A stretch of 7,660 bases of DNA, taken from IMG/VR virus record IMGVR_UViG_2579778529_000005; one strand, written 5' to 3'. The DNA is from a virus. Taxonomy: Duplodnaviria; Heunggongvirae; Uroviricota; Caudoviricetes. The notes below the pieces were generated by a model. That model saw only the letters and a list, made by a program, of their open reading frames with translations. It searched no databases and had not been told where the DNA came from. Of this stretch, positions 1 through 7,660 are shown piece by piece. How positions within the stretch are numbered: position 1 is the first letter of the stretch; every line of letters begins with the position of its first letter. A program made the translations under genes and the position numbers.

Positions 1-893
1 TGTTTGCGCATTGATGCCGAGATACGCTTCCAGTCTTCGCGGTCGTTGTCGATAACTTCTTTTTTTGCCCAGCGATGGATGCTGCCGTCAATGTTTCCGG
101 CATCCACATCACCAGGCCAGAGAGCGTAGGCCAGTTCGTCATCCAGTGTTTTCCATGTCTGCTTGTATTCGCGATGAGTGGCAGCAATGACCGGGCTGAT
201 TTTTCCTGTTGAATTTTCAGTGTACTGTTGATTGGCTCTGGCGCGGGCGAGATCAACAACAGACGTGTATTTTCCGGTTTCCTTGCGTTCACCTTCGCGA
301 CGTTTTTTCCAGATGCGCATCTCTGCCTGAATTTCGGGCCATTTAGCACCAGGAATACATTTATGCTTAACCCACCCAATGGCGTGCAACTTAAGCTCCG
401 GATACATGGCGTTAACTTCTGGCATTTTCATCAACGCTTCAACGATATGTCCGTCGAATGTTGCCATGTCTTCCTGCAACAATTCCTGTGCGCTAATAAC
501 CATATCAACGGTGATGTTTTCACATGTGTCGAACTTAACCATGACAGCGTTCTGTACTTCAGGGGCCAGCTTGTCAAAAGTGACGTTCATCGGATCGGAT
601 TCAGTCTCAACCGGGACAAAAGAAGCAGACTCCTCATCCCAGCGGTTTTCCTGCATATATTCAGCATCCCATGAATCGAGGGCAGGGCGGGGTATGCCAG
701 GTTTATCCTCGCAGACAATAAATTTATAAGCGCAGTCCTGAGCAGCCGGATAATGTTCCAGGAATTGCCAGTGAAATTTTGCTCGAGCACGGCGTTCGTC
801 GCCAGCTTCAATGGCTGTGGCTACAGCCACAGCGCCTTCTTCCCTTGTTGCCAGTTCGTCAGGAATAGCGGCGCAAATAAAGACTTTACTCAT
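1..893 (-). CDS. Prophage protein of unknown function at the ydfE position (downstream of ydfD); N-terminal 297 codons present, C-terminus lies beyond the left window edge
   Basis: Hand translation of the minus strand from ATG at 893 (plus 'cat' 891-893) gives an open frame with no stop down to position 1 (MSKVFICAAIPDELATREEGAVAVATAIEAGDERRARAKFHWQFLEHYPAAQDC...). GAGG-containing RBS about 10 nt upstream. Absent from the supplied ORF track, presumably because it is open at the window edge. Same strand and order as the dicB operon. Confidence 0.75.
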   Translation of the reverse strand, partial: MSKVFICAAIPDELATREEGAVAVATAIEAGDERRARAKFHWQFLEHYPAAQDCAYKFIVCEDKPGIPRPALDSWDAEYMQENRWDEESASFVPVETESDPMNVTFDKLAPEVQNAVMVKFDTCENITVDMVISAQELLQEDMATFDGHIVEALMKMPEVNAMYPELKLHAIGWVKHKCIPGAKWPEIQAEMRIWKKRREGERKETGKYTSVVDLARARANQQYTENSTGKISPVIAATHREYKQTWKTLDDELAYALWPGDVDAGNIDGSIHRWAKKEVIDNDREDWKRISASMRK

Positions 894-986
894 TTTGTTT
901 TAACCTCATGACAGATTTAAGGATGAACAAATCCCTGCCATTGCTGGCATATAAGAATGAAACCGGATATTTATTACGGAACTGTT

Positions 987-1178
987 TTAAAGACCTGCCG
1001 GGATTTCGATATTATCCTGGTGAATAACTTTATCGACCGGGTAACAGTTACCGGGAATTTTCTGTTCGGTTGCTGCAGTCATACACTCCTGCATTGTCCT
1101 GTGAACACTGACTGCAATATCAACTGGCTCTCCGGAAACAAGAAAAACTGTCAGAACAAGCGCAAATGCTGAATTCAT
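987..1178 (-). CDS. ydfD: YdfD, 63-aa Qin-prophage small protein (reported lysis-inducing protein)
   Basis: Internal ATG at 1178 of track ORF 987..1232 gives MNSAFALVLTVFLVSGEPVDIAVSVHRTMQECMTAATEQKIPGNCYPVDKVIHQDNIEIPAGL, which I recall as E. coli K-12 YdfD. Its start overlaps the dicB stop (ATGA), as expected for coupled operon genes. Confidence 0.85.
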   Translation of the reverse strand: MNSAFALVLTVFLVSGEPVDIAVSVHRTMQECMTAATEQKIPGNCYPVDKVIHQDNIEIPAGL

Positions 1179-1363
1179 TGTGCACATCCTTTTGGCATCA
1201 GACGTAAACGAGCCAGCATTGAAACAATGCATATTTTATTTAATAGCTCCCGTTCTTGTTTTCTCTTGTTAATGGCATCTTCAGTAAATACAGGGTTACT
1301 GATAGTGACACCAATTTCAAAACAACCTTCAGACGTATTAACGTTTGGTAATAACGTTTTCAT
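1175..1363 (-). CDS. dicB: DicB, 62-aa cell-division inhibitor (MinC-interacting), translated from an in-phase internal start
   Basis: Internal ATG at 1363 of track ORF 1175..1468 gives MKTLLPNVNTSEGCFEIGVTISNPVFTEDAINKRKQERELLNKICIVSMLARLRLMPKGCAQ, matching my recollection of DicB. GAGGA RBS 8-12 nt upstream. The longer upstream frame fits the published in-phase internal start. Confidence 0.9.
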   Translation of the reverse strand: MKTLLPNVNTSEGCFEIGVTISNPVFTEDAINKRKQERELLNKICIVSMLARLRLMPKGCAQ

Positions 1364-1530
1364 TATCGCGTCCTCAACAATGAATTTTGTGATGCAGTGC
1401 CTGGTGCCTCCAGGTGACGTTAACCAGTTAACAATTAACGCCGGATACAGAGAATCCACCCATAACACTGTTTTTGGTTTTAACTGTTCCGCGTGCGCTT
1501 AGCCGCATTCACCGCATCACAAAATTCACT

Positions 1531-1575
1531 TTAAAAAGGGCGGCAGAGCAGTCACGGAGTAAAACTGATACCGCC
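1531..1575 (-). terminator. Rho-independent terminator forming the 3' end of DicF
   Basis: GC-rich stem GGCGG...CCGCC inside the 3' half of DicF, immediately followed by a T-run on the minus strand (plus-strand A-run 1533..1537). Confidence 0.7.
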
Positions 1576-1590
1576 AAACGTCACCAGAAA
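1538..1590 (-). ncRNA. dicF: DicF small regulatory RNA (53 nt; Hfq-dependent, targets ftsZ and other mRNAs)
   Basis: Reverse complement of 1538..1590 reads TTTCTGGTGACGTTTGGCGGTATCAGTTTTACTCCGTGACTGCTCTGCCGCCC, the DicF sequence as I remember it, followed by a U-run (plus 1531..1537 'ttaaaaa'). Confidence 0.85.
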
Positions 1591-1923
1591 ATTGATAACA
1601 GAGGGCGTTGCAGCGGGGTTGTCACTTAAGCGTATGGTCAACCTGACAACCCGGTGTCCTCAACGGGGAAGGAATAACCCCGCCATACTTACCGCCGCGC
1701 CATTTCGCGGGTTGCCACAACCGGAAGCGCACGGTCGACGAAAATTTAACGACAGGCTATCTATGAACCAGCTACCTCGCCGTGCGCTTTCGCGTTATGG
1801 TCTGACTTTTCAGGGAAATATCCTTTCAGTAAACTGTCAGTGCCGGATGTTCACCCGTGTCCGGCGCACGCACTCCACCTCACCCGTGGAGAACTCCTTA
1901 ATTACCAACCCTCAGGAGGGTGA

Positions 1924-2157
1924 ATGTTAAAATCAACTCTTATTGCTAAATGCCTTTATCAAAATCGCATGGTAAGCAGCATTTCAATAGGCGAGTCTGC
2001 AGTTAAAAGTATTTTCGAAGAGTACTTCCCCGGGCATGATTTTAATAAATGGAATACCAAATTACCGCCAGCAGTTTCAACGCGTATTCTGAAAGCAACT
2101 GAAAGAGCAAGTACAATTCGCGTTAACTATTTCATTAAAGATTTGTGGGATCTTTGA
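1924..2157 (+). CDS. Hypothetical 77-aa protein encoded opposite to the dicB operon; no recognisable domain
   Basis: ATG at 1924 preceded by a perfect AGGAGG (1914..1919) at 4-nt spacing. AT-rich coding sequence follows a GC-rich structured region. The 3' end overlaps the 3' end of the 135-aa gene by 23 bp. No homolog recognised. Confidence 0.5.
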   Translation: MLKSTLIAKCLYQNRMVSSISIGESAVKSIFEEYFPGHDFNKWNTKLPPAVSTRILKATERASTIRVNYFIKDLWDL

Positions 2158-2542
2158 TATCCACAGAGCCTAAAGTATGTGCATATGGATGTGCTATTGT
2201 GCGCCCTCGCAGATTTGCATCATTTTCTAAATTCACTGAACGAAACAGGGCATCAACAAGGCTCTGTACAATGCAAAGGCAATCGAAGACTGTCGCTGTT
2301 TCTGTTTTGATTGATGAAAGAACATGGCCATTCACGCAAACAGAAATTACCCGTTCATTAACATCGCTTTCCTGCTTTTGATTATCAGAACCATATAGCC
2401 CAGAAAAAGCATTGCGCACATTACGAACCATATTATCGATGGTTTCTTTTTTGGTGTATGCCGGGTCAATTTTCACCAGACTATCACCGAGAGTCGTTGC
2501 AGCAATTGTCTGGATTTCTTTTGGTAAATCTTTAAATTCCAT
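2135..2542 (-). CDS. Hypothetical 135-aa soluble protein, extra gene in the dicB operon between ydfC and dicF; function unknown
   Basis: ATG at 2542 with GAGG RBS, starting 22 bp downstream of the ydfC stop on the same strand. Intact 135-codon frame ending TAA at 2135..2137. I do not recognise the protein (MEFKDLPKEIQTIAATTLGDSLVKIDPAYTKKETIDNMVRNVRNAFSGLYGSDNQ...). Confidence 0.65.
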   Translation of the reverse strand: MEFKDLPKEIQTIAATTLGDSLVKIDPAYTKKETIDNMVRNVRNAFSGLYGSDNQKQESDVNERVISVCVNGHVLSSIKTETATVFDCLCIVQSLVDALFRSVNLENDANLRGRTIAHPYAHTLGSVDIKDPTNL

Positions 2543-2564
2543 TATTAGCCTCGTTGGTTAGCTA

Positions 2565-2783
2565 TTAACGTGGGTATGTAATCATTCTGGCAATGCTTAA
2601 TGCCGCTGCTTTTTCCAGATTGGTGATATCCTGCTCCAGAGCGGACAGATTTTCAGCCTGCTTAGCCCTGGCTTCATTAGCCCATTTCAGATCCTGCGCT
2701 GCATTAATTTTCTGGCGCATCCACTCATAAAGTTCATCATCGGTATAGTCTGGCGCGATTATGACGGGTTCTCGTTTCTGCAT
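2565..2783 (-). CDS. ydfC: YdfC, 72-aa Qin-prophage protein of unknown function
   Basis: MQKREPVIIAPDYTDDELYEWMRQKINAAQDLKWANEARAKQAENLSALEQDITNLEKAAALSIARMITYPR matches my recollection of K-12 YdfC. GAGGAA RBS 6 nt upstream of ATG at 2783. Confidence 0.85.
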   Translation of the reverse strand: MQKREPVIIAPDYTDDELYEWMRQKINAAQDLKWANEARAKQAENLSALEQDITNLEKAAALSIARMITYPR

Positions 2784-2812
2784 ACTGATTCCTCGCGGTG
2801 CTGTTTCGCTTA

Positions 2813-2941
2813 TCAGCCGTTAGATTTTGCCGAGCTGGAAAGCGCCTGTTTAAACTCACTGAAGCTGAGAGCTTCTTCGCCTTCGGCAAGGTCTTCGAAG
2901 TATTCTTCGTAAGCCTTTTCCATGATTGTGTCGAAATCCAT
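2813..2941 (-). CDS. ydfB: YdfB, 42-aa Qin-prophage small protein
   Basis: Not in the ORF track (too short). Hand translation of the minus strand from ATG 2941 gives MDFDTIMEKAYEEYFEDLAEGEEALSFSEFKQALSSSAKSNG then TGA (plus 2813..2815). The ydfA stop sits 1 nt before this ATG (TGATATG on the minus strand). Confidence 0.85.
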   Translation of the reverse strand: MDFDTIMEKAYEEYFEDLAEGEEALSFSEFKQALSSSAKSNG

Positions 2942-2942
2942 A

Positions 2943-3098
2943 TCACTCACCTGAGTTTCTTTCCAGCCAGCGACGGGCACCATTTTCGGTTTTAAACGTT
3001 TTGCTTTTGGTATACGTCATTGCGGTGAACGTGCCGTCCTGGTTTGGAAACACGCCGTACACCAGAGATTCGTTGTTGCCAAGATCGATAGTATCCAT
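2943..3098 (-). CDS. ydfA: YdfA, 51-aa Qin-prophage small protein (first gene of the dicB operon)
   Basis: Internal ATG at 3098 of track ORF 2943..3176 gives MDTIDLGNNESLVYGVFPNQDGTFTAMTYTKSKTFKTENGARRWLERNSGE. GAGG RBS 5 nt upstream. The longer track ORF starts with TTG at 3176 and would run through the operator region. Confidence 0.8.
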   Translation of the reverse strand: MDTIDLGNNESLVYGVFPNQDGTFTAMTYTKSKTFKTENGARRWLERNSGE

Positions 3099-3264
3099 GC
3101 TGACCTCATTTCCCCTTAACGCTGGGGTAGCGGAACTGTTTGCTGAGAACACCGTGCGGTGTGTTGATGCAAACAAGGTTAGCCATGACTAACATATCGG
3201 TCAAGTGATATTGTATGCTATAGCTAACATAATTGATGTGGTAAAAGATAACTCATTGATGATG
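3099..3264 (-). promoter_or_regulatory. PdicB promoter/operator region between dicA and ydfA, with DicA-operator-like palindrome GTTAGCCATGACTAAC (3178..3193)
   Basis: Intergenic on the operon strand. Contains GTTAG-N5-ACTAAC at 3178..3193 and a TTAGCTATAGCATA-like motif on the minus strand near 3215..3228, both recurring in the dicA-dicC intergenic region. Confidence 0.55.
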
Positions 3265-3672
3265 TTATCTTTTATTTGTCCGCTGACGGGCTTTTAGTAA
3301 TTCTTCAAAGAGTTTATTGAAGTTTTTTACTCGAGCTCGCATTTCGGCGAGCTGGGTATCCTGTTCTGATTCTGGCAGTGCATTAAACAGCTCAAGGAGC
3401 TCTAGTTCTTTGGGGGATAAGGCAACTGGCTTCTCAACAGGTGGTGTTGGTTGCTTGTCTTCATCGCCAAATAGAATCCATGTTGGTGAGCATTGCAATA
3501 CTTTGCTGAGGGCAAAAAGGTTCTTCCCTGTAGGTTCACTATCACCCCGTTCCCATTGTGATACAGACACATGGGAGATTTTCAGGGCTTTAGCAAGAGA
3601 CCTTTGGGTGTGTTTGAGGTTTTTCCGACGATACCTGATGCGTTCGCCGATAGTTAAATTTTTTGTTTCCAT
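3265..3672 (-). CDS. dicA: DicA, 135-aa XRE-family HTH repressor (cI/c2-like immunity repressor of the dicB operon)
   Basis: METKNLTIGERIRYRRKNLKHTQRSLAKALKISHVSVSQWERGDSEPTGKNLFALSKVLQCSPTWILFGDED... has an N-terminal HTH (QRSLAKALKISHVSVSQWERG) and matches K-12 DicA as I recall it. Divergent from dicC. Confidence 0.92.
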   Translation of the reverse strand: METKNLTIGERIRYRRKNLKHTQRSLAKALKISHVSVSQWERGDSEPTGKNLFALSKVLQCSPTWILFGDEDKQPTPPVEKPVALSPKELELLELFNALPESEQDTQLAEMRARVKNFNKLFEELLKARQRTNKR

Positions 3673-3755
3673 AGTTAGCTAATGCTAAATCGTATTGACT
3701 ATGTTTTTGTTAACATCTATCTTGTTAGTTATGACTAACAATAAAGGTGTTTTAA
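3673..3755. promoter_or_regulatory. Divergent dicA/dicC promoter-operator region: dicC promoter (-35 TTGACT 3695..3700, 17-bp spacer, -10 TATCTT 3718..3723) and operator palindrome TTGTTAGTtatgACTAACAA (3722..3741)
   Basis: Perfect 8-bp inverted arms with a 4-bp spacer overlapping the -10/+1 of the dicC promoter. Additional TTAGCTAATGCTAA motif at 3675..3688 just upstream of the dicA start. Confidence 0.6.
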
Positions 3756-3986
3756 ATGCTTAAAACTGACGCTCTTTTGTATTTCGGTTCAAAAACAAAA
3801 CTTGCACAAGCAGCAGGTATTCGTTTGGCTTCGCTTTATAGCTGGAAAGGGGATTTAGTTCCCGAAGGTCGCGCGATGCGTCTACAGGAGGCATCTGGCG
3901 GGGAGCTTCAGTATGATCCCAAAGTTTATGATGAATATCGTAAGACGAAGCGGGCGGGGCGGTTGAACAATGAAAATCACTCCTGA
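3756..3986 (+). CDS. dicC: DicC, 76-aa Cro-like regulator
   Basis: MLKTDALLYFGSKTKLAQAAGIRLASLYSWKGDLVPEGRAMRLQEASGGELQYDPKVYDEYRKTKRAGRLNNENHS matches K-12 DicC as I recall it. AAGGTG RBS. Divergent from dicA. Confidence 0.9.
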   Translation: MLKTDALLYFGSKTKLAQAAGIRLASLYSWKGDLVPEGRAMRLQEASGGELQYDPKVYDEYRKTKRAGRLNNENHS

Positions 3987-4491
3987 ACAGGCTCGTGAGG
4001 CTCTGGATGCCTGGATATGTCGACCAGGAATGACACAGGAGCAGGCGACGATATTAATCACTGAAGCATTCTGGGCTTTGAAAGAGCGCCCGAACATCGA
4101 TGTTCAGCGTGTCACATATGAAGGTGGCGCGATTGATCAGCGAGCGCTTGGCGTTAATCGAGTGAAGATATTTGAACGCTGGAAGGCTATCGACACCAGG
4201 GATAAGCGTGAAAAGTTCACGGCGCTAGTGCCTGCAATTATGGAGGCTATCCGGATTAATGATTTCAGGTTGTATCGTGAAATTACTGACGGAAAAAGCA
4301 TCACGTGCATGATCGCCGGGTTAAACAAAGAATATGGCGATGTGGTGGAGTCCGGACTGCTTTTTGCTGATCCTGCCGTAGTGGATCGTGAAACTGACGA
4401 ACTTATAGAAAAAGCAATTGCTTTCAAACTTGCGTATCGACAGCAATACCAACAAAAAGCTGGATGGAATTATGAGCCTTCTTTTTGCTGA
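3970..4491 (+). CDS. Hypothetical 173-aa phage protein at the position of a cII/YdaT-type early regulator (immediately after the cro-like gene); function not established
   Basis: ATG at 3970 overlaps the dicC 3' end by 17 nt, suggesting translational coupling. Frame is open for 173 codons. No recognisable motif; the assignment is positional only. Confidence 0.6.
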   Translation: MKITPEQAREALDAWICRPGMTQEQATILITEAFWALKERPNIDVQRVTYEGGAIDQRALGVNRVKIFERWKAIDTRDKREKFTALVPAIMEAIRINDFRLYREITDGKSITCMIAGLNKEYGDVVESGLLFADPAVVDRETDELIEKAIAFKLAYRQQYQQKAGWNYEPSFC

Positions 4492-5437
4492 ACGCCCACT
4501 GGTTATAAACACGCAGCTGGCAATGAAAATTGGCTTAAACGAAGCCATTGTTTTGCAACAACTGCACTACTGGTTGAGAGATACCAACTCCGGCATGGAA
4601 TGTGATGGTGTTCGCTGGATTTATAACACAACGGAACAATGGCTGGAACAGTTCCCATTCTGGTCAGAGTCAACGTTAAAGCGCGCGTTTGCAAGTCTGA
4701 AAACGCTGGGGCTTTTGCGTTGTGAAAAGCTCAATAAATCAAAGCGCGATATGACCAATTTCTACACGATCAACTATGGGAGCGAGCTTTTAGATGGTGG
4801 CAAATTGAGCGAATCCATCGGTTCAAAATGCGCCGCTCCATCAGGTCAAAATGACACGATGGAAGAGGTCAAAATGAAACGCTCCATTGGTTCAAAACGA
4901 CCCAATGTCATCGGGTCAAAATGGCCTGATGATCTTACAGAGAATACAACAGAGATTACTACAGAGAATAAAAACACTTTTCGTCCGGAAGCTTCGCAAC
5001 CGGACCCGCAGACGACTGAACAGGATTTTTTAACCCGGAACTCCGACGCGGTTGTGTTTAGTGCGAAAAAACGCCAGTGGGGTAGCAGGGAGGATTTGGC
5101 GTGTGCGCAGTGGATCTGGGGGCGGATCGTGGGTCTCTACGAACAGGCAGCCAGTGATGATGGCGAGATCATGCGACCAAAAGAGCCTAACTGGACTGCC
5201 TGGGCCAATGACGTGCGCACAATGCGGATGCTGGATGGCAGAAGCCACAGACAAATTTGCGAAATGTTTGGTCGGGTTCAGCGAGATCCATTCTGGGTAA
5301 AAAACATCATGAGCCCGTCAAAGCTCCGCGAAAAATGGGACGAACTGGTCATCCGCCTGGGACGTTCACCTGTACAGCGTTGTGTTAATCATATTTCTGA
5401 ACCGGATACAGAAATTCCGCCTGGTTTCAGAGGATAA
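4472..5437 (+). CDS. Phage replication initiator (lambda O-like), 321 aa from ATG 4472, with origin iterons inside the coding sequence
   Basis: N-terminal region MSLLFAERPLVINTQLAMKIGLNEAIVLQQLHYWL... looks like the DNA-binding domain of O-type initiators. Central SIGSK/GSK repeats are encoded by five 23-bp-phased iterons followed by an AT-rich tract, the classic lambdoid ori-in-O layout. The track start at 4418 is a TTG; ATG 4472 is preferred. Confidence 0.75.
   Translation: MSLLFAERPLVINTQLAMKIGLNEAIVLQQLHYWLRDTNSGMECDGVRWIYNTTEQWLEQFPFWSESTLKRAFASLKTLGLLRCEKLNKSKRDMTNFYTINYGSELLDGGKLSESIGSKCAAPSGQNDTMEEVKMKRSIGSKRPNVIGSKWPDDLTENTTEITTENKNTFRPEASQPDPQTTEQDFLTRNSDAVVFSAKKRQWGSREDLACAQWIWGRIVGLYEQAASDDGEIMRPKEPNWTAWANDVRTMRMLDGRSHRQICEMFGRVQRDPFWVKNIMSPSKLREKWDELVIRLGRSPVQRCVNHISEPDTEIPPGFRG
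4814..4976 (+). repeat. Putative replication origin: five about 17-bp iterons (consensus TCCATCGGTCAAAATG) phased every 23-24 bp (starts 4814, 4837, 4860, 4883, 4907), then an AT-rich tract with three ACAGAGA(A/T)TA repeats (4937..4970)
   Basis: Direct repeats read from the sequence. The architecture matches lambda ori (iterons plus AT-rich DNA-unwinding element within O). Confidence 0.65.
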
Positions 5438-5477
5438 GTGTTGATTTCAGGTCATGAGGTTATTTTAAGGGGGACTT

Positions 5478-5900
5478 GTGGCAAAAGTTTTTACACAAGA
5501 AGAGCGGGAAAAAATTAAATGGCAGGTGGTGGAACTCGTGCGCCAGAGCGGCCGTGAGACGTTACGGCAACTGGAAGCTAAAACAGGTGCGACTAGATAT
5601 CTGATGAGCGTTCTTGCCAGAGAGCTGGTAGCCAGTGGCGATGTATACAACTCCGGCTACGGGTTATTCCCCTCTGAACAGGCGCGTAAGGACTGGCAAA
5701 ACGCCCGCAAAAAACTCTCGAGGGCAAAGGTGAAGAAACCTGCTGTGGTTGATCCGGACCTTATCTGGTCATCACCTGACGGAGAAATACGTCGCTACGA
5801 CAGTCGCCTAAACATAATCTGTCGCGAGTGCCGGAAGAGCGAAGTTATGCAGCGCATACTGGCTTTCTATCAGGGTAATTTTCAGGACGTGGCGCAGTGA
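5478..5900 (+). CDS. Hypothetical 140-aa phage protein (GTG start), translationally coupled to the downstream methyltransferase-like ORF
   Basis: GTG at 5478 preceded by AAGGGGGA RBS at about 5-nt spacing. Basic protein with a CRECRK motif. Its stop overlaps the next start (GTGA at 5897..5900). Confidence 0.6.
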   Translation: MAKVFTQEEREKIKWQVVELVRQSGRETLRQLEAKTGATRYLMSVLARELVASGDVYNSGYGLFPSEQARKDWQNARKKLSRAKVKKPAVVDPDLIWSSPDGEIRRYDSRLNIICRECRKSEVMQRILAFYQGNFQDVAQ

Positions 5901-6253
5901 GTGCACCGGCAACCATTCTTGATATGTGCTGTGGCAGCCGCATGTTCTGGTTCGATAAGTCTGACGAACGGGCGATATTCAGCGATATCAGAAAAGAAGG
6001 ATACACATTACGCAATGGGAGACGCTTGATTATCAGCCCTGACATTATCGCAGATTTTCGTGCATTATCATTTGCAGACGCATCTTTTTCGATGGTTGTA
6101 TTAGACCCTCCGCATCTTGAGAGTGTTGGTGATAACGCCTGGATGGGAAAGAAATATGGACGGCTGAATAAAGATGCCTGGCGTGATGATTCGCGACAGA
6201 GATTTAAAGAAGCCTTTCGGGTGTTGAGGCCGCACGGCGTTCTGATTTTTTAA
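5897..6253 (+). CDS. SAM-dependent methyltransferase-like protein, 118 aa, possibly C-terminally truncated (candidate pseudogene)
   Basis: Motif I-like LDMCCGS near the N-terminus and motif IV-like VVLDPPH about 60 residues later (the D/N-PP-Y/F/H signature of amino-methyltransferases), then RVLRPHGVLIF. The frame stops at TAA 6251..6253 but stays open for about 30 more codons (WNETQIPVSQILALTDRKPVICQRTGKKR) before the next stop. IS3 is inserted about 150 bp downstream. Confidence 0.5.
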   Translation: MSAPATILDMCCGSRMFWFDKSDERAIFSDIRKEGYTLRNGRRLIISPDIIADFRALSFADASFSMVVLDPPHLESVGDNAWMGKKYGRLNKDAWRDDSRQRFKEAFRVLRPHGVLIF

Positions 6254-6402
6254 TGGAATGAAACGCAAATACCGGTAAGCCAGATTCTGGCACTGACAGA
6301 CAGAAAACCTGTTATCTGTCAACGAACAGGGAAAAAACGATAAAACCCACTGGATTATTTTTATGAAAGAGGCATCCAGTGAGTAGATTCGTAAGGCTAC
6401 AG

Positions 6403-6441
6403 TGATCCTACCCACGTAATATGGACACAGGCCTAAGCGAG
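6403..6441. repeat. IS3 terminal inverted repeat (right end, IRR)
   Basis: Imperfect inverted match to the terminal 39 bp at 7622..7660 (TGATCYTACCCA...TGGACAC...CTAAG). Confidence 0.85.
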
Positions 6442-7299
6442 GTTCTGGTTTTCAAATTGTTCCGGACTGAGGCCGCCACACCAACTGTGCCGCCGCCACC
6501 GATTGTAATCACATTCGATATAATTAAACACCGTTGCCCGCATTATTTCCCGGCTGATAAAGTGTTCTCCATGGATACATTCCACTTTCAGCGAATGAAA
6601 GAAGCTTTCCACGCAGGCATTATCGTAGCAGCAACCTTTTGCGCTCATACTTCCACGCAGATTATGCCGCTTCAGTTGCGCCTGATAATCTGCTGAACAG
6701 TACTGGCCTCCACGGTCCGTGTGAACGATAACGTTCCGGGGCCTCTTACGCCGCCACAGCGCCATCTGCAGGGCATCGCAGGCCAGTTGCGCCGTCATGC
6801 GTGGCGACATTGACCAGCCAATAACGGCACGTGACCACAGGTCAATGACCACTGCCAGATACAGCCAGCCTTCATCTGTACGTAAGTACGTGATGTCTCC
6901 TGCCCACTTCTGGTTCGGGCCACTGGCGTAAAAATCCTGCTCCAACAGATTTTCTGACACAGGCAGGCCGTGTGCGCGGTAGCTGACCGGGCTGAACTTC
7001 CGGGAGGCCTTTGCCCTCAGTCCCTGACGGCGCAGGCTTGCCGCCACGGTTTTTACGTTAAAGGGGTAACCCTGAGCACGCAGTTCATCCGTCAGGCGTG
7101 GGGCACCGTAACGCTGTTTTGACCGGGTAAAAGCCGCGAGGACAACGCTGTCGCAGTGTTGGCGGAACTGCTGACGCGTGCTTATCCTTGTCCGCCGCTG
7201 ACACCACGTATACCAGCCGCTGCGGGCCACCCGGAGCACGCGGCACATTGCTTTGATGCTGAACTCAGCCTGATGTTTTTCAATAAAGACATACTTCAT
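6433..7299 (-). CDS. insF: IS3 transposase OrfB (InsF), DDE integrase-type catalytic domain, 288 aa
   Basis: [36 protein letters not shown]... matches IS3 InsF as I recall it. Normally expressed as an OrfAB fusion by -1 frameshifting. Confidence 0.95.
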
Positions 7300-7595
7300 T
7301 TCAGGCGCTTCGCGAAGTATGTCGCGGCCTTTTGGAGGATAGCCAGCTCTTCATCCCGTTCTGCCAGCTGGCGTTTGAGACGTGCAATCTCGGTAGACAT
7401 CTCCAGTTCACGTTCAGAAGACGTCTGCTGATTTTGCTGTTTACTGCGCCAGTTGTAGAGCTGTGATTCATACAGGCTGAGTTCACGGGCTGCGGCAGTA
7501 ACACCGATGCGTTCAGCAAGCTTCAGGGCTTCACTGCGAAATTCAGGCGAATGCTGTTTACGGGGTTTTTTACTGGTTGATACTGTTTTTGTCAT
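7296..7595 (-). CDS. insE: IS3 transposase OrfA (InsE), HTH DNA-binding protein, 99 aa
   Basis: [54 protein letters not shown]... The track ORF carries a 3-codon N-terminal extension (MTHMTKTV); the 99-aa form is the known product. Confidence 0.9.
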
Positions 7596-7621
7596 GTGAG
7601 TCACCTCTGACTGAGAGTTTA

Positions 7622-7660
7622 CTCACTTAGCCGCGTGTCCACTATTGCTGGGTAAGATCA
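7622..7660. repeat. IS3 terminal inverted repeat (left end, IRL)
   Basis: Reverse complement reads TGATCTTACCCAGCAATAGTGGACACGCGGCTAAGTGAG. Flanking target duplication cannot be assessed because the window ends here. Confidence 0.85.

Follow-up and report, generated by a model that had tools for sequence, protein, structure and literature searches.

A K-12-like dicF-dicB-ydfD module, intact in sequence, in a Qin-type prophage segment with an upstream cassette and a predicted structured leader before dicB

The window, by which we mean the whole 7,660-nt stretch of DNA that was analyzed, carries the small RNA DicF, the cell-division inhibitor gene dicB and the lysis gene ydfD, all encoded on the minus strand (Table 1). 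The order on that strand is ydfC, a 634-bp cassette, a leader, dicF and dicB, with DicF embedded in the dicB operon. The dicF-dicB-ydfD module has been under study since the 1980s; it is an ordinary, well-known prophage module, here essentially the K-12 allele, and neither novel nor a surprise to the specialist. An earlier note on this DNA had placed the module at 1175-1590 without giving a strand. DicF and dicB do lie within that interval, together with a 174-nt dicF-dicB spacer on which the note did not comment, but only 4 bases of ydfD fall inside it and the rest of that gene lies outside.

Table 1. Features of the window, with positions, strands and the basis of each assignment.
Feature	Position	Strand	Basis and remarks
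Exonuclease gene (ydfE/exoVIII-like), N-terminal 297 codons	1..893	-	Downstream of ydfD; phrog_2082, E 1e-227; runs off the window
ydfD, lysis protein, 63 aa	987..1178	-	PF07358; start overlaps dicB stop (ATGA, 1175-1178)
dicB, cell-division inhibitor, 62 aa	1175..1363	-	Protein identical to K-12; PF05358; NF049927
dicF-dicB spacer, 174 nt, putative STnc100-like structured leader	1364..1537	-	Rfam match below threshold, MFE, conservation
dicB Shine-Dalgarno, GAGGA	1371..1375	-	7 nt upstream of ATG; pairs with the U-run in the predicted structure
U-run of the DicF Rho-independent terminator	1533..1537	-	Sequence; predicted pairing with dicB Shine-Dalgarno in read-through RNA (MFE)
DicF small RNA	1538..1590	-	53 nt as annotated in K-12 b1574; terminator hairpin ~1539-1575
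Long hairpin upstream of DicF	1714..1800	-	MFE fold of window and K-12 leaders; 3' arm bears the expected 5' end of the 190-nt RNase III-generated precursor
634-bp cassette	1911..2544		Absent from K-12 Qin and phage PhiR42_1; BLAST break points; begins 20 nt past the ydfC stop
ORF77, putative coding	1924..2157	+	Convergent with ORF135, 23-bp overlap; phrog_10348, E 1e-47; called by PGAP
ORF135	2135..2542	-	Co-oriented with the operon, own ribosome-binding site; phrog_1363, E 2e-46
ydfC (2565-2783), ydfB (2813-2941), ydfA (2943-3098)	2565..3098	-	Promoter-proximal dicBF operon genes
dicA-ydfA spacer with dicBp and operator-like palindromes (3178-3194, 3213-3229)	3099..3264	-	Repeats; dicBp location after PMC10448788
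dicA, repressor of dicBp (CI analogue), 135 aa	3265..3672	-	Identical to K-12; NF007257, 234 bits
dicC, Cro analogue, 76 aa	3756..3986	+	Identical to K-12; NF007282, 159.5 bits
IS3 copy, complete, 1258 bp	6403-7660	-	orfA 7296-7604, orfB 6433-7299; window ends exactly at the IS end

The Rfam DicF model (RF00039) matches at 1538-1589 on the minus strand over its entire length (1-52 of 52), with 76.7 bits against a gathering score of 48 and an E value of 4e-16. The 53-nt K-12 dicF (b1574 of MG1655, our locus L001) maps to window positions 1590..1538 and is 100% identical, including the TTTTT run at 1533-1537 and the flanks; the terminator, as in K-12, consists of a hairpin with a folding energy of -15.9 kcal/mol and a UUUUU run behind it. 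The claim that the RNA and its terminator are fully present is thus borne out by a match over the whole model and by complete identity. DicF has no promoter of its own and is excised from the dicBp transcript by RNase III, which yields a 190-nt species, and by RNase E, which yields the 53-nt species; an internal promoter was not found in the published work, and DicF depends on dicBp (PMC10448788). The 320 nt upstream of dicF are K-12-like, and the stretch of the 190-nt precursor has zero differences from K-12. The sole difference within the long upstream hairpin is at position 1782, where a U.G pair of K-12 becomes C-G, a change predicted to strengthen a pair in the precursor hairpin. DicF represses translation of ftsZ and also represses manX, xylR and pykA (PMC10448788). 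Against the K-12 ftsZ leader, RNAduplex gave -38.5 kcal/mol, with ACUCCG/CGGAG pairing at the Shine-Dalgarno, and 37 of 500 shuffled DicF sequences were as good. This simple duplex energy test did not separate DicF from the shuffles, and therefore the expected pairing with ftsZ is argued here from the 100% identity to the K-12 DicF that has been tested.

The dicB gene is an open frame of 62 aa and, as had been claimed, intact: the only change from K-12 is one synonymous base, at 1292, and the protein matches its Pfam and NCBIfam profiles over residues 1-62 of 62 (PF05358, 136.8 bits, cut-off 27; NF049927, 132.8 bits, cut-off 100). A longer form beginning at an in-frame GTG (1468) was rejected, as the DicB Pfam profile begins at ATG 1363, the stretch upstream is common to kil and terB leaders, and its element lengths differ by non-multiples of 3. 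The overlap of the ydfD start with the dicB stop is real, as the plus strand reads TCAT at 1175-1178 and hence ATGA on the minus strand. YdfD matches DUF1482 (PF07358) with 92 bits (cut-off 25), both its N- and C-terminal domains are complete, and V6A is its one difference from K-12. This change, in the hydrophobic N-terminus, is conservative and circulates as an allele in other strains; strain CV839-06 carries the identical one. Three plus-strand ORFs (1227-1502, 1474-1629 and 1592-1930) lack Pfam matches and were set aside as artefacts lying antisense to dicB, the leader and dicF. We note that the phage PhiR42_1 record (L002, 5226-5926) annotates plus-strand hypothetical ORFs opposite dicB and dicF and omits dicB, an annotation error that could propagate.

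The control region is likewise close to K-12. YdfA, which has a DUF1391 match, and YdfC are identical to their K-12 counterparts, and YdfB carries G17D. The spacer holding dicBp and its operators has two SNPs relative to K-12, at 3178 and 3210, which count against the main account given below. A repeat family, GTTAGCCATGACTAACA, is common to the dicA-ydfA and dicA-dicC spacers, with 17-nt operator-like repeats at 3178-3194, 3213-3229 and 3724-3740. The SNP at 3178 increases the symmetry of the GTTAG..CTAAC operator-like palindrome and falls within a possible -10 element. The Rem antirepressor (PF27490) lies outside the window, a further point against that account; in the related chromosomal loci L132-L137 it is found ~6 kb right (downstream) of the O gene. 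Taken together, the statement that the module looks functional rather than decayed holds up: there are no frameshifts or stops in it, differences from functional DicF and DicB at key positions were looked for and both proved identical to the studied K-12 alleles, and the alignment to K-12 dicF, dicB and ydfD gave 100% for DicF, 100% for the DicB protein and V6A as the only change in YdfD. It is further supported because DicA, DicC, YdfA and YdfC are identical to K-12 and because the DicF precursor of 190 nt retains its RNase III hairpin.

One departure from K-12 within the operon is the cassette, which is present in 677 of 5426 E. coli genomes, in phage Evi and in PPompW prophages, and which stands upstream of an intact dicF-dicB in at least 646 genomes. 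It changes the stretch from ydfC to dicF from ~340 nt in K-12 to an extra gene plus ~545 nt. Homologues of ORF135 that are 37-39% identical occur in the early regions of Stx phages. Neither ORF135 nor ORF77 has a match in Pfam, NCBIfam, PADLOC or, by sequence search, PDB, and the idea that the two form a defence or toxin-antitoxin pair is therefore unsupported. When the empty site was used as a query, the junction between ydfC and the DicF leader was found to hold inserts of several sizes across strains, and on this sequence comparison it appears to behave as a mosaic slot.

The 174-nt spacer between dicF and dicB may be more than a simple gap. It scores 34.8 bits (E 2.6e-5; window 1331-1540, minus strand) against the Rfam STnc100 family (RF02076), below the gathering threshold of 47, and is therefore given as a resemblance only; its relatives score 33-44 bits. 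The window leader has a minimum free energy of -68.2 kcal/mol (z -5.9), and none of 200 shuffled sequences was as stable. A 28-bp outer helix, formed by 1510-1537 with 1371-1399, is predicted to enclose three hairpins and a hypervariable middle, and it would pair the U-run of the DicF terminator with the dicB Shine-Dalgarno GAGGA. A 72-nt DicF species has been described as an RNase III product of read-through RNA (PMC5069750), and its published 3' end would map to window position 1519, in the middle of this helix. Leader sequence 81-87% identical to that of the window is found in front of kilR in Rac-SA53, of kil in both Stx phage 75/02 and Evi, and of terB in P7. Among 52 distinct IMG/VR copies, two nearly invariant blocks flank the hypervariable middle, and the element lengths vary by non-multiples of three, which argues against coding. 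RNAalifold recovers the closing helix and the three hairpins, with compensatory changes in three pairs, wobble-compatible changes in others and almost none broken; this covariation is modest evidence because block 1 is invariant through how the copies were collected. Among 107 IMG/VR segments, the gene that follows the leader is DicB-like in 78 (70 of these with a full DicF upstream), Kil-like in eight and TerB in one. In locus L006 a DicB-like gene (89% identity) is found with no DicF match at the gathering threshold nor at E values up to 0.01.

These observations suggested to us that the spacer may act in cis as a conserved leader RNA, one related to STnc100/PasD and standing before the toxic cargo (dicB, kil or terB) of lambdoid and P1-like phages, and that its 28-bp helix would both hide the dicB ribosome-binding site by means of the U-run and serve as the RNase III site parting DicF from the dicB mRNA. 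We put this forward tentatively and give it rather less than an even chance; gating of DicB or Kil translation by the leader is a hypothesis drawn from structure prediction and conservation. Were it true, the dosage of DicB would be set post-transcriptionally, by terminator read-through and RNase III. Together with the slot upstream of dicF, the conserved leader before dicB could serve in studies of the way phages set the dosage of toxic early genes.

We consider it very probable that this region represents a dicBF early-left operon segment, intact, from a Qin-type lambdoid prophage, repressed by DicA and working as follows; the activities are assigned because of identity with published K-12 work. 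Leftward transcription of the minus strand from dicBp, upstream of ydfA, would be held off by DicA. Once DicA is relieved, as may happen through spontaneous switching or an antirepressor such as Rem, a single polycistronic RNA would be made that spans ydfA-ydfB-ydfC-(ORF135)-dicF-dicB-ydfD-exonuclease. An RNase III cut in the hairpin at 1714-1800 would give the 190-nt precursor, and RNase E trimming would give the 53-nt DicF, whose 3' end would be set by the intrinsic terminator at 1533-1575. DicF would then pair with the ribosome-binding region of ftsZ and with the manX, xylR and pykA mRNAs, leading to less translation. RNA that reads through the terminator would bear the 174-nt structured leader, followed by dicB and a translationally coupled ydfD. 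DicB is expected to bind MinC and bring it to ZipA at midcell, so that Z rings dissolve, and also to block ManYZ-dependent entry of phage DNA. YdfD would inhibit IspG and lyse dividing cells, with DicB counteracting it.

Each of these activities agrees with the literature, as do the functions that the earlier note had given for DicF, DicB and YdfD (PMC6832061, PMC10448788, PMC8835842). DicB acts with MinC (and ZipA) to block Z rings and ManYZ-dependent phage entry (PMC6832061), and YdfD lyses cells via IspG, a lysis that DicB counteracts (PMC8835842). For the copy in the window, MinC binding and inhibition of the Z ring and of ManYZ by DicB are expected from its identity to the protein that was studied; the other activities of the module and its phenotypes on derepression are likewise inferred from identity with the published K-12 work. 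The presence and integrity of every element, its identity to K-12 and the conservation of the processing structures are direct observations of this analysis, and all sequence elements known to be needed for the module are present and K-12-like. Judged from sequence, the strain most likely has a working, DicA-repressed cassette for division inhibition, phage exclusion and lysis.

Whether the module is confined to decaying prophages bears on how that account should be read. An 801-bp segment around it matches 4663 of 5426 complete E. coli genomes (~86%), 3826 of them at 80% coverage or more, at a median of two and a maximum of nine places per genome. Eight complete phage records carry the whole ydfD-dicB-dicF segment as well, with 95-99.5% identity: Tritos, in which DicF, DicB and YdfD are annotated, HannyBb, PhiR42_1, mEp460_ev081 and four vB_Eco isolates. 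A 2016 paper reported no matches in phage genomes at that time (PMC5069750), a statement that is now outdated. The module is thus borne by phage records deposited as complete genomes and not by cryptic remnants alone, and because it sits in these eight records, the word cryptic, which the earlier note had applied to this prophage, is not established by a 7.7-kb window. One could then argue that the intact module serves a still-inducible temperate phage, in which a PL-type early operon takes over the host for lytic growth in the manner of lambda Kil, and is not a domesticated function of a cryptic prophage. The window is collinear with PhiR42_1 at 99.4-99.7%, its left arm is less decayed than that of K-12 Qin (the O gene, a YdaT-like gene and the N-terminal part of the exonuclease have stayed intact), and in Evi a Kil protein comes after DicF at the corresponding position, all of which speak for such a phage. 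Weighing on the other side are the IS3 copy and a methyltransferase gene that stops at an in-frame TAA; in addition, the closest relatives on chromosomes are prophages at the Qin site, which carry transposase insertions and have the right arm of K-12 Qin (flxA, relBE, hokD, rem). The window ends short of the late genes. We regard an inducible phage as unlikely, though deserving real weight, and this reading is compatible with the main account of a working module.

The two remaining alternatives concern whether the intact genes are expressed and whether their alleles work. Polarity or antisense effects from the cassette are conceivable, as it introduces a longer untranslated and foreign stretch and a convergent ORF. 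In the stronger form of this argument, Rho-dependent polarity or ORF77 antisense transcription would uncouple the intact genes from dicBp, and little DicF or DicB would be made on derepression. The cassette does sit exactly between ydfC and the DicF leader, ORF77 is convergent with an operon on whose promoter DicF depends, and ~545 untranslated nt separate the ORF135 stop from dicF. However, no intrinsic-terminator-like site was found on the operon strand within the cassette, which makes read-through into dicF plausible, and no promoter-like site was found upstream of ORF77, although the promoter scan as a whole performed at chance level (seven sites against 5.3 expected) and was not used as evidence. 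The tail of the cassette is neither C-rich nor G-poor (C 0.19, G 0.19), ORF135 is co-oriented with the operon and has a ribosome-binding site, and the same cassette precedes dicF-dicB in the many genomes counted above and occurs in Evi, where the early genes downstream must be expressed. We consider uncoupling quite improbable. Still harder to credit is that the module is a decaying remnant with a non-functional allele behind its intact look. V6A in YdfD and G17D in YdfB differ from K-12, and full lysis requires an intact YdfD (PMC8835842); yet DicF and DicB are identical to the alleles that have been tested, the reading frames are undamaged, and the YdfD change is conservative, falls in a hydrophobic N-terminus, is shared with other strains and leaves both domains complete. 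We give this last reading hardly any credence, and an intact, DicA-repressed operon segment remains our preferred account.

Several observations concern the surroundings of the module. Related prophages lack the IS3 at this position. In the SAM-methyltransferase ORF (5897-6253), the frame ends at TAA and is then open in the same frame (..LIF*WNETQIP..), so that the gene is probably nonsense-truncated; both RefSeq and PhiR42_1 annotate the same 118-aa form as an intact gene. Prophages at the Qin site that were found through their O protein lacked the cassette. The combination of K-12-type immunity, cassette and IS3 was not found in any complete E. coli genome; 80% or more of the window is covered by only two records, and dicA together with the cassette occurs at only 93% identity, in six genomes. 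The exonuclease gene is an intact 823 aa in related loci and a pseudogene in K-12. In a related prophage (L004, 7635-9774), defence-like genes encoding DUF262 and HEPN-domain proteins lie between a DUF977 gene and IS3, which marks a second variable slot on the right-hand side of the replication genes.

Of the systems to which the locus can be compared, the dicBF operon of K-12 Qin (dicA/dicC - ydfABC - dicF - dicB - ydfD - ydfE) is the closest. It has the same gene order and orientation, 99.4% nucleotide identity over window positions 127-1910 and 2545-4249, identical DicF, DicB, DicA, DicC, YdfA and YdfC, the same 174-nt spacer and the same ATGA overlap. It differs in lacking the 634-bp two-ORF cassette and in having remnants in place of the exonuclease N-terminus, the YdaT-like gene and the O gene that are intact in the window, whereas the window has YdfD V6A and YdfB G17D and adds IS3 to the right. 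The spacer is comparable to STnc100 and PasD (RF02076), which have been described as structurally related prophage RNAs: it aligns to the whole model (1-206) and shares the prophage location, but it scores under the threshold and is here a 5' leader of dicB, not demonstrated as a free-standing sRNA. The Kil-type inhibitors (Rac KilR, Stx-phage Kil and Evi Kil) occupy the same position, in the early-left operon upstream of the exonuclease, and have the same conserved structured leader in front and often a DicF-like RNA too, but they belong to another protein family of ~73-77 aa with no similarity to DicB. In phage Evi (L007, 2227-2679) and Rac-SA53 (L010, 1260-1707), DicF or a DicF-like RNA and the leader are retained and Kil replaces DicB and YdfD. 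This arrangement suggests an interchangeable division-inhibitor cargo behind one RNA module.

Follow-up and report, generated by a model that had tools for sequence, protein, structure and literature searches.

The segment from 1591 to 1923 of the window, by which we mean the whole 7,660 nt of viral DNA that was analysed (IMGVR_UViG_2579778529_000005), is a non-coding, folded and untranslated part of the dicBF transcript that lies just 5′ of the small RNA DicF. It is a mosaic of three pieces, A (1602..1722), B (1715..1800) and C (1801..1923), and database matches break at recurrent points. Piece A (module A), roughly one third of the segment, corresponds to the 5′ two-thirds of the published 190-nt DicF species, and covariation among its homologues points to a five-helix domain that includes a pseudoknot. 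The account that we favour, and that we hold to be reasonably probable when taken as a whole, is that the segment is a scaffold for making DicF in which module A would act in cis as a biogenesis or stability domain.

In the window we recognise a lambdoid prophage of Escherichia coli that resembles Qin, represented by its immunity and early-left region, and positions 1400..2600 show 100% identity to E. coli strain CV839-06. The dicBF (early-left) operon is oriented on the minus strand. The locus contains dicA (3265..3672), followed by the operon genes ydfA and ydfB, ydfC (2565..2783, minus) and a gene for a 135-aa protein (2135..2542, minus) that lies between ydfC and the segment; dicB, ydfD and an exonuclease gene come after DicF in the order of the operon. 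A 77-aa gene (1924..2157) is encoded on the plus strand, convergent with the 135-aa gene and overlapping it by 23 bp. DicF was located with Rfam family RF00039, a 52-nt covariance model that scores 76.7 bits at 1538..1589 on the minus strand (cut-off 48), and position 1590 was added from the published 53-nt sequence, which starts UUUCUGG. The resulting 53-nt form (1538..1590, minus) ends in a terminator hairpin with its U-run at 1533..1537. On the operon strand the segment lies directly 5′ of DicF, as the first-pass annotation had placed it; the RF00039 match adjoins the segment and covers none of it. This operon context agrees with that of Qin in K-12. K-12-type Qin is without approximately 1917..2553, a two-gene cassette made up of the 77-aa and 135-aa genes, and retains 1591..1916 with few substitutions, directly between ydfC and dicF. 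Matches to the segment are present in 4429 of 5426 complete E. coli genomes, often several per genome, and most copies are more than 90% identical.

The region is GC-rich, as had been claimed (0.53–0.58 across 1550–1800 versus 0.36–0.45 in the flanking genes), and its minus strand indeed contains no open reading frame of at least 60 aa within 1591..2134, the only frames being of 36 and 33 aa. A 112-aa frame on the plus strand (1592..1930, with an internal ATG at 1763), which the first-pass annotation did not mention, covers the whole segment. Considered as a gene, this frame matched no Pfam or PHROG family and was found to carry single-nucleotide indels and frameshifts in its homologues. A codon test on 30 distinct ungapped variants over the 150 nt starting at the internal ATG (1763..1912) gave 19 synonymous against 56 non-synonymous changes, distributed 19/28/28 over the codon positions, and when both strands were tested no frame stood out over the others. 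The coding hypothesis was rejected for the 112-aa frame and for frames of 55 aa and 36 aa. A scan of both strands of 1591..1923 against Rfam found no family at the gathering threshold and none up to E = 10, a tRNA/tmRNA scan with ARAGORN returned nothing, and a type III toxin–antitoxin RNA (ToxI-like) preceding the 77-aa gene was rejected on the grounds that 1500..2000 contains no tandem repeats. The 401-nt operon-strand RNA folds with a z-score of −2.6, and none of 100 shuffled sequences folded as well.

All five stem-loops listed at first pass are present. The stem GGGTTGTCA/TGACAACCC (1616–1624 with 1644–1652) was recovered as inverted repeat I6, while CGGGG/CCCCG (1664–1668 with 1678–1682), CCGCG/CGCGG (1695–1699 with 1706–1710), GCCGGA/TCCGGC (1842–1847 with 1860–1865) and TCCAC/GTGGA (1874–1878 with 1886–1890) were read from the sequence. 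The suggestion that so much structure might mark an additional structured RNA proved to be correct in part: hairpins one to three are elements of a single conserved domain (1602..1722), which has extra helices and a pseudoknot but makes up the 5′ portion of the 190-nt RNA already known and is no separate gene.

To describe this domain, a covariance model (R1) was built from the comparative structure of module A, and the copy in the window (1602..1722, minus strand) scores 143.5 bits against it. According to the model, the domain would be closed by helix P1, in which GUUGUGGC (1714..1721) pairs with GCUGCAAC (1607..1614). Helix P2 is the hairpin CCGCG-AAAUGG-CGCGG (1695..1710), the third of those noted at first pass. 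It is followed by P2.5 (GGU/ACC; 1691..1693 with 1653..1655), a helix also found independently by RNAalifold, which would enclose one strand of the pseudoknot together with P3 (1664..1682; the second hairpin), a stem-loop of variable sequence and length. The last hairpin, P4 (1616..1652; the first of the original list), has 9 bp and a 19-nt loop, GGUUGACCAURCGCYURAG. The pseudoknot would form between GUAUGG (1683..1688) and CCAUAC within the P4 loop (1632..1637).

Two alignments support this fold. The first comprised 19 non-redundant copies from viral contigs, phages and plasmids and was not fitted to the model; here 91.5% of cells pair, compared with 34–52% when the 3′ partners were slid, two-sided changes occur at eight pairs, and no shuffle reached the covariation score. 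The second (A5) comprised 98 matches to R1, 58 of them distinct, and was fitted to the R1 model; 95.4% of its cells are paired versus 34–53% after sliding, ten pairs change on both sides, and 0 of 500 shuffles reached the covariation score. Most of the double changes come from few lineages (P1/P7 and cdtI-type), and the alignments cover Escherichia-type phages and plasmids.

In the diverged lineages, all but one of the six helices of module A are maintained by paired changes. Three positions of helix P1 each show three pair types (UG/UA/CG, GU/GC/UA and CG/UG/UA). Because the commonest pairs at two positions of this helix are U-G and G-U, which would be A-C mismatches on the plus strand, the functional strand is that of the operon. 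The 5′ strand of P1 has been lost in three homologous loci (L021, L066 and L006), in L021 through a deletion between direct repeats at 1693..1709 and 1778..1794. P2.5 is paired in 100% of cells and changes from U-A to C-G in the P7 lineage. The pseudoknot reads GUAUGG/CCAUAC in 84 copies and GCAUGG/CCAUGC in six P1-type copies, a change from U-A to C-G, with a U-G pair in three others (99.1% of cells paired). Three pairs of P3 change on both sides (GC, UA, AU and CG types), and in some copies this hairpin has been replaced wholesale. P4 changes from U-A to C-G in seven distinct copies (96.4% paired), and only three of the 19 loop positions vary. P2 is essentially invariant, with 95.8% of cells paired and no double changes. 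Of the hairpins of the first-pass annotation, those at 1616..1652 and 1664..1682 stay paired through two-sided changes in homologues, that at 1695..1710 is paired throughout with no double change, and the two right-hand hairpins are invariant. Folding of single sequences did not recover the comparative fold, either for the 190-nt RNA (z = −1.8) or for its counterpart from phage P1.

Upstream of module A on the operon strand, piece B is predicted to form a long imperfect duplex, Hb (1715..1800, minus), with a 3′ arm at 1715..1738, a 5′ arm at 1777..1800 and an apex at approximately 1740..1776. The sequence 1715..1802 folds with −36.8 kcal/mol (z = −4.0; 0 of 200 shuffles as good), and in the predicted fold 21 of the 24 positions of each arm are paired, a nearly continuous duplex of the roughly two helical turns that serve as the criterion for RNase III. 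The stem is conserved, and its hypervariable apex has been replaced outright in some homologues. A paired change distinguishes the Rac-type copies (AAAG/CUUC to AAGG/CCUC); among the Hb homologues compared, covariation analysis of module B found none, the copies being too alike. The P1 strand GUUGUGG has a predicted alternative partner, CCAUAAC (1794..1800, minus), at the base of Hb. In locus L008 this partner carries three one-sided substitutions with all pairing kept, and the Rac-type copies keep the same choice of partners for GUUGUGG.

The 190-nt and 53-nt forms of DicF are both made in K-12 (Ragunathan et al, 2023, PMC10448788, confirming Faubladier et al, 1990). RNase III is required to generate the 5′ end of the longer form, which accumulates upon inactivation of RNase E, and the 53-nt form is RNase E-dependent (PMC10448788). 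K-12 dicF has no internal promoter, and both forms accumulate in stationary phase, in which the 190-nt form is abundant and stable (PMC10448788); the 3′ end of DicF is set by the intrinsic terminator. [quoted passage not shown] Because the 53-nt form corresponds to 1590..1538, the 190-nt form would start at about 1727 (GCGC|UUCCGGUUGUGG) and extend over 1538..1727 on the minus strand; this extent is length arithmetic, 190 nt counted back from 1538. A start at about 1727 lies within the 3′ arm of Hb, 6 nt before helix P1, and it follows that module A would be the 5′ domain of the 190-nt DicF and Hb the probable RNase III substrate. The cut and the RNA are experimental results, and the placement of the cut in Hb derives from length and fold. 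Between module A and DicF, an AU-rich single-stranded linker (…CUCUGUUAUCAAU; 1591..1606, minus) contains the site at which RNase E generates the 5′ end of DicF, and this linker varies in length and sequence among homologues.

Module A also travels independently of its neighbours. It occurs alone (about 1599..1721) in P1, P7, cdtI, Stx2c phages and many P1-like plasmids, with R1 scoring 85–96 bits on phages P1 and P7 (85 on P1). The middle and right parts occur without it in phiSTEC1589-Stx1c, and the last ~95 nt are found alone in phage phi367 and one E. coli chromosome. A scan of contigs with the short pattern GCGGCGGTAAGNATGGC produced matches that were nearly all due to chance, with only those in E. 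albertii and in L227 confirmed by the model. There is one copy of module A per locus, always in the early-left operon or in the P1 ban leader. In P1 and P7 about 35 nt separate the C1-controlled promoter Pban from the start of the module, and a strong terminator, tRNA genes and ban follow; in cdtI the module comes just after cI, with a pL-like promoter ~290 nt upstream. Neither in P1 nor in cdtI is the module preceded by an RNase III stem, an observation that stands against the account as a whole, and cdtI-type copies have a short linker without the DicF 5′ seed.

The sequences that follow module A differ more than the module does. A hairpin with a U-run is found 50–100 nt beyond the P4 loop in 76 of 76 distinct copies, and these hairpins fall into about eight families that are unrelated or weakly related, including the canonical DicF, cdtI, GGCGGGUAUCC, GGCGGCAUCAG and P1 types. 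Since some eight families of hairpin follow it, module A is the more constant member of the pair and the sRNA/terminator unit the variable one; the adjacent seed and terminator of DicF are less conserved than the loops and linkers of the module.

At the module-less site of phiSTEC1589-Stx1c and the Rac-type phages, the operon strand reads CCGGUUGU(G)-(A/G)AUAAC(A/G)AC, a small hairpin composed of the two P1 strands; the long stem precedes it and a DicF-like hairpin follows. In Shigella phage 75/02 Stx, all that is left of module A is its 3′ quarter. R1 run with filters off found nothing in the phiSTEC1589-Stx1c, Rac-type and Shigella 75/02 Stx loci. Judged from these sequences, module A behaves like an optional insert in a conserved hairpin, a domain that its loop has either acquired or lost. 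The layout of stem, hairpin, linker and sRNA is a conserved frame, because Rac-type and N-type relatives keep the long stem and the sRNA and have the small hairpin at the position of P1. DicF-type sRNAs occur without module A in three loci (L008, L255 and L256), and the module is thus dispensable for making an sRNA of this type.

Together with the K-12 results, these observations suggest the following mechanism. RNA polymerase from dicBp, passing through ydfABC and the 135-aa gene, would transcribe 1923 down to 1533 (shown in K-12). Hb would then form and be cut by RNase III at approximately 1727, yielding the 190-nt RNA, with its 3′ end at the DicF terminator. In this RNA the first 120 nt would fold into P1, P2, P2.5, P3, P4 and the pseudoknot; the cut probably frees GUUGUGG to close P1, because this strand pairs either with the lower Hb stem or with its P1 partner. 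Finally, RNase E would cut the linker (1591..1606) and release the 53-nt DicF, a step shown in K-12. Module A would hold DicF as a compact, longer-lived pro-form and would place the single-stranded RNase E site between two stable structures, thereby setting the rate at which active DicF is released. A stable pro-form fits the published behaviour of the 190-nt form because it accumulates without active RNase E and persists in stationary phase. Set against a role in biogenesis, a spacer or protective hairpin would not require anything as elaborate as a 120-nt domain with a pseudoknot and loops that hardly vary. Release of the short sRNA may also fail in cdtI-type copies, because their linker is short and is without the DicF 5′ seed.

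The right-hand third of the segment has a history of its own. Its two invariant GC-rich hairpins (1842..1865 and 1874..1890) are part of a portable segment of ~80 nt; they show zero variation among homologues, which neither supports nor refutes their pairing. On the plus strand, the ribosome binding site AGGAGG and the ATG of the 77-aa gene (1912..1926) coincide with the left boundary of the cassette missing from K-12. In phi367 the gene that follows the ~80-nt segment and the ribosome binding site on the plus strand is a different one, the same ATG position starts yet another gene in two other prophages, and in L257 the segment lies just after ydfC without a DicF unit and without a plus-strand gene. 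Piece C (1801..1923) is a portable segment in its own right, situated where the operon adjoins opposite-strand cargo genes, which it may serve.

Whether the segment, or at least its right-hand part, is instead the promoter and 5′ leader of the 77-aa gene had been raised at first pass. The ribosome binding site and ATG of that gene abut the segment, the two-hairpin segment precedes different plus-strand genes in other phages, and a plus-strand gene within a minus-strand operon needs a promoter of its own. For most of the segment, however, the idea fails: K-12 keeps 1591..1916 with no plus-strand gene, the ~80-nt segment in L257 is likewise without one, the G-U wobbles that are the commonest pairs at two positions of P1 fit the minus strand only, no such gene adjoins module A and Hb where they are found in P1, cdtI and Rac-type phages, and no sigma-70-like promoter was found on the plus strand, where 1591..1923 contains no promoter-like site matching at least 9 of 12 positions. 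We regard this explanation as improbable, and what survives of it concerns the right-hand ~80 nt (1842..1923) that travel with plus-strand cargo genes. Less credible still is a functionless spacer in which pairing and conservation reflect nothing but recent common descent and high GC content, even though the copies are so similar, module B and the two right-hand hairpins show no covariation, and the fold z-scores of the whole segment are modest. Such a spacer is very hard to reconcile with paired changes that preserve five of six helices in diverged lineages, with conservation of module A where the adjacent sRNA and hairpin were replaced, or with the RNase III and RNase E processing demonstrated at this locus (PMC10448788).

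Two further explanations grant module A a function and place it elsewhere. By analogy with known systems, the module could control the downstream terminator in cis, either as a processive antiterminator comparable to HK022 put and to EAR of Bacillus, or as a sensor determining how much DicF is made relative to read-through (into dicB and the exonuclease gene and, in P1, into the tRNAs and ban). An intrinsic terminator does follow all 76 distinct copies within 50–100 nt whatever its sequence; in P1/P7 and cdtI the module and terminator stand between the early promoter and all downstream genes, where read-through is needed; and a compact pseudoknotted fold with invariant loops would suit binding of a protein such as RNA polymerase. 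Moreover, searches with tblastn and two types of N probe found an N-type protein in 0 of 132 module-bearing early-left loci, the flanks of which do not always reach the immunity region, all early-left operon proteins tested fall into PHROGs of unknown function, and both N-encoding relatives (two loci only) are without an intact module. We nevertheless consider terminator control unlikely. The module has no likeness to put (R1 in HK022, blastn) and no Rfam match, it is present in a single copy per phage with none seen in the early-right operon, and inspection by eye revealed no conserved antiterminator helix involving the terminator 5′ arm. Rac-type phages that have neither the module nor a detectable N nevertheless carry the same kind of terminator with the same U-run. 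A motif common to the module A linker and the terminator 5′ arm, GGCGGUA, was discarded because it is absent in P1 and judged kinetically unlikely to matter. Alternatively, module A might act in trans by binding or titrating a host or phage protein or RNA, carried either by the 190-nt RNA or by the ~137-nt piece left after DicF release. In favour of this, its loops and linkers exceed the DicF seed and terminator in conservation, and it is gained or lost as a discrete unit whose 3′ hairpin differs from copy to copy; in P1 a repressor-controlled promoter of its own would drive its expression as an RNA of ~175 nt, and the 190-nt form is abundant and stable in stationary phase (PMC10448788). On the other side, no known protein-binding motif or Rfam family was matched, nothing was found in print on a stable 137-nt product or on any phenotype, and the host range is narrow, being confined to Escherichia-type phages and plasmids. 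The trans role is accordingly one that we doubt, and a cis-acting part for module A in the biogenesis or stability of DicF remains the reading we prefer.

DicF is among the oldest known bacterial small RNAs, and it affects cell division, sugar metabolism and EHEC virulence. If the 5′ domain of the 190-nt form is a conserved, pseudoknotted structure that prophages and P1 plasmids maintain in most E. coli genomes, this form may have a role of its own: it could control how a toxic sRNA is released, regulate read-through into dicB and the recombination genes, or bind a partner. The 52-nt DicF model of Rfam would then capture only the variable end of a larger conserved unit. We advance with less conviction, as a tentative proposal based on comparison of sequences, that module A represents a previously undescribed class of phage-borne structured RNA with a function beyond that of a precursor, for example terminator read-through control or specific protein binding on a portable unit. 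Lambdoid prophages and phage-plasmids of the P1 family would then attach the module to different sRNA/terminator modules, and P1 would express it from Pban within the ~175-nt RNA. In the accessible literature, which does not include several key papers, we found no description of the module A fold, its pseudoknot, its occurrence in P1 or its spread beyond that of DicF, nor of its varied terminator partners and optional presence.

The closest known system is the 190-nt DicF and dicBF untranslated region of K-12 Qin, which is the same locus with nearly the same sequence. The accessible papers on the 190-nt form treat its extra 137 nt simply as precursor sequence, and the window, unlike K-12, carries the two-gene cassette at 1917..2553. 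In phage P1, the annotated “dicF-like region” (NC_005856, 68791..68892) overlaps the module A copy on the strand of the ban operon. Rfam detects no DicF in P1, and what P1 shares is mainly module A, together with the short motif CAGUUU; P1 has an unrelated terminator hairpin, and its unit sits directly after the C1-controlled Pban and before the tRNA genes. The putL and putR sites of HK022 suppress termination in cis via the zinc-binding domain of the RNA polymerase β′ subunit. Like module A, they are structured RNAs upstream of terminators in early operons of lambdoid phages without N. A put site, however, is about 70 nt long, has two stem-loops and occurs in both early operons, whereas module A has ~120 nt, five helices and a pseudoknot and occurs once per phage; assignment of module A to the put type was rejected on account of this different architecture, the lack of blastn similarity and the lack of an R1 match in the HK022 loci. 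Finally, CpxQ, SroC and MicL are sRNAs that RNase E likewise releases from a longer mRNA at an AU-rich site near stem-loops, and they have in common with DicF a terminator hairpin at the 3′ end. DicF differs from them in requiring a prior RNase III step and in the large conserved pseudoknotted domain carried by its intermediate. The processing platform was thus already known, and the conserved pseudoknotted domain is a new structural layer on what is mostly known biology.

Within module A, the conserved pseudoknotted RNA domain upstream of DicF, the invariant linker carries the minus-strand heptamer GGCGGUA (1689..1695), and the same heptamer recurs at 1567..1573, where it opens the DicF terminator's 5′ arm. 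In the predicted minimum-energy fold of the 190-nt RNA, the published longer DicF species, the 3′ arm of the terminator would be paired with the module A linker. This likeness of linker and terminator is absent in phage P1.

The untranslated stretch also contains two pairs of short direct repeats (1693..1709 with 1778..1794, and 1851..1859 with 1880..1888), both of which match natural deletion variants in other prophages: locus L021 lacks the segment between the repeats of the first pair, and locus L014 that between the repeats of the second. On its right lies a cassette (approximately 1917..2553) that K-12 Qin does not have, composed of a 77-aa gene (1924..2157, plus strand; phrog_10348) and a 135-aa gene (2135..2542, minus strand; phrog_1363), which are convergent, overlap by 23 bp and carry no functional annotation. 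The ATG position of the 77-aa gene is the start of different plus-strand genes in other prophages. On the other side, Rfam STnc100 gave a sub-threshold match at 1331..1540 on the minus strand (score 34.8 bits, cut-off 47 bits; E = 4.5e-6), spanning the dicB start and the strongly conserved DNA directly 3′ of the DicF terminator, a flank that is common to the Qin, Rac and Stx-phage versions.

DicF regions of the E. coli type, with 99-100% identity, were found in two records assigned to non-enterobacterial hosts, Aeromonas phage AP1 (MT713136.1) and Actinobacillus phage vB_Apl-pPE4 (PP818812.1), and may reflect contamination or host mis-assignment. The pPE4 record also contains a DicA-type immunity region, and its copy of module A is without the P1 helix and half of P2.

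Further genes and RNAs were noted in the window and its relatives. An ORF that resembles a methyltransferase gene and contains an LDPPH motif (5897..6253, plus strand) stops early, shortly before an IS3-family insertion sequence (6433..7604, minus strand; orfA 7296..7604, orfB 6433..7299), and may be a disrupted gene. Adjacent matches to the IsrK and C4 antisense RNA families occur on the early-right side of phage cdtI (4896..5084 of its locus, plus strand) and in an E. coli prophage (L010, 1517..1705, minus strand), where they sit inside a Rha regulator gene that is itself inserted beside the DicF unit. Shigella phage 75/02 Stx harbours an unannotated N-type antiterminator gene (4794..5138 of its locus, minus strand) that has an arginine-rich AASRRRAHR motif and shares 99% identity with the annotated N of phiSTEC1589-Stx1c.

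In phages P1 (2450..2632 of its locus, minus strand) and P7, the C1-controlled Pban promoter is followed after approximately 35 nt by module A and then by a strong terminator, GCCCAUCUUCGGGUGGGCGUUUUUUU. This layout predicts an RNA of approximately 175 nt upstream of the tRNA genes and ban, and expression of the ban operon would need read-through of the terminator behind module A.

Follow-up and report, generated by a model that had tools for sequence, protein, structure and literature searches.

Convergent, 3′-overlapping genes between ydfC and dicF of dicB-type prophages look like a cognate partner pair

The literature on the dicBF operon of Escherichia coli gives the interval between ydfC and dicF as untranslated. 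In the 7,660-nucleotide stretch of prophage DNA analysed here, called the window, the same interval contains two small convergent genes, named A and B. The locus raises the question of what these genes are, whether they belong together, and what a pair arranged in this way could do for a prophage.

Organization of the ydfC-dicF interval

The window is a segment of a Qin-like (dicB-type) lambdoid prophage with Pfam matches to DicB, YdfD (DUF1482), YdfA (DUF1391), DicA (HTH_3), and DicC (P22_Cro), and an Rfam match to dicF (1538–1589, minus strand). Gene A (1924–2157, plus strand) encodes a protein of 77 residues that is identical to ECs1762 of E. coli O157:H7 Sakai, with two synonymous changes in the gene. 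Gene B (2135–2542, minus strand) encodes a two-module protein of 135 residues, the counterpart of Sakai ECs1763. The two genes, named ECs_1762 and ECs_1763 in the Sakai prophage Sp9, are labelled "hypothetical protein" in RefSeq. They converge, and their 3′ ends share 23 nucleotides (2135–2157), which encode FIKDLWDL* on the plus strand and KDPTNL* on the minus strand. The ribosome-binding site AGGAGG (1914–1919, plus strand) lies four nucleotides before A, and the site GAGG (2549–2552, minus strand) six nucleotides before the ATG of B, the start of which is 22 nucleotides from the stop codon of ydfC. The convergent arrangement with its overlap, the two ribosome-binding sites, and the gap between ydfC and B had been described in a sequence-only reading of the window, and all of them are confirmed. 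The AT-rich character of the cassette pointed out there is likewise evident, since its GC content is 39.3% compared with 54.2% towards dicF and 47.8% towards ydfC.

The sequence-only reading had proposed an alignment with K-12 Qin as a check on the variability of the cassette. The classical dicB operon of K-12 Qin has the same flanking genes, ydfA, ydfB, ydfC, dicF, dicB, and ydfD, and is 99.4% identical to the window across positions 127–1910 and 2545–4249. However, K-12 joins position 1910 straight to 2545, and the site of the A/B pair is an untranslated stretch in K-12. The missing segment of 634 bp (1911–2544) comprises exactly both genes, from 13 nucleotides before the ATG of A to two nucleotides before the ATG of B. 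K-12 retains the leader of A up to position −13 and a decayed ribosome-binding site of B, in which GAGG is replaced by AAAG. These remnants make the empty slot look like the result of a precise deletion, not like the ancestral state. The earlier description of the pair as "inserted" is therefore not established.

The match to K-12 Qin ends at position 4249, indicating that the prophage is a mosaic of a K-12-type immunity region and other replication genes. The region to the right (4249–5900) encodes a 339-residue protein without a Pfam match and a DUF977 protein. An IS3-family insertion sequence (6433–7604, minus strand) contains open reading frames of 102 codons (HTH_Tnp_1) and 288 codons (rve). 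It is preceded by a 118-codon open reading frame with a weak C-terminal methyltransferase match (5897–6253, Methyltransf_11, E 3.5e-4), which the insertion of the element may interrupt. Some dicB-type prophages carry RelE/ParE-RelB (PaaA2/ParE) toxin-antitoxin pairs between the repressor gene and ydfA (L160 3210–3688; L162 1694–2172). This site is another accessory slot in the same region of the operon.

Polymorphism of the slot among E. coli genomes

The occupancy of the slot was determined in 5426 complete E. coli genomes with a query coverage of at least 80%. The K-12-type empty junction is present in 2695 genomes and the A/B pair of the window in 646. The pair is thus not part of the core gene set of the dicB operon, in agreement with its earlier description as an accessory cassette. 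Three other convergent pairs occupy the slot: genes for proteins of 69 and 212 residues in 594 genomes (L160 type; L160 1790–2638), 91 and 106 residues in 198 genomes (L159 type; L159 1949–2522), and 63 and 201 residues in eight genomes (L161 type; L161 3001–3775). None of the three pairs has a Pfam match.

In every occupied type, the minus-strand gene has a constant N-terminal module beginning with MEFKDLP, whereas the C-terminal domain differs. The sequence upstream of A, including CTCAGGAGGGTGA and the AGGAGG ribosome-binding site, recurs in the L159 and L161 types, but their plus-strand genes are unrelated to A. In the L160 type, the upstream sequence and the ribosome-binding site of the plus-strand gene differ from those of A. 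The 201-residue protein retains the B-domain, the C-terminal domain of B, and has a further domain added to it; its convergent partner is a different gene of 63 codons. The small gene thus switches together with the C-terminal domain that opposes it, which indicates that the two are inherited and exchanged together, a signature of cognate partners. An overlap of exactly 23 nucleotides with the pattern TTA-N17-stop is found in three unrelated pairs (window 2135–2157; L159 2202–2224; L161 3584–3606).

Conservation of the pair in Enterobacterales

A convergent, 3′-overlapping unit of A and the B-domain is present in prophages of Serratia, Yersinia, Klebsiella, Dickeya, Citrobacter, and Edwardsiella. 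At the A loci of Dickeya, Serratia, and Yersinia, the minus-strand gene overlaps the 3′ end of A by 23–26 nucleotides. A convergent, overlapping open reading frame for a B-domain is present at all 88 evaluable A loci, a count that leaves out one further locus ending at a contig edge. Conversely, a scan of viral contigs, started from a typical B-domain because that of the window is atypical, found A at 64 of 69 B-domain loci, and the remaining five contain other convergent genes in its place. A is always accompanied by a B-domain, whereas the B-domain sometimes occurs without A. The invariable presence of B beside A is equally expected if A is an antidote of B.

The A family comprises three deeply diverged subfamilies, with proteins beginning MLKS, MKRSD, and MTRSD, which correspond to overlap classes of 23 or 26, 33, and 51 nucleotides, respectively. 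Among 63 distinct A/B pairs, the pairwise identities of A and B correlate with r = 0.67, a signal of co-diversification that is inflated by linkage alone. The retention of the convergent overlap across genera and the co-diversification of the two proteins bear out the earlier view that the pair acts as a two-gene unit. The module is nearly confined to prophages, as it was found in 12 phage records and in one of 72,556 plasmids.

Frameshifts occur in either gene. In the E. coli contigs L083 and L084 (4001–4247), A is frameshifted and B intact, and in three related metagenomic contigs (L087–L089, also designated L156–L158; 4166–4405), B has two frameshifts and A is intact. The frameshifts could be due to decay or sequencing errors.

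A and B are real genes, and their shared inheritance, read from sequence comparison, makes them look like cognate partners. Both were known as hypothetical open reading frames, and the association of A with RNA has been published. The literature searched contains no description of the obligate convergent pairing of A and the B-domain across Enterobacterales, or of the modular B and its position as the first early-left gene. Nor does it mention the polymorphism of the ydfC-dicF slot, where at least four unrelated pairs occur, or the shared promoter-like element.

Structure and RNA association of A

Homologues of A with 55–72% identity occur in Klebsiella, Dickeya, Xenorhabdus, Yersinia, Serratia, Morganella, and Salmonella, and are nearly always 77 residues long. 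The family defined by an exhaustive profile search contains 163 clusters, nearly all of which are stand-alone proteins of 74–80 residues. The AlphaFold model of A is a compact, all-alpha bundle of five helices (pLDDT 96.8, pTM 0.85), which matched no known fold in a comparison with the PDB. The only return of a fold search of BFVD was a homologue of A. In PHROGs, A is assigned to phrog_10348 and B to phrog_1363, both without assigned function. Searches of Pfam, NCBIfam, PADLOC, and PDB sequences with A and B were empty, and PADLOC-DB v2.0.0 contains no family matching A, B, or YdfC at E ≤ 1. The earlier impression that neither protein resembles any named protein thus extends to family, sequence, and fold searches.

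Native ECs1762 is significantly enriched in the UV-crosslinked RNA interactome of Sakai determined by TRAPP (Zammit et al. NAR 2025, PMC7618764). The cells had been grown in MEM-HEPES to an OD of 0.8 without a prophage inducer, and the enrichment therefore indicates that A is translated in the lysogenic state. The crosslinking further indicates that A contacts RNA, but in a PNK assay the RNA crosslinked to tagged ECs1762 was only "above background" (PMC7618764). The authors of that study detected no RNA-binding domain in ECs1762 (PMC7618764), and Pfam and PDB fold searches identified no RNA-binding domain or fold in A. Expression of tagged ECs1762 from a pBAD promoter with 0.2% arabinose allowed Sakai, which carries B, to reach an OD of 0.8 (PMC7618764), which argues against A being a strong toxin.

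With a GRAVY value of −0.13, A is a soluble helical bundle, unlike the small hydrophobic type I toxins. The net charge of E. coli A is +4; the A family has a median of 0 and a range of −6 to +4. Generic electrostatic binding of RNA is therefore not a trait of the family, and the same charge distribution rules out complementarity between a basic A and an acidic B as a family trait.

Modular structure of B

The model of B (pLDDT 74.8) has two modules connected by a disordered linker, and no convincing fold match was found for it. The N-terminal module (approximately residues 1–58; 2369–2542, minus strand) is a helical hairpin that starts with the MEFKDLP motif. The C-terminal domain (approximately residues 59–135; 2138–2368, minus strand) is formed of a beta-hairpin, two helices, and a conserved tail. 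Residues 1–54 to 1–72 of B match phrog_9419, phrog_2151, phrog_6937, and phrog_33007, and the N-terminal module is common to other phage proteins with different C-terminal domains. Outside E. coli, the conserved part of B is limited to the C-terminal approximately 75 residues, which form a stand-alone protein of 75–80 residues in most genera. B is thus a conserved domain of approximately 75 residues with an add-on N-terminal module. The secondary structure of the C-terminal domain is suggestive of a ribbon-helix-helix antitoxin, but Pfam and PDB searches gave no support for this assignment.

Comparison of the window with Sakai ECs1763 identified non-synonymous differences in 22 of the 135 codons of B, mostly in residues 8–31 (2449–2521), where helix 1 of the N-terminal module is swapped (KEIQTIAATTLGDSLVKIDPAYTK in the window, TPLQEMASNIVRSQLATLDLSTAE in Sakai). 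These residues are a mosaic patch, as the rest of the pair, including A and the C-terminal domain of B, is nearly identical.

The B-domain of Yersinia is fused to a YdfC-like N-terminal part (L008 5212–5787), and that of Citrobacter to a ClpX-type C4 zinc finger (PF06689; L163 3001–3420 and approximately 3930–4171), with a YdfC-like open reading frame close by. The fusions suggest a functional link between YdfC and B.

Regulatory elements around the pair

In prophages of Serratia (L007), Yersinia (L008), and Dickeya (L004), palindromic operator repeats are located between cI and cro and again between cI and B. The repeats on both sides of cI place B directly under the control of the repressor and make it the first early-left gene of these prophages.

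Almost all A loci outside E. coli have a conserved element upstream of A, GCCTG..TTcACC..CAGGC..GGTGGTATC(C/T)T, with a CA-rich leader after it. Its core is TTcACC-N16/17-TGGTATCYT, in which the extended −10-like TGGTATCYT ends 31–33 nucleotides before the ATG of A. The same element is found at the same distance before unrelated small genes, which encode a 66-residue zinc-ribbon protein, proteins of 147–148 residues, and an 80-residue protein; the zinc-ribbon gene is a pseudogene in Sakai. Copies of the element, before A or one of these other genes, are located in L005 (approximately 4930–5000), L003 (4927–4944), L008, L009, L071, and many others. The variety of genes that it precedes suggests that the element acts like a portable promoter and leader for genes opposing the early-left operon.

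The window contains no canonical copy of this core. The corresponding region upstream of A (1841–1913, plus strand) is a degenerate promoter-like and leader element, which retains the inverted repeat GCCGGA..TCCGGC, the TTCACC motif, and 28 of the 44 conserved columns, and has a 17-nucleotide insertion and a poor −10 sequence. A consensus scan of positions 1400–3000 counted no more promoter and terminator sites than occur in shuffled sequence; it revealed no convincing promoter from which E. coli could transcribe A, although Sakai makes the protein.

The conserved element has no match in Rfam, which speaks against a known small RNA, a possibility raised by the CA-rich leader, which recalls GcvB target sites and hence AgvB. 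An identity as an AgvB-type anti-sRNA was also rejected, because the AgvB types map to the PR′ moron site instead. The Yersinia prophage L008 contains a tRNA-like Rfam match (4497–4624, minus strand; 38.5 bits, with a 69-nucleotide insert) between a YfdP-like gene and A.

Comparison with known systems

The operons of pore-forming colicins contain a colicin gene, an immunity gene on the opposite strand, and a lysis gene. The A/B locus resembles them in that downstream of an inducible gene lies a small convergent gene, expressed without induction from a promoter of its own, and in that the downstream genes of the inducible operon, including a lysis gene (ydfD here), are read through antisense of the small gene. 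The correspondence is one of layout only, with the promoter degenerate in E. coli. Pfam, sequence, and fold searches identified no homology of A or B to colicin or immunity families. In contrast to colicin operons, the A/B locus has overlapping coding regions and encodes two tiny, soluble proteins, one of which, A, associates with RNA; its induction would be via the prophage repressor.

SieB/Esc of P22 and Nun of HK022 are prophage exclusion factors encoded in the early-left region. Nun binds RNA and acts on the early transcripts of an incoming phage, and Esc, as a self-antidote, spares the phage that carries it. A is similarly encoded beside the immunity region and, judging from the published data on ECs1762, is expressed from the prophage in lysogeny, as are superinfection exclusion factors. 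However, A and B have no homology to these proteins; Esc is an in-frame product of sieB and not of a convergent gene, and the arginine-rich motif of Nun contrasts with the folded all-alpha domain of A, the charge of which is not conserved.

The pair shares with type II toxin-antitoxin modules two small, strictly linked, cognate genes and the occurrence of orphans of one partner only. Nevertheless, the genes of the pair do not form a co-transcribed operon, as they converge with a 23-nucleotide overlap, B lies behind operators, and a separate promoter-like element precedes A. Neither A nor B could be assigned to a fold or family of known toxins or antitoxins, over-expressed A is tolerated, and plasmids almost never carry the module. 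The pair is not a type I module either, because A is soluble and its antisense partner is a conserved protein-coding gene.

Polymorphic toxins with exchangeable C-termini and their immunity proteins (CdiA-CT/CdiI, Rhs-CT/RhsI) provide a further parallel, since in E. coli the N-terminal module is constant, and the C-terminal domains are interchangeable, each with its own small downstream gene. In contrast to these toxins, B and its E. coli relatives are cytoplasmic phage early proteins of 106–212 residues without a delivery domain, the small gene is convergent, and the B-domain stands alone in other genera.

Possible functions of the pair

Our preferred reading, held tentatively and at less than an even chance, treats A and the C-terminal domain of B as cognate partners that are expressed reciprocally and form an accessory "effector/antidote switch" of the prophage. 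In the lysogen, A would act on RNA, with the early transcripts of lambdoid phages, incoming or leaky, as the likeliest target, and the outcome would be exclusion or an abortive effect. Upon induction or infection, strong leftward transcription antisense through A would silence it, and the B protein, made first, would bind and neutralise the A already present, so that a phage carrying B could develop. Counter-defence would be the role of B-domains that occur as orphans or are stacked with further C-terminal domains, and the ydfC-dicF slot of E. coli would hold interchangeable cognate pairs. The effector/antidote reading accounts for the orphan and stacked B-domains, the tolerance of over-expressed A, and the absence from plasmids. 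Against it stand the lack of similarity of either protein to defence, toxin, antitoxin, or RNA-binding families, the degeneration of the canonical A promoter in E. coli, the basic charge of E. coli A that is not family-wide, and the three contigs in which B is frameshifted while A is intact. Of the functions that the sequence-only reading had put forward, no defence or toxin model in PADLOC matches the pair, and defence or exclusion is no more than plausible. Against its suggestion of a toxin-antitoxin-like module stand the tolerated over-expression, the single plasmid among 72,556, and a convergent layout that is not that of a type II operon.

The polarity of the pair could also be the reverse, with the C-terminal domain of B as a small early-lytic effector, of a host take-over or kil-like type, and A as a constitutive immunity protein encoded on the opposite strand, which would shield the lysogen from leaky B or from the B of related superinfecting phages. 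An inducible effector opposed by a convergent gene with its own promoter fits the layout, and a constant N-terminal module with a variable C-terminal domain and a variable small gene just downstream is reminiscent of polymorphic toxin-CT/immunity cassettes. Uninduced cells contain A, its over-expression is tolerated, and an antidote would serve no purpose in the absence of its target, which would explain why B is never missing beside A. Nevertheless, most B proteins lack the N-terminal module, are only 75–80 residues long, and have no enzyme-like fold; the stacking of B-domains with further domains fits antidotes better than effectors, the crosslinking of A to RNA is left unexplained, and a benefit for the phage is not evident. 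We regard this polarity as rather unlikely. A classical addiction module, in which a growth-arresting toxin and a labile antitoxin stabilise the prophage, could be proposed from the strict linkage of two small genes with orphan copies of B and none of A, from the inverted repeat in the promoter-like region of A, and from the fusion of the Citrobacter B-domain to a ClpX-type zinc finger. It is very improbable, because the convergent genes are not co-transcribed, the lysogen makes A but represses B, over-expressed A does not stop growth, the toxin-antitoxin and PADLOC families contain no match, the pair is nearly absent from plasmids, and A is not a small hydrophobic toxin of type I.

Two further explanations dispense with an anti-phage role. 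The convergent transcription of A, the binding of A to early-left RNA, or both might damp the leaky expression of toxic downstream products (DicF, DicB, and YdfD in E. coli), a lock that B would lift after induction. The association of A with RNA, its position opposing an operon that encodes toxic products and has B as its first early gene, and the inverted repeats of its promoter-like element, which suggest regulation, are consistent with such a lock. However, most dicB operons of E. coli manage without the pair, as the 2695 empty slots show, unrelated proteins fill the same slot, and the same promoter element drives unrelated cargo elsewhere, which is typical of accessory morons and not of core regulators; the probability of the lock is accordingly low, on a par with that of the reversed polarity. 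Alternatively, A may have no functional link to B and be an independent moron packed against its 3′ end, with an overlap that persists because it is hard to undo. Other cargo genes follow the promoter element at similar positions, the length of the overlap varies (23, 26, 33, and 51 nucleotides), and linkage alone gives correlated divergence. Nevertheless, three deeply diverged subfamilies of A occur in many genera only ever beside a B-domain, and any change of the small gene in E. coli goes along with a change of its partner, so that an independent A is hardly credible.

A broader form of the preferred effector/antidote reading is doubtful. The A/B pair might be the founding example of an undescribed "reciprocal-switch" class of prophage systems, in which a lysogen-made, RNA-binding A of a new fold would block the early expression of phages, the first early-left product would be its dedicated antidote, and the two would be joined by a 3′ coding overlap. 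The E. coli slot and the portable promoter and leader would then be a hotspot of unrelated defence and counter-defence pairs.

Significance

A functional pair would give a role to two widespread "hypothetical" genes, one already serving as an EHEC marker. It would also supply a genetic partner and a regulatory context for ECs1762, an RNA-binding protein without a known domain. Since the pair sits upstream of dicF and dicB in the leftward unit, it could matter for the expression of toxic products in pathogenic strains. The slot and the shared promoter-like element of enterobacterial early-left operons would be a compact place in which to seek new exclusion, anti-defence, and host-control functions.

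What the first reader, a model, noticed from the sequence alone, without database searches (positions are those of the whole stretch)
3178..3740. A shared 16-bp operator motif, GTTAG-YYATG-ACTAAC, in both regulatory regions flanking dicA
GTTAGCCATGACTAAC (3178..3193, upstream of ydfA in the PdicB region) and GTTAGTTATGACTAAC (3724..3739, inside the perfect palindrome TTGTTAGTtatgACTAACAA that overlaps the dicC promoter -10) are 14/16 identical. Related TTAGCTA-type half-sites recur at 3675..3688 and near 3215..3228. This looks like one repressor (DicA) controlling both the dicB operon and the dicA/dicC switch, an O_L/O_R-like arrangement. The exact operator boundaries are read directly from the sequence.
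Basis: partly seen in the sequence, partly recalled or inferred. Interest (0 to 1): 0.45.

Follow-up and report, generated by a model that had tools for sequence, protein, structure and literature searches.

The report
Known DicA operators flanking dicA
The two near-identical 16-bp palindromes on either side of dicA are real, conserved repressor-binding sites of a Qin-type prophage switch, but this arrangement has been described since 1988 and one site is experimentally verified, so the finding is correct and ordinary.

Summary
GTTAGCCATGACTAAC (3178-3193) and GTTAGTTATGACTAAC (3724-3739) are there, 14/16 identical, and far beyond chance.

The window is a Qin-type lambdoid prophage immunity region: dicA 3265-3672(-), dicC 3756-3986(+), ydfA 2943-3098(-).

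- **The right-hand site** lies in the palindrome 3722-3741. It is base-for-base the published Oc operator, shown in vivo to need DicA and to be killed by one half-site substitution.
- **The left-hand site (Ob1)** lies in a candidate dicB-operon promoter, TTGACC-17-TAACCT. No footprint of it was found in the literature I could read.

My comparisons support both sites.

- In 59 distinct DicA-type loci, including Citrobacter and Serratia, the half-sites GTTAG/CTAAC and the central AT are nearly invariant.
- Three other 135-aa repressor alleles in the same gene context each carry their own palindromes. Two have changed half-sites, on both sides of the repressor gene.

The O_L/O_R-like reading is therefore supported, but it is the 1988 model of Bejar and colleagues. 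DicC ChIP-seq has also reported binding on either side of dicA.

Caveat: the weaker sites Oa and Om reportedly do not bind DicA in vivo.

By-product: operator positions 6, 7, 10 and 11 toggle by recurrent transitions (GTTAG-YYATRR-CTAAC), about ten times more often than other columns.

The parts
3722..3741 (.). Oc operator: perfect 20-bp palindrome TTGTTAGTTATGACTAACAA (16-bp core at 3724-3739). It lies just downstream of the dicC -10 and covers the start site.
   Evidence: It is the exact reverse complement of the published Oc sequence, whose DicA dependence and loss on a half-site A->C change were shown in vivo (PMC3441716). The DicA site is annotated at -8..+12 of dicCp. Half-sites are invariant in 59 distinct loci.
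3178..3193 (.). Ob1: promoter-proximal operator of the dicB-operon promoter, GTTAGCCATGACTAAC. It occupies the spacer and the -10 of the candidate dicBp.
   Evidence: Its position and half-sites are conserved in all DicA-type loci, including Citrobacter and Serratia. 57 of the 59 loci have ATTAG instead of GTTAG on the + strand. The equivalent site differs between repressor alleles and matches the PR-side site within each. Binding is inferred, not shown.
3213..3228 (.). Ob2: second, degenerate operator 35 bp from Ob1, GTATGCTATAGCTAAC. It lies upstream of the dicBp -35.
   Evidence: 2 mismatches. It shows the same conservation pattern: half-site, central AT, and variable positions 6, 7, 10, 11. 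It is a better match, GTTAG-N6-CAAAC on the dicA-sense strand, in the loci with 93%-identical DicA and in Citrobacter.
3674..3689 (.). Oa-like site GTTAGCTAATGCTAAA, abutting the dicA start codon. Its identification with Bejar's 'Oa' is my inference from position.
   Evidence: 1 mismatch. It is almost invariant, centre included, in 59 loci. Oa was reported not to bind DicA in vivo. It is only partly changed in the other repressor alleles.
3699..3714 (.). Om-like degenerate site CTATGTTTTTGTTAAC, midway between Oc and Oa (25 bp centre-to-centre from each), inside the dicCp -35/spacer. The identification is inferred.
   Evidence: repeat D3 against Ob2. The register is shared with a better middle site in allele 3, CTTAGGTTTCTCTACG. 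Om was reported not to bind DicA.
3695..3723 (+). dicC promoter: -35 TTGACT (3695-3700), 17-bp spacer, -10 TATCTT (3718-3723). The inferred start is about 3730.
   Evidence: The hexamers are conserved. The position is consistent with the DicA site annotated at -8..+12.
3176..3204 (-). Candidate dicB-operon promoter (dicBp): -35 TTGACC (3204-3199), 17-bp spacer, -10 TAACCT (3181-3176; TAATCT in most relatives).
   Evidence: Relaxed scan, 8 of 12 matches. The -35 is conserved in 57-59 of 59 loci. By my reading of the sequences, the same TTGxCx-17-TAAxxT layout is present in the other alleles. No start-site data were available to me.
3265..3672 (-). dicA: 135-aa repressor with an N-terminal P22 C2-like HTH and a C-terminal helical region. 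It has no S24 peptidase domain.
3756..3986 (+). dicC: 76-aa Cro-like protein (Pfam P22_Cro).
2943..3098 (-). ydfA (DUF1391), the first gene of the dicB operon transcribed from dicBp.
   Evidence: The operon structure is described in PMC10448788.

Best explanation
The two 16-mers are operators of a lambdoid-type immunity switch carried by a Qin-like prophage.

**Binding.** A DicA dimer (N-terminal P22 C2-type helix-turn-helix) reads the two half-sites GTTAG and CTAAC. Their centres are 11 bp apart, about one helical turn. The six central base pairs follow the pattern YYATRR.

**Right-hand site (Oc, 3722-3741).** It sits from about -8 to +12 of the dicC promoter. Bound DicA blocks dicC transcription and, according to published work, activates dicA.

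**Left-hand site (Ob1, 3178-3193).** It lies in the spacer and -10 of the dicB-operon promoter, downstream of dicA and in the same orientation. This is the position lambda PL/OL holds relative to cI. Bound DicA there occludes RNA polymerase and keeps ydfABC-dicF-dicB silent.

**Other sites.** A weaker second site (Ob2, 3213-3228) lies upstream of the -35. The dicA-dicC region also carries two weaker sites (Om, Oa) at 25-bp intervals. The Cro-like DicC very probably uses the same operators.

**What is shown and what is inferred.**
- Shown (literature): DicA-dependent action at Oc, and trans repression of dicBp by DicA.
- Shown here: conservation of the sites, and the way they differ between repressor alleles.
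- Inferred: physical DicA binding at Ob1 and Ob2, the dicBp hexamers, and indirect read-out of the operator centre.
For: - **Presence and non-randomness:**
- **Locus identity:**
- **Protein families:** DicA is HTH_3 (E 1e-16) and matches P22 C2 (E 8e-20). DicC is P22_Cro.
- **Published evidence for Oc:** Oc is identical to 3722-3741. Repression through it depends on DicA in vivo, and one half-site substitution abolishes it. That substitution corresponds to window position 3726, a column invariant in 59 of 59 loci. Crude-extract EMSA also shows DicA binding to this region. Plasmid copies of the site are selected against, which the authors attribute to titration of DicA.
- **Published evidence for dicBp:** DicA represses it in trans; deleting dicA raises expression 22-fold. 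Operator triplets in both regions are attributed to Bejar 1988. DicC ChIP-seq infers one site on either side of dicA.
- **Conservation:** in 59 distinct loci the mean half-site column entropy is 0.01-0.14, against 0.36 for other intergenic columns. The central AT is invariant. The motif persists in Citrobacter (73% DicA identity) and Serratia (64%), which keep the same recognition helix SHVSVSQWER.
- **Differences between alleles:** three other 135-aa repressor alleles sit in the same ydfA...ydaT context, and each has its own palindromes on both sides of the repressor gene. One shows GTTAG-AAAAGT-CTAAC on the PR side and GTTAG-ATTGAT-CTAAC on the PL side. One shows CTTAG-N6-CTAAG on both sides. 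One shows TGAGAAAACTCAA on both sides (mismatch matrix).
- **Promoter geometry:**
Against: - No footprint or EMSA of DicA on the 3178-3193 site was found in the literature I could read. PMC7567609 states that the DicA site at dicB is low-evidence and its location unknown.
- Oa and Om reportedly do not bind DicA in vivo, so a full three-operator analogy with lambda is not established.
- dicA and dicC change together between alleles, so comparative data cannot tell whether DicA, DicC or both read Ob1.
- The dicBp -10 is weak (3 of 6 matches), and I had no start-site data.
- The 20-mer cross-allele mismatch test is only moderately discriminating. Allele 1 ties with allele 2, which shares its half-sites. 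For allele 3, 114 of 2000 shuffles reach the observed score.
Confidence: 0.87

Rival explanations
1. The palindromes, or at least Ob1, are read mainly by the Cro-like DicC rather than by DicA. DicA would then repress dicBp by another route, for example read-through control or a different site.
For: DicC ChIP-seq gives its strongest signal at this locus, with one inferred site on either side of dicA. dicC changes together with dicA in every allele examined, so the comparative data fit DicC equally well. The DicA site at dicB is described as of unknown location.
Against: Oc and Ob1 are 14/16 identical, and Oc action depends on DicA in vivo. DicA represses an out-of-locus dicBp fusion in trans, and deleting dicC has no effect on it. 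In lambdoid switches both proteins share operators, so this is more a complement than a rival.
Confidence: 0.06
2. The left-hand copy is not an operator. Its similarity to Oc would be a by-product of promoter sequence (CTAAC/TAACCT as the -10) or of an old duplication with no binding function.
For: The right half of Ob1 overlaps the candidate -10, and in most relatives it is CTAAT rather than CTAAC, as if it were constrained by the promoter.
Against: Both half-sites and the central AT are conserved well above the intergenic background, out to a Serratia locus with 64% DicA identity. The site shows the same peculiar YYATRR variation as Oc. In other repressor alleles the site changes to match that allele's PR-side palindrome. 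A match this good is not expected by chance.
Confidence: 0.03
3. The sites are targets of host factors (YjdC, or H-NS/Cnu) that control the dic locus, rather than of the prophage repressor.
For: YjdC was reported by ChIP-qPCR to bind the dic locus and to repress dic genes when DicA is absent. The Cnu-H-NS complex antagonises DicA at Oc, and an unidentified protein also shifts the dicA promoter fragment.
Against: The palindromes differ according to the prophage repressor allele within one host species. A host factor would not explain that. Repression through Oc requires dicA.
Confidence: 0.03

Closest known systems
Qin prophage dicA-dicC-dicB immunity region of E. coli K-12 (Bejar, Bouche & Bouche 1988; Yun et al. 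2012; Ragunathan et al. 2023)
   Same: This is the same locus. The region shared with K-12 is 99.4% identical. Oc is identical base for base. The gene order dicC<>dicA>ydfA... is the same. DicA represses dicCp and dicBp, and operators are described in both regions.
   Different: In this window Ob1 has a perfect GTTAG half-site, where K-12 and 57 of 59 relatives have ATTAG on the + strand. The prophage here retains ydaT/cII-like, replication and methyltransferase genes, where K-12 has ydfX. It also has an extra 135-aa ORF between ydfC and dicF.
Phage lambda OR/OL with CI and Cro
   Same: - The repressor and Cro genes are divergent.
- Operators lie at about 25-bp intervals in the intergenic region, overlapping the promoters.
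- A second operator cluster sits at a leftward early promoter downstream of the repressor gene, in the same orientation.
- The repressor autoactivates its own gene.
- The switch is bistable.
   Different: - DicA is 135 aa and lacks the RecA-dependent self-cleavage domain. It is relieved by the antirepressor Rem instead.
- Only one site per region is a strong match, and Om and Oa reportedly do not bind DicA.
- The PL-like sites are 35 bp apart.
- The distance between the two regions is only 546 bp, against about 2.4 kb in lambda (my own knowledge).
- Cooperativity and looping are untested.
Phage P22 C2 repressor and its 18-bp operators (PDB 1adr, 2r1j, 3jxb)
   Same: It is the closest solved homologue of the DicA DNA-binding domain (E 8e-20; recognition helix VSQWER shared). 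P22 operators have nearly identical contacted outer bases, and the repressor discriminates between them through non-contacted central bases. G/C pairs in the centre weaken binding (PMC4267663). That matches the pattern seen here of invariant half-sites and a variable centre.
   Different: The half-site sequence differs, and the G...C of the two half-sites are separated by 6 bp here against 4 bp in P22 (the P22 consensus is from my own knowledge). The DicA C-terminal region is short and helical rather than an S24 peptidase-like domain.
RacR/YdaS/YdaT (Rac prophage) and PaaR2 (CP-933P) immunity-like modules
   Same: They have the same module layout: a CI-like repressor, a divergent Cro-like gene, then a ydaT-family gene.
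   Different: The repressor alleles and operator sequences are different. I did not analyse them here.

Membership tests
Lambdoid prophage immunity region (CI/Cro-type switch with OR- and OL-like operators) | Divergently transcribed CI-like HTH repressor gene and Cro-like gene | tested here: met
   dicA 3265-3672(-) is HTH_3 / Phage_CI_repr and matches P22 C2 at E 8e-20. dicC 3756-3986(+) is P22_Cro at E 1.7e-11.
Lambdoid prophage immunity region (CI/Cro-type switch with OR- and OL-like operators) | Palindromic operators in the intergenic region that overlap the promoters | tested here: met
   Oc (3722-3741) abuts the dicCp -10 and covers the start site. Om-like and Oa-like sites lie at 25-bp intervals. 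Only Oc is a strong match.
Lambdoid prophage immunity region (CI/Cro-type switch with OR- and OL-like operators) | A second cluster of the same operators at an early promoter on the other side of the repressor gene (OL/PL equivalent) | tested here: met
   Ob1 (3178-3193) and Ob2 (3213-3228) lie around the candidate dicBp, TTGACC-17-TAACCT. They are conserved in 59 loci.
Lambdoid prophage immunity region (CI/Cro-type switch with OR- and OL-like operators) | Operator sequence tracks the repressor allele (immunity specificity) | tested here: met
   Four repressor alleles each have allele-specific palindromes on both sides of the repressor gene. Alleles 3 and 4 have changed half-sites. Allele 2 keeps GTTAG/CTAAC and differs only in the centre.
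Lambdoid prophage immunity region (CI/Cro-type switch with OR- and OL-like operators) | Physical binding of the repressor to the operators | not testable with these tools
   The literature covers Oc only: an in vivo assay and a crude-extract EMSA. The location of any DicA site at dicB is reported as unknown.
Lambdoid prophage immunity region (CI/Cro-type switch with OR- and OL-like operators) | RecA-stimulated self-cleaving C-terminal (S24 peptidase) domain in the repressor. Typical of lambda, P22 and 434, but not universal. | tested here: not met
   DicA has no Peptidase_S24 hit and is 135 aa. The literature says it lacks the Ala-Gly cleavage site and is relieved by the antirepressor Rem. It therefore belongs to the antirepressor-controlled subclass, like the Gifsy repressors.
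DicA regulon operator (the DicA site annotated at dicCp) | Sequence identity with the experimentally defined Oc 20-mer TTGTTAGTCATAACTAACAA | tested here: met
   The reverse complement of window 3722-3741 is identical to it.

The most novel reading that the evidence does not exclude
The four operator positions that flank the invariant central AT (positions 6, 7, 10, 11 of Oc, Ob1 and Ob2) are not merely unconstrained. They may be a tuning dial under recurrent selection. They flip between C and T (G and A on the other strand) again and again in otherwise near-identical prophages. Each flip adds or removes G:C pairs in a centre that is probably not contacted by the protein. By analogy with P22 repressor, this would change DicA and/or DicC affinity. 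It could reset the threshold of the toxic dicB switch, or the titration of a repressor present at about 20-25 copies per cell when several same-immunity prophages share a host.
Probability: 0.3. Interest if true: 0.45.

Novelty: already known. Interest (0 to 1): 0.15.

Why it matters
[quoted passage not shown] Extra copies of the operator are harmful, apparently because they titrate DicA. As a discovery, though, this adds little.

- The O_R/O_L-like layout and the Oc site are already published.
- What my analysis adds is modest. It gives strong comparative support for the exact position of the dicBp operators, whose location one paper calls unknown.
- It also shows a clear half-site/centre grammar, GTTAG-YYATRR-CTAAC, with unusually frequent transitions at four central positions. 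That could be used to study natural tuning of operator strength.

Tried and rejected
- **Primary papers not held.** Bejar 1986 is not held in the library. I did not try to fetch Bejar 1988; what it says about the operators reached me only through papers that cite it. I therefore could not check which dicBp sequences they named.
- **Promoter scans.** The standard scan found no promoter with 9 or more of 12 matches on the minus strand for dicBp or dicA. A relaxed scan gave TTGACC-17-TAACCT for dicBp and nothing convincing for dicA, which agrees with Yun et al..
- **Distant DicA relatives.** L006 (53% identity) and L007 (32%) carry no GTTAG-N6-CTAAC site. They are too far diverged to be informative.
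- **Causes of the central hypervariability that I rejected.**
  - One-way 5-methylcytosine deamination: changes run both ways in about equal numbers, and CCATGG is not a Dcm site.
  - Quasi-palindrome correction by template switching: perfect palindromes are not enriched among the haplotypes.
- **Structure prediction.**
  - A single-sequence model was poor: mean pLDDT 60.8, with the N-terminal domain not folded. It suggests only a C-terminal helical hairpin at residues 87-134. I made no fold search on it.
- **20-mer cross-allele mismatch matrix.** It is only moderately discriminating, because flanking bases add noise and alleles 1 and 2 share half-sites. The allele differences are clearer from the sequences themselves.
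- **Operator copies elsewhere in the window.** No further copy occurs near dicF or dicB. The only other hits, each with 2 mismatches, are at 5950 and 7596 and are at chance level.
Full report

Yes. GTTAGCCATGACTAAC is at 3178-3193 and GTTAGTTATGACTAAC at 3724-3739. They differ only at positions 6 and 7, so they are 14/16 identical.

- With up to three mismatches allowed, these are the only two sites in the 7660-bp window. The chance expectation is 0.12 hits, and none of 200 dinucleotide shuffles reached the observed count.
- The right-hand copy sits in a perfect 20-bp palindrome, TTGTTAGTtatgACTAACAA, at 3722-3741.
- The weaker 'related' sites are also there, in the same GTTAG-N6-CTAAC register: 3674-3689 with one mismatch and 3213-3228 with two.
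- At that looseness the window-wide count (6 against 2.17 expected; 2 of 200 shuffles reach it) is not compelling by itself. The case for the weak sites rests on their location and conservation.

**2. What is the locus?**

The window is a Qin-type lambdoid prophage immunity region of E. coli.

- The stretch 2545-4500 is 99.7% identical to an annotated E. coli chromosome, and the part shared with K-12 is 99.4% identical.
- The annotation gives ydfC, ydfB, ydfA and dicA on the minus strand, then dicC, a ydaT-family gene, replication genes and a methyltransferase on the plus strand.
- The same region, 99.4% identical, occurs in a 48.7-kb record deposited as the complete genome of Escherichia phage PhiR42_1, where the genes are labelled cI, Cro and cII.
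- DicA (3265-3672, minus strand, 135 aa) is an HTH_3 protein. Residues 7-71 align with the P22 C2 repressor DNA-binding domain at E 8e-20. It has no peptidase S24 domain.
- DicC (3756-3986) is a P22_Cro-family protein.
- DicF RNA is at 1538-1589 on the minus strand.

**3. What is already published?**

- **Oc.** Yun et al. 2012 (PMC3441716) give Oc as 5'-TTGTTAGTCATAACTAACAA. This is exactly the reverse complement of window 3722-3741.
  - The site could not be cloned on high-copy plasmids unless it carried mutations.
  - It confers DicA-dependent repression on a heterologous promoter in vivo.
  - It loses that function with a single A->C change in the CTAAC half-site.
  - Two other sequence-predicted sites, Om and Oa, did not bind DicA in the same assay (data not shown in that paper).
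  - Only a crude-extract EMSA was possible, because DicA was insoluble.
- **Position of the DicA site.** A 2026 Reg-Seq preprint places the annotated DicA site at -8 to +12 of dicCp and again sees selection against intact sites on plasmids.
- **dicBp.** Ragunathan et al. 2023 (PMC10448788) state, citing Bejar et al. 1988 and Yun et al. 2012, that both the dicA-dicC and the dicA-dicBp intergenic regions contain three operator sequences like those of lambda PR and PL. [quoted passage not shown] - **The remaining gap.** The 2020 Reg-Seq paper says that the DicA site at dicB is low-evidence and its location unknown.

Its right-hand site is experimentally established. Its left-hand site has not, in what I could read, been footprinted.

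**4. Independent test 1: conservation**

I fetched 86 loci encoding DicA relatives from genome and viral-contig collections. Together with the window, the dicC-to-ydfA interval gave 59 distinct sequences, which I aligned.

- Every locus with a DicA of at least 64% identity carries the motif at the same positions. This includes Citrobacter (73%) and Serratia (64%), both of which keep the recognition helix SHVSVSQWER.
- The column statistics are sharp. Mean entropy of the ten half-site columns is 0.012 for Oc, 0.034 for Ob1 and 0.137 for Ob2. Other intergenic columns average 0.362 and dicA third codon positions 0.322.
- The central AT is invariant in all three sites.
- The base that Yun et al. 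mutated corresponds to window position 3726, which is invariant in 59 of 59 loci.
- Ob2, degenerate in this window and in K-12, is a one-mismatch site (GTTAG-N6-CAAAC on the dicA-sense strand) in the loci with 93%-identical DicA and in Citrobacter.
- The window's own Ob1 is unusual in having a perfect GTTAG. 57 of the 59 relatives, including K-12, have ATTAG there.

**5. Independent test 2: do the sites track the repressor allele?**

E. coli genomes carry other 135-aa repressor alleles, 54-62% identical to DicA, in the same ydfA...ydaT context. Each allele has its own palindromes, and they match on both sides of the repressor gene.

| Allele | Loci | PR side | PL side |
|---|---|---|---|
| 2 | L088, L090 | GTTAG-AAAAGT-CTAAC | GTTAG-ATTGAT-CTAAC and TTTAG-AATAAC-CTAAC |
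| 3 | L091 | CTTAG-GAAAAT-CTAAG | TTTAG-AATAGC-CTAAG and TGTAG-AAAAAC-CTAAG |
| 4 | L089, L092, phage mEp460_ev081 | ATTGAG-AAAA-CTCAAT | GATGAG-AAAA-CTCAAG and TAATGAG-AAAA-CTAAA |

- Allele 4 has a different recognition helix, GSSISLWES.
- Reading the sequences, the layout looks the same in all alleles. One site lies just downstream of the PR-like -10. One lies in the spacer and -10 of a PL-like promoter (TTGxCx-17-TAAxxT). One lies upstream of that promoter's -35.
- This is the behaviour expected of immunity-specific operators.
- Limits of this test:
  - dicC changes together with dicA in these alleles, so the test cannot separate the two proteins.
  - Allele 2 keeps the same GTTAG/CTAAC half-sites as DicA and differs only in the operator centre.
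  - A 20-mer mismatch matrix gives the right diagonal, but with only moderate discrimination.

**6. Mechanism**

*Half-sites.* Their centres are 11 bp apart, about one helical turn. This suits a helix-turn-helix dimer binding one face of the DNA.

*Oc.*
- It follows the dicC -10 directly (TTGACT 3695-3700, 17-bp spacer, TATCTT 3718-3723) and covers the start site.
- Only 2 bp of the palindrome overlap the -10 hexamer.
- DicA bound there blocks dicC transcription and, according to Yun et al., activates the weak dicA promoter.

*Ob1.*
- On the minus strand it lies between a conserved -35, TTGACC (3204-3199), and a weak -10, TAACCT (3181-3176), which it overlaps. Ob2 ends 9 bp upstream of the -35.
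- A repressor bound there would occlude RNA polymerase at the dicB-operon promoter.
- dicBp lies downstream of dicA in the same orientation, as lambda PL lies relative to cI. 'O_L/O_R-like' is therefore an apt description.

*Differences from lambda.*
- The repressor is short, has no self-cleavage domain and is controlled by an antirepressor.
- Only one strong site is present per region.
- The two regions are 546 bp apart.

*Not shown.* Cooperativity and looping are untested. Physical binding of DicA to Ob1 and Ob2, and the dicBp hexamers, are inferences.

**7. A by-product worth recording**

In Oc, Ob1 and Ob2 the four positions flanking the central AT (positions 6, 7, 10, 11) are the opposite of conserved.

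- Their mean entropy is 0.65-0.82, and every change is a transition. The grammar is GTTAG-YYATRR-CTAAC.
- On a neighbour-joining tree built from the other columns, these 12 positions need 2-10 changes each, mean 5.6. Other columns need 0.56 on average, dicA third codon positions 0.37, and other intergenic columns 0.88.
- Changes run in both directions about equally, so one-way cytosine deamination does not explain them.
- Perfect palindromes are not favoured among the haplotypes, so quasi-palindrome correction does not explain them either.
- The Oa-like site lacks this behaviour and is nearly invariant throughout.

The closest solved homologue offers a precedent. P22 repressor distinguishes its natural operators through non-contacted central bases, and G:C pairs in the centre weaken binding (PMC4267663). 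By analogy, these C/T toggles could tune operator strength. That is an inference. Recombination among prophages could inflate the homoplasy counts, although it should affect neighbouring columns as well.

**8. Verdict**

- The weak sites Oa and Om may not be DicA sites.
- DicC very probably shares the operators.
- Binding at Ob1 is inferred, not shown.

The finding is already known in substance, so interest is low. My analysis adds comparative support for the exact dicBp operator positions, the half-site/centre grammar, and the transition hot spots in the operator centres.

Noticed in passing
window 3183, 3184, 3187, 3188; 3218, 3219, 3222, 3223; 3729, 3730, 3733, 3734: The four positions flanking the invariant central AT in each of Ob1, Ob2 and Oc change by recurrent transitions only, in both directions. 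They need a mean of 5.6 changes per column on a tree, against 0.56 for other columns and 0.37 for dicA third codon positions. This may reflect natural tuning of operator strength through non-contacted bases.
   Followed up: partly
window 3178 (+ strand G): This window's Ob1 has a perfect GTTAG half-site. 57 of the 59 distinct relatives, including K-12, have ATTAG. The same base is also position 4 of the candidate dicBp -10 (TAACCT here, TAATCT elsewhere).
   Followed up: partly
window 3673-3692: dicA has no recognisable Shine-Dalgarno sequence. The nearly invariant Oa-like palindrome TTAGC-TAAT-GCTAA ends 2 nt before the ATG. No convincing dicA promoter was found, in agreement with Yun et al.. 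A short-leader or leaderless dicA mRNA, as for lambda cI, is possible but untested.
   Followed up: no
window 3242-3274: A perfect 11-bp A/T-rich inverted repeat (TAAAAGATAAC ... GTTATCTTTTA, 11-nt loop) spans the dicA stop codon, between dicA and Ob2. It may be a weak dicA terminator. Its function is unknown.
   Followed up: no
window 2135-2542 (-): A 135-aa ORF with no Pfam match lies between ydfC and dicF. It is absent from the closest match (L001) and from K-12. O157-type prophages annotate a 135-aa hypothetical protein at the corresponding position next to ydfC; I did not compare the sequences.
   Followed up: no
window 6433-7604 (-): Two overlapping ORFs (102 aa at 7296-7604 and 288 aa at 6433-7299) look like the orfA/orfB pair of an insertion sequence (my assignment from the translations, possibly IS3 family). 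They lie just beyond the methyltransferase-like ORF (5897-6253), so the prophage is probably disrupted there. Not analysed further.
   Followed up: no
L088/L090, L091, L089/L092/L094 (repressor alleles 2-4): At least four 135-aa DicA-family immunity alleles share the same flanks (ydfA and ydaT). Alleles 1 and 2 use the same half-sites GTTAG/CTAAC but have different operator centres (YYATRR against A/T-rich). This raises the question of whether they are truly hetero-immune.
   Followed up: partly
window 3970-4491 (+): A 173-aa YdaT-family protein (annotated cII in phage PhiR42_1) starts 17 nt before the end of dicC. K-12 has only the remnant ydfX at this position.
   Followed up: no

Follow-up and report, generated by a model that had tools for sequence, protein, structure and literature searches.

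What do the genes on either side of the replication initiator encode in the early right region of a Qin-type prophage, and does their presence mark the locus as unusual? The question arises in a 7,660-nucleotide stretch of Caudoviricetes DNA (IMG/VR record IMGVR_UViG_2579778529_000005; hereafter the window), where a preliminary description had noted a 173-aa open reading frame behind dicC and a 140-aa frame behind the initiator, and had been unable to assign either. Both frames stand in the ORF list exactly where they had been placed, and RefSeq agrees on the boundaries of the two coding sequences in a 100% identical genome. Both also already carry names: 'toxin YdaT family protein' (173 aa) and 'DUF977 family protein' (140 aa) in RefSeq, cII and LygF, respectively, in phage PhiR42_1, and 'Ren-like exclusion protein' in phage records. 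We consider it highly likely that positions 3700-6250 constitute the rightward early operon of a Qin-type lambdoid prophage, comprising a promoter/operator, dicC, a YdaT-family regulator, the initiator, a DUF977/Ren-family protein and a methyltransferase fragment:

3695..3723, + strand: PR-like sigma-70 promoter of the rightward early operon, TTGACT-17-TATCTT (promoter scan)
3712..3751, no strand: imperfect 18-nt inverted repeat (arms 3712-3729 and 3734-3751, 83% complementary)
3756..3986, + strand: dicC, Cro-type regulator of 76 aa (Pfam P22_Cro, 1.7e-11; named dicC in a 100% identical genome)
3970..4491, + strand: gene for a predicted YdaT-family transcription factor of 173 aa, ATG start (Pfam, PHROG and structure model)
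4472..5437, + strand: replication initiator of 321 aa (PHROG 391 'replication initiation O-like', 1.3e-91; annotated start 4472)
5478..5900, + strand: DUF977/LygF gene of 140 aa, GTG start (Pfam DUF977, 5.1e-29; PHROG 142)
5897..6253, + strand: fragment of a SAM-dependent DNA methyltransferase, 118 aa (PHROG 954, 6.7e-58, profile positions 52-165 of 229)

The promoter at 3695..3723 is the sole consensus match between 3600 and 6000 and lies within the dicA-dicC intergenic region. The inverted repeat overlaps both this promoter and the ribosome-binding region of dicC, a position that makes it a likely DicA/DicC operator. Downstream, the 173-aa frame overlaps the 3' end of dicC by 17 nt, an overlap that had been noted before, and runs 20 nt into the initiator gene, counted from the ATG at 4472; the GTG of the methyltransferase fragment, a CDS likewise present in E. 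coli ATCC 8739, overlaps the stop codon of the 140-aa gene (GTGA at 5897-5900). Since the genes of the early operon overlap or abut, they are probably translated from a single transcript. Rfam found no RNA families in 3970-5900, NCBIfam returned nothing for the 173-aa or the 140-aa protein, and the PADLOC defence models gave no matches for these two proteins, the initiator or lambda Ren.

The stretch is widely shared. Its 2.7 kb from 3600 to 6300 are 100% identical to E. coli ATCC 8739/W and many other E. coli chromosomes, the interval 3700-6250 is 100% identical to phage PhiR42_1, and phages HannyBb and mEp460_ev081 carry the same module, again without a loader gene, at 96-97% identity. Among complete E. 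coli genomes, the 173-aa gene is present in 39% and the 140-aa gene in 72%, and homologues of both proteins occur in other enterobacteria at identities as low as 35-43%. Both genes are under purifying selection, with a dN/dS of 0.19 for the 173-aa gene against its PPompW homologue (dS 0.47) and of 0.11-0.31 for the 140-aa gene against four homologues. We therefore judge both to be genuine genes and not chance ORFs.

Comparison with E. coli K-12 places the window relative to the best-known Qin prophage:

4250..4250, no strand: left junction of a 4,799-bp deletion in K-12 Qin (K-12 aligned by blastn to ATCC 8739 and to the window)

The flanks are collinear with the ydfX-ydfW region of K-12 Qin, and 4,799 bp are absent from K-12 starting at window position 4250, bearing out the earlier impression that K-12 Qin has lost most of this region and that the window is the more intact relative. 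The missing DNA runs until just before ydfW and comprises the remainder of the ydaT-like gene, both the initiator and the DUF977 genes, the methyltransferase fragment and additional sequence. K-12 YdfX matches the 173-aa protein with 100% identity over residues 2-93 and ends as a truncated stump of 93 residues because the deletion begins within the gene; the K-12 orphan gene ydfX is thus explained as the remnant of a regulator left by a 4.8-kb deletion. As both genes in question are common, already annotated prophage genes, the locus is an ordinary, fuller version of the Qin early region that is partly deleted in K-12.

Several lines of evidence identify the 173-aa protein as a divergent YdaT-family regulator and a predicted functional analogue of lambda CII. 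The protein matches Pfam YdaT_toxin (PF06254) with 24.2 bits (E 4.5e-5), a margin of about 3 bits over the gathering score of 21, and PHROG 163 with 5.5e-40. A search of PDB sequences required a profile, because the protein on its own gave only marginal matches; the profile of eight homologues retrieved YdaT structures exclusively, 8bt1 (4.4e-4) and 3c4r (2.3e-3). Structure prediction, which the preliminary description had proposed for both proteins, led to the same entry: the top PDB match of the AF2 model in Foldseek was 8bt1 (probability 1.00, E 4.6e-3, 28% identity), and all later PDB matches had E > 0.4. The N-terminus is accordingly modeled as a predicted POU-like helix-turn-helix domain with the 8BT1/3C4R fold. 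Model confidence (pLDDT) is 72-87 over residues 1-100 and poor beyond residue 110, with the helices predicted after residue 95 at a pLDDT below 50; the long C-terminal helix through which YdaT forms tetramers would fall in this low-confidence part. In hhalign, the protein aligned with the YdaT of Rac-SA53 at 91%, placing its IFERW opposite IYHRW, the recognition-helix Arg-Trp pair. The corresponding R70 and W71 are invariant in an eight-sequence alignment of homologues, and in Rac YdaT the Arg-Trp pair of the recognition helix is R57/W58 (PMC11879457).

The protein therefore resembles the YdaT of CP-933P (8BT1), of E. coli O6 (3C4R) and of Rac in its Pfam family, its genomic slot flanked by a cro-type gene and an initiator, its Arg-Trp pair and, as regards Rac, a candidate box over the start codon. 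It differs from them in sequence, with about 27-28% identity in the aligned stretches, in length, 173 aa as against 140-141 aa owing to a longer C-terminal region, and in its partners, as it is paired with DicA/DicC and the known YdaT proteins with RacR/YdaS or PaaR2/YdaS. Its placement agrees with the earlier remark that it sits where cII/YdaT-type regulators lie. The order cro-type gene, YdaT-like gene, initiator, with a divergent repressor, is found in the window, ATCC 8739, PhiR42_1, HannyBb, mEp460, PPompW, L012, Citrobacter and Raoultella, and a homologue of the 173-aa protein holds the cII position in every relative examined. The likeness to lambda CII is one of position, after the cro-type gene and before the initiator, and of the presumed job, repressor establishment. 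As to homology with lambda proteins, the 173-aa protein showed no detectable relationship to CII (no BLASTP alignment, 0.6% in hhalign, no match to Pfam Phage_CII, PF05269), only to its functional analogue YdaT. The site of lambda CII is a direct repeat, TTGC-N6-TTGC, whereas YdaT recognises an inverted repeat. The equivalence of YdaT and CII has been argued experimentally for YdaT (PMC9986795, PMC8630535, PMC11879457).

The Pfam and RefSeq names could also be taken at face value, giving a toxin-antitoxin pair of the YdaS/YdaT type in which the 173-aa protein is the toxin and DicC the antitoxin, and over-expression of Rac YdaT leads to filamentation and death (PMC11879457). We regard this as extremely improbable. 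The toxin label stems from a prediction algorithm and was not experimentally confirmed; genetic context and experiments make YdaS and YdaT analogues of Cro and CII (PMC5917428, PMC8630535, PMC9986795), the YdaT of CP-933P was not toxic (PMC8630535), and YdaT is a DNA-binding tetramer with defined operators (PMC9986795, PMC11879457). In addition, another prophage combines a protein 91% identical to the 173-aa protein with an unrelated cro-type gene, a combination at odds with a cognate toxin-antitoxin pair.

A regulator of the YdaT family would be expected to have an operator, and a candidate binding site for the 173-aa protein overlies its own start codon:

3963..3980, no strand: YdaT-box-like element TTGAACAATGAAAATCAC over the ATG of the 173-aa gene, an arrangement also seen in Rac

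The element corresponds, with three mismatches to the consensus, to YdaT sites defined by experiment, the YdaT-box of Rac, ATGATTCATGAAAATCAA (PMC11879457), and the OM operator of CP-933P, TTGATTN6AATCAA (PMC9986795); the half-sites here are TTGAAC/AATCAC, compared with TTGATT/AATCAA in the known sites. Position 3963-3980 is the sole TGA-N10-TCA in the window. In an operator scan allowing three mismatches, the start-codon site was among four found, against 5.7 expected, and is thus not above chance in the window alone; the box is informative only because of the comparison across loci. There, NTGA-N10-TCAN occurs at -6 from the ATG in all eight loci compared, a set that includes Citrobacter and Raoultella (40-43% amino acid identity), the locus with the unrelated cro-type gene and Rac-SA53. 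Part of the box, ATGAAAATCA, doubles as coding sequence for the conserved MKI N-terminus and is under constraint on that account too. Because the box is kept across very divergent members of the family, the operator appears to travel with the gene through mosaic exchange.

Turning to replication, the initiator carries its own origin and a DnaT-like C-terminal tail:

4800..4931, no strand: five iterons inside the initiator gene, core GGTCAAAATG, 23-24 bp spacing (direct-repeat family D1)
4936..4973, no strand: three 12-bp A-rich repeats adjoining the iterons (direct-repeat family D2)
5375..5434, + strand: final 20 codons of the initiator gene (QRCVNHISEPDTEIPPGFRG), copying the C-terminal tail of host DnaT (14/20 identical, E 9e-8)

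The initiator shares 34% identity with lambda O across 148 residues of the C-terminal part (E 1e-26), has a different N-terminal domain and shows a dN/dS of 0.04-0.08. The iterons, which encode a repeated IGSK peptide, lie within the initiator gene as the ori iterons of lambda lie within O, and we assign them as the predicted replication origin; by analogy with lambda ori, the A-rich repeats are probably the unwinding region. The tail matches the extreme C-terminus of E. coli DnaT, with a weak NCBIfam DnaT match at model positions 160-179 of 179, and is also found on the O protein of phiSTEC1589. O-like proteins with C-terminal domains derived from DnaT are known (PMC5509034); the initiators of PPompW and Rac-SA53 carry a PF17948 domain, whereas the DnaT likeness here is limited to the last 20 residues, for which we found no defined function in the literature on the DnaT tail. 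Unlike the O/P module of lambda, the module has neither a P nor a DnaC gene, and the task of recruiting host DnaB-DnaC probably falls to the initiator, which would use its lambda-O-like C-terminal domain and the DnaT-like tail.

The 140-aa gene directly follows this initiator, and its expression signals and signature motif are as previously described:

5467..5474, + strand: Shine-Dalgarno-like AAGGGGGA of the 140-aa gene (read from the sequence; three bases before the GTG)
5811..5870, + strand: family motif N-x2-C-x-E-C-R-x-S-x2-M-x-R-[IV]-L-A-F-Y, residues 112-131, containing CRECRK

Profile comparisons identify the 140-aa protein as a homologue of lambda Ren, with a predicted N-terminal winged helix and a C-terminal motif. 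It matches Pfam DUF977 (PF06163) with 101.5 bits against a threshold of 22.1, its residues 1-136 covering positions 1-134 of the 134-position model. Lambda Ren falls below the Pfam DUF977 threshold; both proteins match PHROG 142, 'Ren-like exclusion protein' (1.6e-47 for the 140-aa protein, 1.6e-41 for Ren), and hhalign relates the DUF977 profile to Ren at 95.1% (E 3.1e-8, 76 columns). Single-sequence BLASTP aligns only the last 20 residues with Ren. A homologue among the lambda proteins thus exists for this gene, and Ren itself is poorly characterised. Older literature describes the lambda Ren phenotype as escape from Rex exclusion.

Lambda Ren (96 aa) shares with the 140-aa protein the winged-helix region, the motif N-x4-ECRxSxxMxRVLAxY and a gene position in the PR operon immediately behind the replication genes; it lacks the central linker of about 40 residues and the first Cys of CxxC. 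In lambda, ren comes after P, whereas the 140-aa gene directly follows the initiator, and lambda carries rexAB, with no rex genes in the window. Across 13 DUF977 proteins and lambda Ren, N112, E117, C118, R119, S121, M124 and R126 are invariant, and C115 is replaced by Phe in Ren. The 140-aa protein itself reads ICRECRK at this point. A zinc-binding role for CRECRK was rejected: there are only two Cys, no further Cys or His is conserved, and the first of the two is the one replaced in Ren. We also rejected K-12 Rac YdaW as a DUF977 member; YdaW is DUF1627, a different protein, which precedes DUF977 in Rac-type phages and whose winged-helix similarity to DUF977 is weak (27%). The name LygF stems from a difference region of Salmonella Enteritidis, and the literature gave the name only.

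A confidently predicted winged helix invites the reading that the 140-aa protein serves as a sequence-specific regulator of transcription in the early or nin region, acting for example on downstream genes, with the likeness to Ren not predictive of function. The AF2 model exceeds a pLDDT of 90 over residues 11-70, the domain is of MarR/GntR/IclR type, and an earlier profile analysis placed DUF977 among winged-helix DNA-binding domains (PMC2686095). Foldseek searches of BFVD and the PDB returned only generic winged-helix matches, with no specific relative and no Ren model, and a single-sequence PDB search gave chance matches only. We nevertheless find this reading unlikely. No candidate operator was identified; conservation in DUF977 peaks in the C-terminal motif and not in the recognition helix, and the downstream genes are completely different between loci with near-identical DUF977 genes.

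Its position raises a second possibility, that the 140-aa protein replaces lambda P as a small helicase-recruiting adaptor for the initiator in a replicon without a DnaC- or P-type gene. It occupies the slot directly after the initiator; the module is without a loader gene even in the HannyBb and mEp460_ev081 phage genomes; sister prophages have a lambda-P-like protein of 140-153 aa in the same slot; and a preprint calls Ren 'likely involved in DNA replication', reporting two-hybrid contacts with Rex proteins. Those P-like proteins also undo the earlier argument that 140 residues are too few for a loader. The conclusion drawn from that argument survives on other grounds, since sequence and mosaic pattern, and not size, exclude a loader role. 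A Pfam search covering the loader families PF06992 and PF01695 finds DUF977 only, and the hhalign probabilities are 0.9% for lambda P and 0.4% for the P-like 140-aa protein of PPompW.

The mosaic pattern points the same way. A DUF977/Ren gene follows the replication genes in lambda, the window, phiSTEC1589, Rac-SA53, L012 and Citrobacter, and DUF977 co-occurs with DnaC-type or P-type loaders in other prophages and phages: in lambda, phiSTEC1589, Rac-SA53 and Citrobacter the gene follows a dedicated loader, and in Citrobacter a Ren-sized relative of 109 aa follows the DnaC-type one. The sole exception found to this placement is Salmonella L011, where the DUF977 gene lies after recE, far from the replication gene of the locus, which is of P2 gpA type. 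Moreover, an initiator of 95% identity is paired with a DUF977 protein of only 43% identity and, conversely, a DUF977 protein of 92% identity with an unrelated initiator, a double dissociation that argues against a specific partnership. Finally, according to lambda work cited in PMC3640518, Ren is not responsible for the P-dependent phenotypes. Because the protein swaps freely between unrelated initiators, we conclude that it is, on this comparative evidence, not a helicase loader, and we consider replacement of lambda P very unlikely.

We favor instead the following working model. By homology with the YdaT of Rac and CP-933P, the 173-aa protein would bind the 3963-3980 box over its own start codon through its POU-like helix-turn-helix and stimulate a weak leftward promoter inside the cro-type gene; leftward transcription would then boost synthesis of the DicA repressor and favor lysogeny, the job of CII in lambda. 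In a simple promoter scan, no leftward PRE-like promoter came up within dicC. We are less certain about the 140-aa protein, which may, like lambda Ren, be a non-essential accessory of the early operon. Its winged helix and C-terminal motif would act on DNA or on a partner common to all hosts or phages and not on the adjacent initiator; its likeliest roles would be protection against Rex-type exclusion or modulation of replication. A bolder extension, which we offer as speculation and think improbable, is that Qin-type replicons are loader-less as their initiator plugs into the host restart primosome, with the DnaT-like tail handing DnaB-DnaC or PriB to the origin and Ren/DUF977 serving as an initiator-independent accessory that shields replication from host or prophage exclusion. 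Were this so, the tail of DnaT would gain a defined function, and the Ren family a mechanism.

Taken together, the two ORFs that had resisted assignment turn out to be prophage genes of named, already known families, and very common ones. For the first, the label 'toxin YdaT' is misleading and better read as 'CII-like regulator', and the conservation of its box, with an operator that appears to move with the gene, may be useful to phage biologists. For the second, a further point of possible use to them is that DUF977 is the long form of lambda Ren, exchanged independently of initiator type, which narrows the possible functions of lambda ren.

The two open reading frames that the preliminary description had left unassigned in the early-right region reappear, at exactly the coordinates claimed for them, in a mechanical ORF list:

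3970..4491, plus strand: 173-aa ORF with an ATG start.
5478..5900, plus strand: 140-aa ORF with a GTG start.

The 173-aa ORF overlaps the 3′ end of dicC (3756..3986) by 17 nt, and the initiator gene, annotated from the ATG at 4472, overlaps its own 3′ end by 20 nt. AAGGGGGA stands ahead of the 140-aa ORF at 5467-5474. The product of this ORF contains ICRECRK, and its stop codon forms a GTGA with the GTG start of the following gene. Comparison of the 173-aa gene with its homologue in the O157-type prophage PPompW gives a dN/dS ratio of 0.19 (dS 0.47; differences from phages HannyBb and mEp460 are too few for an informative value), and comparison of the 140-aa gene with four homologues gives 0.11-0.31. 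Both are real genes. E. coli ATCC 8739, W and many others have a Qin-type prophage with 100% identity to window 3600-6300, where RefSeq names dicC, a “toxin YdaT family protein”, a “hypothetical protein” (the initiator), a “DUF977 family protein” and a “class I SAM-dependent methyltransferase”. Phage PhiR42_1 is 100% identical to window 3700-6250 and is annotated there with Cro, cII, O, LygF and a methyltransferase; phages HannyBb and mEp460_ev081 are 96-97% identical to the same interval. The 173-aa gene occurs in 2,121 of 5,426 complete E. coli genomes at a coverage of at least 80%, and the 140-aa gene in 3,913 of the 5,426, with up to six copies per genome. The original observation stands; its interpretation is borne out in part only. 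Nothing in the locus is new in kind: RefSeq and phage records already list these exact proteins under family names, YdaT structures have been solved and operators of the family published, and PHROGs already places DUF977 together with Ren.

Several comparisons point to the YdaT family for the 173-aa protein. It scores 24.2 bits against Pfam YdaT_toxin (gathering score 21) and falls in PHROG 163, “CII-like transcriptional activator” (5.5e-40). A single-sequence search of the PDB was marginal; a profile built from eight homologues returned as its sole matches the YdaT structures 8bt1 (4.4e-4) and 3c4r (2.3e-3). The AlphaFold2 model has a mean pLDDT of 66.6, with confidence limited to the first ~100 residues, and Foldseek against the PDB placed 8bt1 on top (probability 1.00, E 4.6e-3, 28% identity), all later matches having E > 0.4. 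When aligned by hhalign to the YdaT of Rac-SA53 (91%), its IFERW falls on IYHRW, a motif in which, in Rac YdaT, the Arg contacts DNA and the Trp holds the fold (PMC11879457). A relationship to the lysogeny regulator CII of lambda was sought and not found. The toxin role of YdaT proteins is a former prediction; genetic context and experiments have since identified them as CII analogues (PMC5917428; PMC8630535).

A candidate operator lies at the start of this gene:

3963-3980, at the start codon of the 173-aa gene: YdaT-box-like element TTGAACAATGAAAATCAC, resembling the CP-933P and Rac YdaT operators.

The YdaT of CP-933P forms a tetramer, has a POU-like helix-turn-helix domain and recognises TTGATT-N6-AATCAA where ydaS meets ydaT (PMC9986795). 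The Rac protein, when bound to its YdaT-box ATGATTCATGAAAATCAA, stimulates a reverse promoter within ydaS by as much as 29-fold and increases the expression of racR (PMC11879457). In the window, the published operator with three mismatches allowed gave 4 matches against 5.7 expected, which is not above chance. Comparison between loci says more: the pattern NTGA-N10-TCAN stands at exactly −6 from the ATG in all eight loci compared, namely the window, HannyBb, mEp460, PPompW, L012 (a prophage with PaaR2/YdaS-type immunity), Citrobacter and Raoultella (whose homologues share 40-43% protein identity) and Rac-SA53; the flanks upstream of it are unrelated among these loci, and TGA-N10-TCA occurs once in the 7,660-bp window. 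Its conservation is partly a coding constraint, since part of the box encodes the conserved Met-Lys/Ile-Ile N-terminus of the regulator; TGAACA, the non-coding half, is likewise conserved. In L012, a regulator 91% identical to the 173-aa protein follows a cro-type gene without similarity to dicC, an arrangement which argues that the box moves together with the ydaT-type gene. The L012 locus (3231-5402) combines a PaaR2-PaaA2-ParE2/YdaS-type immunity region with the regulator, the initiator and the DUF977 gene, and the unrelated cro-type gene meets the regulator gene at a junction ~12 nt ahead of the ATG, just beyond the conserved box. A promoter scan did not locate a leftward promoter activated by the 173-aa protein. 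We envision that this protein would bind the candidate box at 3963-3980 and, once bound, would boost leftward transcription via dicC into dicA.

The impression that the Qin remnant of K-12 has lost most of this region proved correct: 4,799 bp are absent from window position 4250 onward, and the K-12 gene ydfX encodes residues 2-93 of the regulator (173 aa), with 100% identity. Many database “proteins” that start like the 173-aa regulator are chimeras (P0162, P0166, P0181, P0193 and others) continuing into initiator, DnaC-like, DUF968 or DUF977 sequence, which suggests that K-12-like deletions with breakpoints inside this gene are repeated events. PPompW (L009, PPompW_132418, 4513-6741) has dicA-, dicC- and ydaT-like genes in common with the window, its regulator being 84% identical; after the ydaT-like gene it switches to a different module, in which an initiator with a DnaT DNA-binding domain is followed by a 140-aa lambda-P-like protein. 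The switch thus marks a mosaic junction at the 3′ end of this gene. Since the PPompW protein is lambda-P-like and belongs to a different module, the 140-aa length that it shares with the DUF977 protein of the window is a coincidence.

The flanks of the window hold the following further features:

1175-1363, minus strand: dicB, intact, on the leftward side.
1538-1589, minus strand: DicF sRNA, intact (Rfam RF00039, 76.7 bits).
2135-2542, minus strand: 135-aa ORF of PHROG 1363, function unknown, within segment 1911-2544.
5897-6253: methyltransferase CDS, 118 aa, covering only positions 52-165 of the 229 of its PHROG profile.
6403-7660: complete IS3 of 1,258 bp (orfA 7296-7604 and orfB 6433-7299, minus strand).

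With DicF and dicB intact, the division-inhibition operon of Qin is complete here. The 634-bp segment 1911-2544, between ydfC and dicF, is absent in K-12 and ATCC 8739 and present in PPompW and 646 of the 5,426 E. coli genomes; the N-terminal 30 residues of its 135-aa ORF are variable, and the dN/dS of this ORF against PPompW is 0.74. The methyltransferase CDS has equal length in ATCC 8739 and thus appears to be a conserved truncated remnant, not one cut by IS3, which is inserted ~150 bp downstream at a site that is empty in most related genomes. At least 80% of the whole window is matched in only two of the 5,426 genomes.

The 140-aa protein matches Pfam DUF977 over its full length (5.1e-29) and PHROG 142, “Ren-like exclusion protein”, at 1.6e-47, a family that lambda Ren itself matches at 1.6e-41. 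BLASTP against Ren aligns the last 20 residues only (50% identity, E 2e-6); a profile of 12 diverse DUF977 proteins reaches Ren with 95.1% probability (E 3.1e-8) in an alignment spanning the winged-helix region and the C-terminal motif. N112, E117, C118, R119, S121, M124 and R126 are invariant in a joint alignment of 13 DUF977 proteins and Ren. A zinc site at the CxxC is disfavoured, because the first Cys is replaced by Phe in Ren. The family is small, with 99 cluster representatives, mostly fragments, among 1.84 billion, and its named members among the matches listed are Escherichia, Shigella and Salmonella prophage proteins. In the AlphaFold2 model (mean pLDDT 76.7), the winged helix at residues 11-70 exceeds 90 and the C-terminal part is of lower confidence; fold searches returned generic MarR/GntR/IclR-type winged helices only. 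Lambda Ren is non-essential, and its classical phenotype is escape from Rex exclusion. The P-dependent phenotypes of lambda are not due to Ren (PMC3640518), which has been described as “likely involved in DNA replication”, with two-hybrid contacts to Rex proteins (bioRxiv 10.1101/2021.04.19.439022). An older profile analysis of DUF977 agrees with the winged-helix fold (PMC2686095). “LygF” is a mere name, originating from a Salmonella Enteritidis difference region.

Lying where lambda has P, the 140-aa protein had been considered too small for a helicase loader. Small size as the sole argument is invalid, because 140-153-aa lambda-P-like proteins occupy this slot in PPompW and Rac-SA53; the conclusion itself holds on other grounds. 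By hhalign, the protein has no relationship to lambda P (0.9%) or the small P-like PPompW protein (0.4%). Elsewhere, DUF977/Ren genes come after a dedicated loader: the order is O-P-ren in lambda, O-DnaC-YdaW-DUF977 in phiSTEC1589, and YdaU, P-like YdaV, YdaW, LygF in Rac-SA53, and a 109-aa Ren-like protein stands behind a DnaC-type loader in Citrobacter. The protein and the initiator are also doubly dissociated: L012 has an initiator 95% identical to that of the window, yet a DUF977 protein only 43% identical, whereas Rac-SA53 has a DUF977 protein 92% identical, yet an unrelated initiator. In a Salmonella contig, the gene follows recE, and the replication gene is of the P2 gpA type.

The initiator (321 aa) matches PHROG 391, “replication initiation O-like”, at 1.3e-91; its C-terminal domain and the one in lambda O share 34% identity, and its N-terminal domain does not match the Pfam Phage_rep_O domain. 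Its gene contains:

4800-4931: five iterons with core GGTCAAAATG at 23-24 bp spacing.
4936-4973: three 12-bp A-rich repeats, after the iterons.
5375-5434: DnaT-like tail QRCVNHISEPDTEIPPGFRG, the last 20 codons of the initiator gene (4472-5437).

The iterons, which encode a repeated IGSK peptide, and the A-rich repeats form an origin within the initiator gene, as in lambda, whose origin is likewise located there. The tail QRCVNHISEPDTEIPPGFRG agrees in 14 of its 20 residues with the very C-terminal end of the host primosomal protein DnaT (E 9e-8), and for two further PHROG families the match is confined to the final ~25 residues of the initiator. O-like proteins with DnaT-derived C-terminal domains have already been described (PMC5509034); a defined function for the tail was not found in the literature on it. 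The same tail is found on the O protein of phiSTEC1589, which differs in all else and comes from a phage with a DnaC-type loader of its own. No loader gene is present in the HannyBb and mEp460_ev081 copies of the module, from which we infer that host DnaB-DnaC would be recruited by the initiator itself, and the DnaT-like tail may explain how a loader-less module achieves this.

Follow-up and report, generated by a model that had tools for sequence, protein, structure and literature searches.

Short, evenly spaced direct repeats lie inside the coding sequence of a predicted replication initiator in the phage DNA analysed here (the window, 7660 bases), which raises the question of whether the gene carries its own replication origin, as a preliminary description had proposed. 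It very probably does: arrays in homologues, conservation at the DNA level and a layout like that of phage lambda and RepA_N replicons all argue that window positions 4794–5005 are the vegetative origin of a Qin-like lambdoid prophage, situated inside the gene of its own initiator. The gene (4472–5437, + strand; 321 aa) is identified as an O-like initiator by a full-length match to the PHROG 391 profile (phrog_391, ‘replication initiation O-like’; E = 1.1e-91, residues 17–321 against profile positions 11–298 of 298) and by its identity to phage and prophage copies. Pfam and NCBIfam scans of the protein gave no family match, and it is named by PHROGs only. The gene is 100% identical to its counterparts in the deposited phage PhiR42_1 and in the Qin prophage of E. 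coli ATCC 8739. Gene and array together are 100%, 98.2%, and 96.7% identical in PhiR42_1, HannyBb, and mEp460_ev081, respectively, where they form the sole replication module. Full-length copies occur in 1849 of 5426 complete E. coli genomes (about one-third), mostly under the RefSeq label ‘hypothetical protein’.

The replication module had been regarded as intact. This holds for the initiator gene and the origin, both of which are full length, the gene being indistinguishable from that of PhiR42_1, but it cannot be claimed for the prophage as a whole: an IS3 element lies 1 kb downstream of the gene in the window, and no helicase loader or helicase gene (P, DnaC-like, or DnaB-like) adjoins the initiator, a departure from the lambda-type arrangement. 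The next gene encodes a DUF977 (‘Ren-like’) protein and is followed by a methyltransferase gene, an order common to PhiR42_1 and HannyBb.

The five repeat units given in the preliminary description are read directly in the sequence at 4814, 4837, 4860, 4883, and 4907 (TCCATCGGTTCAAAATGCGCCGC, TCCATCAGGTCAAAATGACACGA, TGGAAGAGGTCAAAATGAAACGC, TCCATTGGTTCAAAACGACCCAA, and GTCATCGGGTCAAAATGGCCTGA, respectively), and two independent methods detect them as tandem repeats. TRF assigns a period of 23 across 4814–4887, and a separate repeat search returns five copies spaced 23/23/23/24. TCAAAAYG cores are found at 4823, 4846, 4869, 4892, and 4916; the window has no others on either strand (about 1.2 expected), and all five lie on the + strand within the array. 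Because all five are phased on one strand, and because the adjoining tract holds three 12-mers against 0.03 expected in the window, the repeats go far beyond chance. A sixth, degenerate unit (unit 0) is positioned 23 bp upstream of unit 1, with the core CAAATTG at 4801; relatives match the unit better at the same position (gaggtCAAAGTGacc).

A 21-bp imperfect palindrome whose arms converge on an A-tract (consensus ATC.GGTCA-AAA-TGACC.GAT) describes the functional unit better than a 16-mer does. On the + strand, the units occupy 4794–4814 (unit 0, ATGGTGGCAAATTGAGCGAAT), 4817–4837 (unit 1, ATCGGTTCAAAATGCGCCGCT), 4840–4860 (unit 2, ATCAGGTCAAAATGACACGAT), 4863–4883 (unit 3, AAGAGGTCAAAATGAAACGCT), 4886–4906 (unit 4, ATTGGTTCAAAACGACCCAAT), and 4910–4930 (unit 5, ATCGGGTCAAAATGGCCTGAT). 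Units 1–5 were placed by repeat search, core scan, and comparison with relatives, and units 2, 4, and 5 were also found as inverted repeats; units 2 and 5 are near-palindromes, and palindromic symmetry is weak in units 0, 1, and 3 of the window. With spacings of 23/23/23/23/24 bp, the array fits the pattern of a lambda-type origin, at least four dyad-bearing direct repeats of about 19 bp set about 20–24 bp apart (lambda control: 20/24/23). The spacing had been called helical-phase-like; its regularity stands, but 23 bp is about 2.2 turns and the units are not strictly in phase.

Directly 3′ of the last iteron lies an AT-rich tract in which repeat and motif searches located the three ACAGAGA(A/T)TA repeats previously noted. 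They begin at 4937, 4949, and 4961 and form three 12-mers (ACAGAGAWTAnn; 4937–4972, + strand), presumed from repeat searches, stability, and conservation to be the DNA-unwinding element. A+T makes up 71% and purine 67% of the segment 4932–4976. No 40-mer of the gene is less stable than the 12-mer tract, which ranks within the top 0.7% across the window. Across 26 related loci, CAGAGAnTA 11–12-mers show about 680-fold enrichment in the linker zones. The tract is followed by a 23-bp palindrome, GTCCGG-N11-CCGGAC (GTCCGGAAGCTTCGCAACCGGAC; 4983–5005, + strand), which was absent from the preliminary description and found here. It recurs at a matching offset in enterobacterial relatives, and also in SfIV-type initiators and Lactobacillus phage mv4; in Morganella it carries a paired change from TTGC/GCAA to TTCC/GGAA. 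A strand-asymmetric AT-rich tract directly after the iterons, and then a palindrome, is the order of a lambda-type origin.

The proposal would be undermined if homologous initiators lacked iterons at this position, and it withstood this check. Most of the 26 loci carry a phased array right after the N-domain; five lack one by a core-motif scan, Pseudomonas phage AF was examined for 12-mers only, and related loci share ancestry, so that these counts overstate the number of independent events. Arrays with 21–24-bp spacing lie 3′ of the N-domain in Escherichia, Klebsiella, Citrobacter, Enterobacter, Izhakiella, Trabulsiella, Morganella, Hafnia, and Erwinia, and also in Moraxella, Bacillus, Staphylococcus phage 96, Lactobacillus phage mv4, Vibrio phage SSP002, and Deferribacterales. 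Their CA-AAA-TG centre is largely conserved (altered, for example, in phage mv4 and at locus L032), and their half-sites are lineage-specific (GGT, GGA, GGG, GTG, TGTT); the window has GGTCA, Hafnia yong2 GGACA, and Erwinia phage PEp14 GGGCA. SfIV and Klebsiella phage 1 LV-2017 (locus L007) share the C-domain alone; both the N-domain and the repeats are different. Iterons and 11–12-mers appear to be inherited together with the RepA_N-like N-domain, in lineages that range from Enterobacteriaceae to Bacillus, Lactobacillus, and Deferribacterales, and part of the family displays a three-part DNA signature of A-tract semi-palindromic iterons, three or four CAGAGAyTAC 11–12-mers, and the GTCCGG...CCGGAC palindrome.

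The iterons had also been said to encode a repeated SIGSK/IGSK linker, and the repeats could be read as a slippage-born, low-complexity linker kept for the function of the protein, with the DNA repeat as a by-product. Units 1, 4, and 5 do encode S/VIGSK, and the 12-mers, whose period is divisible by three, encode TENT/TEIT/TEN. However, units spaced 23 bp apart step through all three reading frames, and in units 2 and 3 the repeat, read in the other two, gives PSGQN and EEVKM. When eight relatives are compared, the third codon position does not vary in 12 of 95 N-domain columns (13%), in 25 of 47 array columns (53%; Fisher p = 5e-7), and in 12 of 14 columns of the 12-mer tract (86%; p = 6e-8), where second positions are the least conserved. 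Within the tract, Glu is encoded by GAG 44 times and by GAA 6 times, and 89 of 94 Thr codons are ACA or ACT, compared with 38 of 120 in the N-domain. The 11–12-mers shift frame in Moraxella, Bacillus, and phage mv4. Moreover, residues 109–177, encoded by the origin, are predicted to be disordered (AF2, pLDDT <30), and the equivalent linker of pSK41 Rep is dispensable (PMC5703833). As conservation of the array ignores codon position and the units occupy three frames, the constraint is on the DNA and not the protein; the protein-level explanation is largely refuted by the reading frames and codon positions, is scarcely credible, and was rejected.

A constraint on DNA could also reflect binding by a factor other than the initiator N-domain, such as host DnaA or IHF, the neighbouring YdaT/cII-like protein, or the DUF977 protein, and host factors do act at lambdoid origins (PMC7466680). 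However, a scan for DnaA boxes (at most one mismatch) found none within 2 kb of the origin, and the units, judged by eye, do not fit the IHF consensus. Array and N-domain occur together in different phyla, where neighbouring genes and hosts are wholly different, the half-sites of the array change with the N-domain lineage, and where the N-domain has been replaced, as in SfIV, the repeats have been replaced with it; another binding partner is very unlikely. It is also unlikely that the array, as a set of real protein-binding sites, serves a mainly regulatory or exclusionary role (titration of the initiator of superinfecting relatives, autoregulation, or incompatibility) in a largely defective Qin-type prophage. 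Qin is cryptic in K-12, the IS3 element lies close by, full-length copies of the gene are widespread in E. coli genomes, and the cloned lambda replication region (the Inhibition Phenotype, against rep-lambda phages) or cloned ori-lambda is reported to inhibit homologous phages (PMC3349717, PMC4488673). Against this, the initiator ORF is intact, gene and array are the only replication module of three deposited phages, and exclusion would add to origin function rather than replace it. An origin bound by the N-domain of its own initiator is thus the preferred reading.

Array (4794–4930) and tract (4937–4972) correspond to codons 108–167 of 321 and fall between the folded N-domain (residues 10–105) and C-domain (residues 183–295). 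According to the AF2 model, which is of medium confidence (mean pLDDT 58) and was built on a shallow alignment of 14 sequences, the origin appears to lie in the stretch encoding a disordered linker between the two. The N-domain (4472–4795, + strand) is predicted to be a winged helix of RepA_N/DnaD-like type; fold comparison places the model closest to RepA_N plasmid initiators, and the domain is presumed to bind the iterons. At the sequence level, Pfam RepA_N (PF06970) does not match the window protein at E ≤ 1, nor is it among the 25 families listed of the 31 that match any of 21 N-domains; those listed include weak winged-helix families (Cdc6_C, PadR, MarR, DnaD_N). PDB searches with the protein and the N-domain profile gave marginal winged-helix and PadR matches only, and the N-domain alignment shows no simple code relating recognition-helix residues to half-site changes. 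That the initiator is simply a divergent lambda O was considered and dropped: the profile of 21 N-domains aligns to lambda O with a hhalign probability of 0.3%, and there is no match to Pfam Phage_rep_O.

The C-terminal domain (5018–5356, + strand), by contrast, is homologous to that of lambda O (BLASTP: 34% identity over 148 aa, E = 1e-26, query 147–294 against lambda O 135–270), and residues 183–295 are helical in the AF2 model. The protein closes with a DnaT-like tail (VQRCVNHISEPDTEIPPGFRG; 5372–5434, + strand), which phmmer matches to the DnaT C-terminus in the PDB (2ru8, 6aep, 9zbt_D; E ~0.01) and which NF002770 (DnaT) matches at positions 160–179. Tails ending in GFR(G/S/T/N) close most, not all, relatives, several of which have other C-domains. 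The initiator is therefore a chimera of an N-domain of RepA_N-like fold, a lambda-O-type C-domain, and a DnaT-like tail, with the origin itself marking the module boundary.

Comparison supports assignment to the lambda/RepA_N type of in-gene origin. In lambda, too, the origin is part of the initiator gene and sits between its N- and C-domain coding portions; lambda and the six-iteron Stx-phage variants have four to six direct repeats, with dyad around an A-tract and 20–24-bp spacing, as in the window (PMC7466680). Iterons, an AT-rich purine-skewed tract on the same side, and a palindrome follow in the same order, and the centre of unit 4 (TCAAAACGA) is identical to lambda iteron 1. The two systems differ in their N-domains, which are unrelated in sequence, in their outer half-sites (GGT/ACC in the window, CCC/GGG in lambda), and in the AT-rich tract, which in the window consists of sequence-conserved 12-mers, unlike that of lambda. 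Lambda O lacks a DnaT-like tail, and lambda has a P gene, whereas DUF977 follows the window initiator.

RepA_N initiators of about 320 aa combine an ori-binding winged-helix NTD, an ori-encoded linker, and an exchangeable host-specific CTD, and the Rep boxes of pSK41 are central in the rep gene (PMC5703833). Iterons of this type are semi-palindromes converging on a poly-A tract (PMC7145576). The window protein has the three-part plan of the RepA_N replicons (pSK41, pTZ2162, and RepA of the Vibrio PLE), and its iterons are likewise semi-palindromes that converge on poly-A, lie centrally in the gene, and encode the linker. However, sequence-level membership is absent, the CTD is of lambda-O type rather than the DnaG-binding CTD of pSK41, and the element is a lambdoid phage of Enterobacteriaceae rather than a Gram-positive plasmid. 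Initiator-binding repeats followed by an AT-rich stretch also lie within the replication-protein genes of SPP1 (gene 38/oriL), TP901-1 (ORF13), and Tuc2009 (rep2009); these origins are alike in layout, but their initiator families differ from that of the window. Phages of Staphylococcus, Bacillus, Listeria, and Lactobacillus do carry relatives of the N-domain. Literature searches found no experimental work on these Gram-positive relatives, nor on the present origin or initiator family.

We infer from these comparisons that the iterons are bound, the tract is melted, and helicase is recruited, and that the origin is active in this prophage. Dimers of the N-terminal winged helix would bind the six 21-bp semi-palindromic units and bend their A-tract centres to give an O-some-like nucleoprotein, and the resulting torsional stress would melt the adjacent, least stable tract (4932–4976). 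Recruitment after melting is a conjecture: since the phage itself encodes no P, DnaC, or DnaB, the lambda-O-type C-domain and DnaT-like tail may bring in the host helicase machinery. The 12-mers are conserved far beyond what A+T richness requires, and the initiator therefore probably recognizes them as well; the N-domain is the only constant partner, since hosts and C-domains differ across lineages. It is tempting, if rather doubtful, to combine both ideas, such that the initiator reads the repeats of the unwinding element sequence-specifically, in the manner of DnaA-trios or plasmid Rep-DUE contacts and not by mere A+T richness, while the P-less enterobacterial versions reach host DnaB–DnaC by mimicry of the DnaT tail.

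The design itself is ordinary, being that of phage lambda, and occurs here in an initiator family new to experiment. Lambda and RepA_N plasmids are textbook cases of an initiator gene that contains iterons and an unwinding tract, and the general view of phage replication is consequently unchanged. The analysis provides a function for a largely ‘hypothetical’ gene of about one-third of complete E. coli genomes, places its origin exactly, and reveals a chimeric initiator with its module boundary at the origin. New elements are the sequence-conserved 11–12-mers of the unwinding region and the DnaT-like tail in modules without a loader gene, both of which bear on how loader-less initiators open DNA and recruit the host helicase. 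Upstream, a consensus scan (TTGACT-17-TATCTT) predicts a pR-like early rightward promoter at 3695–3723 (+ strand), between DicA (3265–3672, − strand) and DicC (3756–3986, + strand). If this site acts as a promoter, transcription from it would cross the origin.

Direct reading of the window confirmed five tandem units inside the gene of the O-like replication initiator, beginning at 4814, 4837, 4860, 4883 and 4907 as the preliminary description had placed them. TRF reports a period of 23 bp over 4814-4887, and a second repeat search returned five copies spaced by 23/23/23/24 bp. A search of both strands gave exactly five copies of the core TCAAAAYG (approximately 1.2 expected anywhere in the window), always on the + strand and always in the array. 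A sixth unit, with its core at 4801, lies one period upstream; it is degenerate in the window and reads gaggtCAAAGTGacc in relatives. The consensus of 48 units from eight relatives (gap-free alignment) makes a 21-bp imperfect palindrome, ATC.GGTCA-AAA-TGACC.GAT, the best description of the putative iteron. The Trabulsiella array (locus L019, 828-852) contains one inverted unit, GGTCATTTTGACC, in which a T-tract replaces the A-tract, which fits a palindromic reading of the units. No DnaA box was found near the origin.

Interpretation of these repeats as a replication origin is supported by arrays in homologous initiators, by constraint at the DNA level and by a lambda-like layout. Loci sharing the initiator N-domain were drawn from a collection of phages and from genomes sampled once per species, and 26 were examined for the absence of iterons from homologous initiators, which had been named as a refuting outcome. 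Phased arrays were instead found directly 3' of the N-domain across lineages: in Escherichia, Klebsiella phage ST147-VIM1phi7.2, Citrobacter, Enterobacter, Izhakiella, Trabulsiella, Morganella, Hafnia phage yong2, Erwinia phage PEp14, Moraxella (seven units), a Bacillus prophage, Staphylococcus phage 96, Lactobacillus phage mv4, Vibrio phage SSP002 and Deferribacterales MAGs (nine units). Spacing is 21-24 bp, and wider and irregular in SSP002. The unit centre, CA-AAA-TG, is largely kept (phage mv4 and the MAG locus L032 are among the exceptions), and the half-site flanks are lineage-specific (GGT/ACC, GGA/TCC, GGG/CCC, GTG/CAC, TGTT/AACA). In Shigella phage SfIV and Klebsiella phage 1 LV-2017 the shared part is confined to the C-terminal half of the gene, and both carry another N-domain and another repeat, encoded as SDxSK; the array thus accompanies the N-domain, not the C-domain. 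Because the loci share ancestry, counts over them do not represent independent events; even so, a repeat pattern that crosses phyla is difficult to account for without function. In three MAG loci (L030-L032; Deferribacterales and Proteobacteria), a tandem duplicate of the N-domain opens a protein of approximately 785 residues, and an array of 7-9 units spaced 21-22 bp lies 3' of the second copy.

The iterons had also been described as encoding a repeated SIGSK linker. This is true of only three of the five (peptides SIGSKC, PSGQND, EEVKM, SIGSKR and VIGSKW for units 1-5); the other two are read in other frames, since a 23-bp spacing is not divisible by three and the same DNA unit is therefore read in all three. 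In a gap-free alignment of eight enterobacterial relatives, invariant columns at codon positions 1, 2 and 3 number 68/95, 79/95 and 12/95 in the N-domain, the usual signature of protein-level selection, as against 29/48, 31/47 and 25/47 in the array and 13/13, 8/14 and 12/14 in the adjoining tract of 12-mers. Third-position invariance differs from that of the N-domain both in the array (Fisher, p=5e-7) and in the 12-mer tract (p=6e-8). Codon choice within the 12-mers is fixed (GAG 44 times, GAA 6), and Thr is encoded by ACA or ACT in 89/94 cases there compared with 38/120 in the N-domain part of these genes. In Moraxella, one Bacillus locus and phage mv4 the equivalent repeats are spaced by both 11 and 12 bp, so that the reading frame changes. 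The peptide encoded by array, 12-mers and downstream palindrome (residues 109-177) lies between two folded domains and is predicted by AlphaFold with pLDDT <30. Selective constraint acts on the DNA, rather than on the encoded peptide.

The three ACAGAGAWTA repeats reported in an AT-rich tract are present at 4937, 4949 and 4961, where 0.03 would be expected in the window. By nearest-neighbor energy, no other 40-mer of the gene is less stable than this tract, which also ranks in the top 0.7% across the window. The inter-domain coding stretches of the 26 loci (8.7 kb) contain 49 copies of CAGAGAnTA, every one on the coding strand, versus two in the remaining 241 kb (both strands), an enrichment of approximately 680-fold. 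Conservation of the 12-mers is even wider than that of the array: the 11-12-mer CAGAGAyTAC is kept in E. coli, Pseudomonas phage AF, Bacillus, phage mv4 and Deferribacterales (seen in window 4937-4972 and loci L022, L026, L030, L036 and L037). Copy number changes by whole units, and related locus L009 has four copies and a protein of 325 residues. On the 3' side of the AT-rich tract is a 23-bp palindrome, GTCCGG-N11-CCGGAC (4983-5005), found at the same offset in enterobacterial loci. It shows a paired change in Morganella (TTGC/GCAA to TTCC/GGAA), and is also present in SfIV-type genes, which have a different N-domain, and in phage mv4 (L037, about 2015-2033).

Phage lambda has the same order of elements at the same position within its initiator gene. 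Its record annotates four iterons, ATCCCTCAAAACGAGGGA and close variants, spaced by 20, 24 and 23 bp; next come an AT tract rich in purines and then a palindrome. Lambda iteron 1 and unit 4 of the window (TTGGTTCAAAACGACCCAA) have the nine central bases TCAAAACGA in common, whereas their outer arms differ. An initiator gene that contains both iterons and an unwinding tract is an already known design; searches of the literature returned neither the origin of this initiator family nor its chimeric composition, the 11-12-mers conserved in sequence, the palindrome or a DnaT-like tail in loader-less modules.

The whole length of the initiator is covered by a match to PHROG 391 ("replication initiation O-like", E 1e-91), and no Pfam family is hit. 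Its C-domain is 34% identical to that of lambda O (E 1e-26), and on this similarity is a true homolog. The N-domain has no similarity to that of lambda O (hhalign probability 0.3%), and sequence searches with it gave only sub-threshold winged-helix matches. This agrees with reports on RepA_N replicons, in which the C-domain is host-specific (PMC5703833). The protein therefore joins a RepA_N-like, putatively origin-binding module to a lambda O C-domain, with the junction at the end of the origin (about position 497-535 of the sequence-search query). The last 17-21 residues (window 5372-5434), VNHISEPDTEIPPGFRG, are almost the same as those that end E. coli DnaT, VNTVSEPDSQIPPGFRG, and tails ending in GFR(G/S/T/N) are found on most, but not all, relatives, including several with a different C-domain. 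No P, DnaC or DnaB gene is encoded by the phage. The tail may mimic DnaT and so recruit host proteins for replication restart or helicase loading; no binding partner of the DnaT C-terminus was found in the searched literature.

In the mechanism inferred as most likely, initiator dimers would bind the palindromic units through a winged-helix N-domain and bend their A-tract centers, giving a wrapped complex that, on supercoiled DNA, would melt the adjoining 12-mers. The initiator itself probably recognizes the 12-mers, perhaps as single strands, given that their sequence is kept across hosts as unlike as E. coli and Lactobacillus; lambda O is reported to recognize A/T-rich single strands (PMC7466680). 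The DnaT-like tail could then connect the initiator with the machinery for restart or helicase loading in the host, which we regard as a lead.

The window belongs to a Qin-like lambdoid prophage of E. coli. Its initiator gene (4472-5437, 321 codons) matches at 100% identity both a gene labeled "hypothetical protein" in the ATCC 8739 Qin prophage of E. coli and, in the deposited phage PhiR42_1, the gene for "DNA replication protein O". It is 98.2% and 96.7% identical to those of phages HannyBb and mEp460_ev081, and present (at least 80% covered) in 1849 of 5426 complete E. coli genomes. The proposal that the replication module is intact therefore stands for gene and origin, both being full length and the gene identical to that of PhiR42_1, but does not extend to inducibility of the whole prophage: Qin-type prophages are often defective, and an IS3 element lies 1 kb 3' of the gene and origin. 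Directly following the initiator gene, where lambda has P and then ren, is a DUF977 gene (5478-5900) named "LygF" or "Ren-like exclusion protein". A short SAM-methyltransferase ORF (5897-6253, 118 residues) looks truncated, covering only positions 52-165 of the 229 in phrog_954. Similarity to PhiR42_1 stops at 6402, and the IS3-family element occupies about 6403-7660 (orfB 6433-7299 and orfA 7296-7604, both on the - strand). Upstream of the initiator gene are dicA (3265-3672, - strand), dicC (3756-3986) and a YdaT/cII-like gene (3970-4491). In the left arm, a full-length match to the DicF antisense sRNA (1538-1589, - strand; Rfam RF00039, 76.7 bits) confirms a Qin-type dicBF region. A 634-bp segment (1911-2544) containing a 135-residue ORF without an assigned function (2135-2542, - strand) is missing from PhiR42_1, which is otherwise 99.4-99.7% identical to the window.

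Follow-up and report, generated by a model that had tools for sequence, protein, structure and literature searches.

A truncated methyltransferase open reading frame in a Qin-type prophage of Escherichia coli is very probably the relic of a longer phage gene

The window, i.e., the whole 7,660-nucleotide stretch of viral DNA analysed here, belongs to a cryptic lambdoid prophage of E. coli of the Qin type, of which it forms the immunity and replication region. Up to base 6402 it is 99.7-99.9% identical to the Qin prophage of strain ATCC 8739 and to phage PhiR42_1, and hundreds of E. coli chromosomes carry its segment 5400-6402 at 99.9% identity, with the match stopping exactly at 6402; over 5890-6402 the ATCC 8739 DNA is identical to that of the window. 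The gene order in ATCC 8739 and PhiR42_1 runs from an exonuclease gene through ydfD, dicB, ydfC, ydfB, ydfA, dicA and dicC to a gene of the YdaT family, which is followed by an O-like replication gene, a DUF977 gene and the gene of a 118-aa methyltransferase. The hallmarks of a Qin-type prophage were all found in the window (the divergent dicA-dicC pair, DicF, dicB, ydfA-C and the YdaT-like, O-like and DUF977 genes). The DicF antisense RNA is encoded by the minus strand at 1538-1589, where Rfam matches it over its full length (76.7 bits, E 4e-16), and family searches on the neighbouring genes returned YdaT_toxin, CII-like and O-like matches. Additionally, a 634-bp segment located immediately downstream of ydfC, between ydfC and DicF (1911-2544), has no counterpart in the Qin of ATCC 8739, which is otherwise 99% identical; the minus-strand ORF of this segment, with 135 aa (2135-2542), has no PADLOC match and matches phrog_1363, a family of unknown function (E 4e-45).

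The DUF977 gene (also LygF or 'Ren-like'; 140 aa, 5478..5900, plus strand) was identified by matches to Pfam DUF977 (E 5e-29) and phrog_142 (E 2e-47) and is annotated as a DUF977 family protein in ATCC 8739. It is followed on the same strand by the ORF under study (5897..6253), a truncated methyltransferase ORF with a GTG start, 118 codons and a TAA stop, whose product is identical to the RefSeq protein WP_001310834.1 annotated in ATCC 8739. An earlier note, made from the sequence alone, had described a GTGA overlap between the two genes as well as LDMCCGS and DPPH motifs in the 118-aa product, and both descriptions are borne out by the sequence and its translation. The overlap (5897..5900, plus strand) joins the GTG at 5897-5899 to the upstream TGA at 5898-5900, forming a translational coupling signal. 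LDMCCGS, the SAM-binding loop or motif I, is encoded at 5918..5938 (plus strand; aa 8-14), and DPPH, the motif IV that is catalytic in amino-methyltransferases, at 6104..6115 (plus strand; aa 70-73). In an alignment of 65 sequences ranging from Enterobacteria to Firmicutes (A3), D9, C12 and S14 of motif I are invariant and L8, C11 and G13 nearly so, while D70, P71, P72 and H73 of motif IV are all invariant.

Downstream of this ORF the window is occupied by IS3 (6403..7660, minus strand), recognized by its length of exactly 1258 bp, its terminal inverted repeats (TGATCCTACCCA... and TGATCTTACCCA...), its overlapping orfB (6433-7299; 288 aa) and orfA (7296-7604; 102 aa from the first listed start codon) and its annotation as an IS3 family transposase in matching genomes. 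The orfB-side end of the element faces the ORF at a distance of 149 bp from the TAA (the earlier note had put it at about 150 bp) and 16 bp from the ancestral TAG described below. The left inverted repeat of IS3 is complete in the window, whose final base is also that of the repeat; contigs that break at repeated elements are expected to end in this way. In the uninterrupted Qin of ATCC 8739, the genes downstream of the methyltransferase ORF bear pseudogene annotations; they comprise a DUF7167 gene interrupted by a stop codon, a hypothetical gene with a frameshift and a partial ISNCY transposase.

Homology to methyltransferases is strong. The 118 aa match the PHROGs family phrog_954 'DNA methyltransferase' with an E value of 7e-58 over profile positions 52-165 of 229, and combine this profile match with motif I (LD.CCGS) and motif IV (DPPH). 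The intact 162-aa E. coli protein P0010 matches the same profile over positions 52-205 (E 8e-87) and, in PADLOC, both MTase_II (PDLC03288, 2e-71) and oMTase (PDLC03730, 1e-47) over their full length. Pfam gave marginal matches to Methyltransf_11/25, and NCBIfam none above its cut-offs. The family is very large: it comprises 1111 clusters at 50% identity (E <= 1e-10), and the candidates of one search fell into more than 8000 clusters at 90% identity. It extends to phages of Streptococcus, Vibrio, Acinetobacter, Porphyromonas, Listeria, Gordonia, Enterococcus, Staphylococcus and Salmonella.

The members of this family are longer than the ORF in the window, which represents the N-terminal 73% of a protein of about 162 aa. 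The full-length proteins closest to the ORF product come from E. coli, Salmonella, Cronobacter and Klebsiella; they have 160-162 aa and read ...GVLIFKWNETQIPVSQILALTD.KPVI.QRTGK.DKTHWIIFMKE..., and intact E. coli alleles (examples of which are the 162-aa P0010 and P0013) are 82-87% identical to the window over the 118 aa. Proteins of 157-172 aa are encoded by 75 of 86 loci (80 one-genome-per-species records and six further loci), the best 120 Firmicutes-type clusters span 150-173 aa, and about 120 of the best 150 cluster representatives align to residue 140-160 or beyond. The gp44 protein of Listeria phage A006, with 154 aa, has the same C-terminus, ending ...LIFKWNEDQ...KTHWLVFMKEEQA. When the ORF was searched by tblastn with its stop read through, at least 80% of the query was covered in 244 of 254 phage records and, among the matches listed, all those with such coverage cross the stop and reach residue 145-148. 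The check proposed in the earlier note was thereby carried out: homologs read through the TAA position, where they carry AAA (Lys), and continue for about 43 residues more. Of the two options that it had left standing, decay and a small intact enzyme, the first is strongly favored by this homology to methyltransferases and by full-length homologs that end elsewhere.

Two lesions separate the window from these homologs. The first is the nonsense codon TAA at 6251..6253 (plus strand), which replaces the AAA of intact alleles and, with it, a Lys119 that is nearly invariant in full-length family members. In a DNA alignment (A1) of the window, the ATCC 8739 Qin and three intact alleles (L007 and L008, 162 aa; L003, 161 aa), position 6251 is T in the window and in ATCC 8739, and A in all three intact alleles. 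Past the TAA the frame remains open over 6254-6340, up to a second TAA at 6341-6343, giving 29 codons where the earlier note had estimated about 30. This in-frame relic (6254..6343, plus strand; WNETQIPVSQILALTDRKPVICQRTGKKR) had been thought to be possibly a product of chance, an open tail of such length having a roughly 1-in-4 probability of arising at random, but it is homologous residue for residue to full-length C-termini, corresponding to residues 120-145 in the intact proteins P0010, P0013 and P0017. Additionally, the T responsible for the TAA extends a run of T residues from TTTTTAAA to TTTTTTAA, and this run, together with a weak stem at 6219-6242 that has 3 G-C pairs only, was flagged as terminator-like by a consensus scan (window positions 6219-6250).

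The second lesion is a frameshift caused by a +1 insertion in a run of six A residues (6332..6337, plus strand), which adds one column to the alignment with respect to the three intact alleles and is common to the window and ATCC 8739. The context of the run reads GGGAAAAAACG in the window and GGCAAGAACG or GGAAAGGGTG in intact alleles. Beyond it, translation in the second frame yields an out-of-frame relic (6336..6386, plus strand; NDKTHWIIFMKEASSE) that matches the C-termini of P0010 and P0013 and runs into the ancestral stop codon, TAG, at 6384-6386; KTHWIIFMKEASSE* is readable in frame 2 only, out of frame with the ORF. The ancestral C-terminal block KTHWIIFMKE... survives in the window only in this form. 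Instead of the uninterrupted ORF of about 150-170 aa found in the family, with its C-terminal block in one frame, the window has 118 codons, a TAA and a frameshift, and the block follows the stop with its second half in another frame. The lost region is conserved over long distances, as F118, W120, Q124, T150, H151, W152, F155 and K157 are invariant in the cross-phylum alignment of 65 sequences. The earlier note had considered its own pseudogene call weak; the homologous tail and the second lesion, which the note had not described, now support it.

Signs of decay are also found within the 118 aa. With 89 full-length homologs as the reference for conservation, the product departs from residues conserved in at least 90% of them at eight positions (Y36, R39, N40, S58, L69, S76, A94 and R102); seven of these departures occur in none of the 89 homologs, and Y36 occurs in two. 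Four of them, D40N, P58S, F69L and G102R, replace residues that are invariant even across phyla, and the family core of D40, P58, F69 and G102 is accordingly missing from the ORF, which has N40, S58, L69 and R102, each in 0 of 89 homologs. The same stop occurs in the alleles P0004 and P0005, both of which retain R76 and L99, with F69 retained as well in P0005; this suggests that some damaging substitutions post-date the stop. In P0012, a metagenomic fragment, residue 119 is Glu, and yet the frameshifted end is the same. Lineage-specific non-synonymous and synonymous changes stand at 13:17 for the window and at 4:11 and 8:10 for two intact alleles, counts that are not decisive by themselves as to relaxed constraint.

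Other E. coli alleles of the family are broken in different ways. P0014 (82 member sequences) has a -1 shift at the same A-run, i.e., in the opposite direction to that of the window, and reads GKTIKPTGLFL*; the run at 6332-6337 thus seems to be an indel hot spot. The stop of P0032 lies one codon later than that of the window, P0019 is frameshifted at an earlier point, and P0020 and P0022 are disrupted after residue 93.

Comparisons with known methyltransferases place the family in the class I fold in general terms. The intact protein and two family profiles were compared by sequence with solved structures; no relative reached significance, and the best match, PH0226 (E 4e-4), covered the N-terminal half only. 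Two AlphaFold runs, one with a shallow and one with a cross-phylum alignment, both gave a single domain with a pLDDT of about 68, and a Foldseek search of the PDB with this low-confidence model returned class I methyltransferases only, at a generic level of similarity (TM about 0.3-0.44). The top match was the m2G tRNA methyltransferase Trm11 (m2G10; TM 0.44), and an m4(2)C rRNA synthase, an N4-cytosine DNA methyltransferase and M.BceJIV were also on the list. In these models (pLDDT about 68), the stop falls inside a predicted β-strand, comprising residues 110-119 in the first and 114-121 in the second, and further predicted strands, at 138-143 and 150-157 and of equally low confidence, lie after it.

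The motif IV of amino-methyltransferases, (D/N/S)PP(Y/F/W/H), is found in N6-adenine and N4-cytosine DNA enzymes and in m2G RNA enzymes such as Trm11. The family of the window resembles all of these in having motif I before DPPH; its intact proteins, with only about 160 aa and a single domain in the low-confidence models, would hardly accommodate a target-recognition domain as a separate unit. The CPS-53 prophage of E. coli K-12 also has a short ORF labelled 'putative methyltransferase', YfdM, which was considered as a truncated relative; it proved unrelated, with a BLASTP E value of 9.3 and no detectable similarity.

The allele is widespread in E. coli. Of 5426 complete E. coli genomes, 465 contain an exact 71-mer spanning the TAA, always as a single chromosomal copy, and none of the 5426 contains the same 71-mer with AAA. 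A Shigella flexneri locus has the same TAA allele, without IS3, and the copies annotated as WP_001310834.1 in ATCC 8739 and PhiR42_1 are the same gene and allele as in the window, without the downstream IS3. RefSeq, which treats the product as an ordinary protein in hundreds of genomes, names it 'class I SAM-dependent methyltransferase', and the feature tables of two records carry no pseudogene flag.

Collectively, this evidence indicates that the ORF is very probably a pseudogene, the relic of a phage class I SAM-dependent methyltransferase of about 160 aa. As judged from sequence comparison, translation of the intact phage gene would have been coupled to that of the preceding gene by the GTGA junction, and its product, according to the annotation of the family, would have methylated DNA. 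The change of the Lys119 codon from AAA to TAA cuts the protein in the middle of a β-strand predicted by the low-confidence models, the extra A in the homopolymer run shifts the frame ahead of the invariant THW..F.K block, and D40N, P58S, F69L and G102R have replaced family-invariant residues. The allele is old and inherited with the prophage, and IS3 inserted afterwards, 16 bp past the original stop. The window copy shares with the intact loci L007 and L008 its place after the DUF977 gene, the GTGA overlap and motifs I and IV, and differs from the intact family in having a stop at codon 119, a frameshift ahead of the THW block and replacements at four invariant residues. Having kept motifs I-IV and the coupled start, the 118-residue fragment may well be translated; if made, it is very probably inactive, because the last two predicted β-strands of the modelled fold are missing.

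The biological weight of this finding is small, as it represents routine gene decay in a cryptic prophage. The relic is already in the databases, under a somewhat misleading annotation as an intact protein. Since the truncated allele is carried by at least 465 complete E. coli genomes and named as an intact methyltransferase, the 118-aa ORF should not be counted as a candidate active enzyme in methylome or restriction-modification surveys.

That annotation, the identical allele in 465 genomes and the retention of the SAM-binding motif I and the DPPH motif IV would also be expected if the 118-aa protein were an intact, naturally short and working methyltransferase. This is nonetheless very unlikely. 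The short forms seen are either copies of this Qin nonsense allele or broken and fragmentary sequences that occur sporadically. Among full-length relatives, the 43 residues past position 118 are conserved, with eight invariant positions, from phages of Enterobacteria to those of Firmicutes. The sequence after the stop is still a recognizable C-terminus, partly out of frame, and four family-invariant residues within the 118 aa have been replaced. The high copy number, in turn, is explained by the vertical inheritance of a 99.9% identical prophage, in which neighbouring genes are pseudogenes as well.

The fragment could instead have been kept for another job, such as binding SAM, acting as a dominant-negative form or being restored to full length at low frequency by read-through combined with slippage at the A-run. 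The coupled GTG start is intact, and the A6 run is a sequence of the type on which polymerases or ribosomes slip, with P0014 shifted at the same place. However, two independent recoding events would be needed on one message to restore the full length, and the relic past the TAA offers no in-frame ATG, GTG or TTG. Intact alleles do not preserve the A-run (GGCAAGAACG, GGAAAGGGTG), which is therefore not a programmed site, and the close alleles P0001, P0002, P0004 and P0005 differ by many amino-acid changes. We thus consider retention for another job very unlikely. The specific proposal that the fragment is still made, by way of its coupling to the DUF977 gene, and has persisted in hundreds of E. 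coli lineages because of a role other than methylation is also very unlikely; if true, the 118 residues might bind SAM or interfere with a related methyltransferase of a superinfecting phage.

Finally, truncation of the gene by IS3, suggested by a distance of only 149 bp from the TAA, can be dismissed, as it is already refuted by IS3-free Qin copies with the identical TAA and frameshift, and the element starts 16 bp past the ancestral TAG at a junction found in 0 of 5426 genomes, against 465 of 5426 for the TAA allele. Returning to the reading of the ORF as a decayed gene, the same IS3-free copies, compared at the sequence level, date the stop and the frameshift to long before the insertion of IS3, which interrupts nothing in the methyltransferase gene. 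The junction at 6402/6403 was searched for in the 5426 complete E. coli genomes without a match; in NZ_CP104117.1 an IS3 lies about 570 bp further along than the site in the window.

Two further features of this region are of minor significance. The earlier note had placed a hairpin at about 6293..6322, in the spacer before IS3. The inverted repeat, TGACAGA-N14-TCTGTCA, does exist (6294..6321, plus strand; 7-bp arms and a 14-nt loop), but it is not in a spacer, as it lies within the relic coding sequence, over the LTDRKPVICQ codons of the ancestral protein. Its fold has an energy of -13.1 kcal/mol (z = -1.84), and 11 of 200 shuffled sequences fold as well. Of 75 homologous genes, only 4 preserve all 7 pairs, and these four represent one allele (L003-L006) in which both arms are changed. 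As an RNA or terminator element the repeat was rejected, since no T-run follows it, no terminator-like site was reported for it in a scan of 5300-6500 and it is poorly kept; it is an incidental palindrome in coding sequence. Likewise, a minus-strand ORF of 104 codons (6101-6415), antisense to the methyltransferase relic and with no match in PHROGs, starts inside the IS3 terminal repeat and is therefore impossible in Qin copies without IS3. It is probably noise.

It is the intact relatives, rather than the copy in the window, that represent a worthwhile experimental target. They are predicted to be orphan (solitary) DNA amino-methyltransferases because DPPH follows motif I, the databases name the family accordingly and their neighbours are replication or recombination genes; the PDB and the literature searched contained no experimentally characterized member of the family. 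The methyltransferase of phage A006 also adjoins replication genes, lying directly after them. In lambdoid and P22-like prophages, the intact copies (L007-L008 versus L003-L006) occupy two different places: the replication region, after the DUF977 gene, and the recombination region, where they follow DUF2737 or other small genes and precede Ead/Ea22. The GTGA junction is found at L007 and L008 and, with a different upstream gene, at L003, and on this basis the intact relatives appear to be expressed by coupling to whichever gene precedes them. Together, the two locations and the shared junction (L003, L007/L008) indicate, at the level of gene order, that the methyltransferase gene moves as a small cassette. 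In addition, seven loci (L023, L025, L028, L031, L032, L033 and L083, at about 2501-3250) from Atlantibacter, Pluralibacter, Superficieibacter, Franconibacter and Sodalis encode a fusion of about 250 aa, in which the methyltransferase is continued in frame by a conserved C-terminal extension of about 90 aa (...LLQYATNRIVELE...HHINRMWLEKMP...).
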